Source of the DNA: Rebecca billardiae RCC1528
Lineage: Eukaryota; Protista; Haptophyta
Direction of reading: 5' to 3'
DNA length: 64,000 bases
Assembly (NCBI GenBank): GCA_965240325.2
Contig: OZ251223.1
Coordinates: 62,001-126,000 of the forward strand
Made by a program: the position numbers and the translations under genes. The notes under the pieces are model-generated. The model saw nothing but the letters and a program-made list of their open reading frames with translations, did no database searches and was not told where the DNA came from. Positions 1 to 64,000 of this stretch are shown here, in pieces. Every line of letters starts with the position of its first letter. Positions within the stretch are counted from its first letter, which is position 1.

Positions 1-1001
1 TGGTGACTTGGCCCACCGCGCGTAAACGGGAAAGACACCCGAGCACGTGCTTCCGAGCCACCCGAATGGCACAATGTGCCACCCATGGACACCAAACACG
101 TGCCAGAGCGCGAGCCTTGCGTGCTGGAGTAGCCGCACGACACCAAGGAAGACGTATGAGCGCTCTCAACCATCTTCAAGCGACGACTCCGTCGACTCTG
201 CCTCGCAGACCGCGGTACGATCCTCGACCTTGTGCTCGCAGCAAAGGCCATGACGGTAAAGCAGCACCCAGGCGATGGGAGTCAGCCGGCAGCCACTACA
301 CTGCGACTGTACACACCCAGCCCCGCAAGGCGAGCCATCCTGCTCGCCACCAGCCCGTCATACAGCTCCACGAGGAGCACAAATCGACAGCCGCCGCTCA
401 GGACGACCCATGCGCGAACGTGACGGGACTGGCCGGATGAAGCGTTGGCGATGCGCAGCGCGCCCAACGCTGGTGGTGGCATCGAATACATGCTAGGGGT
501 AGGCTTAGGCCGACACGAGCGGTCACGTGGCCCGCATCTGGCCCAAACTGGCCCGTCTCGAAGGCGCGGCGCAACCCAGCAGCTGAGCGTTCGACGCGCG
601 CCGTCAGGCGAGAAGTTGACCTGGCGACGGACCGCGGGCGGCGGAAGCAACGCAGACATGTCGCTCAAGGTGTGCACGCACACCGCCGGGGCACCCGAAC
701 GATGCGTCCAGCACTACACCCGACATGAGGCGGCGCAGTCGTCCAGTCGAGGCTCTCGAGCCCCTTCCCGACCTTCGTCGCGGCGAGCCGTCGGACGGGC
801 GGGACGGCCGGTGGCGATTTTTGACGAGCGCGACGAGCGACGAGAAAAATCGGGAGAAATCAGGCGCCCAAAATCCGAAAAGGCTTTTTCACTGGCGAAA
901 ATCGGGATGGACCAGGCTATCAGACAAAGATCTTTTTGAAACGTGGTTAGGGCCCACGGAGCGGGCTCCACGCTGCGCGTTCCGCCCTGCACCGCGGGCC
1001 A
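1..1001 (-). mobile_element. 5' part of a Helentron/Helitron2-like non-autonomous element (family H); the other end is not seen and probably lies left of the window
   Basis: 926-1001 is the near-exact reverse complement of the roughly 75-bp 5' terminus TGGCCCGCGGTGCAGGGCGGAGCGCGCAGCGTGGAGCCCG...AACCACGTTTCAAAAAGATCTTT at 50200 and 51831. It abuts an AT-rich island (1002-1070), as the other copies do. Confidence 0.65.
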
Positions 1002-1458
1002 TTAATATATATTTTAAACATATATTATTAATATCAACATATATATTAATATATGTATTAATATATAAATAGCTAGTTGCGCATCAATACCGCGGACTCG
1101 CGGCGACTCGAGCCTTCGGACGACCGACACTGAAAGTGAGTTCGGACCGGCAACCATCGGCATGTGACTCAGGCGCTGCGCCGCGAGCGGCGAGGCGGGC
1201 CCTGGCAGGGCCTTCATGCCAGGCCTCGCAGGCGGATGACGGCTGAATGACGAAGTAGTATTTTCCGACGCGGCGCGCGACCATCGGCGACTTAATCATC
1301 ATGGGCGGAGACCAACAGTCGGCGGGCGTCACTTCTGCTTCATCTTGCCTCGGCCTGAGTCAGCCTGATTTAGTGTGCGCCTGGCTTATTCATAGTGACG
1401 ACGAATAGTGTAATCTCGCCTGCCTTGTATTCTTCCGGTAAATCGTAACTAGACGTAG

Positions 1459-1632
1459 TCGCGCTCCAGCAGCTCAAGGCCGCGCTCAAGCTTTACGATC
1501 GCGGTGCAGCAGGCTATGCTCTGCCACCGCCAACGCCGACTTCGTGTCGACGATCGGGCACTGCCGCCGACGAATCACGAATCAGGTGACCCGCGTCGTC
1601 CCGCCACCTGTGTCGTGCAATCATAGAATGAG
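1459..1632 (+). repeat. Decayed dispersed repeat, also at 33719-33948 and weakly at about 10820-10895
   Basis: Shared blocks CGCGCTCCAGCAGCTCAAGGCCGCGCTCA, CGATCGCGGTGCAG, ACGCCGACTTCGTGTC and AATCATA(TA)GAATGAGT occur in the same order. Confidence 0.7.
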
Positions 1633-2358
1633 TACTATATGGTGGATACGGGCTAACTGGACACAGGGGTTACTCTGGATGGACACTCAGCGGGCTGCAG
1701 CCTCGTGGCGAGGGCTCGTGGGTGAACGAGCACGAGCGCCCACTGGCACCGTGGCGGGTCGCCACCACCGCGGGACGGCGCACGATGAGCCTCGCTCGGA
1801 ACTCACCGACACCTGGTCGTCGTGGCAGACGTCGTCGGCGCACGCGCCAGGTCGCGCCTCTCGCCGCTGACTAGCGCCTTGTTTCGTAAGTTCCGCGCAC
1901 AAGGCCGAACGCCAGCGTTTCAAGCCGAGACTCGTGCGCGGACTCAGGAAGGGCGGACTCCGAGGCAAGGCGCGGTTGCGCTGGCGGGTAGGTCCCGATA
2001 TCATCTCGTCATATTATGAAATACTACGCAGCGCAGTCGTAATTATGATTATGATAAAGTTATTTTATATTATTACCGAGCCGTCGATACCGGCCTGGTA
2101 TTCATCATAGGGTTCTACGAAAGGTCTTTGAATGAGCCGTACGAGCAAATCCAAATGGCATCCTCACCGAAAGTGTTCATAATTCATGAACCCCCCCATT
2201 AATTAGGGTTCTACTCAGTTGGCGGGCGTCAATCTCGCCTGCCTTGCGTCTCTTATTCTTAGTAAACTGTATATCATGAATACCTGCGCAGTACGTGCCG
2301 TGTGCAGGAACGAGGACCGCGCGCCGCCGCGCCCCGACGCCCTGCCCTGTGGCGAATA

Positions 2359-3912
2359 ATGGCGACCAGCCATGCGCGGTGCCACGCGTGGGCAGCCATC
2401 GCGTGTGCGTTCGTCCTTGCTGCCGGCTCGATCGGAATCGTTGACGGCTGGGGTGTCATCTATCCAGCCATCCTCGCGGAGGTTCGCGCCGCTGCCGGCG
2501 ACACGCACGGGCACGAGGCGGCCGTCTCGGGTGCGTACGCGGTCCACCTCTTCTTCCACGACGCGGCCGGGTTGGCGCTGGCTCCGTTCATGTCGAGGTA
2601 CGGCGCGGTGCCCGTCATGGCGCTGGGCGTCCTGCTGACGTGCGCGGGCTACTGCTGGATGGCGCTGTCCATGTCGATCGTCGAGCTGTACTTGTCCTTC
2701 GGCGTGCTGGTCGGCTCAGGCGTGTGCGCTATGTACTCGAGCCTGTACACGCTCCCACCGGAGCTGTCGGGGGTGGGCGCGCTCCAGGGGCTGGCCACGG
2801 GGATCGTGACGATGGGCACCCCGGCCGGCCAGGGAATCACGACTCTGGCGTACGCCCACGCGCTCGCCGTCGGCGTGCGCTGGCGCACGCCAGTGCTGTG
2901 GACGGCGGCTGCCCTTCTTCTGATCGGTCTGGTGACGGTGCCCTGCCTGGCACGCCTGGCGCCGCACACGTTCAAGCGCTCTCGCGTATTCGCCGACCTG
3001 AGCATGGCGCATGGCTGGTGTGCGAGATCCTCCGCCGAGCTTGGCGGCGCAGCCGCTGCTGCGTCAACCGACGAGCGCGGCCTGTCTGCGCTGGTCGGCG
3101 GTGCCGCCTGCGATCTCAGCGCCGGCCAGCGGACCCCGCGCGTGCTGGACCTCCTGCGCTCCAGGACTGGGGCAAGGATGGCCGTCGGCTTCACGCTTGC
3201 CTCGGCGTGCTACTACAACGTGCTCAACTTTATCTTCAGCCAGGCCGCGATGTACGGCCTCGACCAGAGTGCCATGTTCATGTCGGCCCTGTGCCTCGTG
3301 CTCGTGCTGACCAACGTGCTCGGCCGCTCGCTCGTGTCGCACCTGCTGGTCGACCGGTGCAAGCTGCAGCCGCAGGTGGCGGCTGGTGGCTGCATGGCGC
3401 TGCTGGGGCTCGGGATGAGCGTGCTGCCGGGTGTGGCCGGGCGTGTGCTGCCTCGGACCTCCATGCTTGCGTTCGCGAGCCTCTTCGGGCTGCTGGGCGG
3501 GCCGTACATGGCGCTCTACACGCTGGCAGTCCGGGAGGTCTTTGGGGAGGAGCACGCAGCCGTCACGTTCATGCAGCTGAGCGCGGTGGAGGCCCCAGGC
3601 ATGCTCCTCGCGCCGACGCTCTTTGCATCGCTGGCGGACGCGTGTGATGGGGAGTACTGGCCTGGGTGGCTGCTCACAGGGGCGTCGCAGCTGCTGGTGG
3701 TCGCGCTGGTCTCGCCGCTTCCGTCGGCCGAGCCGCATCGCCTCTGCAGCGCGGCGCAGGCGCAAGCAGATGACGACCGCGCGCGGCCGGAGGAGCCGGC
3801 CGTGAAGGCCGGCCGGCAGCAGCCGTTGCCGGCAGATGCAGACCCGCCGCCTGCGGATCGCGAGCCAACACGGCGACCTGACGACAATGCATCTGCTGCT
3901 GGTGCCGAGTAG
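2359..3912 (+). CDS. MFS transporter (monocarboxylate/OFA-like), about 518 aa, apparently intronless
   Basis: About 12 hydrophobic helices in two halves separated by a long loop. MCT-like segments include SIVELYLSFGVLVGSG, GLATGIVTMGT and FASLFGLLGGPYMALYTLAVREVFG. First ATG is at 2359. Confidence 0.85.
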   Translation: MATSHARCHAWAAIACAFVLAAGSIGIVDGWGVIYPAILAEVRAAAGDTHGHEAAVSGAYAVHLFFHDAAGLALAPFMSRYGAVPVMALGVLLTCAGYCWMALSMSIVELYLSFGVLVGSGVCAMYSSLYTLPPELSGVGALQGLATGIVTMGTPAGQGITTLAYAHALAVGVRWRTPVLWTAAALLLIGLVTVPCLARLAPHTFKRSRVFADLSMAHGWCARSSAELGGAAAAASTDERGLSALVGGAACDLSAGQRTPRVLDLLRSRTGARMAVGFTLASACYYNVLNFIFSQAAMYGLDQSAMFMSALCLVLVLTNVLGRSLVSHLLVDRCKLQPQVAAGGCMALLGLGMSVLPGVAGRVLPRTSMLAFASLFGLLGGPYMALYTLAVREVFGEEHAAVTFMQLSAVEAPGMLLAPTLFASLADACDGEYWPGWLLTGASQLLVVALVSPLPSAEPHRLCSAAQAQADDDRARPEEPAVKAGRQQPLPADADPPPADREPTRRPDDNASAAGAE

Positions 3913-5510
3913 CTACGGTGGCGCGTCGCGAGGCGATGATGAGACAGGTAGTGTGATAATGCTGGTCGGCCAACTGGACTACCGTGCCTGCGCAGCAGAC
4001 TACACTCGCTATAAGTTGAATATATATATATATATCATCAAATAATCAAATATCGTCAATAAAATAATAATATAAATAATGATCGCGCGGACCGGCTGGA
4101 CGTCTCACGCGGAGGCCGCTCCCGAGAGCATCGGGGTCGACGGGGCGCCAGGGATGGACTTCAGGAGGGTGCGCGCACTTAGGAGGGGCGGGTTGGCTCG
4201 GACACGATAACTATCATACAGTACGCTTTCAGCACCAAGCATGTCAGGCGCGCGTGTGCATTGGCGGCAATGGGAATGGCGGGCCACTTGCCAGTGCGCT
4301 GCGCGGCAGGCGGCACTGGCCGAGGCTATGCGAGGCGCGCGAAGCTGAGCGGCGTGGCGCTCGGCCAGCTGCGGAACGGTGTAGAGCCCTGCTGCTCGCC
4401 ACGCCGCGACGCCGTGCTTCTCGCCCGTCGCCCCACGCCTGTCAGAGGGCGCGGAGACGTGCACGCAGCAGATGTAAGGCCAACGGGCGCGGGCGCGCGC
4501 TCGACGCACGTCGGGGTCGATGACGCGATGGCCATCGCAGGGACGGCCACGGGGCGGGGGGGCGACCTGCCGCCGCTGCCTGGACTGGTGCACTGGCCCA
4601 CGCGGTCACTGCACCCGCCCCCTGTTCACGGTTGTGCACAGAACTCAGAAGCTGCGGACTGTCGACTTGGCCGGCCGATCGCCCGCGGATCGGCACTGCC
4701 GACACATCGGTTACGAGGATGGAGACTAGACCTTAGCTAGCAGACAAGAATAACTACTTTCTGAGTCTAGCTGGAAGTGATACTCCCGCAGCAAGTGCTG
4801 GCCAGTGAATAATAATGCGCGCGGACCGGGCGCGGGCGCGGAGGGCCGCATATGGACCCTGACGGGCCGGCGCGGGCCCGGCCGCGCGGCCGGCTGCGCC
4901 ACTTGCCGGGCCGGACAGGCAGCGCGTTACGGTCGGCGGCTCCGGCGCGGGTGACCCCCGGGGCTGCCGCTATGCATCTCTACAGCGAGAAGCGGACGTG
5001 TGTGCATACGGCCTATGTCAAGCTCGCGTGCTCAGGCTCGAGGCGGTGCGGCGCGCGACTAGGATCGCATAGTCGCGGCCCCGTGTCACGGTTTCAACCA
5101 CGTTGTCAAGCACTTCGCACGCCAAGCGCGTGCTCTGCGGGTCATCGTAAAAGCCCTGCCCAAGTAGGCTGCCACGCCACGCGATGAGCTTCACACGCGC
5201 CTCGGCGGTGAAAGCGGAAACCTGCGAACGCGCCGCCATGGACCAGAAAATCGATGAACGTTCTGCCCCCCTTTGATTTCTTTGGCTGCTTGACGAAGGC
5301 GAAAAAAATTCAGATTGTGCGGGCCGGGCCGCGCGCCCGGCTTCGTCCAGGAGCTTGGACGCGACCTCGAAACCGCTGACGGCCAAGCTTTGCCGCGCGC
5401 CGCAGCCTCTTCTCACAAGCGGCTGCAACAGCTTTCCGGTCGGACTGGGTCGCGACGTGTTCGATCTCGTGCAGCCGTCCAGAGGCCACCCTCGCCGGCG
5501 AGACCTCGCG

Positions 5511-8500
5511 ATGCGTCGCGGCGCGCTACTCGCGCTGCTTGCGGGCGCGGGCGTCGCCTACGCTCGGAAAGACTCGCCTTCGGACCCTTCGTCCGCCTCG
5601 GGCTCCTCGTCCTCGTGGAGCCACTTCCTGCCCGCCTCGATCGGCGATGCTGGCTTTGTGCCCGACAGCAAGTCGGGCGGTACGCCAGGCGGCATGCCAG
5701 GCGGCGCAAGCGGCGGCAAGAGCGACAGTCCCGGTGGGATTGGCGGGGCAGACCAAGCCTCAAGCTTCATGCCCGCGGGCATCGCTGACTTCATCCCGGG
5801 CGGTGCTGGCTCGTCGGATGGCGCTGGCGGCCCGGCGTCTGACTTCATGCCGGCCGGCGCCTCCAAGCCAAGCGCGCGCGCGAGCGACAACGGCATGTCG
5901 CTCCTGACAAGCCATGCGTCCTCGAGCTTGAAGCACACCTCGAGCGCCAAGGAAGATACCTCCGCGCCTGCGGAGGCTTCTGCCGCGCCCGGCGGCTCGC
6001 CGCCTGGCAGCGGCGGCGGCGGCGACCAGGCATCCCAATACATGCCGAAGGGCATGGGCGACTTCGTGCCCGGCGGCGGCGGCGCCTCCATGGGCGGCGG
6101 CCCGCCTGGTGGCGGCGGTGACCAGGCGTCGCAGTTCATGCCGAAGGGCATGGGCGATTTCATGCCAGGCGGCGGCAGCAGCGGCGGCCCCGGTGGCGGC
6201 AGCAGCGGCGGCCCTGGCGGTGACTTTATGCCCGGCGGCGGCAGCAGCGGCGGCGGCTCACCGATGGGCGGCGGCCCGCCCGGCGGCGCTGGCGGCGGCG
6301 ACCAGGCCTCGCAGTACATGCCCAAGGGCATGGGCAGCTTCATGCCCGGCGGCGGCAGCAGCGGCGGCCCCGGTGGCGGCAGCAGCGGCGGCCCTGGCGG
6401 TGACTTTATGCCCGGCGGCGGCAGCAGCGGCGGCGGCTCGCCGATGGGCGGCGGCCCGCCCGGCGGCGGCGGCGACCAGGCCTCGCAGTACATGCCCAAG
6501 GGCATGGGCAGCTTCATGCCCGGCGGCGGCAGCAGCGGCGGCCCCGGTGGCGGCAGCAGCGGCGGCCCCGGCGGTGACTTTATGCCCGGCGGCGGCAGCA
6601 GCGGCGGCGGCTCGCCGATGGGCGGCGGCCCGCCCGGCGGCGGTGGCGGCGGCGACCAGGCCTCGCAGTTCATGCCCAAGGGCATGGGCAGCTTCATGCC
6701 CGGCGGCGGCAGCGGCAGCCCGGGCGGCAGCTTCATGCCCGGCGGCGGCGGCGATGATTCCGCGGACGCCGATGCCGAGGCGGCTCCCGCGCCCAGCCCG
6801 ACGCCAGACCCAGCGGAGGCGGAGCTCGACTCGGCGTTTAAGCGGCTGACCAGCTCGCAGGACGGCGAGGAGAGCGAGCAGGGCAAGGCGAGCCAGGAGC
6901 ACGCGGAGAAGAAGACGAAGGCGAAGAAGGGCGGCGGCGCAGCCGTCTCGGAAGAGGAGGCGGAGGAGGAGGAGCCGGCTAGCAGCAGCGCTGCCAAGGG
7001 CGAGAAGGAGGAGCAGGAGGAGCCCCCAGCTGGCAGCGGGCAGGAGCAACCCTCAGCGTCGGGCGAGGAGTCGGAGGAGGAGAAGCCGGCCGCCAAGGAC
7101 GCGCACCAGAGCGGCGGCTCCACAGGCGGCCCGCCTGGTGGCGGCGGCGACCAGGCCTCGCAGTACATGCCGAAGGGCATGGGCGATTTCATGCCAGGCG
7201 GCGGCAGCAGCGGCGGCCCCGGTGGCGGCAGCAGCGGCGGCCCCGGCGGTGACTTTATGCCCGGCGGCGGCAGCAGCGGCGGCGGCTCGCCGATGGGCGG
7301 CGGCCCGCCCGGCGGCGGTGGCGGCGGCGACCAGGCCTCGCAGTACATGCCCAAGGGCATGGGCAGCTTCATGCCCGGCGGTGGCAGCAGCGGCGGCCCC
7401 GGTGGCGGCAGCAGCGGCGGCCCCGGCGGTGACTTTATGCCCGGCGGCGGCAGCAGCGGCGGCGGCTCGCCGATGGGCGGCGGCCCGCCCGGCGGCGGCG
7501 GCGGCGGCGACCAGGCCTCGCAGTACATGCCCAAGGGCATGGGCAGCTTCATGCCCGGCGGTGGCAGCAGCGGCGGCCCCGGTGGCGGCAGCAGCGGCGG
7601 CCCCGGCGGTGACTTTATGCCTGGCGGCGGCAGCAGCGGCGGCCCGCCTGGCGGCGGCGGCGGCGACCAGGCCTCGCAGTTCATGCCGAAGGGCATGGGC
7701 AGCTTCATGCCCGGCGGCGGCAGCGGCAGCCCGGGCGGCAGCTTCATGCCCGGTGGCGGCGGCGATGATTCCGCGGACGCCGATGCCGAGGCGGCCCCCG
7801 CGCCCAGCCCGACGCCAGACCCAGAGGAGGCGGAGCTCGACTCGGCGTTTAAGCGGCTGACCAGCTCGCAGGACGGCGAGGAGAGCGAGCAGGGCAAGGC
7901 GAGCCAGGAGCACGCGGAGAAGAAGAAGAAGGCGAAGAAGGGCGGCGGCGCAGCCGTCTCGGAAGAGGAGGCGGAGGAGGAGGAGCCGGCTAGCAGCAGC
8001 GCTGCCAAGGGCGAGAAGGAGGAGCAGGAGGAGCCCCCAGCTGGCAGCGGGCAGGAGCAACCCTCAGCGTCGGGCGAGGAGTCGGAGGAGGAGAAGCCGG
8101 CCGCCAAGGACGCGCACCAGAGCGGCGGCTCCACAGGCGGCCCGCCTGGTGGCGGCGGCGACCAGGCCTCGCAGTACATGCCCAAGGGCATGGGCGATTT
8201 CATGCCCGGCGGCGGCAGCAGCGGCGGCCCCGGCGGCGGCAGCAGCGGCGGCCCCGGCGGTGACTTTATGCCCGGCGGCGGCAGCAGCGGCGGCGGCCCG
8301 CCTGGCGGCGGCGGCGGCGACCAGGCCTCGCAGTTCATGCCGAAGGGCATGGGCGATTTCATGCCAGGCGGCGGCAGCAGCGGCGGCCCCGGTGGCGGCA
8401 GCAGCGGCGGCCCCGGCGGTGACTTTATGCCCGGCGGCGGCAGCAGCGGCGGCGGCTCGCCGATGGGCGGCGGCCCGCCCGGCGGCGGTGGCGGCGGCGA

Positions 8501-10653
8501 CCAGGCCTCGCAGTACATGCCCAAGGGCATGGGCAGCTTCATGCCCGGCGGTGGCAGCAGCGGCGGCCCCGGTGGCGGCAGCAGCGGCGGCCCCGGCGGT
8601 GACTTTATGCCCGGCGGCGGCAGCAGCGGCGGCGGCTCGCCGATGGGCGGCGGCCCGCCCGGCGGCGGTGGCGGCGGCGACCAGGCCTCGCAGTACATGC
8701 CCAAGGGCATGGGCAGCTTCATGCCCGGCGGTGGCAGCAGCGGCGGCCCCGGTGGCGGCAGCAGCGGCGGCCCCGGCGGTGACTTTATGCCCGGCGGCGG
8801 CAGCAGCGGCGGCCCGCCTGGCGGCGGCGGCGGCGACCAGGCCTCGCAGTTCATGCCCAAGGGCATGGGCGACTTCATGCCCGGCGGCGGCAGCGGCAGC
8901 CCGGGCGGCAGCTTCATGCCCGGTGGCGGCGGCGATGATTCCGCGGACGCCGATGCCGAGGCGGCCCCCGCGCCCAGCCCGACGCCAGACCCAGAGGAGG
9001 CGGAGCTCGACTCGGAGTTCAAGCGGCTGGCGCATGGCGGCGGCGGCGGCGGCGACGGCGGCGCCGAGCCCGCGGCGGGCTGCCACTGCGCGTCGTGCTG
9101 CGGCCCCGACGGTGCGCCGCACAAGGCCCATCACCACCCGCAGCAGCCACCGCCGGCGCTCGCGCAGTTCGCCGCGCTGGGCGCAGGTGCGGCCGGCGCG
9201 CGCGGCGGCGCGGCGGCTCACGAGGCGAGCCACGCGGTGGCGCGCGCGCCGGCGGTGTCGGCGGCGGCGGTGTCGGCGCCGGCGAAGGGTACAGACGCCG
9301 TCGACCTCGGCGACGGCGTGCGCCGCGCGCCCGCCAGCTCGCAGGCCTCCGGCCCGTCCGCGTACACGCCGAGCGCCGTCTCCAAGATGACGGGCGGCGG
9401 CTCCTCGCCCGCGACCAAGTTCATGCCACCCTCTGTGAACAAGATGATGCCCTACATCCCGGCGGAGATGCCGCCCAAGGGCGCGCCGCCGCTCGTGCAC
9501 GTGCTGTACCGCGGCGTGAACGTCACCCTGTCGTACGTGACGGTGAACACGTTCATCGGCGGCTTCATGGGCTCGGTCGAGATGTCGCCGTGGGTGGGCG
9601 GCGCGACCGTGCTGCTCGACTACACCGACACGGACGTGGCCGTGCAGCGGTGCGCCGCTGTGTGCTTGCTCTCGGCGCGGCGCAAGGCCTCGCTCGCGCG
9701 CGCGCGCGCCCTTCCGTGCGTGCGCTCACGCGCGCCCCGCCCCGCCCCGCCCCGCCACCAGGCTGTGGAACGGAGAGATCGTGACGGGCGCGGGCGACAC
9801 GGTCGGCCCGTTCGACCTGCTCACCGGGAAGGGCGGCCAGTTCTACATGGTGCTCGCGGCGAACACGACGGTGATGTCGACGTACGGCGCGCCGCGCGAC
9901 GCACTTTCCTTCATGGCGCACGGCACCGCGCAGCCGCCGACGATGAGCATCGTCGGCGCGGACGACGCGGGCGCCGACGCGGCCGCCACGGGCACGACCC
10001 TCGAGTTTGCGCGCTCGGAGGCGTGGGGCGAGGGCTCGATGCTCGCGACCGTGCGCGTCGAGCCGTGGGTCGACGGCGGGATCGTCGAGCTCGACCTGAG
10101 CGCCTCGCCGCGCGCCAGCCTCGCGCGCGCGTGGCGCGCTGACGTGGTCTCCGAAGGCGGCGGCGTGAGCCTGCTCAAGCTGCGCGCGCTGCGCGGCGCG
10201 CGCGCCGGCGCGGCTGCGGAGTTTGGGCTCGTGCTCAGCGGCTCGCTCGACGCGCGGCCGGGGCTTCGCTTCCTCGGCCGCGGCGCGAGCGCGCTCGTCG
10301 CGAGCGTCTTCGTGCGCACCGCCGTCGCGCGCGCCGTCGGCGCCGCGCCGCCCGCCGCGCCGCTGCCGCTGCTGCGCATGGCCGCGCCCGCCGCACCCGC
10401 CGCGGCGCGCGGCGGCGAGGGCGCGCGCGCGCGCGTCAGCCGCGCCGCGCTCGGCGGCGCGTTCGTCGCCGGCACCGTCGCCGCGCTCGTCGCCCTCGCC
10501 GCCGCGCGCCGCGTGCGCCGCGGCTCGCCCGCCCTTGCCGCCGCTGACGCCGAGGCGTACTGCGAGTACGGCAGCCAGGCTCAGTGCGGCGACGACGGGC
10601 TGCGCGCGGCAATGCTTGGCGGCGGCGGCGGCGGCGGCGGCGCGGTGGTGTAG
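5511..10653 (+). CDS. Large type-I membrane protein: signal peptide, Gly/Met/Pro/Ser repeats with acidic spacers, two CBM2-like modules, C-terminal TM; intron 9650-9761
   Basis: Signal peptide MRRGALLALLAGAGVAYA. A GTGCGC...CCACCAG intron joins the 5355 and 9781 ORF frames (VAVQR|LWNGEIVTGAG). TM segment ALGGAFVAGTVAALVALAAA is followed by RRVRR. Confidence 0.8.
6010..9030 (+). repeat. Hierarchical coding tandem repeat: roughly 180-bp units nested in roughly 1011-bp higher-order units
   Basis: The unit GGGDQASQ(Y/F)MPKGMG(S/D)FMPGGGSSGGPGGGSSGGPGGDFMPGGGSSGGGSPMGGGPP is repeated. The acidic block DDSADADAEAAPAPSPTPDP occurs three times (about 6753, 7764, 8934). Confidence 0.95.
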
Positions 10654-11551
10654 GCGGCGCGCAGCGACCCGGAGCGCGGCTGCTTTGCTGATCGCTCAAT
10701 GACGTGCCGCTGCGCTACTGCCTGTCTGCACGGCGCAGGGCTTCATGGCGAGCAGCGCTGTCCACCAATGCCGCGGCTGCTGCGCTTGCGCGAGCTCATC
10801 GTCGACGTCGTCGCGCGCACCGACGACGAATCAGGATGAGCCCCTGGCCCTGCGCCGTCCTACCTGCATACGTGCTGTCGTCAAATCATAGCAGACGAAT
10901 TATATCGCGTCATCAATCATATATCGCCGGTCAGATAGGCTTCCTTCCTTCCCAGGATAGCTGATCGTACTTAGTATCATAGGCGCACTGTGAGGGCCTG
11001 AGACTCATGCAGTGTGACTGTGAGTGTCTGAGACTGAGAGGGCGCGTGCGGCGTCCCGCCTCGCTGTCTCCCAAGCCCCCAGGGCCAGGTTGACGCGATG
11101 CTGTCACGATGGCGGCGGCGCCTTGACGCCCCAATGATTCCAGCGGCGGCCAAGCCGACCGAGCCGGCGCGAGCCGACGTCACCACTCGCAGCGTCTCTC
11201 GTCGGCCCGTCCGCGCCCGGGCGGGCCCTACCGAGCCCTCGCGCTCGCCCGTGCGCTGAGTCAGCAGTCGGACACGCGGCCGGGCCAGCTGCCCGATCAT
11301 CAGTCGTCAGTTCGAGGCCGCGCGCGCGAGGCGCGGCGCGTCAGCACGTCGCGAGCACGCGTACGACGGCAAGACCAAATCGGCCGTCATCTCGGTCGAC
11401 GGCACGCGCCTCGCCCTAACCATGCACGCCGTCATCGTCCGCCATCGTGGGGCAGCCGTTGACTTCGTTGAGAACGGCGCAGGCTGCACGCCAGCCCTAC
11501 CCACCACTCCTTGCAACGGCCGCGGCGCGCGCCGACGCGAGGGCCGCGAGC

Positions 11552-13267
11552 ATGTCGCTCGACCTGCAGATGACGATGCGGCGCAACGCGGAGGAGATGC
11601 AGCAGTTTTTCACCGGGCTGAACGACTGGGAGGCCGAGATCGAGCGGAAGGACCGCCAGCTGCGCGGCATCGACGACGCGGCGGCGGCGGGCGCGGGTGC
11701 GGCCGGCGCGGCCGACGAGAGCGAGGACGAGGACGAGGCGGCGGCGTTCGCCGAGGCGGCGGCGAACCGCGCGGCGGCGGCTGCGGGCGCGCCCGCCTCC
11801 GACGCGGGGCCCTCCGCGCCCCGCGCGCCCATCAACCACGACCGTTACGCTGTGTGGGACAGCTATGACGCGGAGCGCGAGGCGGCGGCGCTCGACGCGC
11901 AGTCGGCGCAGGAGCTGAAGCGCGAGGCGCGGCGGCGCAAGCGCGAGGCGGCGGAGTCGGCGCGCGCGCGCGCGCTCGCCGAGTCGCGCGCGGCCGAGCT
12001 CCGCGCCGAGGGCAACGCCGCGTTCAACGGCTGCTCGTACGAGGCGGCCGTTCTGCTGTACACTGAGGCGCTGGTGCTCCACCCGAGGGGCGTCGCGGCG
12101 TACGCCAACCGCGCGCTGGCGCTGCTCAAGCTGGGCAAGTGGGAGGAGGCGGAGGAGGACTGCTCCGCCGCGCTGCTCCTCGACGCGCGCCACGCCAAGG
12201 CGCTCCTCCGCCGCGCCGAGGCGCGCGGCGCGCTGCGCGATTACGACGGCGCGGCCGCAGACCTGCGGGCCGTGCTTGAGGTCGAGCCACAGAACGGGGC
12301 GGCGCGGCGCGCGCTGGACGGCGTGCTCAAGGAGGCGGCGGAGGCGCGCGTGCGCGCGGCGAGCAGCGCCGCCGACGCGCGGCGCACGCGCGTGCCCGTC
12401 GCCATCGTGCAGCACGACGCTCGCAACGACGGCGACGCCTTCCTTCGAGCGCTCGAGGCGGCGGGCGCGCTCGGCGGCGGCGGCGGCGCAGTGGCGGCGG
12501 CCGAGGGCTCGGCGAAGCCCTCGGCGAAGGGCGGCGGGGCGGGGGGCGGGCACGACGGCGCGGCGCGGCCGACGGCCGAGCCGAGCGCGGCCGGCTCGCC
12601 CACCCGCCGCGAGCCCGCCGCCGCCGCCGCCGCCGCCGCCGCAGCGGGCGCGCGCGCGGCCGCGGCCTCGCAGCTGCCGCCTCCGCCGAGCAGCCTGGCC
12701 ACTTTTGAGCGCGACTTTGGCAAGCTGCTGGCGCGCAGGCCGGCGGAGCGCATCGCGTACCTGCAGGTGTGTGCGCGCCCGCGTCGGCGTGCGCCGGCTG
12801 AGCGGCGCGTGGCGCCGTGCGCGCGCGGCCCCGCTGCACCGCCCGCCCCGGCTGAGCGCGCGCCCGCGCGCGCTCCCTTCCGTGTGCCCCTCGCCGCTGG
12901 CTCCGCCGCGCCGCGCGCCGCCCCGCCGCAGCGCATCCCCCACGCCGAGCTCGAGGCGCTGCTCTCGCGCGGCTCGCTCTCGCCGGACGTGTGCGGCGTG
13001 CTCGCCGACGTGCTCGGCGCGCTCTGCGAGCACGGCCGCGCGCAGATGGGCGCGGGCGCGCAGGCAACCGTCGCCTCGGCTGCGCGCGGGCTGGCGCGCA
13101 TGCCTCGGCGCGGCCTCGCCATTGCGTTCCTCGAGCCGCCGCAGCGGCGCGCGCTGCACGCGGCCGCCGAGCTCGCGCTGCAGCTCGCGGCCGAGGGCGG
13201 CGCCGACGCAGAGTCGGGCGTGATGCGCGGCCTCGCGACGCTGCGCGAGGAGGTGGCGGCCGTCTAG
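11552..13267 (+). CDS. RPAP3: RPAP3-like TPR co-chaperone (R2TP complex); probable in-frame intron 12767-12931
   Basis: N-terminus LQMTMRRNAEEMQQFFTGLNDWEAEIERKD resembles the RPAP3 N-terminus. Three TPRs (AELRAEGNAAF...YANRALALLKL...KALLRRA). RPAP3_C-like segment PPSSLATFERDF...YLQ|RIP...LARMPR. Confidence 0.8.
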   Translation: MSLDLQMTMRRNAEEMQQFFTGLNDWEAEIERKDRQLRGIDDAAAAGAGAAGAADESEDEDEAAAFAEAAANRAAAAAGAPASDAGPSAPRAPINHDRYAVWDSYDAEREAAALDAQSAQELKREARRRKREAAESARARALAESRAAELRAEGNAAFNGCSYEAAVLLYTEALVLHPRGVAAYANRALALLKLGKWEEAEEDCSAALLLDARHAKALLRRAEARGALRDYDGAAADLRAVLEVEPQNGAARRALDGVLKEAAEARVRAASSAADARRTRVPVAIVQHDARNDGDAFLRALEAAGALGGGGGAVAAAEGSAKPSAKGGGAGGGHDGAARPTAEPSAAGSPTRREPAAAAAAAAAAGARAAAASQLPPPPSSLATFERDFGKLLARRPAERIAYLQVCARPRRRAPAERRVAPCARGPAAPPAPAERAPARAPFRVPLAAGSAAPRAAPPQRIPHAELEALLSRGSLSPDVCGVLADVLGALCEHGRAQMGAGAQATVASAARGLARMPRRGLAIAFLEPPQRRALHAAAELALQLAAEGGADAESGVMRGLATLREEVAAV

Positions 13268-13838
13268 CCCCCGCCTGCATGCTGACTGATGGCACTGATG
13301 TCAGTGACGATCGTCACCATTCGTCGATTCGACCCATTCCCGATGTGCGCGTGGCGGCGCACGCGCCCGCGCGCCGCCGCCGAGGCTGCGCAGGCAGCGC
13401 CGCAGCGACAGCGCGTATCACGACGCGCGCGCCCGACTCCGCGGCGGCGCCGCCCTCGGCGCGGCGGCACTGTACCGGCGCGGACCGTCACCGTGCGCGC
13501 CGGGCGGTCGTTGACGTTGTTAATTGTATTATATATATATATATAATATATTAATAGTACGTTATTAGCTAGATGCTGATGAATTATAATATATATATAT
13601 ATATTATGACTAGCATCATATATATATATGTATATATAGTTATAATGATGTTGATGACGCGGCATCAGCAGTAGCAGCGCAGCATACCGCGGCGGGGCGG
13701 GCGGCGGCCCGTTGCCACTGTTGCCAGCGCGCGGCCGCGGGCCTCCGCATCACGGTTGCCCCGCCCCCTGCCCCTGGCCCTGTGCTGCGCGCATGTGCGC
13801 GGGCCACCAGACCCCGCTGCCGCCCCGCGGCCGGCCAG

Positions 13839-14726
13839 TCACGCCGCGCGCACAAACGCAAAGGTGCCCATCGTCGTCCCCGGGCTGTCTTGGGCCGCTT
13901 CCACCGACGGGGCCCCGCCCGCGCCGGGCGGCGCGCTCGGCGGCGGCGGAGGCGGCGCGGCCTGAGCCAGCAGCAGCTCCCCGTCGCAGAAGAGCGTCCG
14001 CAGCACGGACTCTGACTCGCCCAGCAGCGCGCCGGACGGGAAGGCGACGGTGTCGATCAGCTCGAAGAGCGGCCCGCCGAGCAGCACCTCCCCCGTCTGC
14101 CCGCCGCGCGAGAGGTCGGGCAGCACCGCCCGCAGCGACGAGCCGAGAACCTTTGTGGAAGACACGCGCACGCTGAACTGGGCGGCTGCGGCCGCGCCTG
14201 CCTGCGCGCTCGGCGCGGTGGGCGCGATGGCGGGCTCGAGGCTCGCCTCGGTGCGCACGGTGCCGCGGAGCTCGGCGGGCAGGCCGGGCAGCAGCCCGAC
14301 CACCAGCTCCACCTCCGAGCGCAGCGAGCCCTCGCCCACCGTCCAGCGCGTGCGCCCGATCTCACCGACGCGCGTCGCAAGCCGGTGCGCCAGCAGGTTC
14401 CGATCGGCGGCGCCGGGGCGGAAGCCGTCGAGGGCGGCGCCGAGCGCCATGAAGAAGGGGCTCGCGCGGAAGGGGGGCACGTCTGAGAATACCAGCTCCC
14501 ACTCGCCCAGCGCGCGCTCGCGCAGCGTCGCGGCGTCCACGGCCTCGGCCGCGCTCCCGAGCTGCGCAAACGCAGAGCGAGCGCTCGCGAGCTCGGCCGC
14601 CGTCGCGGCCTGGCCGCGGTTCGTCAGCGCGCCGAGGCGCGTGAGCACGCGCTTCGACTCGGACACCGAGCCGATGCTACTCGCGCGCACGACATAGGCG
14701 CACGCGACGAGCACGCGTAGGCGCAT
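13839..14726 (-). CDS. Plastid lipid-associated PAP/fibrillin-like protein
   Basis: Signal-like N-terminus MRLRVLVACAYVVRA, followed by LTNRG..AT, LGEWELVFS, LRTLFCDGELL and terminal FAFVR, all typical of PAP_fibrillin. Confidence 0.65.
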   Translation of the reverse strand: MRLRVLVACAYVVRASSIGSVSESKRVLTRLGALTNRGQAATAAELASARSAFAQLGSAAEAVDAATLRERALGEWELVFSDVPPFRASPFFMALGAALDGFRPGAADRNLLAHRLATRVGEIGRTRWTVGEGSLRSEVELVVGLLPGLPAELRGTVRTEASLEPAIAPTAPSAQAGAAAAAQFSVRVSSTKVLGSSLRAVLPDLSRGGQTGEVLLGGPLFELIDTVAFPSGALLGESESVLRTLFCDGELLLAQAAPPPPPPSAPPGAGGAPSVEAAQDSPGTTMGTFAFVRAA

Positions 14727-14964
14727 GATGCGAAGATTCCTCGTCGGCGCAACGATGCACGACGCCATCGCGTTCGTCTTGGACGTGGGGTCAAGTGGGG
14801 CCACCCGTCCCAGAAAGCCCGTGAGCCCGTCTTCGGCTCAGCGGGCTCATGGGGCCGCCAGACGTCACGGGGGGCCGGGCGGCGAGACAGCGCCCGCCCC
14901 CACGCGGACGCTGACTCAAGCCGCACCCTGCCCCGGCGCGGCGATCCAACGCCGAGGGAGGGCG

Positions 14965-15402
14965 GGCGGGAGGCGGAGGAGCGCAGCTGGTTGTCCGTGC
15001 GGCTGCTCGGCGCCAAGCGTGGCCCGTCGGCTGGGTTTGGTAGTCGGGCGGCGGTCCGGTCGGCGGTCGGGCAGGGCGAGGTGCGCCGTGCGGTCGGGCG
15101 GGAAAGCGGACGGCTGCTGGGCGAAACTCGCTCCTGTTCGCCAAAGCCGGTCACTGCCCGTCAACTCCCGGCGCGCGCTCACTTTTCTGCGGTCCGCGCC
15201 AAAAGCGAGCTGCCACACGCTCGGAACGCTGTCCGGGGGCGCGCTGCGAGCTCCGAGCTCCGAGCCCGTCCGGGCGGGGGTGCGGTCGGAGGGGCGCTGG
15301 AGGAGGGTATCGGGCGGCGGCGAAGCGGCGCCGGCAGTCATAACGCGATAACCGCCGCAGACTGCCAAACCCGCCACTCCAGTCGCGTCGGCCATCGCCC
15401 CA
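14965..15402. repeat. Split direct repeat A2
   Basis: Matches 18884-19321. I noticed one substitution (GCTCCTGTTC vs GCTGCTGTTC). Confidence 0.95.
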
Positions 15403-15639
15403 TAACCGCGCGCGTCGCGCTCCGCCTTATGGCGGTCCGGTGTTTACGTTGGGCGGCTGCCTAGCTTGCCTGGGGCCGCCAGACGTCACGGGGGGCCGGG
15501 CGGCGAGACAGCGCCCGCCCACAGGGGCGCAGCGCCAGGCGCCACGCCGGCATGGGCGGCGTCGGCCGGCGCGGTCGAGGCCAGGCCCGGCCCCGACCCC
15601 CAGAGACGCTGCGCCCGGCCACGCCCCGACGCACGCCGT

Positions 15640-16100
15640 CAGCGCCAAGCGCGTGCCGTCGGGCGGGGCAGCTCCCGGGAAGTACGTGCGGGGCGCAGGC
15701 CCCGCCCACCGCCCCGCAGCGGTGATCTCGGCCGCGGGAAGCCCCAGGAACGGCCAGCGTCGCCACGGCCGAGCGTCGAACCGAGTTGGCGCCAACACAC
15801 GTTGTGGGAGCCCCAGCGCCCGACACTCATCGTGCAGCCACGCCAGATACGCCGCGCGAAAGCCTCGCACGCGCGCCAACCCGCCCGGTGTCGGCCGTCG
15901 ACGGCGGGCAGCACCCCGAGCTCCGCGAAGCGACGTCCAGCCAGCGTGCGTAGCCCTGAATCGCCATGCGCCCCTTGGACCTTGGACGCGAAGGGCGAAG
16001 CGCCGAAGCCCGCTGTCCGGCTGTGGCAAACCGCCGGGCCGCCTGCGCTGTGGGAGCGATGGCGGCCGGTGGAAGCGGCGGGGAGTAGGCGACGCACGCC
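15640..16100 (-). pseudogene. Frameshifted C-terminal tyrosine recombinase remnant
   Basis: Successive frames give FASKVQGAHG (Lys-beta-like), GANSVRRSAVATLA (HxxR box-like) and LGLPAAEITAAGRWAGPAPRTY (GRW...Y catalytic Tyr box of DIRS-group YRs). Confidence 0.65.
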
Positions 16101-16152
16101 GCGCGAACGAGGACGGTCGCGCGGCACGCGAGCGACGGCGGACGCGCCGCGG

Positions 16153-16930
16153 ATGATCGGCGCGCACGCATGACGATCGGCGCATGATGATCGGCGCGCG
16201 CGCATGATCGGCGCATGATGATCGGCGCGCGCGCATGATGATCGGCGCGCGCGCATGATGATCGGCGCGCGCGCATGATGATCGGCGCATGATGATCGGC
16301 GCGGGCGCATGATCGGCGCATGATCGGCGCATGATGATCGGCGCGCGCGCGTGATCGGCGCATGATGATCGGCGCGGGCGCATGATCGGCGCATGATCGG
16401 CGCGTGATGATCGGCGCGCGCGCATGATCGGCGCATGATCGGCGCATGATGATCGGCGCGGGCGCATGATCGGCGCATGATCGGCGCATGATCGGCGCAT
16501 GATCGGCGCATGATCGGCGCATGATGATCGGCGCGCGCGCATGATCGGCGCATGATGATCGGCGCGGGCGCATGATCGGCGCATGATCGGCGCATGATCG
16601 GCGCATGATGATCGGCGCGCGCGCATGATCGGCGCATGATGATCGGCGCGGGCGCATGATCGGCGCATGATCGGCGCATGATCGGCGCATGATCGGCGCA
16701 TGATCGGCGCATGATGATCGGCGCGCGCGCATGATCGGCGCATGATGATCGGCGCGCGCGCATGATGATCGGCGCATGACGATCGGCGCGCGCGCATGAT
16801 CGGCGCAAGATGACCGGCGCGCGCGCATGATGATCGGCGCGCGCGCATGATGATCGGCGTGCGCGCGTGATGATCGGCGCGCGCGCATGATGCTCGGCGC
16901 ATGTTGACCGGCGCGCGCGCATGATGAGCG
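16153..16930. repeat. Modular minisatellite built from (ATG)1-2 ATC GGCGC (GCGCGC/GGGCGC)0-1
   Basis: Read directly; the centre is homogeneous and both edges are degenerate. Confidence 0.95.
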
Positions 16931-17029
16931 GCGCGGACGGTGGCGCGCGGCGCCGCCACCCGCCGCCGCGGCGTCGAAGGCAGCAGCAGCGAACGCCGAT
17001 GGTTCTGCGCAGACGGTTGGCCGCCGGCC

Positions 17030-18875
17030 GACCGGTACGCGGCGAACAGCGGGCACGCCGCCGCGGAGCAGTCGCCGAATAGCTGGTGCCGTAGGCAGCC
17101 GTGCGCGCGGAAGACGCGGTGGTTGGCCTCCGAGAGCAGGGGCCGCCCGCTCGCGTCGCACACACCCCCGTACCGCGCCAGCTCGCGCGCCAGCGTCAGC
17201 GGCGGCACGCCCCCCGCAGAGGCGGCGCCCGGGAACGGTTGCGGCAGCGTCCGCGGCGGCCCGCCTGGCGGCGGGGGCGGCGGGCCGGGAGGCGGCGCCT
17301 GCGGCCCCGGCGGGTACGGCGCCGGTGTGTACGGCGCCGGCCCGGGCGCCCAGGCCGAACCCGCCGGCGGCACGTACGTGAGCGCGAGCGGCGCGGGCCC
17401 GGGCTGCGCCCCCTTACCGGCGGCGCCGGCGGGGCCGGCGCTGCCGCCTGCAGCCCCTGCGGGTACGGCGCCGGCGGGCACAGCGCCGGGCGGGGCGCCC
17501 AGGACGATCCTGCCGAGGGTGCGCACGTGAACGAGAGCGGCACGGGCCCGTGCGGCGCCACCTGCATCGGCGCCGACCACGACCAGCAGCCCCACTCCGC
17601 TGCGCCGGGCGCCGCCCCGCCAAAGCCGGGCGACAGGTCCTGCACCATCAGCGACGGCGGCGGCGGCGGAATCGGCATGCTCCCACCGTAGACGCGCATC
17701 AGCGGGCGCATGGCAAACTTGTCATGGAAGGGGTTGTCGTTCTTGTAGCAGGCGAAGAACGGCTCCCGCCCGCCACCGATGCTCGCCACCAGCGCCGCCA
17801 CGCCCGAGCGCGCGTCGAGCACCCGCCCGAGGCTCTCCGAGAATTCAGAGTGGAACTGTGCCGCCGCCCGCCAGTCGCGCGCCTCAGCGAGCTGCATCAC
17901 GAAGCCCCTGTACTCGCGCAGCACCTCGGCGTCACCCGCGCGCGTGCAGAAGCCCTCGGCCTGCTCGACGAGCAGTATGAAGTGGAGCTGGCTGAGGAGC
18001 TGGTAGGCCTCGCGCAGCTCGCCCTTCGTGTTGAAGTAGACGCTTCGATCGACCTGCGCGTGCGGCACCTCAGCCATGTTGAAGGACTCCCAGACGACCG
18101 AACCCGCCGCGTTCGCCGGCACGCCCAAGCCGCGCCGCATGGACGAAAACGCCCCGCGAGCCGGGAAGCTCGGCCTCCCCCCCCCGGTCCCACGGAGTTG
18201 GCCGCCCGCGCCGCCCGCGAGCGCGCAAGCGTTCGCGAACTCGTGCGCGGCCCCCGCAAGGAAGCCAGCCCCACCGAAGGGGACGGGATGCGGCACGAGC
18301 GAGCTGGGCGGGGCGAGGGGCGCCGCCGCGTCCGGCGCCGGCCGGACGCCCCAGGGCGGCGGCCGCGGCGGCGGGACAGAGGTGGGCCCCGTCGGTGCGC
18401 CGTCGGCGGGCGGCGCGCCCGAGTGGCCACCGACCGCCCCATCACCCGCACCGTTGCCGTGGACGCCGCGAAGGAAGTCAGTGAGGCTGTTCGCGAGGTC
18501 GGGTGGTAGGCCAGTCGGAATGCCCGGCTGGCCAGCGGGCGCGGCCGGGGGGGCGGGTGCCTGCGGCTGCGCAGCAGCCGCCGTCGACGCGGCGCCGGCC
18601 GCTCGCCCGGGCGCGGGCGCGGGAGCAGCCCCCGCCGTCGTCCTGGCACCGGCCGCCGGCGCGGTCGCGGGCGGCGGCTGGACCGGCAGCGGGCCGAGCT
18701 GCTGCACCGGCGCGGCAGGCGGCAGGGTACTTGCTTGGCGGCCACCCGCGCGCCCACCCCGGCCCCGACCGCGGCCCCCGCCGCCGCGCCCACGAGCGCC
18801 GAGGACCTGCTGGTTGACGACGGCCGCTGCCGCCGCGCGGCGCCGCGACACGCGTTGGACTGCAGGCACCGCCAT
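17030..18875 (-). pseudogene. gag-like ORF1 of the YR retroelement, probably frameshifted near 17.5 kb, with a C-terminal Cys-rich finger-like remnant
   Basis: ATG at 18875 lies just after A1. Pro/Ala-rich arms flank a helical core (LREYRGFVMQLAEARDWRAAAQFHSEF). A second frame continues to CLRHQLFGDCSAAACP. Confidence 0.6.
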
Positions 18876-18883
18876 GTCGGGAC

Positions 18884-19321
18884 GGCGGGAGGCGGAGGAG
18901 CGCAGCTGGTTGTCCGTGCGGCTGCTCGGCGCCAAGCGTGGCCCGTCGGCTGGGTTTGGTAGTCGGGCGGCGGTCCGGTCGGCGGTCGGGCAGGGCGAGG
19001 TGCGCCGTGCGGTCGGGCGGGAAAGCGGACGGCTGCTGGGCGAAACTCGCTGCTGTTCGCCAAAGCCGGTCACTGCCCGTCAACTCCCGGCGCGCGCTCA
19101 CTTTTCTGCGGTCCGCGCCAAAAGCGAGCTGCCACACGCTCGGAACGCTGTCCGGGGGCGCGCTGCGAGCTCCGAGCTCCGAGCCCGTCCGGGCGGGGGT
19201 GCGGTCGGAGGGGCGCTGGAGGAGGGTATCGGGCGGCGGCGAAGCGGCGCCGGCAGTCATAACGCGATAACCGCCGCAGACTGCCAAACCCGCCACTCCA
19301 GTCGCGTCGGCCATCGCCCCA
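18884..19321. repeat. Split direct repeat A1
   Basis: Matches 14965-15402 and ends 8 bp upstream of the gag-like ATG. Confidence 0.95.
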
Positions 19322-20994
19322 AAACATTCCGCCATGGCTCACACTCGATGATCTCGAATTGCAAGGCAGTGCACTGCCACTGGTACCTGGGACCACCCTG
19401 GCACAGTGTTGGGCTTGTATGCTGTTGGCAATGGCATACCCCCGCCCCCTCTGGAGGCGGGCTGTCCACAGTGGAGTGGTGTCAAGGCACTTGGTGTCTC
19501 GGTCAGTGGTTTGAGGTTGGGTGAGGGTGGTGCTGGTTGGTTGGGGGCTGGCCAGGGTAGGGCTGGAGGCTTCGGCCGCCAGTCCAGTGATGACTGATCT
19601 GTGATCACCCGTCGGAGCCCGTTATAAAGCAGTCAGTAGGGGAATTTTGGAATGATGTTTTGAGCTCAGTGATTACGCAATGGGCTGGTAACGAATAGCT
19701 GCGCGGGTATTTTCAAATACCAGGGAGCCTTGACGGGTAGGGGGCTGTGTGCGAAGCAAGCCTCGACGGGCGTCGGCCAACCCGTCGGCCACAGGATGCC
19801 CACTTTTGCCCGTTCATCGGCCAGTGGCCGACTACGACGAATAAATGCATAAATGAATATATATATATATATATATTCATTCATCCCTTTTTCTTTTTCG
19901 GCAAAAGATTATTCACCACTCGGGCAGAACGTGTGGTACCCCAACGAGGTCGGCTTGACTCTGTCTGGGCATGATCTCGTCGCAGAAGCTGCTTGCAGCC
20001 GACTACTGTGCTGCGGCAGCCACCGCTCGTCCGCTCGCCGCGAGGCTGCCGCAGTCGCCGCGTCGGCAGACGTGGTCTGCGTGAGACGATGCCGCAGCGC
20101 TGCTGGCAGTGCAAGCGCGAGCCGTGGCAGAAGTAGGGGTCGTGGGCGCGGGCGTGGGCGCGGTCGCGGGCGCGGGTGCGGCCGCTGACTCGCCCTCGGA
20201 GTCTCGCCGGGCTCGCCGCCTGCTGCACCTCGCGTCCTTCACTCGCCGGGCCGGCGCGCAGAATCGGCAAATACATCGCAATAGACATAGTGGCCTGTAA
20301 CTGATATAGTATATCAGATTAACACACACAGGCACACACACACACCTGCCAAGCTCGGTCGAGACCGCCACTGGGGCTCAACAAGTCCACCAGTTGGGTC
20401 GGCCGAGCCCCGGGGCCGCCCTCTCGAACTACGACCGTGCAGAGTCGGACAGTGCTGCAGCCCGCGCGGCGTGCTCACGCGGCCATCACGCGCCAGCGCC
20501 GTGGCCGTGCCGTCCGGCGCGGCCTACGAGTACGGCGGTCCGGCCGCCGGACGGCCATCGGCCAATACCCATCGGCCAGAGATGGATGGTCGACCGCTAA
20601 CCATCGGCCATGGCCGCCTAGCGGCCAATATCATCGGTCATGGCCGGCCATATAGGCCTTGATTCGCACATAGGTAGGGGGCCGCCAGACGGGTGGATGG
20701 TAGCAGCCGCGGGCGGGACTGCCGCGATTCAAAGCCATCGATCAGTCAAACGGTCGTCCGGTCAGGCGGTCAAGCCTCAAGGGAGTCAGTCCGGACTCCG
20801 GTCATAACGGGCCCGCGCCTGATAATATATGATTTGGGCATGTGGAGCCTAGTATATTAGTCACCTGACTGATCACGCCCAGGCGAGCCAGCCAGCCAGG
20901 GCACAACTTCTAGAGCGGCTCAGGGGGCGGCGGAGTGGCAGCGCGCGCCGCTCCACCGACTACTTCCAGCCGCCAGCGCGCATGAGCCCGGCCC

Positions 20995-22942
20995 TCAGAA
21001 GCGCCAGCCCGCGCTCGCAGCGAGCCGGCGCACGGCCGACTCGACGCTGTAGACGCTGTGCGCCGCGGAGGAGGCGGTGGAGCGCGCAGACGCTGAGGGC
21101 GCGTCCGACGCGCCGCCGTCCGAGCCCGCCTCGGAGCCCGCGGCCGAGTGCTCGCCCTCGGCACCGCCCACGGCGTCAGGCCAGGGCACCCGCCCCCAGG
21201 CGCCTTCACGCGACGCCTGGTCCGACGCGGCGGCGCCCGAGGCGGCGGCGGAGGCGCCCAATGACAAGGGCGCAGCCGTCCCCCTCTCCCTCTGAGCCTG
21301 AGCTGCACGGCCGTGCCCACCGCCGCCGCCCCGGCCGTGCCTGCCGGCCCGTGCAGACGACCCGTCGCCCACCGAGCCGTCGGGTTTACCCACCTCCGCC
21401 TCCGCCTCCCCCGCGCCGTCGTGCGCGCGCTCGCCGAAGCCGAACGCCTCGTCGTGCCGCCGTTGCCGCGCCGCGTCCGCCCCCGGCTCTGCGGCCAGGC
21501 GCGCGTCGCGGCCGCGGCCGCGCTCGGCGCGCAGGCCGCGCGGCGCGCCCGCTCCGGCGCCGGGCGAGGCTTCAATGCGCTGCAGCAGCTGCTCGACCGC
21601 GCCGTTGTACACGCGCCGCTCGGCCGCGCGCGCCGACGCCTCCTCCGCCGCCGCGGCGCGTGCCACGCGCAGCTGCGACACCAGCTCCGCCACCACCGCC
21701 TCTGTGGGCGCGGCGCGCAGCGTGGCGCCGCCGCCCGCGGAAGCCACCAGGGCGGCGATGGTTGGGGGCTGTGCGCGCGCGCCCGCGTGCGCGCCGGGTG
21801 CGCGCGACGCGGCGGCGCGCGGCGCGCCGGCCCGAGCGGGGGCGGCTGCGCGCGCGCGCGAGCTGCCGCCGCTCGACGCGCTGCCCGCGCTCCCCTCGCT
21901 CGGTGGCTCATGGCTGCCCCGCGCCCGTGGCAGCTGACCAGCCTGACCACTGCCGCCGCCGCCGCCGCCGCCAGGGCCGGGCGCGCGGCGGCCTGCGCCG
22001 GCGCGCGCGCTGCCGTCTGGCTCGGGCTGCGGCGCGGCTTCTCGCAGCTGCGAGCGCAGCGCCGCGGCCTCGGCCTCGGCGGCGCCACACCTGGCCCGAG
22101 GGGCAGGGACGGGGCGAGGGCACACACACGCGCCTCAGCACGCGCCCGCACGGCGCACAGTCGAAGCACACGGGCGCGCGGCGCGCGCGCGCACACCGCT
22201 CGCGCCACTTGCGCACGCCGGCTCGCGCGTCGGAGAGCGCCTGGTGCTGCGCCGCGAGCTGCGCGCGCGCGTGCACGCGCTCGTCCGCAGCCACCGCCTC
22301 GAGCGTGCGCACGGCGCGCACGAGCGCCGCGCAGCACCCGACCAGTCGTCCCGCCTCGCGCGCGCACGCCGCGCCGTCTCGGCGCGCGTGCTCGGCCGCG
22401 GCCGCCTCGGCGTCGAGGGCGGCTGCGAGGTGCTCGCGCGCGTCGGCGGCGCGGGCGACGAGCGTCGGCGCGCGCATCAGCTGCGCGCGCGCCGCCTCGA
22501 GCTCGGCGCCGAGCGCCGCCGCCTCGTGCCGCGCCTCGTCTCGGCTGAGCTCGGCCGCGGCCGCGTGCTCGCGCCAACGATCCGCCTCGGCGCGCGCGCT
22601 CGCGATGGAGGCGCGCGCGCGCTCGACGGCCTGCTGCGCGAAGGCGCGGCACACGCCCCACATGTCGTTCATGTCCTCCGCGAGCTCGCGCCGCGCGGTG
22701 ATGTGCGCGTCGCGCAGCCGGCGCGCGCCGGCTGCGCGCTCGGCGGCCGCATCGGTCACGGCCACGTCTGCGAGCGCGCGGCACGCGTCCCACAGCGCGT
22801 CGGCGTCCGCGGCGAGCTCGGCGCGCGAGAGCGCGCCCTCATCGGCGCCGAGCCGCGCCAGCAGCGTCGCGTGCCGCGCGTGCGCATGCGCGAGCTGCGC
22901 GTGCACGAGCTCGTCTGTGGGCGCGCGCTCCGCCGCCGCCAT
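20995..22942 (-). CDS. Hypothetical coiled-coil protein, two exons (intron 22091-22196)
   Basis: A GTGTGC...CCAG intron joins the 21908-22954 and 20995-22125 frames (KWRER|CGAAEAEAAALRSQL). Ala/Glu/Arg heptad-like composition. Confidence 0.65.
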
Positions 22943-24012
22943 CGTCGCGGCCAACCGCCGTCAAATCGCCAATTGTTTTTCCTACCACGGTGCTGAGTCG
23001 CTAATACTCGCGCACACAGTAGTGTACATACAGTCCTCTAGCTCATTGCCACAATGAATGCCCTTTGCTGCTGCGGCGCTGCGTGCCGCCATCTGCGGCA
23101 ACCTCGTGCCTGCTGCTTGGGGCGATATTCGCTGAGCTCTGGGCTCGGAGTCCTGCTGCTCCGGATTCTGCGGCTGGATTTGCACAGCGCTTGCGTCTCC
23201 AGTACATTGCGGACCCCTTGTGAGCTTCGCGCCAGACCCACCAAAACCAACTGCACAACAGGATTACCCTATGGAGAGCACACCTGCACATCACACCTTC
23301 TCCTGGCCGCCTAGGCTTGCATGACGGGCACCTGCGGCCCCAGCACTCTCCATTCGGTCGAGCTGCACTCATACATCATGACTTCAGCCGGGTGGGTGAC
23401 AATTGGAGGACTCCTCTGGGCAGCACGTGCAGCCGGCCAGCTCCGCCGTCTGAACGCGCAGACGCGCGCGTGGGCGCTCGAGCCTCGAGGGGTGCTCGTT
23501 CGGAGGCCCGTGTAACGCGATCACGCGCTATCCGCCGGCTCGTGCTGACGTGCAGTACCGACGCCTGCCCAAACAGGCACGCACGGACGTCTGCGGTGGC
23601 TACCGAGTAGTAGATGATGTCACCTGTGAGGAGCCTATATGACTCCTGGTGCCTGGTGGTCGAGAGTGTCGTCGTAAGCTGGCGCCTCACTCGCGTCGAC
23701 TCGTCGCGCCCGGCTATCTCTGCTCGCAATATATCGTCGCATCATCGTCCCTCGCTCGTCTGTCGAGTAGCTATAGTGTCGCCAGTCGTCGCGCCGCGAA
23801 CTACCGCCACCACGCCCCACCGCCTCACCGATCAGCCCGTGCCCGCCGGCGTGCGCGCGTGCCGCATGACGCGCGGTAGTCGGTCGACGCCGCCGCGTGC
23901 ATCGGCATCGCAGAAATGATCGCGCGCGTATCGTCAGCAGATCGATCTGGCAGAATAAATCTGATGACGAGCGTATAGTAGTCGCGAAGTATAGCAGTAG
24001 TATCTGCTACTA

Positions 24013-24054
<42 letters not shown>

Positions 24055-24629
24055 ATCGTTAGCAGTCGTCGTTCAGCCACTACTTGAGACTGATGATGAC
24101 TGTATGGATATCATCACGTAACACGCCGAGGCGGCACGCACGGCCGCGCCGAGGCAGGCTGGCCGATGAGAGGCGGCCGAGGCGCAGCACGGCGCAGCGG
24201 CAGCGCCGCCTCCAGCCGATGCATGCGCGGCGTCGCCGCATGCGCGGGGCAGCTTCGACCGGGCCGTTGGCGCCGCGATCGACGACCCCACAGGTGGCCG
24301 GGGTGTTTTGGGTGCTCGATGGGATGCAGGGCCGCTGGAACTCGGGACGTCCGCACCGCCGACCAAGTCGCCACGGGTGGATTGGGTGAGCTTGGCCTGT
24401 GTGTGCGTCGGTTGAGGATGCCGCAGAGAGCGTGTGCACCACAGCCTGGTGGCTGCGATGCCGAGCTGGGTGCGTATGATGGAAAGACAGACGATGAGTG
24501 TCGTGTGCAGTTGGTGAGCGGCGCGCGGTGCGCGCTGCTTGATGGATGATGCCCTTGGAACGCCGCCACGGGAGGCCGTGGCAGTCAAGCGGTGGCAGAG
24601 AGCAGCGGCGAGAGATCGTCGCCTCGCGC

Positions 24630-27600
24630 CTACACGGCCAGCGTGGGCGCCTCGTGTGCGGCGGCACGCGCCGACGCCAGGCGGCGGCGGGCGGCTGTGA
24701 GCATGGCGGCCGCCACCACAAGCATACCCACGCCCAGGAGCGCAGCGGCGGCGAGCTGCGAGTGCACGCCGCCGACGGCGCGCAGGGCACGCCGGGCGCC
24801 GTGGATGACGCCAAAGCCTTCGTCGCTGGTGAGGCACTCGCCGCCCGTGAGGCAGGGCGCGAGGAAGGTGTAGGCCTGGCGCACGCTGCTGATGCGGCGG
24901 TTGATCTTGTCGGCGACGTCGGTGGCGACGGCGCGGAAGGCGACGCCCTGCGGCGACGTCTGCGCGGCACGCCACCCGGTGGTGAGGGCACGCGGGCGGA
25001 GGGTGGGTGAGCGATCGCCGAGCGCACGGGCTGCTCGTGCGCTGCGCGCGGCGCCCCACGCGCTCGCGCGCCGCGTGCGCTGCGCGCACCGGGAAGAGCG
25101 CCGCGACCTTGGCCACCTGGCAGCGGTAGTTGCAGAAGACGTAGTCGATGCCCTCGTCGTACACTAGCGTGTCCTTGCCGTCGTGCCAGATGATGTCGTA
25201 GTTGCCGTCCTGCGTGTTGACGTAGTCGGCGCCGAGGCCGCCCGAGACGAAGTCGAAGCCCGAGCCGCCGTAGATCTTGTCGTCGCCCAGGCCGCCTGCG
25301 TGGCGCGCAGGCGCCGTCGTGCGCAGCGCGCGCGCGCGCGTGAGCGCGCGCGTGCGGTGCGGCGGCGCGCCAGCCGCGCGCGCTGCGGCGCGACCTGTGG
25401 CGAGGCGAGGCGCGGCGCGAGGTGCGGCGCGCATCGCGCCCCGCCGCGCGCACCAAAGAGGCGGCTGATGGCGCCACCGTCGTTGTCGTCGCCGCCGTAG
25501 AGCTTGTCAGCGCCAAGACCGCCGAAGAGCCAGTTGCGCGCCGCGCCGGCCGTGCCGCCCGCGTCGTTCCCGCCGTGGCCGCCGTGCAGCGTGTCGTCGC
25601 CGGCGCCGCCGAGGTGGACGTTGAGCGTGTTGCCGCCATAGCCGCCTCCTGCGCCCCGCGTGTAGCCCGCGCCAGCAGAGCCGCCACCGCCCGCGGCGAC
25701 TTCGTCGTCGCCGCGGCCGCCGACGACAATGTTCACGGCGTCGCCGCCGGTGGCACCACGCGCCGCGTCGCCACCCTTGCCGCCGCCGTAGAGGATGATG
25801 TCCTCCCCCGAGCCGCCGAAGAGGAAGTTGATGGCGTCGCCGCCAGTCGTGGCCCGCGTGCCGATGCCCCCGCTGGCATCTCCGCCGTTGCCGCCGTACT
25901 CGAAGATCGAGTCGTCGCCGGCGCCTCCGGTCACCAGGCTGATCGCCTTGCCGCCGTCGCCACCGTTGGAGCCGAGTCCGGCGATGCCGCCCGCGTAGCC
26001 AATGTCGTCGGCGCCGACGCCGCCGCTGATCAGGTTGATCGCCGTCCCGCCGACGCCGCCGGCGTAGCCGTTGCCAGCCCTGCCACCTTCGTAGATGAGC
26101 TTGTCGTCGCCGGTGTAGCCGCTGACCAGGTTGATCACCGTGCCACCGTTACCGCCTTCGTACCCGTAGCCGGCGATGCCGCCCGCGTACAGGACCTTGT
26201 CGTTGCCCCGGCCGCCCTGCACGACGTTGAGCACCGAGCCGCCGATGCCGCGGTTCTGGCCCCAGCCGCCGCTCCCGCCTTGGTAGAGGATGTTGTCGAT
26301 CTCGCTGCCGCCGTGGACGATGTTGATAACGTGGCCGCCGAAGGAGCGCGCATCATCGCCGTAGCCGCCGTAGCCGGCGGAGTCCAGGATCTCGTCCGCG
26401 CCGCTGCCGCCGTTGACCACGTTGAGGACGGAGCCGCCGATGCCCGTGTCCCAGCCACTGCCTGCTACACCGCCGCCGCCAGTGAGCACCTTGTCGTCGC
26501 CGTCGCCGCCGTTGACTACGTTGACGACGCTGCCGCCGACGCCAGTGGCCCAGCCGTCAACTCCACCGCCGCCGCCAGCGAACACGTCGTCGTCGCCGCC
26601 GCCGCCGTTGACCACGCTCACGACGCTGCCGCCGACGCCAGTGCCGTAGCCGTCGCCTCCCTTGCCGGCTGAATAGTGCCCCAGCACCTGGTCGTCGCCG
26701 GCGCCGGCATTGACCACGTTGGTGACGGAGCCGCCGATGCCAGTCTCCCAGCCGGCGCCCGCTCGGCCGCCTTTGTACAGCACCTCGTCGTCGCCGTCGC
26801 CGCCGTTGGCCACGTTGGTAGCGTCGCCGCCGATGCCGGTGTCGTAGCCATCGCCACCGGTGCCGCCCTTGTTGAGGATAACGTCGTCGCCGTCGCCGCC
26901 GTTGGCCACGTTGGTAGCGTCGCCGCCCCTACCGCGAGCCCAGCCAAGGCCCGCTAGCCCGCCTCGGCCGAGGAGTGCATCGTCGCCGTCGCCGCCATCG
27001 ATGACGTTGAGGACTGTGCCGCCGATGCCAGCCATGTACCCATCGCCAGCTCTGCCAGCTCGACTGGAGGAGGAGAGGAGCTGGTCGTCGCCGGCGCCGC
27101 CGCTGACCAGGTTGGTGGCGCTGCCGCCGACGCCGCGGTCCCAGCCGTCCCCGGCACGCAACCCGACATTCCCGCCGACGTCATCGTCACCGTCGCCTGC
27201 GCTGATCAGGTTGACTGCGCTGCCGCCCCGACCGAGAGTGAAGCCATCGCCAGCTCGAGCGCTGTTGCTTCCGAGTAAGATCGAATCATCGCCGTCGCCT
27301 CCGCTGATCAAATTGAGTGCGTCGCCCCCGGCACCGGTCGCCCAGCCGTCGCCCGCGCGACCACCGTTGCTGCGGCCGATGTCGTCTGCGCCAGAGCCGC
27401 CGGAGATGACGTTGATGACGCTGCCGCCCTTACCGACCGCATAGCCAGCGCCCGCCATGCCGCCTCTGTCGAGGAGTGTGTCGTCGCCGTCGCCTCCGCT
27501 GAGCACGTTGAGTGCGTCACCGCCGGCACCGGTCTCAAAGCCGTCGCCGGCAATACCGCCCTTGTAGCCGATGGCGTCGTCGCCGGGCCCGGCGTTGATC

Positions 27601-29850
27601 ACGTTGGTCACGCTGCCGCCCTTGCCGATCTGCTTGCCGGGTCCCGCCAGGCCGCCCTCCCTGAAGATTTCGTCGTCGCCAGCGCCGCCGTTGATAACGT
27701 TGACAACGTCGCCACCGATCCCACCGGCATAGGCGTCGCCCGCGCTGCCGCCGTCATACATGATAGTGTCGTCGTCGGGCCCGGCGTTGACCACGTTGGT
27801 CACGCTGCCGCCACGGCCGAGGTTTTGACCGCGGCCTCCATTGCCACCATAATTGAGGATTGTGTCCTCGCCGCTGCCGCCGTTGATCACGTTGAGCGCG
27901 TTGCCGCCGACACCGCCGTATTCGGCGTCGCCAGCCTCGCCGCCGTCGCTGCCGATTGTATCATCGCCGGCGCCGCCGTTGACCACAAGGACCAAGTCGC
28001 CGCCCCGGCCAATGTTCGAGCCGTCGCCGGCGTCGCCGCCCGCGTCTACGAGCCTGTCGTTGCCGGCGCCACCGTTGACCACGTTGATGGCGTCGCCGCC
28101 CCGGCCAATGAAGGAGCCTTTGCCGGCGCGAAAGCCGCGGACGCCGATTTCGTCGTCGCCCGTGAGCCCGTTGACGAGATTGATGGCGTTGCCGCCGACG
28201 CCAACATTGGAGCCGTCGCCGGCATCGCCTCCATCATACAAGACAGTGTCGCCGCCGGTGCCGCTGTCGATCACGTTGAGCACGTTGCCGCCGACTCCGA
28301 CGTTCGCGCCGTCGCCCGCGTGGCCGCTCTCCTTGTTGATCTGGTCGTAGCCATCGCCGCCGAGCACAACGTTGCGCACGTGGCCACCGCGCCCAAAGTT
28401 CGCGCGCTGCCGGCGTTTCCACCGTCCTCGTTGATGTTGTCGTCCCCGAGGCCTCCGATCACAACGTTGGTCGCGTCGCCGCCGACCCCGAGCGCCTTGC
28501 CGGCGCCGGCGTCGCCTCCTTTGTAGTTGATGCTGTCGTCACCCGCGCCGCCGAGCACGACGTTCAGCACGCTGCCGCCCGCGTTGCCAACATTCTCGCC
28601 ATCGCCGGCGCCGGCGCCGTCGTAGTTGATCCGGTCATTGCCGTCGCCGCCGGAGATGATGTTGAGCGCGTTGCCGCCGGTGCCGAGGGAGGACGCGTCG
28701 CCCCCGTCGCCACCGAAGGTGTTGATGTCGTCGTCACCCTGGCCGCCGGAGAGGATGTTGAGCACGCTGCCGCCCGTGCCGCCCTGCACACCGTCGCCCG
28801 CCTCCCCGCCACCGTAGCTGAGGTAGTCGGATCCGGCGCCGCCGGCCACGATGTTCACGGCGCTGCCGCCGACAGAGTTCCACGTGGCGTCGCCTGCATC
28901 GCCACCGTCGTCGTTGAGGTCGTCGTCGCCCTGCCGGCCGAGAAGCACGTTGAGCACGTCGCCACCGCGGCCGTGGAGCTGCGCGTCGCCGGCGTCGCCA
29001 CCATCATCGTAGTTGACTTTGTCGTCGCCTCGCCCTCCGAAGAGGATGTTGACCGCGTCGCCGCCCGTGCCGCCGATGCCGACGCCAGCGGAGCCGCCAC
29101 CGTCGTAGTTGATTTTGTCGTCGCCAGACTGGCCGCGCGCGACGTTCAGCACGCTGCCGCCCGTGCCGAGCAAGAAGCCGGCGCCCGCCGACGAGGCGCC
29201 ATCGTCGTTGATCACGTCGTCGCCACCGCCGCCGTACACGGCGTTCACCACGTCCAGGCCGTCGCCGTAGAAGGCGGCAGTGCCGGCGCTGCCGCCGTCA
29301 AGCGTGTCGTCGCCCTTGTCGCCGCCAACGTAGTGGTAGCGGATGGCCTTGTACCCGTCGAGCGCGGTTGGCAGCAAGGCGGGCCTGGCGTCTGGCGCGG
29401 CCAGGTCATCCGCCCCCCCCTTGCCAATGTACGTCCCGAGCCGACGCTGGTTCCTGTCGGAGCGCGCGCGCGCGCGCCACGGCGGCGGGTCGAGGGGGCG
29501 GCTGTCAGTACCCTCGCCGCGGCGGGTCTCGCGAGAGCGTCGGCCCCCGCGCTCTGACCGCACGCGGCGCGCGCAGTGACGCATAGCCACGCCTCGTCAG
29601 CCATGGGCCTGGCCAGACATGCGCTCCTCATCAGCACGGCGATGGTGCCGCATCGACACGCCCCACTTGCCCCGGGCCGCGCGCACATGCGCGCCCATCC
29701 CGACGATGCGCGCGCGCACTTGGAAATTGGGATCTTGTCTGCGGCTGCTGGGCCACCGTGAGTGGCCGCTGGACCCGCCGCCTGGGCAGGCGCGAGTCCC
29801 GCCACAGCTGCGATGCACAGCCACGTCGCGGCCGCGCGCGCCGGGGGCAT
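24630..29850 (-). CDS. Giant RTX-like (hemolysin-type Ca-binding) Gly-rich repeat type-I membrane protein; introns 29454-29719, 25296-25453 and 24960-25089; apparent frameshift at about 28403
   Basis: Signal peptide MPPARAAATWLCIAAVAGLAPAQA. Roughly 39 repeats of about 32 aa, each containing GGxGDDx(I/L/V). All three introns are GTGCGC...AG and restore frame. TM segment LAAAALLGVGMLVVAAAML is followed by TAARRR. Confidence 0.8.
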
Positions 29851-30899
29851 GGCTGCACCTGCGGGCGCCGTCAAGGGAACCTCTCTGCGCCCCTCTCTGC
29901 GGGCGGACCTTGTGCTGCCGCTCATCAGGCGCACTCGGTTTTTGCTCGGGTAGTTCTTGAGCGCCAACCGGCGCAGCCGCGATGAATACTACAAGCAACA
30001 CCGGCGCGGCACCGCCAAGCAAGGGGAACCCCCTTGCGCCAAGGGCCGCACCGCGGTCAGACGGCAAGGGCCGTAGTCGTAGTACTAGTACGACGAACAA
30101 ACTACTTGATGATTGGGTAAAGTACTTTATGTGCCTCTTCGCGCCCAACCGCAAGTAGGCGGCGATCATAATATTCTGGTGAACACAGCTTTAAACAATT
30201 TTAATTCGTGAGAAAGCCCTGGGAGACCCAGCTCCGACCCCCTTTAATTGGTGTGACGTACTGCTGTCCCAAGTAATACCTGAGTAGGAATACGAAGAAT
30301 GCGGCCTCAAACGTTTTTTGATTAGGCACGCCTCGGGAATCGAGAACGCATGTCGTTACCTTTTTGAGCGCGCGCCATAGGGATGTCGTTGCGATTCCCA
30401 CCTATTTGTTGACGCTTTTCTACGACCATCCGCTCCCCAAGCATAAAGTCGAGGAACCGCGACGCACGAGTGCGTTCGCCGCCGCGCCGCGTGCGCTCGG
30501 CACACACGATTGAGTATGACGGACGAGCGCGCGCTGCTGCAGGAGGCGAACAAGGCCGCGCGCGACACGCAGATAGCGCTCAGCCGGCGTGGCTCGACGA
30601 CGCTGCCGGGCACTCGCGCTCGCACACATGCGCGCGACGAGGATCAGCTGTCCGCGGGCCTCCGCCGAACCCAGCGCCAGAATCCCAGATGCCATCGTCG
30701 GCGTCGCGAGGAACTGCGCCAATCTGGCGGAGATCCAGCGGCACGTGGCGGCGATCAAGCAGCCGCAACCGCATCAGATGACGTGCACGAACGGGCTCAT
30801 GGAGAAGCTCGTACCACAAGCCTACCATAAGCCACCCGCTCGCCGACTTGCCCGACTACTACAGGCAATCGCGGGCAATAAGAAGTCAGAGATCTCACG

Positions 30900-31340
30900 G
30901 CTAGCCTCGGTTTCTTAGCCGTTCGGTAGCCCGAGCGCCTACGGAGTCTCAGTTTCTTAGCTAGGTCCGCCCGCCGCGCAGGCGCGGGGGGCGCAGGGGG
31001 GCAGAGCCCCCCGCTGAGTCTTTAGGCCCGGCCGGCGAGGCCGACGAAAATTTTGGGCCTTTTTGGAGCAAATCTGGCATGATGTTGCATGGATGCTGCG
31101 GTGCACTGGCCAGGAGTCAGTCATCAGGAGAAGTCGGGACTTGGCCTGTACTCGTAGTCGGGCCGCGCGCCGCGTCCCCGACTGGCCGACTGCGCCTCGG
31201 CCTCGCCCCTCGGCGGACCACTCGTCAGCCGGGACGACGTAGTCCCTGTTTCTTAGTGTGACTATGCGTATAGCGAACCAGCCAATCGCTAGCCTCAGTT
31301 TCTAGGCCAGATCCGCAGATAGCAAGCCCCAGTTTCTTAA
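30900..31340 (+). repeat. Five dispersed (C)C(A/G/T)GTTTCT(T)A motifs plus a GGGGGCAGAGCCCCC hairpin; probable transposon-end remnant
   Basis: Motif at about 30906, 30947, 31245, 31294 and 31329; hairpin at about 30997-31011. Confidence 0.45.
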
Positions 31341-31986
31341 CGTGACAGCTCCTTATTGCCCGCGATTGCCTGTACTCGCCCTGGCTCGTCCGTCACCCGC
31401 TCCGCCCGCGGCTCGCGGCGCCATCGCGGAGGTGCGTGCCCGCCGGCGCGAGCTGCACAACACAACATGCACACCGACGCGAGCCGTTGTACCACGTCGT
31501 GCCCGACGGGCCGTGCTCAGCGACGGCTGCAGGAGTCTACGCTGGCCGGAAGTCGGTTGTGCCCTGCGGCCTGCCGGCCTGCGCCGCTCGCCCCGCTCCT
31601 GCAGTCGCCCCGCGCCTGCAGACCGGTGGGCCATCCGCGGTGCGTGCCGTTGCCGTGCCGTCGTGCCCGAGCGGCCGTGCGCAGCGACGACTGCATCGAC
31701 GCGCGCCTCGCCGTGCGCCTCACTGTGGGCCTTGCAGAAGTGCACAGAAGTGCCGCGCTGCCGCGCCTGGCTTAATCGCACGCGCGACGGTGGCGCGCCA
31801 CCGGATGATACCGTTCTACAGCGCTGAACTACGGCCAACTCGTCCCATCGTCGTCGGGTCTGCCGGCCATGGGAAGCTTCTCCGTCGCGTCCTAGACGCG
31901 CTGTGTTCGACCAGCCCCACCGGGACAAGGCCGCCAGGCCCCCGCTGTTTTCAGTCTCGTCACGGATCACTCATCAGCGCCAGAAT

Positions 31987-32688
31987 TGTGGCTGAGTCAG
32001 TTTAAAATCCCCTTTTTAGTGCAGGGGTCGCGATCCGAGTTAGCTAGCCTACCCGAAGCGCCTCGTCGAGAGGAGCACGTAGAGCCCAAGAACGTCGACG
32101 AAGGACCAAAATTGGGCGAGAAAATCCTTTTTTTGAATTTCTGAGAAGTGTGAGTCAGATTGGATCTGAGACTGCTGCCAGCCTGAGCCGCGCGCCGCAC
32201 GGCAGCGCGCGCGCTGGGCGCCGGGCGGCGGCCAGCGCGTCAAGAGGTCACGGCGCAGCTAGAGACGCATGTCGCTGCCGCACCCACTGGCGCAGCTTGC
32301 TCAGTGCATCCTGTCAGGCCTGTAGGCAGCGTGTCTGGCGCTTGTCGAGGCCGGCATCACTCCATGCCGCCATCCGACGTGAGCCGCTCCGTGCCGCGAG
32401 CCGAGCTGCTGCATGACTCAGCACCTCGTCCTTGAACATGCCGCATGTCGGCGGTGCTGCTCGCTACGATCACCTCCCTGCTGACTCATCGGCTGCGACC
32501 GAGCCCATCCAGTTGGCTCCGATCACCGCGGCTCGCCCAGGACGGCCGACCGCAGGCATGCTGGCAACCGCACGGGCGGCCCACTCTGAGCTTGCGGGTG
32601 AGTCAGCGGGTTTCGACTTTCTTTGACCGGGCTTTGCGCGGAAAAAGTTCCCCTTCGCCGAAGGGGAATTTAAACTGACTCAGCCACA
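31987..32688. mobile_element. MITE-like element with 28-bp terminal inverted repeats
   Basis: TGTGGCTGAGTCAGTTTAAAATCCCCTT at 31987-32014 versus AAGGGGAATTTAAACTGACTCAGCCACA at 32661-32688 (1 mismatch). No coding capacity and no clear TSD. Confidence 0.75.
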
Positions 32689-33718
32689 GATGACGACGAT
32701 TGCTCAACTACTCATCGAGGGCGATTACTATCATCATCATCACGACTCGAATAGTATCGTCGAATCTTGGGCCTTCGGGGACTTACCGTTTACTTACACG
32801 GCAAGCCGCCCCCATACTGACCACGCTCCTGCAGGCTGCAGGAGATGAGCGCTACTTTTTATCGACGCGCGCCCCCGACTACCGGCTGATGATGCAGTCG
32901 TATTATGGGGGCCGGTAGATTTATAGCTAACTGCATGCATGGCCAATAAAATAAGCAGCCCCTCGGGAGCGGGACGAGCACTCCATCGCCACGGACGGCC
33001 ACGCAGGAGGCTGGCTCTTCTCCACAGGGAAAACCCGCCGGTCTCCGCCGGCGGTGCAAGGGAGGTGGTGGCGCGCCTTCTGCTGCTCCCCCGCCGCCCG
33101 CCTAGCGCGCAGCGTGCACGCCGGCCTTGCCGGTGCGCCCGTCCGCCGCGCAGGGCTCGGACGCTGAGGCGCTGCAGGCGAACGACGAGCAGCAGCACTC
33201 TCGGAAGCGGAAGAAGAAGCCCCGGCGTGGGAAGCGCGGGCAACGGCGCGACGCCGAGGGCCGACGGATTCGTTCTCCATCGAGCCGTCGCTCCTCGACG
33301 CGCCGCGCCGTCAAGGAACGCCAGGCGCGCAAGGCGGCGCGCCTGGCACCGACCGCTGCACCCACGCCAGTCCCTGCTGCCCCCCTCTACGAGGACCGAG
33401 ACTCGCCCCCGGGCGACGACTTGGACGACAAGGAGCTGCCGCAGCAGCGTCAGATGAAGCGCACCCTGGACGACACCGCAGCGCCAGCCGCCGCCAGCCA
33501 GCCAGCTGGCTCGAGCGGCAAGCGCGTACGCGACCGCCCGGCGGGGTGGCAACGGGGGTGAGCACGGGGCCGTGATTGGCTTCGCGGACCAGCAGCTGCT
33601 GCTCGATACCAAGTACCGCAGCGGCTGAGACTGCCAGCTCGGACATCCGGTGACCTGCACCATCGCCCCCGCTCGGGGCACAGCAGGGCCATGCAAGCCG
33701 CGCAGCGTCAGGTGGATC

Positions 33719-33948
33719 GCGCGCTCCAGCAGCTCAAGGCCGCGCTCATGCAAGCAATCCGATCGCGGTGCAGGCTACTATGCTCTGCCCGACCAGTGAC
33801 GCCGACTTCGTGTCAACCGGATCGTCCGGCGGGCTAACTATATATATATACTAGAAACTGCCGCCGACCGGAATCAGCCGGGTGGATGCGGATGACTTAC
33901 AGCACGCGTCGTCCTACGACCGGTGTCGTTAAATCATATAGAATGAGT
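33719..33948 (+). repeat. Second copy of the dispersed repeat at 1459-1632, interrupted by a short TA tract
   Basis: Colinear shared blocks, as listed for 1459-1632. Confidence 0.7.
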
Positions 33949-34188
33949 CCGGTGGACCTTCGTCCCCTTTCCTGCGTGCTCAGCATTGCAGGCTATCGCT
34001 TGCGGCTATCTCCCTTGCTATCGCCTATCTCCCTGCTCGAGCTCGCGCCGCACGCCGGGCCGGTGCCGGCTGTGCACGACCCGCCGCTGCGACGATAAGG
34101 CGAGGGCGCGGAGGGCAGCGCTCCTCGGAGGCCGCTGCGCCGTGCGCCACGGGCTGCCGGCGCACGCGCGCGCCGCGCCGCCCACGGC

Positions 34189-37100
34189 TCAGCCGTCGAC
34201 GGCCATCGGCGCGGTGCCGCCGCCGCCTCCGCCCTGCTCGGTGCGCTGCGCCAGCCTCTCCGCCTTCCACGCGCCGATCTTGGCCTTGAGCTCGTCCGCG
34301 GGCTGCAGCATGTCCGCCGTGAGGCGCGAGCGGTTGAACGGGTCGGTCTCGTCCGAGAGCAGGTGGCTGCGCCGCGCGGCGAGGGCGCGGGTGCGGCGGT
34401 GCGCGCGCGAGCGGCGCGAGTCGGCGCGCGTGCGCGCGCGAGCAGCGCAGCGGCCGCGGCCGCGCGGCGCGCGGCCGCGCGGCGCGCAGCGCGCGGGCGC
34501 GGTGCGCGTGCGCGGGCGCTCACCGCATGATGGCCGCCTTCTCGACGTGCACGCCCGACGAGGGCAGCAGCACGGGGTCGGACATCAGCTCGTACGTGAT
34601 CTGGCACGCGAACTCGTCGGGCGTCTCGCCTGCGGCGCGCGCGCGCGCGCGCGCGCGCGAGCGAGGCGCGCACACGCGTCGGGCGCGGCGGCGCGTCGGC
34701 GCGGCGCGCGGCGAGCGGCGCGCGCGTGCGGCGCGTGCGGCGCGCGTGCGCGGCGCTGGGCGCACCGAGGTCCTCCTCCATCTGCACCTCGTGCGCGGCC
34801 GCCTCGGCGCACCGGCCCACCAGCTCGTGGAAGGCGTGCAGCTGCTCCTCCTTGAGCATGTACCGCAGCACCTGCGCGGTCGTGCGCACGTCGCGGGGCA
34901 GCGCGGCGGCGGTGGCGCGCGCTTCGAGTGAGCGCGCGCGCGCCAACTCAAAGCGCGCGCGAAAACGCGCGCGCGCGCGCGCGCGCTCACCTTGTTGTGC
35001 GCGCGCTGGAAGAGGTCCGGGCGGTACGAGCGCTGGTCCGAGATGATCGCCTGCGGCAGCTCCGGCTGCTTCGCCAGGTGGATGTAGATCTCGGCGATCT
35101 CGACGAGCAGGTTGCGCGGGTTGAAGTGATACTTGTCCGGCTCTCGCACCTTGAGCTCGAGGCACTGCGGCCCGACCAGTCGAAGCACAAACGAGTTGAG
35201 CATCATCGCGACGCGCGAGGCGAGCTCGGGGCGCATGAGCACGCAGACGATCGTGCCGTCGGTCGTGAGGTAGTTCAGCATGTGCACCGTCCGGTTCGCC
35301 AGCTGCATGTAGTACCCCGCCTGCTCCTCCGCCTGGCGCAGCACGTCCGACCGCTCGGTGCGCTCCGCGTCCGGCAGCGCCGCCCACGCGGCCGCGTCGT
35401 CCTGCTGCCGCTGCACCTCGCGGATCTTGGCGAGCTTGGTGAGCGCCTCGTCCATGCAGTAGAGCGCGTCGTTGAGGATGAAGTTGATGAAGCGCACGAA
35501 CTTGTCCGCCTGCCCCGCCACGCCCACGATCGCCGCGCGGTGCTCCGGCTCCTCCCACAGCCGCTCGAGCACCGCCGCCATCCCGCGCCGGTAGTGGAAC
35601 TTGTCGTAGAACTGCGTGTGCGAGCCCGTGAACTCGATGTCGACGAAGAAGGCCATGAGCGCGGGGGCGAGGTGCGCGCGCGCGAGCGCGTGCGACGCCA
35701 GGCACCCGTGCAGCCGCGACTGCGCGTGCGACGCCCCGCCGCGCGCGCCGCGCCCGCCCTCCGCCGGCACGAACAGCTCGAGCACCTCCGTGAGGTGCGC
35801 GCGCAGGTACGGGTTGTGTAAAAAGCGCGGCGCGCCGAGGAACGCGGTGATGAAGGTGAGGAGCGCGGAGAGCTGCGCGTCGGAGAGCGCGTCGAGCGCG
35901 GCGGGGTCGTACCGCCCCACGTACTTGACGAACGACACCGCGTCGTCCATCGTGTGCTCGGGCTGCACGCGGAAGAGGCGCGGCACGGCGGGGCCGAGCG
36001 GCAGCGTCGGCTGCGGCACGCCCGCGCCGTCGGTCGGACAGCCCTCGCCGCACGCGAGCCCGAGGAGCCAGGTCATGACGAGGAGGTAGTAGCGGAGCGC
36101 CTCCGCCGTGAACTCCTTGTCGCACATGTGCGCCTCGAACGCCAGCCGGCGCATCAGCGCCTTGTCCAGCTCGCGCTCCGCCGCGGCCAGGTCGGCCGTC
36201 TCGGCGCCGCCCGCCGCGTCGCGCAGCCGCCGCACCTCGCGGTCGAGCTGCGCGTGCGAGCGCTCGTGTACCTTGGCCATGCGCTCGAAGGCGGGGATGA
36301 CGGTGACGTGCATCGCGCGCATCGCGCAGAAGAAGAACTCCGAGATCGTGCCGAACGACGCGGACACCTCCAACCCGTCGCCCACCGCCGCCAGCTCGTC
36401 GCCAACGCCGCCGCCGCTCCCGCCGCCGCCGCCGCCCGCCTCCGCCGCGGCGGGCGCGCCCACGCCCTCGCTCGCCATGTGGCGGAGGTAGCGGTCGCGC
36501 GCGTCCTCGTTGCGCGGGTCGAGCCAGTGCATCAGCGCGTCCTCCGACGCGTGCAGCTTCGTCTCCTTCGACGTGTCGAAGCGGTGCTTGCTCAGCAGGA
36601 AGGTCGGGTCGATCTTGGACGCGTGCGCCGAGCGCGGGTCTGCGAACGGCTCACACAGTTTGAGCAGCGCCCAGCAGAGGTTGAACATGAAGCCGAGCGA
36701 GGCGAGGTCGGCGCCGTCGCCCTGGCCCTGCTGCCACCACTCCGTCGCGCGCTCCTTGCTCGCGCCGATCGCGCCGCCCACCCACGCCAGCAGCGCGCCC
36801 TGCGACTCCTTGGAGCGGAGCACGTGCCCCAGCGCTGCGTGCAGCCCGCTCACGAGCGTGCGCGAGCCCACGCGCAGCACGGTGATGTTGGCGTCGAGCT
36901 GCGCGCGCGTGCGCTTCGAGACGTCGGAGAAGAGCTGGTGCGACGGCAGGTGCGACAGGTCGCCGCCGCCCGCGCCGCCGCCCGCCATCGCCTCGAGCAG
37001 CTCGACGACCGACTCCGGGACGAAACCGCATGGTCTGAAGAAGGGACCGAGTAGCGAGCCCTCGAACGCGCGGCCGTTGGGCGGCGCGCCGGGCGGCGGC

Positions 37101-37924
37101 GCGCGGAGCCGCGCGGCGGCGAGCGCGAGCTGCGGCGGCACGCGCGGCAGCGGCGCCGCCGCCGTCGGCATGAACCGCGCGTCGCGCACGAGCGCGCCGC
37201 GCATCGGCTTGCACTCGAGCAGCGCGACCAGCGCGCGCAGCGGCGCCGTGAACGTGGTCAGGATGGTCTCGGAGGCCATGCGCGCGTGCAGCGCGCCGAA
37301 GAGCGGCGCGGCGAGCTCGTCGATCAGCCCCTCGCCCGCCGCGTGCTCCGTCAGCCGCGCCAGGAAGCCCGACGGCAGCGCGGGCGCGCTCGCGCCCGCG
37401 AGCGCGCCCGCGGTCGACAGGTCGGCCTCGAGCAGCACCAGCAGCCGCTCGGCGCCCTGCGCGGCGGCGGAGGGCGGCTGCGGGAAGAGCTCGGGGTTGA
37501 GCAGGCCGACCGAGGCGTACGAGACGCACAGCTCGAGCGCGTACTCGAGCAGCTCCGCCGCGCCCTCGGGAGCGGGCGCCGCGCCCGCGCGCGCGGCCGC
37601 GTTCGCCTGCCGGCGGCGCTCGTCGAGCCCGCGCTGGTAGCACGCGACGAGGCGGTCGAGGAGCGGCTCGGCGTTCGGCGCGGCGGAGCCGGAGGAGAGA
37701 AACGACACGACCACGCGGTCGACGAGCGAGCGCCGCGTCGGCATGTCCGCCCAGCGCGGCGCGGCCGCCGCGGCCGCCTGCTGCTCCGCCAGCAGCTCCG
37801 ACGCGAGCTCCGGCAGCGAGACGAGCGGCGCGGGCGGCGCGGGCCCGGCCTCGCCGACGAGGCGCACGCGAAACACCTTGGCCAGCAGGTCCGCGTCCTG
37901 CGGGAGCAGCTCGGGCGCGCTCAT
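34189..37924 (-). CDS. UFD2: Ubiquitin conjugation factor E4 (UFD2/UBE4) with C-terminal U-box; three 3' introns (about 34872-34990, 34630-34765, 34367-34523)
   Basis: Ufd2P core motifs [33 protein letters not shown] and [14 protein letters not shown]-box [22 protein letters not shown]...[13 protein letters not shown]. Confidence 0.93.
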
Positions 37925-38138
37925 CCCGGGCAGTCGCGCCGATCGAAGCTCGTCGCGGCGCGGCGGGGGCGGATGGCGAGCGCGCTGGCGAGCGCGCTTT
38001 GCTCGAGATGCCGCCGCGCGCGCCCGGACTTGTCCCCGAAAACGAGCCCGGACGCGCCCGGAGCGGCGAAAATGAAGTCCCTGGCTCGCTGAGAAGGAAC
38101 CGGACGCGCCGCGCGGCCCGCGACCGCCGCGCGCGCGG

Positions 38139-39476
38139 ATGCTGCGCACGACGGCGCGCGTGGCCTCGTCGTGGCCGGCCGACGTGCTCGCAGCCGCGCG
38201 CGGCGACGGCCGCCGCCGGCTGTGGGCGGGCTCGACCGCGTCCGCCGTCGGCGCCGCGTGCGCCGCCGGCGCGTCCGCGTGGGCCGCGGCCGCGGCGTGC
38301 TTCTACGCCGCCTCGGTGCAGCGCCCGACCGTCGCGCACGCGGGCGGCGCGCGGCTGCAGCGGCTCCTCGCGCGGTGCCCGGGGCTGCAGCGCACGTACT
38401 GGCCCGCACCGCTACTTAGCAACCGGCACGTCGCGATCGTCGCCGGCATGAAGCTGCGCGATGAGCGCGCGCCAGAGCTCGCGTTCACGCGGCAGCGCAT
38501 CCGGCATGCGGACGGCGGCGCGACCGCGCTCGACTGGGCGGAGGCGTTGCCGAGCTCGCCCGCGGCGGGCACGCCGCTCGCGGAGGACGCGCCCGTCGCC
38601 ATCTTCACGCACACCGTCACCGCCACCGCCGCGGAGGGCTACGGCCTCGCCGGCCTGCTGCTCGGCGCGCGCGCGCGCGGCTGGCGGCCTGCCGTGCACG
38701 TGCGGCGCGGCTGCGGCGGGCTCGCGCTGGAGAGCGCGCGGCTCAACCCGTTCGGCTGCGCGGACGACCTGCGCGACGCGGTCGACGCCGCGCGGCTCGC
38801 CGCGCCGCGCGCGCGCGCGCTCGGCTTCGTCGGCCTCTCCGCGGGCTCGGCCGTGCTCGCGCGCTACCTCGGCGAGTACGCGGTGCACGCGCGCGCCGCG
38901 CCCGGCGCGCCCGGCGGCGCGTGCGCGGCGGTGCTGATCGCGCACGGGTACCGGATGCCGCACGCGTGGCGCCGCGTCGGCCTGCCCTACTCCGCCATCA
39001 TGCTGCGCAAGCTCAAGGCGTACTACCTCCTGCCGCACGCGCGCGAGCTCGGCGCCCACCCGGCGTACGCGCGCGCGCTGCGCGCGACGTCGCTGCCCGA
39101 GCTGTTTGAGACCGCGCTGCCGCCGCTGTGCGGCTTCGAGGGCGGGCTGGGCGAGATGGTGGCGCGGACGTGCCCGCACGCCGTGCGCGAGCGGATCGAG
39201 ACGCCCACGCTCTTCGTCAACTCGCTCGACGACCCGCTCTCGGTCGCGGCCAACATCGAGCACGACCTCTTCGCCTCCTCGCCCGCGTGCGCGCTCGCCA
39301 CCGTGCGCGCCGGCGCGCACATCGAGTTCTACCAGCTGCCGCGGAGCGGCGCGCCGTGGGCGGTGCGCAGCGCGACCGGCTGGGCGGATAGCCTCGCGCT
39401 CGACTTCATCGGCGCGGCGGACGCGGACGTACGCGCCGCGCGCGACGTGGCGGGGACGGCGCCACCGACGACTTGA
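38139..39476 (+). CDS. ABHD1/3 / YheT-family alpha/beta hydrolase
   Basis: DGGATALDW, RGCGG, nucleophile elbow GLSAGS, VNSLDDP and GAHIEF. Confidence 0.85.
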   Translation: MLRTTARVASSWPADVLAAARGDGRRRLWAGSTASAVGAACAAGASAWAAAAACFYAASVQRPTVAHAGGARLQRLLARCPGLQRTYWPAPLLSNRHVAIVAGMKLRDERAPELAFTRQRIRHADGGATALDWAEALPSSPAAGTPLAEDAPVAIFTHTVTATAAEGYGLAGLLLGARARGWRPAVHVRRGCGGLALESARLNPFGCADDLRDAVDAARLAAPRARALGFVGLSAGSAVLARYLGEYAVHARAAPGAPGGACAAVLIAHGYRMPHAWRRVGLPYSAIMLRKLKAYYLLPHARELGAHPAYARALRATSLPELFETALPPLCGFEGGLGEMVARTCPHAVRERIETPTLFVNSLDDPLSVAANIEHDLFASSPACALATVRAGAHIEFYQLPRSGAPWAVRSATGWADSLALDFIGAADADVRAARDVAGTAPPTT

Positions 39477-40744
39477 CGCGGTTTCAAGTCGGGAGGAGGC
39501 GGGCCGCGCAGCAGCCCGCTCACGGCCCGACGCCTCGTGGTCATGCGGTCTGGTCCGGCTCCGCCCGATTCCGCCGGCCGGTGCCTGCCCCTCACGGACC
39601 GTTGGGATGAGCACCTGGCTTCGTCCTGCCATGGGCCGACCGTGCCATGACGGTGATGCGCGGGGCGCCATAAATGAGGATCATCAGACCGCTTCAACGC
39701 AGCCCACGTCTGCGGTACCGAAGGTGAAGGCACGCCGAGAAAGAGTGGTAGTGTACCACAAACACGAGCAGAACAAATCAGTTCTTGAAGAACTGAGAAA
39801 AATGCGAGGGCTTGGCGGCTGCTCGCCAGTGGCCGCCGCCGCTGTGGCCGACCACTCTTCACCTCGTCGCAAGTGCCGCTTCCCGGACAAGGGCTCGAAA
39901 GCACCCGCGCGCCGACGACGCGCGCGACGCGGAGAGGCCGACTGAGGGGGCGGCCCTCACTTGGGCGGGGGCCTCATCGACCCTCTCGAGGCGAACCCGG
40001 CGCCCGTCATCCTCGCGCTCCACCCCTCGCCGCGCACGGGCGCGTGCGGGCAGGCCTCCATCACAGGTTCAGAAGCGGCCATCCTGATCCTTTATGGCCT
40101 GCCCTGGCTAAGTCGGCGCTCAGCTCTGAAGCCGGACTTCTTAGCAGAATATTCGTGGAGAATATTCAAGCACAGCGCGTCGGCCTTTTGTTCGGCCACT
40201 GATCGGACTATGAAGTTTGATGATCGATATTTATCGGGTTCATCAAAGCAGATATTGGTTTGACGGTTCGCCCAATACGCATGATAGATTCGTTCGTTTG
40301 GGCTCCCGAAAAGGAATCTAACGACAACGAACAGTTGGCGGCAGCGTGAGCCGGCAGAAGGCAGCTATGGCCGATACCGAGTAATCCCGGGGTCAGGGGT
40401 GGGGACTTCCGGGCCGCGGCGTCCAGGACCGTCACTCACTACTCAGCTCACTCAGGGCACTCAGTCTTTGCATGCGATGTCATGCTGCGGCAGCATGCGG
40501 CGCACACATTGAGCCGGCGCGGCACCGGCGGCTGACAAATCAAGTGTGACAATTGGCAGTGTTCCCGCTGTTCCCAGCGCAGCGGGCGCAGCGGCGTCAG
40601 CCACCGCCGCGGCGCCGTCGGGCCGAGCCCGGACTCCGGGGTGAGCCGCGTCCGCGCCGCCGCTGCCGCGCCGCCGCAGCTGGCCTGACGTACGTGCCTT
40701 CCCGAGCGGACCGGCGGCAGTAAGGACGCGGAGGGCGGCGTCGC

Positions 40745-41560
40745 TCAGTAGGATGGCGCCGCCATCCCGGCGCTGCTGTTGACGACGACGGCGATGCGAT
40801 CCGCCGCGACCGCACGCCCTTGGCTCGACATGTGCATGCCCTGGACGGTGTTCGCACCCTGCGCGAAGAGCGGCGGCGGCTGGCCGGCGAGCACCTGCGC
40901 GGAGGGCGCGGGCGGGACGTACACCCACTGCGGCGTGGGCGGTGCCCCCCACCCGCCCCCGACCGCCGTCGCGCCCGCAATCGCCGTGGGGTTGCCATGG
41001 AGAGGCGGCCCGCACGAGGGCTGCTGCGGTCCGCCGCCGGCAAGGAGGCCGATTTTGCCGGACATGGCCTGCTCGAGGGCGAAGATGCGGGAGCGCATCT
41101 CCTCGATCACGGTCGTCATGCGCTGCACCTCGCCCTGCAGGGCGTGCACCGCGCTGGCGTCCGCGTCCGTCGGGGCCGTGTCGTCAGCCGCGGCGTGGTT
41201 GCGCGAGATGGTCGCGAGGTCACGCTCGTTGCCGCGCTGGAAGCGGCGGTGGACGAACTCGATGACGCGCGAGCCCTTGCCACGTCGCCTGAAGCCGTAC
41301 ATGTTGAGCTGCCGAATGAACGAGCGCATGTTGGAGTGCTTAAAGTAGAGCGGCAGCACGTCGCGGGCGAACGCCGCCGGCCGCAGGATCTGGATCGCAT
41401 CGCCGTTAGGCGTCCACGTGATGTGGTCGTCGATCTGCGGGTTGCACACCATCTGATAGAGCTTTCGGACGAACTTCGAGGCGCGATCAGCGTCCGTCGG
41501 GTTCTGCACGTCGCCCTCGTCGTCGGGGATGAGCGTGGCTGGCGCGTCGGCGCTCGGCAT
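40745..41560 (-). CDS. Heat-shock transcription factor (HSF DNA-binding domain plus short coiled coil)
   Basis: FVRKLYQMV...ITWTPNG...VLPLYFKHSNMRSFIRQLNMYGFRR...EFVHRRFQRG, followed by heptad LQGEVQRMTTVIEEMRSRIFALE. Confidence 0.93.
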   Translation of the reverse strand: MPSADAPATLIPDDEGDVQNPTDADRASKFVRKLYQMVCNPQIDDHITWTPNGDAIQILRPAAFARDVLPLYFKHSNMRSFIRQLNMYGFRRRGKGSRVIEFVHRRFQRGNERDLATISRNHAAADDTAPTDADASAVHALQGEVQRMTTVIEEMRSRIFALEQAMSGKIGLLAGGGPQQPSCGPPLHGNPTAIAGATAVGGGWGAPPTPQWVYVPPAPSAQVLAGQPPPLFAQGANTVQGMHMSSQGRAVAADRIAVVVNSSAGMAAPSY

Positions 41561-43619
41561 GGCGTGGGGTGGGGTGGTGCGCGCACAACTTGACTTGCTG
41601 AGCCGAGGCGGGTCGGGAGCCGCTGAGCGAACTAATCGAAGTTGAAGTAGACGAGCGAATTGGGGAGAACCTCTTGAGATCACTGGACGGCTCGCGGCCC
41701 AGATGATGATGATGGATGTGCGTCCGTGGGGCGTGGGCGGGTTGAATTCGACACTGCTACTATCTAAAGTACATGATTACTGCTCGATATTACTTAACTG
41801 CCCTACTAAAGACACCGGGTGGATCCACCAATGAAAGTGCAGATCCACCCGCTCGACTTCTCCCGAGAAGTCGAGTTCCGCGAGCTTTCGGGCGGGGTCC
41901 CACGCAGGGTCTACAAACCGCTCGGGAGATGGTGAAAATGGTTGGAGCACACTTTCGGCTATTCATTGGAACAACCGCATTTCATATGGTTTGGTTCAGC
42001 AACACTTCCGGGCGTCCTCGAGGTGGACCCTTCTTGACGATACTGGTCATCATGAGGACTGGAGTGGACCCTTTGACGAACGACTGACGACCACTGAGCG
42101 AAGGCCGAAAGTCGGTCGGCGGGGTGGCGATCCCGTTTCTCAGAGTTGAGTCAGAGATTTTAGCAACCCGGGCGTTGGCGTATGAGCCGTATTGGTGGAC
42201 CCGCATTGTGAGAGCCTTCGCGAATGCTCATATCGTACCGTTTCAGGTAGCCTGAACCACCTTAACTCTAATAGTACGCCAGTAGCAGTAAAGTAGTTGA
42301 GTACCCCCACCATGACTAACGACAGTTCACAGTTTACTCGACATAGGGGGTCCGCCGCCCTGAGTTCTCGTCGCACGAGCTCTCGCGGCAGCATGGCCGC
42401 CATCCATCATCGAGGTGAGCCTGCCATTGTGCGCCAAGTGGAGGGCCGTAGACGCCGAGTCGTCGCCGCCGAGCGCCTCGGCACGGTCGTGCACTCCCCT
42501 GGTGGTGTAATCACAGTCCGGGCGCGACGTTATCTCATCACCTGCGCGCGGAATGCGCCCGGCGATGACGGCGCCCGTGCAGGCCACGGATGCGCGTGCG
42601 ATTTTGTGAACCAAGTGGAGGGCGGGTATTTGGTCGGGTGCACCCGCTCGCTGTCCGGCGCGCTTGCCGGCGGCTCCGCGGATGTAATCGCAGTCCGCAT
42701 TCCGCTCTCAGCGCCCTTGTCCGACCACGCCGCGCCCGCCAACGCGCGCACGGCGTGGCGGCCGGCTGGCCGCGCTGCGTGACTGTAACTGTAAGTCCGC
42801 AAAGTCTGCCGTGGTCTTATCATCCACTGAGGGATCGATCTCCTGAGGTGGTCCGGGAGCTATCGCAGATCACGCCAGAGCAGGCCGGCGGCGATCCCGT
42901 CGATTTGCGTCATATATCCAAGATCAACGCTCCGCCTACTACAGACAGTACGGCAGTGAGAGTGGCACTCTTGGCCGACTCGGTCTCGGCCTCGCCCTCG
43001 GGCAAACTGCGGCCGCGTCGGTCCTGTCGAGTGCCGCACCGTGCGGCCTATACCCGAGTACCGCACGGTCGCGGTCTGAGTATACCGTCGCGGCCAATGA
43101 CTAACAAGTATAACCGTGTAGCGGACGGTATGACATTGACTCCGGACAAGGTCCGGCTTAGGCGATACTCTGCTCCAGTCATCATTAGACTCATACGGTA
43201 ACGGTCCGCCAGCCCGCCGCTGGCGGCCGCGGCCGCCGCGCCCGGCCCGCGCGGCCGCGCGCGGCCGCGCGGCCGCCGGCCCGGGGCGCCGCTGCCGCGC
43301 GGCCGCGGCGGCCGCGGGCGCGGCCGCGGGCGCGGCCGTGGGCGCGGCACTCTCGCCGTGGCCGAACTGCCAAAGACTCGGCGGTGCATAGTTCTCAAAG
43401 GCCCGCGGCCGACTCCTCGCGGAAGAATGCGGTGATGGCGGTGGGCCAGGGCCGAGGGCGCACGTGCGGCACGGACGTCCAGCGGCAGGCCCTGGGGAGC
43501 GGTCAGGCCAGCGCTCGGAGAGTCCTCCCTCCCACGCCAGGCACGGTGCGGCCGGTGCGCCGCCGTGCACTCTGCAGCGACAAGGTGCCCCCCGGCGCCG
43601 CCACGCCGCCCGGCGCCCA

Positions 43620-45533
43620 TCAGTCGAAGCCCGCCGCCTCGAGGCCGCACACGACCGCGATGCCGAGTGGGTAGAGCGCGCCCACCAGCACGCCGTCCAG
43701 CAGCCGGTGCGTGCGCCGCACGGCGATCACGGCGAGCGCGAGCTCGACGACGATCACCGCCGCCGTCTCGGCGGTGAACTCCCAGTACAGGTCGCCCCTG
43801 AAGACGATCAGCGCCATGAAGATGGCCAGGCAGAACGTGTTGTTCATGATCGCCGCGCCGAGCAGCGAGGAGAAGGAGATGGTCACAGAGCGCACCGTCT
43901 TGCGCCGCGAGAAGGCGAAGGCCGAGACCACCTCCGAGCCGTTGGACTGGCGCGCGGCGCGCGCGCACCGCACCGCGCATCCGGCCAGGCAGGGAGCGCG
44001 CGCGCACGCGGAGGGAAGGGGGAAGGCGCGGAGCCGGGCTGAGCCACGCACCCGCCCTGCCGACGGCGCGGCGCCATCCCGCGCCCACGCGCGCTCGGGC
44101 TCCCTCCCTCCCTCCCTCCCTCCCTCTCTCTCTCTCTCTCACTCTCTCGCGCGACGCACGCGCGCACGCACGCACCGCCAGCGGCGCGAGCACAAAGGCC
44201 ACGTAGAAGGGCGGCACGCCCGTGCGCGCGGCCATCTCGCCCAGCACGCCCACCTGCGGGCGCGCAGCGCGGCGCGCAGCAAAGCGCAGCGCGGCGGCAC
44301 AGCACAGCGCGCGCGCGGTGGCGGTGGTGGTGACGCGTGGCGCGTGCCGGAGGAGGGGCGCGGAGGCGGCGCGCATGGCGGTGCTGCCCCTCGGCGGCAG
44401 CCGCCGCACACCACCGCGCCGCGGCCGCAACCGCCACAGCCGCGCGCCGCCCCGCGCGCCACACCGCGCTCGCGTGCGCACTGCCGCGCGCGCGCCCCGC
44501 GCGTGCGCCCCGCGCGCACCATCGGGTCTGAGAAGAGCACGACGAGCACCGAGCCGAGCGCCATGCTGCGCAGCGCCGAGCGCAGCGCGCGCTTGTGCTG
44601 CTCCTCGGGCGGCAGGTCCTGCGCGAGGCGCGCGGGCCAGGGCGCGGCGCGCGGGCAGGCGGGCGCGCGCGTCAGCTGCCAGCCGCGAGCGCGCGCACAC
44701 ACACATGCGGGCGCGGCGGTTGCGGCGCGGCCGAGCGAGCAACCAAGGCGGGTGCGGGGCGGCGGCGGCACGCACGCATGGCCCGAGCACGGCGCCAGCC
44801 GCAGCGCGCACAGCACACTCACACACACACACAGAGAGAGATAAGGGCAAGCGCCACGCCCTGCGCTGCGCGCGCGCGCGTGCGGCGCACAGGCAGGCGC
44901 GCACCTTGAGCTCGTCCGGCACCTCCTCCTCGTCCTCGTCGTCCTCGTCCTCCTCCGCCTCCGCGCCGTCCGCACCGGCAGGCTGCGCGTCCGCGCCGCC
45001 GCCCTCCGCCGCCTCCGCCGCCTCTGCGCTCCGCAGCTCGGCGTCTGTCTCGGTGAACGCGGCCGTGTGCGTGTGGCTGCGCAGCGCCGAGCCGCGCCGC
45101 CGGATGTACGAGATCACCTGCGCGTGCGCGCACAGCACAGCACAGCACAGCACAGCACAGCCACCACGGTGGTGGGCACGAGGCGACGATGACAAGGGTC
45201 AGCAGGACGGTCGTCGTCGCCGCGGGCGGTGCCGCGGAGCCGGCAGCACAGTGGCGGGAACGGTGCGGCCGTGCGGGCGAGAGACGCGCGCTCGGGCTGG
45301 CCTGCTGCGGCCGCGCGCTCCGGGCGACGAGGCGCCGCAGCCCGCTGCCACGCAGCATGCCACCGCGCGGCGCCGCAGCCGCGCTGCCCAAGCGCCGAGG
45401 TGGCCACCGCGCAGCCGCCCGCCCGCCAGCGTGTGCCCGCGCGGGGTCGCGCGGGCACACGCACGCACGCTGCGCTGCCGCGCGCTCCACGCTGCGCACT
45501 CGCCCGGCCCCACCCCTCTACCCGCAGCCTGCA

Positions 45534-45575
<42 letters not shown>

Positions 45576-47381
45576 GCGCACCATCTGCACGAACTCGTCG
45601 AAGCTGATGCTCACGCCGTCCGCGCCCAGGTCGGCCGAGGCCGTGCCGGTCGCAAAGTCCGCGAGCTCCTTCGCGCCGACGCTCTCGTGCATGTCGGCAA
45701 AGAGCACGCGCAGCTCGGCGGCGTCGATGGTCTTGGAGCCATCAGAGTCGTCTGGGAAGGGTTAGGGTTAGGGTTAGGGTTAGGGTTAGGAAGGGACCGG
45801 CGCGCGCGCACCGATGGGGCGGTCGCGGGGTCGACGGGGCGGTCGGGGGGGCCGAGGGCGGGGCGGCTGCCGCGCAGCGGACGCCCGCGCCACCGAGCGC
45901 GCGGCACGGCCCGGCGACCGTGCGCGGGGGCAGAGGGCAGAGGCCCGCCCCCTCCTCCCCCCTCCCTCCCTCCCGCCCCGCTCGTGGCGTGCGCAGCCCC
46001 CGCTCGCGCAGCACGCGCAGCACGCGCCACGCAGCACGCCGTGCCGCGCAGGGCGCAGGGCGCAGGGCGCCGCCGCCGCACAACGGCGCGGTGTGCCGCT
46101 GGGCGCCGCGCGGCGCCTCTGCGCACTGCGCCGCCCCCGCGCACGGCCGCGCGCACTGCGCACATCGGTGGAAGAAGGGGCGCAGGGAGAAGCACGCAGA
46201 AGAAGGGGCGCAGGGAGAAGCACGCACGCACATCGGTGGAAGAAGGGGCGCAGGGTGTACCGGATCTCGTCGAGGATCTCGGCGTGCTGCCCCGAGAGGG
46301 AGAGGCGGCGCTGCGCCGGGGCGGGGACGGCGGCGTGCTGCGCGCCGGCGCGCGAGCCCGCCGAGCCGTGCAGCGGCGCGAGCAGCTCGTCGCGCAGGCT
46401 CGTGCCCGAGCGGGTGAACGGGCGCGGCGCGGCGCGCGCCGCGACGGCCGCCGCGACGGCCGCGTCCGCGCCGCCGCCGTCGGCGCCGTCGGCGCCCGCC
46501 GAGGCGGCGCTCGCCTCGAGCTTGGAGACGAGGTGGCCCATCGCGCCGACCAGCGTGAGGTGCCCCGAGCGGATCAGCTGGATCCGCTTCTCCTCCAGCA
46601 CCATCACGCGCATCGCCTCCGCCTCGCCCGAGAAGGTCTTGTGCGCCAGGTAGCCCACAAAGCACAGGGAGCACGCGGCCAGCCCGGCGATGGCGAAGGG
46701 CTTCTCGAAGCGGGCGACGGCGAGGGCCTCCTCGTCGGTGGTCGGCGCGCTGGAGGCGCGGTAGTTGCGCGTCATCGCGGGCAGCTGCGCGATCAGGTAC
46801 AGCGCCGCCGTCCCCACCATCACCCACGCCGAGTGGCCGACGACCGCGTCGCAGTTCACGCCCGTGCCGCGCAGCGACGCGTTGGTCGGCGGGCTGAGCT
46901 TGGCGAAGGGGCCGCGCTCGGAGGCGCGCCAGCCGGGCGGGCGCTTGTACGAGCCGATCCCGTGCTCGTCCAGGTTCACCCGGCCGGCGTACACGCTCAG
47001 CGCCCACGGCAGCGAGAGCAGCATGATCGTCGAGCCGGCGAGCGCGCCCACGCCGATCGACAGCTGCTGCTGCGCGAGCGCGCGGTCGCCGGCGAGGCCG
47101 GAGAAGAGGATGATCGCGCCGTCGGGCACGGCGCCGAGCACGGGGAGCACCACCGAGCCGACCAGGTGCTCGAGCGACGGCACCATCTGCAGCAGCTCCG
47201 CGCCGTCCGAGATGAGGTTGGACGCGAAGAAGAGCACGTACGCGTACGCGGCCGCGAGGCCGAGCACCTGCACGAGGCCGTAGCCGGCGAGCTCGCAGTA
47301 GCCCTCCTCGGCGGACTCGCAGCTCGCGCCGCCGGGGAGCGTGTCCGGCTTCACGAAGATGCGCTCGAGCATCTCCGCCAT
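43620..47381 (-). CDS. Na+/Ca2+ exchanger-like protein with EF-hands (NCL/EFCAX type), multi-exon
   Basis: Alpha-1 repeat LPVLGAVPDG...GVGALAGSTIMLLSLPW. EF-hand-like exon at about 45.58-45.75 kb (...ISFDEFV). Alpha-2 repeat FSDPMV...PPFYVAFVLAPLA|SNGSE...LLGAAIMNNT...WEFTAE. Confidence 0.88.
45758..45790 (+). repeat. Interstitial telomere-type (TTAGGG)5 tract in an intron
   Basis: AGGGTTAGGGTTAGGGTTAGGGTTAGGGTTAGG read directly. Confidence 0.9.
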
Positions 47382-47666
47382 CGCGCGACGCCGGTGGGCT
47401 GGGGCCTCGTCGGGGTGCAGGTCGGGAGCTCGACTGCTGCAGCCGGGCTGCCGCTTGGCCGAGCCGGCCTGGCCGGCCTGCTGCCTGCCGGGGGAGTCCG
47501 GGTGCGGCCCGGACGGGGACGCCCGTTCCGATCCCGTTCGGGCACCGTGGTTACAGGAACGAATCTCAACGGGATTACGGTCGTCTGGAAGGAAGCCCCT
47601 TGCGTCCCCTCGAGGACCACGCCACCACCTCATCGTCCTTGGTGCTCGCCGCCCACTCGCGTCTTC

Positions 47667-50009
47667 ATGCCGTCCGACGCTTCAACGCCGCTCGCCGATG
47701 CAGAGAGCCCCGCTCCGACAGTCGCAAAGGCGCAGCTCGGTCCGCTGCAGCTCGTCCACTCCGACAGCACCGCGAACGAGCAGGTGGTAGCGGCATGCTT
47801 TGTGATTACGTGTGTCAAACGACTCAAGGCCAAGTCCATGCATGCCCTCCTCCTGGACGACTGTGACGCCATCCCGTGGCTCACGGCGCGGCTGCAGTCG
47901 CACCAGACGGAGGTGCAATGGTCGGCTGCGCGAGCTCTGGCTGCCCTCTTCGAGCACGACACGCGACGTGCACAGGTCGCAGAGGCGGGCACAGTCCAGC
48001 TGCTCGTGGCGTTGCTGCGGTTGCGCAAGACGGAGGTGCAAGCGGCTGCGGCAGAGGCGCTCTACTGGCTGGCGGGCGTGGGTGAGTGGGATGCGCAGAT
48101 CGCCGAGGCGGGCGCCATCCCGCCACTCGTGGCGCTGCTGCGTGCGAGCCAGACAGGCGAGCGCGAGGCGGTCGTCAGGGCTGCTCCGCTCTCGGTGACC
48201 ATCGGAACGAAACCAGAAGGGGCAGATGCCTCTGAGTGGCACGTGGAGGTGCAGCGGGAGTGTGCCTCGGTGCGCGTGCAGTGGGCGGCAGCACTGGCAC
48301 TGTCCGCGCTGGTCCACGACCACTCGCTGCGCGCGCAGGTGGCCGAGGCGGGCGCCATCCGGCCGCTCGTGGCCATGCTGCGCGCGCGCGAGGCGTGCGA
48401 GCAGGAGGTGGCGGCACGTGTGCTGGCTGGGCTCACCGTGGATGACGATGACGACTTCTGCGTGAAGGTTGCCGAGGCCGGCGCCATCCCGCTGCTCGTG
48501 GCGCTGCTGCAGTCGCACGAGACGCACGTGCATGAGCTGGCAGCCGAGGCCCTGAAGCATCTCGCCTCTGTGGACACGATCAGGGCAGAGGTGGCTGAGG
48601 CTGGGGCCATCCGGCCTCTGGTGTTGCTGCTGCGCGCGCACGACTCGGCGCAACCGCCACAGCACGTAGTGTGGTGTCTGGTCGAGCTGGCCAGGGAGTA
48701 CGAGCTCCGCGCACAGATCGTCGAGGCGGGCGCCATCCCGCCGCTTGTGGCCAACTTGCAGTCCGCCAACGTGCGCGCGCAATCTGAGGCCGCAGACCTT
48801 CTGAGCTGGCTGGCCGACGAGGACGGGAACGACATGGGCTGGTGTGTGCAGATAGCCGAGGCGGGCGCCATCCCACCACTCGTGGCAGTGCTCGGTGCCG
48901 CGGACGAAGGCGCGCTCGAGAACGCAGCCAACACGATCCGCGAGCTTGCGCAAAACGACGTGGCGTGCTGCGATGCACTCGTGCGCGCCGGCGTGTGCGA
49001 GACCCTCGTGCCCCTGCTTCGATGGCGCGATTGGAACGCGCTGAGCAACGCCGTGGCTACGCTCTACGCTCTCGCCGTGCCCGATGACGAGGAAGACTCG
49101 GAGCACGCTGCAGCCGTTGCCGGCACGCCTGGGCTCGTGGCCGCGCTGCAGCACCTCGTGCACAGCATCGACACCGCCGATCAGGCCGATGACGACGAGG
49201 GCCGCGCTGCACATGCGAAGCAGGGCGCGCTGCAAGTCCTCGAGGCGCTGCTGTGTGGCAGCGAGGAGCTCCGGAGCATCGCGCTGTCCAGCGCGGGCAA
49301 GGCGTACGCGCAAGCCACCGAGCGCGAGGCCGAGCTCAGCCGCTCGCACGCGCGGCTGTGCTCGCTGGGCAGCACCGTGGGCGAGCCCGCGCAGCAGCAC
49401 GACGTGGTGCTGCGCTGCGCGGACGGCACCGAGCTGGGCGCGAGCCGGCTGCTGCTCGCGCAGCACTCGCGGTACTACGAGCGACAGCTGGGCGGCAGGC
49501 TGGCTGAGGGCAGCCAGCGCGAGGTGGACGCCGACCCGGACTTCTCCTCGGCGGCGCACGAGGCGCTGCTGCGCCAGCTGCACTCGGCGGGCGTGGCGCC
49601 GCTGCCGACCGAGCCGTCGGCGCTGCTCGAGCTGCTGCGGCTGGCGAGCAAGCTGCAGCCGCCGCCCCCTGCTGACTCGGAGGATGGCGCGGATACGAGC
49701 GCTACCGAGGGCGACGTGCTGGGCAGCGTGGCGTGGCGGTGCGAGGACGCGCTGCTCGCCGGGCTGGACGTGGACAACTGCCTCGACCTGCTGCGGCACG
49801 CCAAGGCAGTGGGCGGCGCGTGCGAGCGGCTGGTGGCGGCCGTGCGCAGGCTGGTGAGGCAGCACATCAAGGTGATCGTCAACGAGAAGCGCTGGGTGGT
49901 CTTCACGCGCGAGGACCCTGGGGAGGCCTGCGCGCTGCTCGAGGCACTCGCTGTCGACCAGGCGGAAGAGATCGAGCGCTTGTCGGCCAAGCGCCAGCGC
50001 ACGTCGTAG
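47667..50009 (+). CDS. Armadillo-repeat protein with C-terminal BTB/POZ domain, apparently intronless; start uncertain (47667 or 47838)
   Basis: About 8-9 repeats of (V/I)AEAGAI(P/R)PLVALL. BTB segment DVVLRCADGTELGASRLLLAQHSRYYERQLGG.LAEG, followed by BACK-like LDVDNCLDLL. Confidence 0.85.
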   Translation: MPSDASTPLADAESPAPTVAKAQLGPLQLVHSDSTANEQVVAACFVITCVKRLKAKSMHALLLDDCDAIPWLTARLQSHQTEVQWSAARALAALFEHDTRRAQVAEAGTVQLLVALLRLRKTEVQAAAAEALYWLAGVGEWDAQIAEAGAIPPLVALLRASQTGEREAVVRAAPLSVTIGTKPEGADASEWHVEVQRECASVRVQWAAALALSALVHDHSLRAQVAEAGAIRPLVAMLRAREACEQEVAARVLAGLTVDDDDDFCVKVAEAGAIPLLVALLQSHETHVHELAAEALKHLASVDTIRAEVAEAGAIRPLVLLLRAHDSAQPPQHVVWCLVELAREYELRAQIVEAGAIPPLVANLQSANVRAQSEAADLLSWLADEDGNDMGWCVQIAEAGAIPPLVAVLGAADEGALENAANTIRELAQNDVACCDALVRAGVCETLVPLLRWRDWNALSNAVATLYALAVPDDEEDSEHAAAVAGTPGLVAALQHLVHSIDTADQADDDEGRAAHAKQGALQVLEALLCGSEELRSIALSSAGKAYAQATEREAELSRSHARLCSLGSTVGEPAQQHDVVLRCADGTELGASRLLLAQHSRYYERQLGGRLAEGSQREVDADPDFSSAAHEALLRQLHSAGVAPLPTEPSALLELLRLASKLQPPPPADSEDGADTSATEGDVLGSVAWRCEDALLAGLDVDNCLDLLRHAKAVGGACERLVAAVRRLVRQHIKVIVNEKRWVVFTREDPGEACALLEALAVDQAEEIERLSAKRQRTS

Positions 50010-50199
50010 GCCGCCTTGCCTCCTGCCCTGCTTGACGCATGTGTCGCATGTCCGAGGTTACCAAAGTCACGACATACAAATAAAGTGCTCTCGCACGATC
50101 ATATATGGCTCGGCACTGCCAAGTGATCGATAAATGTTTACATTATTATAATATTATTAGTATATATATATCATATATATATTATTAATAATAATATTA

Positions 50200-51767
50200 T
50201 GGCCCGCGGTGCAGGGCGGAGCGCGCAGCGTGGAGCCCGCTCCGTGGGCCCTAACCACGTTTCAAAAAGATCTTTGATCAAGAAAAAAGGGACGGGGGAC
50301 GATTTTCATGGCTGGAGGAGACCGAGTTTCGAATTTTGAGACCCTCTCTAACACGCATCACCGAGAAATGGACGCGCCCGCGACAAGTTCATATTCAGAG
50401 GAATCAACGAAACCCACGCCCAAGTGTGCGAGACAGGGTAATTGTGGGTAGACTCTCGTTTATGTGTGACCAGGGTCTTATGGCCTCGCCACCGCAATAA
50501 CGACTCTCACCAACTCCAATGGTGCGAGACACTGAAAAATACCCGCAGCTATTCGTTGCCAGCTCATTTCATATAGTCGCTGAGCTCAAAACCTACCGGC
50601 CGCCCGTCGCCTGTCCGGGTCGGTAGGGTTGAGCCCGCTGAGAAGGGCTCACTCAGCAAGCCGAGGGGCTGCCTCGCGCCGGCGGCGCTGCGCACGAGGC
50701 GTTCAATCCGACGGACTCAGCGCAGGTCAAGGTGCGCGCGGCTGCGGCGGGTCCCGACGGTCATCGGCGTCGCTTTCGTGCCCCGCTCACCCCGCGCGCC
50801 CCGCCCTGCCGATCCCTCTTCGGCCCAGTCAGTGCGGTTTCCAACCGAGCACGACCGGCGGGGCCGACAAATCGCGATGTCAACGCCCGCGCGCGGAGAG
50901 CGGTCGGCGACGGTACGAGGAGGAGACCGCGGGGCATCCTAACGCGTGAATCCAGGCCTACTCCGCAGGCGACCGCAGCATCGGGTGTCCCTCGAGTTCA
51001 TCGTTTATTGACTGCGCAGCCGTGAGCTGACTCACCGGTGCTCATCGGACGATGCTCCTCGCGTGTGATATTATGGGTGCGAATGCGCGTGGCGCGTGGG
51101 GGCGAGGCGAGTTTCTCGCTGTGTTTCCAGCTGACCATGCCGCGCGCCCGCGCGCGCCACGCCCACGCCGCACGCCGCGCAGCTGAATTCTCGGCGTGTT
51201 GAAGCGCGGGGCCTCGCGAGGACGTTCCGGCTCAGCCGTCTGGCGCCGAGCCTGATCTGCAGTGCGGAGCCTTCGCCTGATCCAGTTGGCGTGGTGCGAG
51301 CGGGTAGTCTTGGACGTTTTGTCGGGATGTGGAGCAGCCACCACGGCCATCTCGCTCGCCCAAGCCCTCGCTCGCGCCGTCCATGGCCGAGCTGTGATGA
51401 ATTTTGCTCTCGTCCGCTGCATCCGAGCTGGCATCTCGAGTCTCGACGGCTTGACTGGCGCATGGGCGGGCGTTTGGCGCGCGAGCTCGGACCGCGCGCT
51501 GACCGTGAGCGGCGGCTCTCACTCACTCTGAGTGACTGAGAGCCAGCTCTCGGGCGCTGATGGGCACGACGGATGCCTGACTGCCTGACACGAAAGCCAC
51601 AGGCTCAGATCTGCGCGGCCAGCGGCGAGTGGCCGAGTCCGCGCGACTGATGCAGCGAGGTGGCATATGCGACGGGCGACGCCGTGCCGTGGCGGTGACG
51701 GAGCGGGTGGCACCGCGGGCCCCCAACTACGTTGGTTCTGACGGAAGAGGACCGCGGAACGCGGTCA
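50200..51767 (+). mobile_element. Helentron/Helitron2-like non-autonomous element, family H copy 2
   Basis: 5' GGCCCGCGGTGC (50201-50212) is inverted at 51710-51721. A perfect 3' hairpin GACCGCG-GAA-CGCGGTC lies at 51750-51766. AT-rich islands flank both sides. Confidence 0.75.
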
Positions 51768-51830
51768 TATATATATATAATAATATTTAATATTATATAC
51801 ACTAACTAATTTAATTAATAATATATATTA

Positions 51831-53108
51831 TGGCCCGCGGTGCAGGGCGGAGCGCGCAGCGTGGAGCCCGCACCAGCGGGCCCGAACCACGTTTCAAAAA
51901 GATCTTTGATCGTCAAGAAAAAAGGGACGGGGGGCGGCGGAAAAAAAGGGACGGGGGGCGATTTTTAGGGCTGGCGGAGACCGAGTTTCGAGTTTTTGAG
52001 ATCGCATTGAGAGGTCTATCAGGCCAAAAAAAACCGCGCCCAGCTGATTCCCTTAAGTAAAGTGCGATCTGGACGTCAGCTGGACGTGACATTAGTGTAA
52101 CGGTTCGTTACGAGCGAATCGTACTCGTCTTCCCGGATCGGCGTGACGTCCGGACTGGGCCACATCCGGATCGTCGGAGGTGACGTGCCCCGGCATGGCG
52201 GATATGCGGGACGGCGCCTGCACGTGCCTCCGGACCCGCCTCCCGCTTGCTGCTCACGCAGTCAGCTGCGACCGTGGCGCATGATCGCAGAAGCAGTGCC
52301 GGCAGTACGGCCTGCATCAGCTAGTGCCGCGCCGTCGTGGCGCGCGCGGTACGGTTGCGCGTTTGCAGCGCTCGCCGCTCGGGCGACGGCACGCGCGTGC
52401 GGCTCAGGTGTGTCAAATTATGCGGTCTCGTCGGCGCGCTTTCGCCTGCCACCTCGTGCACCCGTGCCGCCAGTTTCATCGTCTTCATGAGGACTGCTGC
52501 TGCTGTCGCCATCCGCTCTCCATCACCCCGAGTCGCCGGTCGCGCGGCGCGCGCGGTAGGCACTAGGCAGGGCGTACGGTCACTCACCCGTGCAACGGGT
52601 CAAGTGGCCAGAGTACGTCTGGTCGTTGGCTGGCACGGGCCGCAGCGCTAAAGCACCCTGCTGTCACACCCGACTCCTTCAGTACTCCGAGCTCCGCGGC
52701 ACGACTCACTCGGCACGATCGCGGACGGGTCGGATCCGAGCTGATCAGCCAGAGTTGGACACAGTTTGGCAGCTACTAGTAGTAATTCCGATGCCGATGG
52801 CACGATCGCGGACGGGTCGGATCCGAGCTGATCAGCCAGTTGGACATTTGGCAGCTAGTTGTCAGACGGACGTCCGATTTGACGACCGGTGCCGGGTGCG
52901 GTCTCAGGTCCGCTGCTGTGATTGTGTGAAGTGTGAATGAGTCTCGCGGTCGCGCAGGCAGGGCGACGGTCGGACTAATAGCTTCAGTCATCTCAGAACC
53001 GACTTCAACTGGCGAACTGCCACTACGGCGGAGAGCCGCGATTGCACGGCCACCGCGGGCCCCCAACTGCGTTGATTCTATGCAGAAAAGGACCGCGGAA
53101 CGCGGTCA
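51831..53108 (+). mobile_element. Helentron/Helitron2-like non-autonomous element, family H copy 3, with a different interior
   Basis: Similar first 140-170 bp to copy 2, sub-terminal IR at 53051-53061 and an identical hairpin at 53091-53107. Internal 41-bp direct repeat at about 52712 and 52799. Confidence 0.75.
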
Positions 53109-53140
53109 TTATTACTTAAATTAGTTAGTGATGCATATAT

Positions 53141-54700
<1,560 letters not shown>

Positions 54701-54706
54701 ATATAT

Positions 54707-55580
54707 GTGGCGTTATAGGGAACCTATAACTGAGTGTCTATGAGCGACGCCAAGAATCCGGCTCGCACGGCATTCCTGCGTTGTCCCGCGCGCACCGCCG
54801 CGCGCAGGAGTCCTGGTGCGCTGCCAATCTGGCCCACAGCGGCGCACCTGCAGGACTCGGTTGGTTACCGCTCACATCGGATCGATCAGGCTTCGCTCTC
54901 GGGGGCGCCATGGGGCTGCTCGCGACGAAGGCGCCGAGCTGGGCAAGGGAATCGCCTGCATCGAGCACTGCCGGGTGCACTCTCCGCTGCAGGAGGTGCA
55001 CCGCAGTCGCCGCAGCCCCTCTGCTCGGTAAGGTCGCTGGCTGTCTGTGTGGCCCGGCTCCCCGCCTGATCGTTCGGCGGCGCGACGACATCATCTACTG
55101 TCTTCGCCGCGTCGCCCCTCATGCAATATGGTCTCTTGCTCTCGCCGCTGTCGCGTCAACCCGCACGCTTCATCGTTTGAGATACGCGCTCGCCTCGCGC
55201 CCGTGCGTCGCGCGGGTGCGGCGCACTCTGACGCGTGTCTGCTCGCCGCGCGTCGCGATCGATCGTGCGCGCGCGGCCGCGCAGTCCTCGTCTCTTCTAT
55301 TTCTAAACGGGATTCATCAACGACTACTTGGACGCCCGCTCCAACTTATAAACGGGACTCGCGGGCGCCCTCTCGACCTCGGGCAGCAGCTCAACCGCCA
55401 CGCCGCTGCCAGCGCCCGCTGTCGTTCGTTGCTCAAATCCCAACATAGCTAACCTGATCGTTCCATGATTGATCATCGTGGTCTGTCTACTCCACGACGC
55501 CGCGCGCCGCGACCATCCAGCTCCAGAGTCCATTCGTACCCGACGCCTTGTGCGAGCCGGGCATGGCGGAGTGGCTAGAC
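54707..55580 (+). mobile_element. Family X element, 874 bp
   Basis: Begins GTGGC-GTTATAGG-GAA-CCTATAAC (hairpin) and ends GGAGTGGCTAGAC. Sub-terminal IR CCGGCTCGCAC (54758) / GTGCGAGCCGG (55550). Confidence 0.8.
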
Positions 55581-56477
<897 letters not shown>

Positions 56478-56810
56478 ACTACGGTATGTAGTCGCGTATT
56501 GCCTCCGCCATCCCGCAATAATCCGCCTGCTAGTATAGGGCCAACCGCGTGCGGCCGTGCGGGCCCCCCAGGGGCAGGATGCAATCAGGCCGGCGCGGCG
56601 TCGCGGTCTCCACGCACCACGTCATCGCGGCCGCGCATCCGCCGCCGATTCCGCCGCGTGCGGCCGTGACGCCGGCGACATTGTACGGCGGCGGCGGCGG
56701 CGGGCACGCGCGAGACGCGCCACGAATATGCCGCAGGACGCCCGCTCGGCGCCTCGCCGTCGGCCGGGAGCCGCCGCGGAGATCATCCGGCCGGTACGGC
56801 TCACCGCGAG

Positions 56811-57959
56811 TCAGTGCAGGCTGGCGTCGCGGTCTCGCGAGCGCGCGTGCCTGCTCGCGTCGCCGGTGGAGCGCGCGAACGAGAGGCCGTACGCGATCGA
56901 CGGCGGTGGTGTGGCGGGCACGCGCGTGCCGCGCTTCATCTCGAGCGGCTTGTACTTCCAGCGCGACTCTCGCAGCCACGCGCTCGGCGGGCACGTGAGC
57001 CCGTGCGGGTACGCTTTCGCGCGCGCCATGCTCGGCTGGCCAAACCACGAGAGCTGCTCGCGCCGTAAAAAGAAAAAGGTGAGTGCGTCGGCGGCCGCGG
57101 AGAGCGCCACCGCGTTGAGCACGGCGAAGGCGGCGTCGAGCGCGGTCTTGGCGCGGTCGTGCGAGAGCGCGATCGCCACGATCGCCAGCACCACGCCCAG
57201 CGCGCCCACCCACCCCACCAGCGTGAGCCCTACCGTGCCGAGGCAGCGCGCGCGCGGCGCCGCGTGCTCATCCTCGTCCACCGCGAGCGTGAACGGCGTG
57301 CAGCGCGGCGTGGCGATGAGCTTGATGAGCTGCTCCCACAGGGTGACGACCAGCGCGCCGACGTACACGTCCAGCGTCTCCGCCTTCGCCGCGAGCCGCT
57401 GCTCCACCCGCGGCCTGTCCTCCGGCGTGCCGATCAGCGTCGCGTTCGTCTCGAGCAGCTCGGCGACCGCCTCGGCCGTGTCCGTGCTCGTCTCCTCCTC
57501 GAGCAGGAACTGGAGCCAGAGGGCGACGCCGAGGGCGGAGGCGAGGATGGCGGAGCGCTCCCACCAGCGCAGGTGGAGCAGCCGGTGCCCCAGGAACGGC
57601 GCCACGCAGAAGTGGTGGTCGAGCAGGTACCAGCGCAGGTCTGGCAGCATGCGCACCATCAACCAGCTCACGCGCCGCCGCCACCGCCTCGTGACGCGCG
57701 TGCGCGGCTGGCGCGCGTCGCCGTTGGCGGCAGGCGCCGCGGCCGCGGCCGGGGCCGGCTGCGCCTCCCCGCCCGCCTCGACCTGCTCGTCCGAGAGCTC
57801 GTCCACGAACGGGTACGGGTCGTGCCACACGACGCGCCCAAACGCGTAGCCCGCCTCGAGCGACTCGCGGTTGACGAGCTCGACGTTGGTCGTCAGGTAG
57901 TCGACGCCCGCGAGGGCTTTCGTCCGTATGATGAACGACCGCTGGCTCTGCAGCGGCAT
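56811..57959 (-). CDS. Hypothetical multi-pass membrane protein
   Basis: About 4 hydrophobic segments, coding-like codon usage, and the motif HHFCVAPFLGHRLLHLRWWERSAIL. Divergent from the next gene. Confidence 0.6.
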   Translation of the reverse strand: MPLQSQRSFIIRTKALAGVDYLTTNVELVNRESLEAGYAFGRVVWHDPYPFVDELSDEQVEAGGEAQPAPAAAAAPAANGDARQPRTRVTRRWRRRVSWLMVRMLPDLRWYLLDHHFCVAPFLGHRLLHLRWWERSAILASALGVALWLQFLLEEETSTDTAEAVAELLETNATLIGTPEDRPRVEQRLAAKAETLDVYVGALVVTLWEQLIKLIATPRCTPFTLAVDEDEHAAPRARCLGTVGLTLVGWVGALGVVLAIVAIALSHDRAKTALDAAFAVLNAVALSAAADALTFFFLRREQLSWFGQPSMARAKAYPHGLTCPPSAWLRESRWKYKPLEMKRGTRVPATPPPSIAYGLSFARSTGDASRHARSRDRDASLH

Positions 57960-58160
57960 CTCCGCGCGAGCGCGCGCCCCCGGGCCGGGGCGCGCCGCTG
58001 TTGGGCAAACGCGAGCGCTCGGAGCCGCCGAGGGATCGATGCGGTCCAAGCTCGAAGCGGTTGATCATGGCGGCGCCGCTTCGAGACGCAGCAATGGCGG
58101 CAGGGCTGACTGCGCTGCCGGCAGCCGGTCTTTGGTGGCTCAGGTTCACGGCCGGAGCCC

Positions 58161-59066
58161 ATGCCGCACGCCACGATGCGCGACGGCTGCGCGCTGTACT
58201 ACGAGCTGCACGGGGACGCATCGCACCCGGCGCTGCTGTACTGCCCCGCGTCCGGATCTGACCTGCGCAAGTCGCCCAACATCTCGCACACCCCGCTCGG
58301 CCGCCGCTTCCGCATCCTCGCGTACGACGTGCGCGGCACCGGCCGCTCCGACCGGCCGGCCGGCAGCTGGCCCGCGCCGAGCGTCGACGCGCTCGCGGAC
58401 GACGCGGCGGATCTGTTGGACGCGGTGGGCTGGGAATCGTGCGCCGTGCTCGGGTGCTCCTTCGGCGGCATGGTCGCGCTCCACCTCGCGCTCGCGCGCC
58501 CTCAGGCGGTGCACACGCTCGCCCTCGTGTGCGTCTCCGCAGGCGAGCGCGGCGGCGCGAGCGCGCCGACGCTCACCGAGACGCTCGAGCCGCTGTCGTC
58601 CGACGAGCGCGCGGCGCGCATGGTCGCGCTGGCAGACGTGCGCCGTGACGACGCATGGTTCGCCGCCGAGCAGGGCCGCGCGCTCGTCGCCTTCGCCGCG
58701 AGCGCGGACGCTCAGTTCCGGAATGAGCCTGGCGCGGCGGAGGGGCGCGCGTGGCTCTACCGCGCGCGGCGCTCGTACGACGCCGAGGGCGCGCTCGAGA
58801 CGCGCGGCGGGCGGCTGGCTGCGCGCGTGCTCGTCCTCGCCGGGCAGCACGACGGCCTCGTCACGCCCGAGAGCGCGAGCGCGCTTCACGCCGCCATCGC
58901 CCGCGCGCGCGCGCTGGGCGCCGGCTCGGCCGCCCGCTCGCGCCTCGAGCAGCTCGACGCTGGGCACTGGCCAAGCATCGCGATGGACAAGCGCTTCTGG
59001 CCGCTGCTCTCTGACTTCCTCGCGCGCGCCGACGACGGGCTTGCGCCATCCGCGGTCGGCGCGTGA
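58161..59066 (+). CDS. Alpha/beta hydrolase (3-oxoadipate enol-lactonase-like)
   Basis: LYYELHG, YDVRGTGRS, nucleophile elbow GCSFGG, LAGQHDGL and AGHW. Confidence 0.88.
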   Translation: MPHATMRDGCALYYELHGDASHPALLYCPASGSDLRKSPNISHTPLGRRFRILAYDVRGTGRSDRPAGSWPAPSVDALADDAADLLDAVGWESCAVLGCSFGGMVALHLALARPQAVHTLALVCVSAGERGGASAPTLTETLEPLSSDERAARMVALADVRRDDAWFAAEQGRALVAFAASADAQFRNEPGAAEGRAWLYRARRSYDAEGALETRGGRLAARVLVLAGQHDGLVTPESASALHAAIARARALGAGSAARSRLEQLDAGHWPSIAMDKRFWPLLSDFLARADDGLAPSAVGA

Positions 59067-59575
59067 GTCGCCCACCGCAGCGCGCAGCAGCGGCGGCACA
59101 TTGAGAGAATTACAGACGGCACCGTAATAATAAGAGCAGTGACAGTGCCGCCCGGGGCGTGCTGACTGCTGGCAGAGTGACTGCTGATGGCTTCAGCACC
59201 GGCCGCAGCTACAGCTAGTACTGATGATGAAGATCATCATCAAGAGCGCGTGTCGTTTATTAGAGTAGCAGTGCTGCTGCATGATGCAGCAATGAGTGCA
59301 TGTTATTAACGTGCCGAATTAATATGACGCAGATTACGGGCAGCCGCCCGGTGCGGGTGCCGGCGGACTGCGGGCGGTGGCCGGTCGGTCTGCTTCAGGC
59401 TTGATGACATTGACAGGCTGCTCAGTAGTAGAGTCCCGGCGACGACGTGCTGCATATCTTGAAGCCACCCGTGCCCGCACAGACGCGCACTCCTGCTCCT
59501 GATAAGCACATCCACGACGTATCGTAGTCCCAATGACCTGACAGGCGGCGCCGTCCGACGCCGACGGTCACCAGT

Positions 59576-60742
59576 TCACCACTGTGACCACCCGATCCCA
59601 TCGATGATTCTCGTCAACACTGCGTGCGCCACGCCCAGGAGCGCCAATAGGACCACCACGGGCACCCCGATCATGATGCTCATAATGAGAATCGGTGGCT
59701 GGGCGTCCCCAGGGCGCATGGACGTACCGCTGAGCCACTGGCACAGCCGTACCGCGGGGATCCACACGCGGCTGTTGGCAGAGCACGAGCCCAAGAAGGC
59801 GAGGCCCTGAGCGAGGCAGAGCATCGCCGCGCTCTTGATCGGGAGCGCTGTGTACAGCAGCACGCCCGCGCCAAAGCCGAGCCGCGCGCACGGCGCGAGC
59901 AGCTCGGACAGCAGGCGGTTCGACGCGCTCTCCAGCAGCTCGGCGTGCTGCTGCACGCCGCGCTTGTCCCGCATCAGCCGCTCTACCTTTGCCGTCCGTC
60001 GGACGCGCTTATGCTCAGCGGCCACTATCTCGTCATAGTCGGCGAGCGCCTCGCGCACGTGCCACAGCCCGCACAGCGCGGTGAGCGCGTGCGTGCACGG
60101 CCGCGCGCCGATGTAGATGAACGCGGCCCCGAGCGGCAGGAAGAGCGGCGCCGCGATCGCCGGCGCGGGGTGCAGCTCGCGCCCACCGTCGGGCTGCACC
60201 CACTCCGCCATCAGCTGCGGCGTGAAGGGGCCGATCAGCGCTAAGTCGGCGAGCCAGAGCGCAAAGAGGGTGGCACCGAGGCCGGGCACGGCCCACCACG
60301 ACGAGCCCCACAGCGAGCACACCCAGCGCAGCGCGGTGCTGAAGGCCATCGCGGCAGAGGCCCCGGGCAGCGTGAAGCTGAGCACAGCGAGCCTCGAGGA
60401 AAGCGCAGCCGGCAACTGCATCATCGCGTCGGCCGTCGGTGGCGGCGGCTGGCCTGCCCGTGAGTCCGGGGAGGAGTCGAGAAGGACTCGGAGGAGCAGG
60501 GATGATGCGCGCCGCATGCGGTACCCCGCGTTCACCGCCCGAGCGTCGAGGAAGCGCGGCCGGCGCTCGGCCTCGTCACGCTCGATCTTGCGCGCCGCGA
60601 GCGACGCGCACTCGAAGCGGTGGCCAGCTCGCCAGTGCATCGCCTGGCAGCCGGCCGAGCAGTAGCGCACCGATGTGCACGTCACGCACCGCTTGAAGCC
60701 GGCGCCTTCAAGCCCGCAGTGCGCGCAGGTGTGAGTAGACAT
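59576..60742 (-). CDS. MYND zinc-finger protein with multiple TM segments
   Basis: CAHCG...KRCVTCTSVRYCSAGCQAMHWRAGHRFEC at the N-terminus, followed by about 5-6 hydrophobic stretches. Confidence 0.75.
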   Translation of the reverse strand: MSTHTCAHCGLEGAGFKRCVTCTSVRYCSAGCQAMHWRAGHRFECASLAARKIERDEAERRPRFLDARAVNAGYRMRRASSLLLRVLLDSSPDSRAGQPPPPTADAMMQLPAALSSRLAVLSFTLPGASAAMAFSTALRWVCSLWGSSWWAVPGLGATLFALWLADLALIGPFTPQLMAEWVQPDGGRELHPAPAIAAPLFLPLGAAFIYIGARPCTHALTALCGLWHVREALADYDEIVAAEHKRVRRTAKVERLMRDKRGVQQHAELLESASNRLLSELLAPCARLGFGAGVLLYTALPIKSAAMLCLAQGLAFLGSCSANSRVWIPAVRLCQWLSGTSMRPGDAQPPILIMSIMIGVPVVVLLALLGVAHAVLTRIIDGIGWSQW

Positions 60743-61941
60743 CTCCGCAGGCACGTCGCGTGAGCTGGTCGCCCGGCGGTGGGCCGAGGCTGCCTTGGCC
60801 AGGCCAAGCCGCCCGGCCCCGCCCGCCCCGGATCGGAGCCGGACTGCCGGACCTGCCTGTGCGCACAAACGCCCGTCCAGTTCCCACCGCGATCCACGGC
60901 CACACTCCACAAGCGCCACACTCCACAAGGTGCCGGGTCACCGGGGCGTGTGGCGTAGGCAGGTTGGCGCGGGCGCACGAGCGCGTGAGCATGAGCGACA
61001 GCTTCATTTTGGACGTTTCGACAGTCGCACATCCACGTCCACGTCCCTGTCCTCGTGCGACCGGCGCGCGTGAGGCTACGCAAGGGAGGGAATGGGATGG
61101 GCATCCCACGCTGACCCCTGGGCCATGCCCTGCGACGGTGTAGACCTGTCCATGTTCCGTCTGGCCCCACACGCCGTGAGTCTGACGACCAATGTTGGCT
61201 TCGCGGTAGTTGGCTACGCACGTGCGACCGCCGTATTCGTTTGGCCCCATAAACCGTTTGGCGTGTGCGCGCCTGTCAACAGCGAGGCGATCATCGACCG
61301 ATGGCTAGTGAGCTCATCAGGGCTGGTAACAGCCTTCTCTGGGACCACGTCACGCGAGTTAGGGACCTCGTCGCCCCTCAATGCCCGTGCAGAGGCACGG
61401 ATGTGCCGCGCTGACCTGGCCTTCATCTGAAGCGGCCACCGACGCCTCTCGGTCTCGGACCGTAACTCGGCCGCATTGCCAAATGTTCAGCATTGCCATC
61501 GCCCGCACCGGGAGAATGTCGTCATTCATCAAGGTGGAGTGGGCACGCAGCGCATGTTGCAACTACCAAGACCGTAGCATATGACTGACTGCCACGACTG
61601 CCACTGATATGGACGACGGCCTCTGTCACTGCTGATGACGACGGTCTGACGTAGTCTGATGATATAGACCGAATCGATCGACGAGACTGCCGTCAGCCGT
61701 GCGTGCTCATCCCGCACTGCTGCTGACGTGAAGCGAGTCCGGGCTGCCGCTGATTCCAATGATGACGATGATGGGCTGATGGCATTGGCGGGCGGACTGC
61801 CAGGCGGATTCTGCCGTTGCTGCAGTTGCCATAGCTAAGACACTCTGTACATGCAGGATGCGTGATGATGTAGTCGTGTTGATGCTCGACAGCTTCCAAG
61901 CCTTACAGAAAGAGACGGCTGGCTGTGCGCGCGGCTGCCGC

Positions 61942-63921
61942 CTACGGCTCCGTGCCAGCAGGCTGGGGCGCCGCCGGGGCGCGCGCCAGCTTTGTGCGCG
62001 ACGCGGCCACGAGAGCCACAGCCAGGACGAGCGCGACGACCAGGCCTCCGCCCGCGGCCGCGCTCGCCCGGTGCGCAGCAGCAGACCCCGCGCCTGCGGC
62101 CGCGGCCTGGCTGCCGCGCGCCGGCGCCTCCGCGGCGCTCAGCTGCCGCCGCGCCGCGGCTCCGCACCAGACGTACCCGCTGGCGGAGTAGATGCTGCAC
62201 GTGCCCTCGGGCCAGGAATAGCAACCGGTGGCGCCGCTCGCGCGCCCCGCCAGCCAGCAGCAGCCCGTGCACAGCCCGCCATAGTTGCAATCCGCGCACT
62301 CGGGCGGAGCGTCGCCCGGCGACGGCGACGGCGACGGCGCCGGCGCCGGTGATGGCGATGGGCTCGGGCTCGGGCTCGGTGAAGGCGTCGGCGTCGGCGA
62401 TGGCGTCGGGCTCGGGCTCGGGCTCGGTGAAGGCGTCGGCGATGGCGTCGGGCTCGGCGCCGGGCTGGGCGAGGGCCCGGGCGAGCCCGAGCTGAACCCT
62501 TCGTTCGCCGCCGCGAGCAGCACGCCGTCCTTGTCGTCGCTCGCCTCCCACCACATCAGCCCGCCGAGGTTGTGCGCGCGCGCGTAGCTGCCCTTGGCGC
62601 GCACCGCGTCGGCGTCGTCGTACGAGATGAAGGTGGAGCCGCCCGAGAGGTACGGCACGCCCGCGGGGTCGGACCACACGCGCGTGTACGCCCCCGACGC
62701 CGCGCTGCCGTGCGGCGGCGGCACAAAGTTCGCCTCGAGGTCCCAGTACGAGCGCACCCCGGGCTCCCACGTGCCCGCGGCCGCGCCCGTGCCCTGCCCG
62801 TACTCGCTCGGGCTGGGCGTGGCGGTGCTCCACGCGCGCCCGTACGCGGGCAGGCCGAGCACGAGCTTGGACGCGGGCACGTCGCCGAGCCAGAGCTGCA
62901 CGCCCCAGTCGATGTTGTACCGCGCGTCGCCGCCCGCCGCCACGTACTCCGGGTCGTTGTACAGCGGCGCGTTGTGCGCGAGGAGCGGCGCCCAACTGCC
63001 GTGGTAGTCGTACGTCATGAGATAGATCGCGTCGAGCACCTCGCCGAGCTGGGCGCGCGGCGCGGCGCCCGAGATGTCCGGGTTCATCCCCATCGCGATC
63101 GTGAGCTCCTTGTGCACGCTCGGCCAGCGCGCGTCCATCGCGCCGCGCAGCTCGGTGAGCAGCGAGAGGTAGTTCACCCAGTCGTCCGGCCGCTCGCCGT
63201 TGCCCGCCTCGCCGCAGCACACCGGGTACTCCCTGCGGGCACGACACGCGGCGTGCGCCGCGGGAGGACACGCGAGCGTGGTGAGCCGCGCGCGCCCCGC
63301 GCACTCGCGCCTGCGCGCACGCGTCGAACATGCCGCGCGCGCACCAGTCCACGTCGATGCCGTCCATGCCCGTGCGCTCGAGCATGGCGACCGCCGAGCT
63401 GACGAGGCCGGCGCGGCCGCTCGGGTCGGCGGCGCATGCAGAGAAGTGATCAGATTTGGTCCAGCCGCCGAGCGAGAGCGAGACATGCAGGTGCGGGTGC
63501 TGCCGCTTGAGAATCTGGAACGCGCCCATGTTGCCGTGCGGGGTCTCCGGCGGGTCGTTCCAGCTCATGCCGAGCTCGGGGTACACGATCTCAAAGTCGG
63601 CCCACGTGTCGAGCGTGCGCACCTCGCACGCCGACGTCACGTCGAAGAACGCGTACAGGACCTGCGCACGAAAGCACAATGGCGGGGTGGGAGGCGTTGG
63701 GAGGGCGTGCGCGGGCCGCGCGGCGCGTGGGCGCGCGGGTGCGCGCGGCGGGCGCGCCGCGGCGTGCGCGCACGTGCGTGATCGACTCAAACTGCATGTG
63801 CCACGGCTTGAAGCCGCGCCCGTAGATGCCCCACTGCGTGAAGTACTGCACCACGCGAGAGCCCGCGGGCGCGGGGCCGGGCGTTGGCGTTGGCGTTGGC
63901 GTTGGCGTTGGCGTTGGCGTT

Positions 63922-64000
<79 letters not shown>
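61942..64000 (-). CDS. GH18 chitinase with Pro/Thr and Pro/Ser linkers, Cys-rich module and C-terminal TM; 5' end outside the window; introns about 63662-63775 and 63233-63344
   Basis: [13 protein letters not shown]|VLYAF, SLGGW, catalytic DGIDVDW|[26 protein letters not shown] and LGGLMWW. Confidence 0.92.
63881..64000. repeat. GGCGT(T/C) hexamer repeat encoding a (Pro-Thr)n linker of the chitinase
   Basis: Read directly; it lies immediately upstream of the GH18 domain on the minus strand. Confidence 0.9.

Follow-up and report, generated by a model that had tools for sequence, protein, structure and literature searches.

A very recent, defective copy of a Ngaro-like retrotransposon family in Rebecca billardiae that may rely on the recombinase of a sibling element

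The window analysed here is a 64,000-nucleotide stretch of contig OZ251223.1 from the haptophyte Rebecca billardiae RCC1528. We consider it highly probable that positions 14850-19321 of its minus strand carry a very recent, defective copy of a Ngaro-like tyrosine recombinase (YR) retrotransposon family, and that this family uses a recombinase supplied in trans, most likely by a small sibling element on contig C1. The family is organised as A1 - gag - RT/RNase H - satellite - recombinase remnant - B1 A2 - s - B2, and this organisation and gene order support the Ngaro-like assignment.

The element is built on split direct repeats. On the minus strand A1 is followed by the body, B1, A2 (15402-14965), a 62-nt segment that we call s, and B2, so that apart from s the architecture is the A1-ORFs-B1-A2-B2 arrangement described in the initial annotation. 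A1 (19321-18884) and A2 align over 438 nt each with a single mismatch. The element proper starts at 19320 with GGGGCG, and base 19321, a T, varies between copies. B1 and B2 share 53 nt (15523-15471 and 14902-14850) that also differ at one base. In the window copy, gaps of 68 nt (B1/A2) and 62 nt (A2/B2) flank A2, and these had been read as unique spacers of about 65 bp next to a very short B. Both gaps are present, but comparison of copies shows that the true B is 122 nt long and abuts A2 directly: B1 occupies 15403-15523 (121-122 nt) and ends in GGTTAT right at A2. What looked like a 68-nt spacer is B's own 3' portion, missing from the window copy's B2 (14850-14902), which keeps 53-54 of 122 nt. 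Because this B2 is 3'-truncated, both the short B and the unique B1/A2 spacer were artefacts. The second gap, segment s (14903-14964), is not unique either; it is found in every copy that retains its 3' end and is 90-97% identical in three sibling families, a level of conservation that most of A and B do not reach. When s and A were compared, 16 nt of complementarity turned up between families but not within one. Two small hairpins noted earlier do exist, but neither is a family feature: the one at 14822-14849 is host flank outside the element, and the CCGCC/GGCGG hairpin lies inside B and is not conserved in sibling families. Hairpins were also rejected as an insertion signal, the family's 3' flanks being no more structured than control windows (p = 0.95).

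A genome-wide search for A, body and B, the check proposed against a purely local duplication, recovered about 16 dispersed loci that are 99.3-100% identical in this 72-Mb GC-rich genome. Among them are full-length relatives with RT/RNase H, which the initial annotation had proposed to look for. These are about 6.4 kb long and encode a gag-like ORF and an RT/RNase H ORF, the latter intact and stop-free (575-576 aa) in seven copies. The RT ORF of a full-length copy matches PF00078 with 34 bits, above the cut-off. Its 9,323 homologues include RT-recombinase fusions (P0029, P0072), and a distant relative, P0132, is an RT-Dam methyltransferase protein. An RT/RNase H akin to that of recombinase-encoding retroelements, as expected of the DIRS order, is thus confined to the full-length copies, RT being absent from the window copy. 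Two foreign loci (L072, L073) have the gene order gag, RT, recombinase; the contigs of the closest foreign RT relatives are not long enough to reveal a recombinase. Full-length ORF1 carries C-terminal Cys/His motifs with a counterpart in ORF1 of the nearest foreign relative (E 2e-8). By the ORF map of L061 and the position of a recombinase remnant 3' of RT, the family has the Ngaro-like order gag, RT/RNase H, recombinase; no Dam or other methyltransferase domain has a Pfam match in the family. Between RT/RNase H and the remnant, all copies carry a modular satellite of 11/20/31-bp units (16152-16973, minus strand).

The family does not encode a complete tyrosine recombinase, the enzyme that defines its order. 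What survives is an N-terminal piece and a frameshifted C-terminal piece of 123 codons, both on the minus strand. The N-terminal piece (15850-15968), some 40 codons present in all 15 copies, is 83% identical at the DNA level to the beginning of the intact L066 recombinase ORF. The C-terminal piece (15490-15858) corresponds to residues 240-362 of the 365 of an intact recombinase (E 4.7e-27, 60% amino acid identity; a further comparison gives E 8e-32). About 15 of its codons are out of frame and the box II motif lies in another frame, while the GRW...Y tail survives. The gene's central 600 bp are missing in 15/15 copies reaching that region. The YR remnant suspected in the initial annotation is therefore genuine and frameshifted, and the prospect that it would lack YR similarity did not materialise. 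Its identity was settled only by comparison with the cognate sibling recombinase. Pfam searches of the full-length element's 3' ORFs gave no integrase match and left the remnant unmatched as well, and tblastn with the recombinase of another family in the same genome (L067) found nothing. A profile of barnacle-type and other recombinases aligned with the remnant over just 25 columns, at the correct C-terminal motif (P = 0.006), and we set this match aside as too weak alone. The two pieces show that the family descends from a recombinase-encoding ancestor.

The only intact cognate recombinase in the genome belongs to a single 2.6-kb, RT-less sibling on contig C1. This gene has 85.6% DNA identity to the remnant over 540 bp, and the sibling shares the family's B|A junction and s, its 5' A block being nearly identical as well. 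Its product is recognised as a tyrosine recombinase by hhalign (probability 99.3%, E 3.7e-20, 281 columns) and keeps the Arg, Lys, Arg, Trp and Tyr residues, with the box II His replaced by Asn. This substitution and the gene's single copy count against C1 as the supplier, and the C1 recombinase could itself be inert.

An identical 25-nt B|A junction occurs in 50 exact copies and in none of the control. Across four diverged families the junction block does not vary, implying that it is still read by a protein. No other recombinase gene adjoins any of the 50 exact junctions. In the cycle that we propose, family RNA would be reverse-transcribed by the family's own gag and RT, the split repeats would rebuild the element ends, and a tyrosine recombinase would act at the B|A junction for integration. 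This enzyme would be supplied in trans, most likely by the 2.6-kb C1 sibling. In DIRS-1 of Dictyostelium, RT proteins act in trans, and a short circle-junction sequence has been proposed to match the target (PMC7192593).

The insertion sites constrain this last step. All copies with an A1 5' end have an exact 5' terminus, which directly follows a T-rich tetranucleotide, most often TTTY, resembling the element's own 3' terminus (TTAT). The last four positions of the 5' flank are A or T at 44 of 56 bases, compared with about 30% A/T genome-wide. Since the flank reads TTTY where the element has TTAT, these bases come from the target. At the 3' side, 6/15 copies reach the full B end and 9/15 stop at scattered points inside s or B2. 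Comparison of paired flanks revealed no target duplication, although a 4-nt repeat (ATTC) may be present at one truncated copy. One copy without A1 has a 330-bp flank duplication; neither this copy nor the ragged 3' ends would be expected from a recombinase joining two sites cleanly. In the C14 copy A1 is gone except for about the last 3 nt of A, so that this copy begins almost exactly at the A1/body boundary. Two other candidate features were discarded: TA-microsatellite targeting, since just two copies, the aberrant C26 and C21, are inserted in TA tracts, and a sequence 5' of A1 common to the window and L064, which belongs to an abundant but unrelated repeat (about 250 bp) outside the element.

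These ends also bear on the strongest competing explanation, that the family no longer uses a tyrosine recombinase and that chromosome breaks capture its linear cDNA, or host repair joins it, through T-rich 5' microhomology of a few bases. It would account for some 16 young copies in a family whose recombinase is decayed in every one, for the ragged 3' ends and for the A1-less copy with its flank duplication, and the main DIRS-1 intermediate is a linear single-stranded cDNA (PMC7192593). We nevertheless think it fairly unlikely. Capture does not readily explain exact 5' ends wherever A1 begins or six 3' ends exact at the B terminus, a target-derived T-rich tetranucleotide fits a site-preferring enzyme better than random capture, and the invariant junction block again points to a protein.

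If a recombinase does act in trans, it might be borrowed from autonomous sister families rather than from the small C1 sibling. Several sister families with intact RT and recombinase are present in the genome, and they offer more copies than the single C1 gene. However, the recombinase of the autonomous sister family is only 47% identical (RT, 51%; other families have 33-34% RT identity), and it is the C1 gene that is directly homologous to the remnant. Moreover, the surroundings of those sister-family recombinase genes contain none of the 50 exact junctions, in a search limited to exact matches that a diverged junction would escape. We regard this source as improbable and favour the C1 sibling.

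The damage in the window copy itself speaks to how this element arose. A 1,995-bp internal deletion has removed the gag zinc knuckle and the entire RT/RNase H; the missing segment corresponds to L061:3408-5402, including the 573-aa ORF with PF00078. The deletion junction lies at 17004-17006 (minus strand) with 3-bp microhomology, and it is private to this copy. The gag-like ORF1 remnant (17004-18875, minus strand) begins with an ATG at 18875 and is cut at 17004-17006, before the zinc knuckle. It also has a private missense at 17752 and a private 1-nt deletion near 17415, which confirms the frameshift in gag that the initial annotation reported, just as the whole-gene deletion bears out its lack of an RT. 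Within the repeats, A position 22 is T in both A1 and A2 of the window copy and G in all other copies, and the C5 copy has a private variant at A position 257 common to its A1 and A2. Private variants common to both repeats of an element mean that A1 and A2 are copied from one template in each cycle; the repeat-annealing model predicts A1 = A2 at insertion (PMC6681497), and the private variants of these two copies agree with it. Judged by its sequence, the window copy is a very recent, defective one. It was probably dead on arrival, with the deletion and 3' truncation made in its single transposition event, and it would have left no descendants.

The initial annotation had instead placed the element in a non-autonomous deletion lineage, repeatedly mobilised in trans by an intact autonomous partner. 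Its A1 and A2 are indeed nearly identical despite decayed ORFs, and many copies in the family are internally deleted. Trans-mobilisation does occur in the group, to judge by a related 4.2-kb family that is non-coding, shares the junction and numbers at least 20 copies. However, each deletion in the family is different, and no second copy in this assembly has the 1,995-bp deletion or the window's private variants. Because the deletion form is single-copy, a mobilised lineage is unsupported, and the intact partner fares no better: there is no fully autonomous family member, every RT-bearing copy lacking the recombinase core as well. We hold such a lineage to be quite unlikely; it is simpler to suppose that a single transposition event yielded a defective product or that the deletion arose in place. 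Finally, a local segmental duplication or an ordinary LTR retrotransposon with rearranged LTRs, to which direct repeats around an ORF-containing body might point, deserves practically no credence, being ruled out by the dispersed copies and the recombinase remnant, with RT relatives that carry tyrosine recombinases, no DDE integrase or protease of the Gypsy and Copia kind in Pfam scans of all long ORFs, and no 4-6 bp target duplication seen in the paired flanks.

Compared with known systems, the family most resembles Ngaro-like elements of the DIRS order, known from zebrafish, fungi and Cafeteria burkhardae (PMC8547959). It has in common with them the A1-[ORFs]-B1A2B2 split direct repeats, the order gag, RT/RNase H, recombinase with no methyltransferase domain, a length of about 6 kb and a high GC content; insertion without target duplication, the Ngaro-like pattern, may be a further resemblance. 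It departs from them in that no copy retains more of the recombinase gene than its two ends, a satellite of 0.8 kb lies between RT and the remnant, A2 and B2 are kept apart by a conserved 62-nt segment, and 3' ends are often ragged. VIPER/SIRE of trypanosomes also combine split direct repeats with abundant short non-coding derivatives (PMC6681497). SIRE consists of A2, a unique internal region of about 30 bp and B2 (PMC6681497), so the A2/B2 spacer has a precedent; VIPER, however, has the order gag, recombinase, RT/RNase H and an RT that groups apart, whereas here RT precedes recombinase. TOC1 is likewise a non-autonomous split-repeat element of an algal host that depends on coding relatives (PMC9940879). 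Within this comparison group (TOC1/TOC3 and PAT-like elements, in green algae and nematodes), relatives of the PAT and DIRS1 type differ in having a methyltransferase domain by RT/RNase H, as P0132 does. The family studied here has no such domain, and its repeats are direct, not inverted.

The insertion may matter for its neighbourhood. In the same orientation, the element ends 82 nt before the first ATG of a downstream ORF and 123 nt before the second, where the initial annotation gave about 125 bp. This "fibrillin" ORF has no Pfam match even at E 10, and its PAP/fibrillin resemblance comes from a language model only. Lying 82-123 bp upstream of this fibrillin-like ORF, the insertion could affect that gene.

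While the window copy itself is an ordinary dead retrotransposon, its family multiplied recently although no member encodes the enzyme defining its order, and exactly one matching recombinase gene exists in the genome, carried by a separate small element. A tentative extension, about which we are more doubtful than convinced, is that the 50 elements with one B|A junction form a community with divided labour. RT would come only from the window's family (7 intact genes) and recombinase only from one 2.6-kb RT-less sibling (1 gene), with about 34 members non-coding and the coding partners interdependent. If so, loss of a single gene would freeze the whole group. The recombinase role in DIRS-1 is experimentally unproven, and the specificity of such recombinases is untested by experiment (PMC7192593); with RT and recombinase on separate elements, one recombinase gene and 50 identical junctions, disrupting just that gene would make recombinase specificity testable here. 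Any integration model for split-repeat elements also has to accommodate 5' ends that are exact, a 5' target that is T-rich and 3' ends that are ragged.

On the minus strand of the window, the element reads A1, body, B1, 68 nt, A2, 62 nt and B2, the order given by the initial annotation. The 438-nt repeats A1 (19321-18884) and A2 (15402-14965) differ at one base, as do the 53-nt B2 (14902-14850) and the part of B1 that matches it (15523-15471). In the window's own 72-Mb assembly, A matched at 30 high-identity places, corresponding to about 16 elements on 11 contigs that are all 99.3-100% identical, which excludes a local duplication, the alternative raised at the outset. Full-length relatives with RT/RNase H, which the initial annotation had proposed seeking, also exist. 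We compared three longer copies (L061, L062 and L063), and they carry a 573-aa ORF that matches the reverse transcriptase (RT) family PF00078 at 34 bits (cut-off 29.6), along with a weak RNase H-like match; this ORF is open at 575-576 aa in seven copies. The satellite of the element body comes after RT/RNase H in full-length copies, so it does not stand in for that gene. In the longer copies B is 122 nt long and directly abuts A2, so the supposedly unique 68-nt spacer between B1 and A2 is in fact the 3' part of B, which seemed unique because B2 of the window copy is shortened. A 62-nt segment, s, follows A2 in every copy that extends that far.

We describe this RT family as Ngaro-like because it has the layout of gag, RT/RNase H and recombinase without a methyltransferase. 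An exhaustive HMMER search returned 9,323 homologues of the RT, among them two RT-recombinase fusions (P0029 and P0072) and a protein that combines RT with a Dam methyltransferase domain (P0132). Two foreign loci encode gag, RT and then a third ORF of 301 or 346 aa, and the two third ORFs share homology. In the one at L072, HSLR...GRW...Y motifs accompany weak integrase matches, and proteins related to it carry the annotation Tyr recombinase domain protein. Additionally, the C-terminal Cys/His region of ORF1 has a match in ORF1 of the closest foreign relative.

The window copy is very young and multiply damaged. Compared with the longer copies it lacks 1,995 bp between body positions 1880 and 1881, comprising the end of ORF1 with its Cys/His knuckle and the 573-aa ORF, and the deletion junction (17004-17006, minus strand) has 3 bp of microhomology. 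A private 1-nt deletion near 17415 frameshifts gag, a private missense change lies at 17752, and A position 22 is T in both A1 and A2, compared to G in all other copies. Overall, it differs from the family by about five point changes over 4.5 kb. None of its private changes recurs in other copies, and the propagating non-autonomous lineage suggested by the initial annotation is unsupported for this deletion form. The C5 copy also has a private variant common to both its A repeats. Under the repeat-annealing model of Ngaro and PAT elements, A1 is expected to equal A2 at insertion (PMC6681497); private variants present in both repeats match this model, implying that both are made from one template per cycle.

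Upstream, the 5' flank of the window copy is itself one instance of a very abundant repeat, about 250 bp long (19336-19584; 474 first-look candidates, with copies 94-95% identical on many contigs), which ends 14 nt from the element. Downstream, the element's 3' end lies 82 nt from the first ATG (14768) and 123 nt from the second (14727) of an ORF without a Pfam match, whose language-model features resemble those of PAP/fibrillin proteins (0.93). The hairpin at 14822-14849 is part of this host flank. (TA)n-rich tracts at 13522-13646 and 19844-19877 lie no more than about 1.2 kb from one end and 0.5 kb from the other, and the element is not inserted within them.

Generic recombinase tests on the putative tyrosine recombinase (YR) remnant gave weak results. 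A recombinase profile had 21 matches in the genome, one of them at C1:42444-43286, a locus earlier matched by the RT-family 3' body at 84% DNA identity. This locus holds a single-copy, recombinase-only sibling of 2,567 bp (L066:1570-4136, equal to C1:41569-44135, minus strand) with its own A1, B1, A2, s and B2; its A copies are identical, its B2 is complete and its 5' flank, TTTC, is canonical. It codes for a short gag N-terminal piece and an open 365-aa tyrosine recombinase, and nothing else. Aligned to the profile across 281 columns (probability 99.3%, E 3.7e-20), the recombinase keeps the Arg, Lys, Arg, Trp and Tyr residues, with the box II His replaced by Asn. Residues 240-362 of this recombinase match the window at 60% identity (E 4.7e-27; E 8e-32 in a second test), with the box II motif of the remnant in another frame, and a 119-bp piece matches the start of the sibling's ORF. 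These cognate matches therefore show that the YR remnant is genuine, as initially annotated. Recombinase loss is family-wide: the central 600 bp of the gene is missing in all 15 copies extending into this region.

Every copy possessing the A1 5' end begins exactly at GGGGCG, directly after a T-rich tetranucleotide (TTTC, ATTC, TTTT and similar). A/T occupies 44 of 56 of the last four flank positions, compared to about 30% of the genome. At the internal B|A junction, TTAT precedes the same GGGGCG. At the 3' end, six of 15 copies stop exactly at the B terminus, while of the 184-nt s+B tail the other nine keep 181, 176, 171, 115 (window), 114, 106, 76, 14 or 12 nt. At least seven of 16 copies have internal deletions, no two alike. 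Among copies that are otherwise identical, the ragged 3' ends and unique deletions point to mistakes during reverse transcription or integration as opposed to decay afterwards, and the window copy is consistent with this. Comparing the flanks of inserted copies revealed no evident target duplication. The C14 copy (L061) is an aberrant insertion, broken almost exactly at the A1/body boundary: it is full-length except that only about the last 3 nt of A1 remain, and 330 bp of host sequence, the start of a Sel1-repeat gene, are perfectly duplicated on either side of it (L061:1190-1519 and 7626-7955). Two independent copies, L018 (C18) and L020 (C11), each directly follow a palindromic repeat, shared by both, that is about 44 nt long and ends in GATTC; their flanks are less similar than the elements, which suggests that one type of site was used repeatedly. 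A solo A repeat (L027, C21:21079-21507; positions 2-430), with no body, s or B attached, sits within TA/GTA-rich simple sequence.

We aligned four families: the RT family, the recombinase-only sibling, a non-coding, satellite-rich 4.2-kb family (L064:1781-6676 on C10, and at least 20 similar loci) and a further sibling known from a 3' module (L065:2811-3526 on C7, minus strand; A 69% identical), in which B2 is cut at 49 nt and an A-like block of opposite orientation adjoins. The B end together with roughly the first 90 nt of A is almost invariant across all four, and the first half of B is also common to them, whereas the middle of A has diverged. Most conserved is the nearly invariant stretch of about 110 nt formed by the A end and s (alignment columns 560-670; s at window 14903-14964), where s is 90-97% identical, suggesting a cis-acting signal. 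The non-coding family, which matches the RT family at 89% in the A 5' block, 90% in s and 83% in B, is presumably mobilised in trans. The exact 25-nt B|A junction occurs 50 times (fifteen in the RT family, one in the sibling and about 34 in non-coding elements), compared to none in a reversed control.

A less likely source of the missing recombinase is an autonomous sister family (RT 51% and recombinase 47% identical), which has adjacent open RT and recombinase frames at C20:1653908-1657134 and C5:423361-426572, and a recombinase frame alone at C17:970781-971578. Among all profile matches in the assembly, including this family, no exact junction adjoins any recombinase gene except that of L066, so within the assembly this type of junction accompanies seven RT genes and a single intact gene for a recombinase. 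A further family (RT 33-34% identical) has six 364-aa recombinase ORFs.

Capture of linear cDNA without a recombinase would account for the ragged ends and the C14 copy, but fits poorly with the exact 5' ends, a target preference that differs from the element's own sequence and a junction invariant over diverged families. Instead, we infer that the RT family supplies its own gag and RT, that the split repeats rebuild the ends, and that a recombinase given in trans would exchange strands between the B|A junction and a T-rich target. Such an exchange would place the target tetranucleotide on the left of the insertion and the TTAT of the element on its right, as proposed for DIRS-order elements (PMC7192593).
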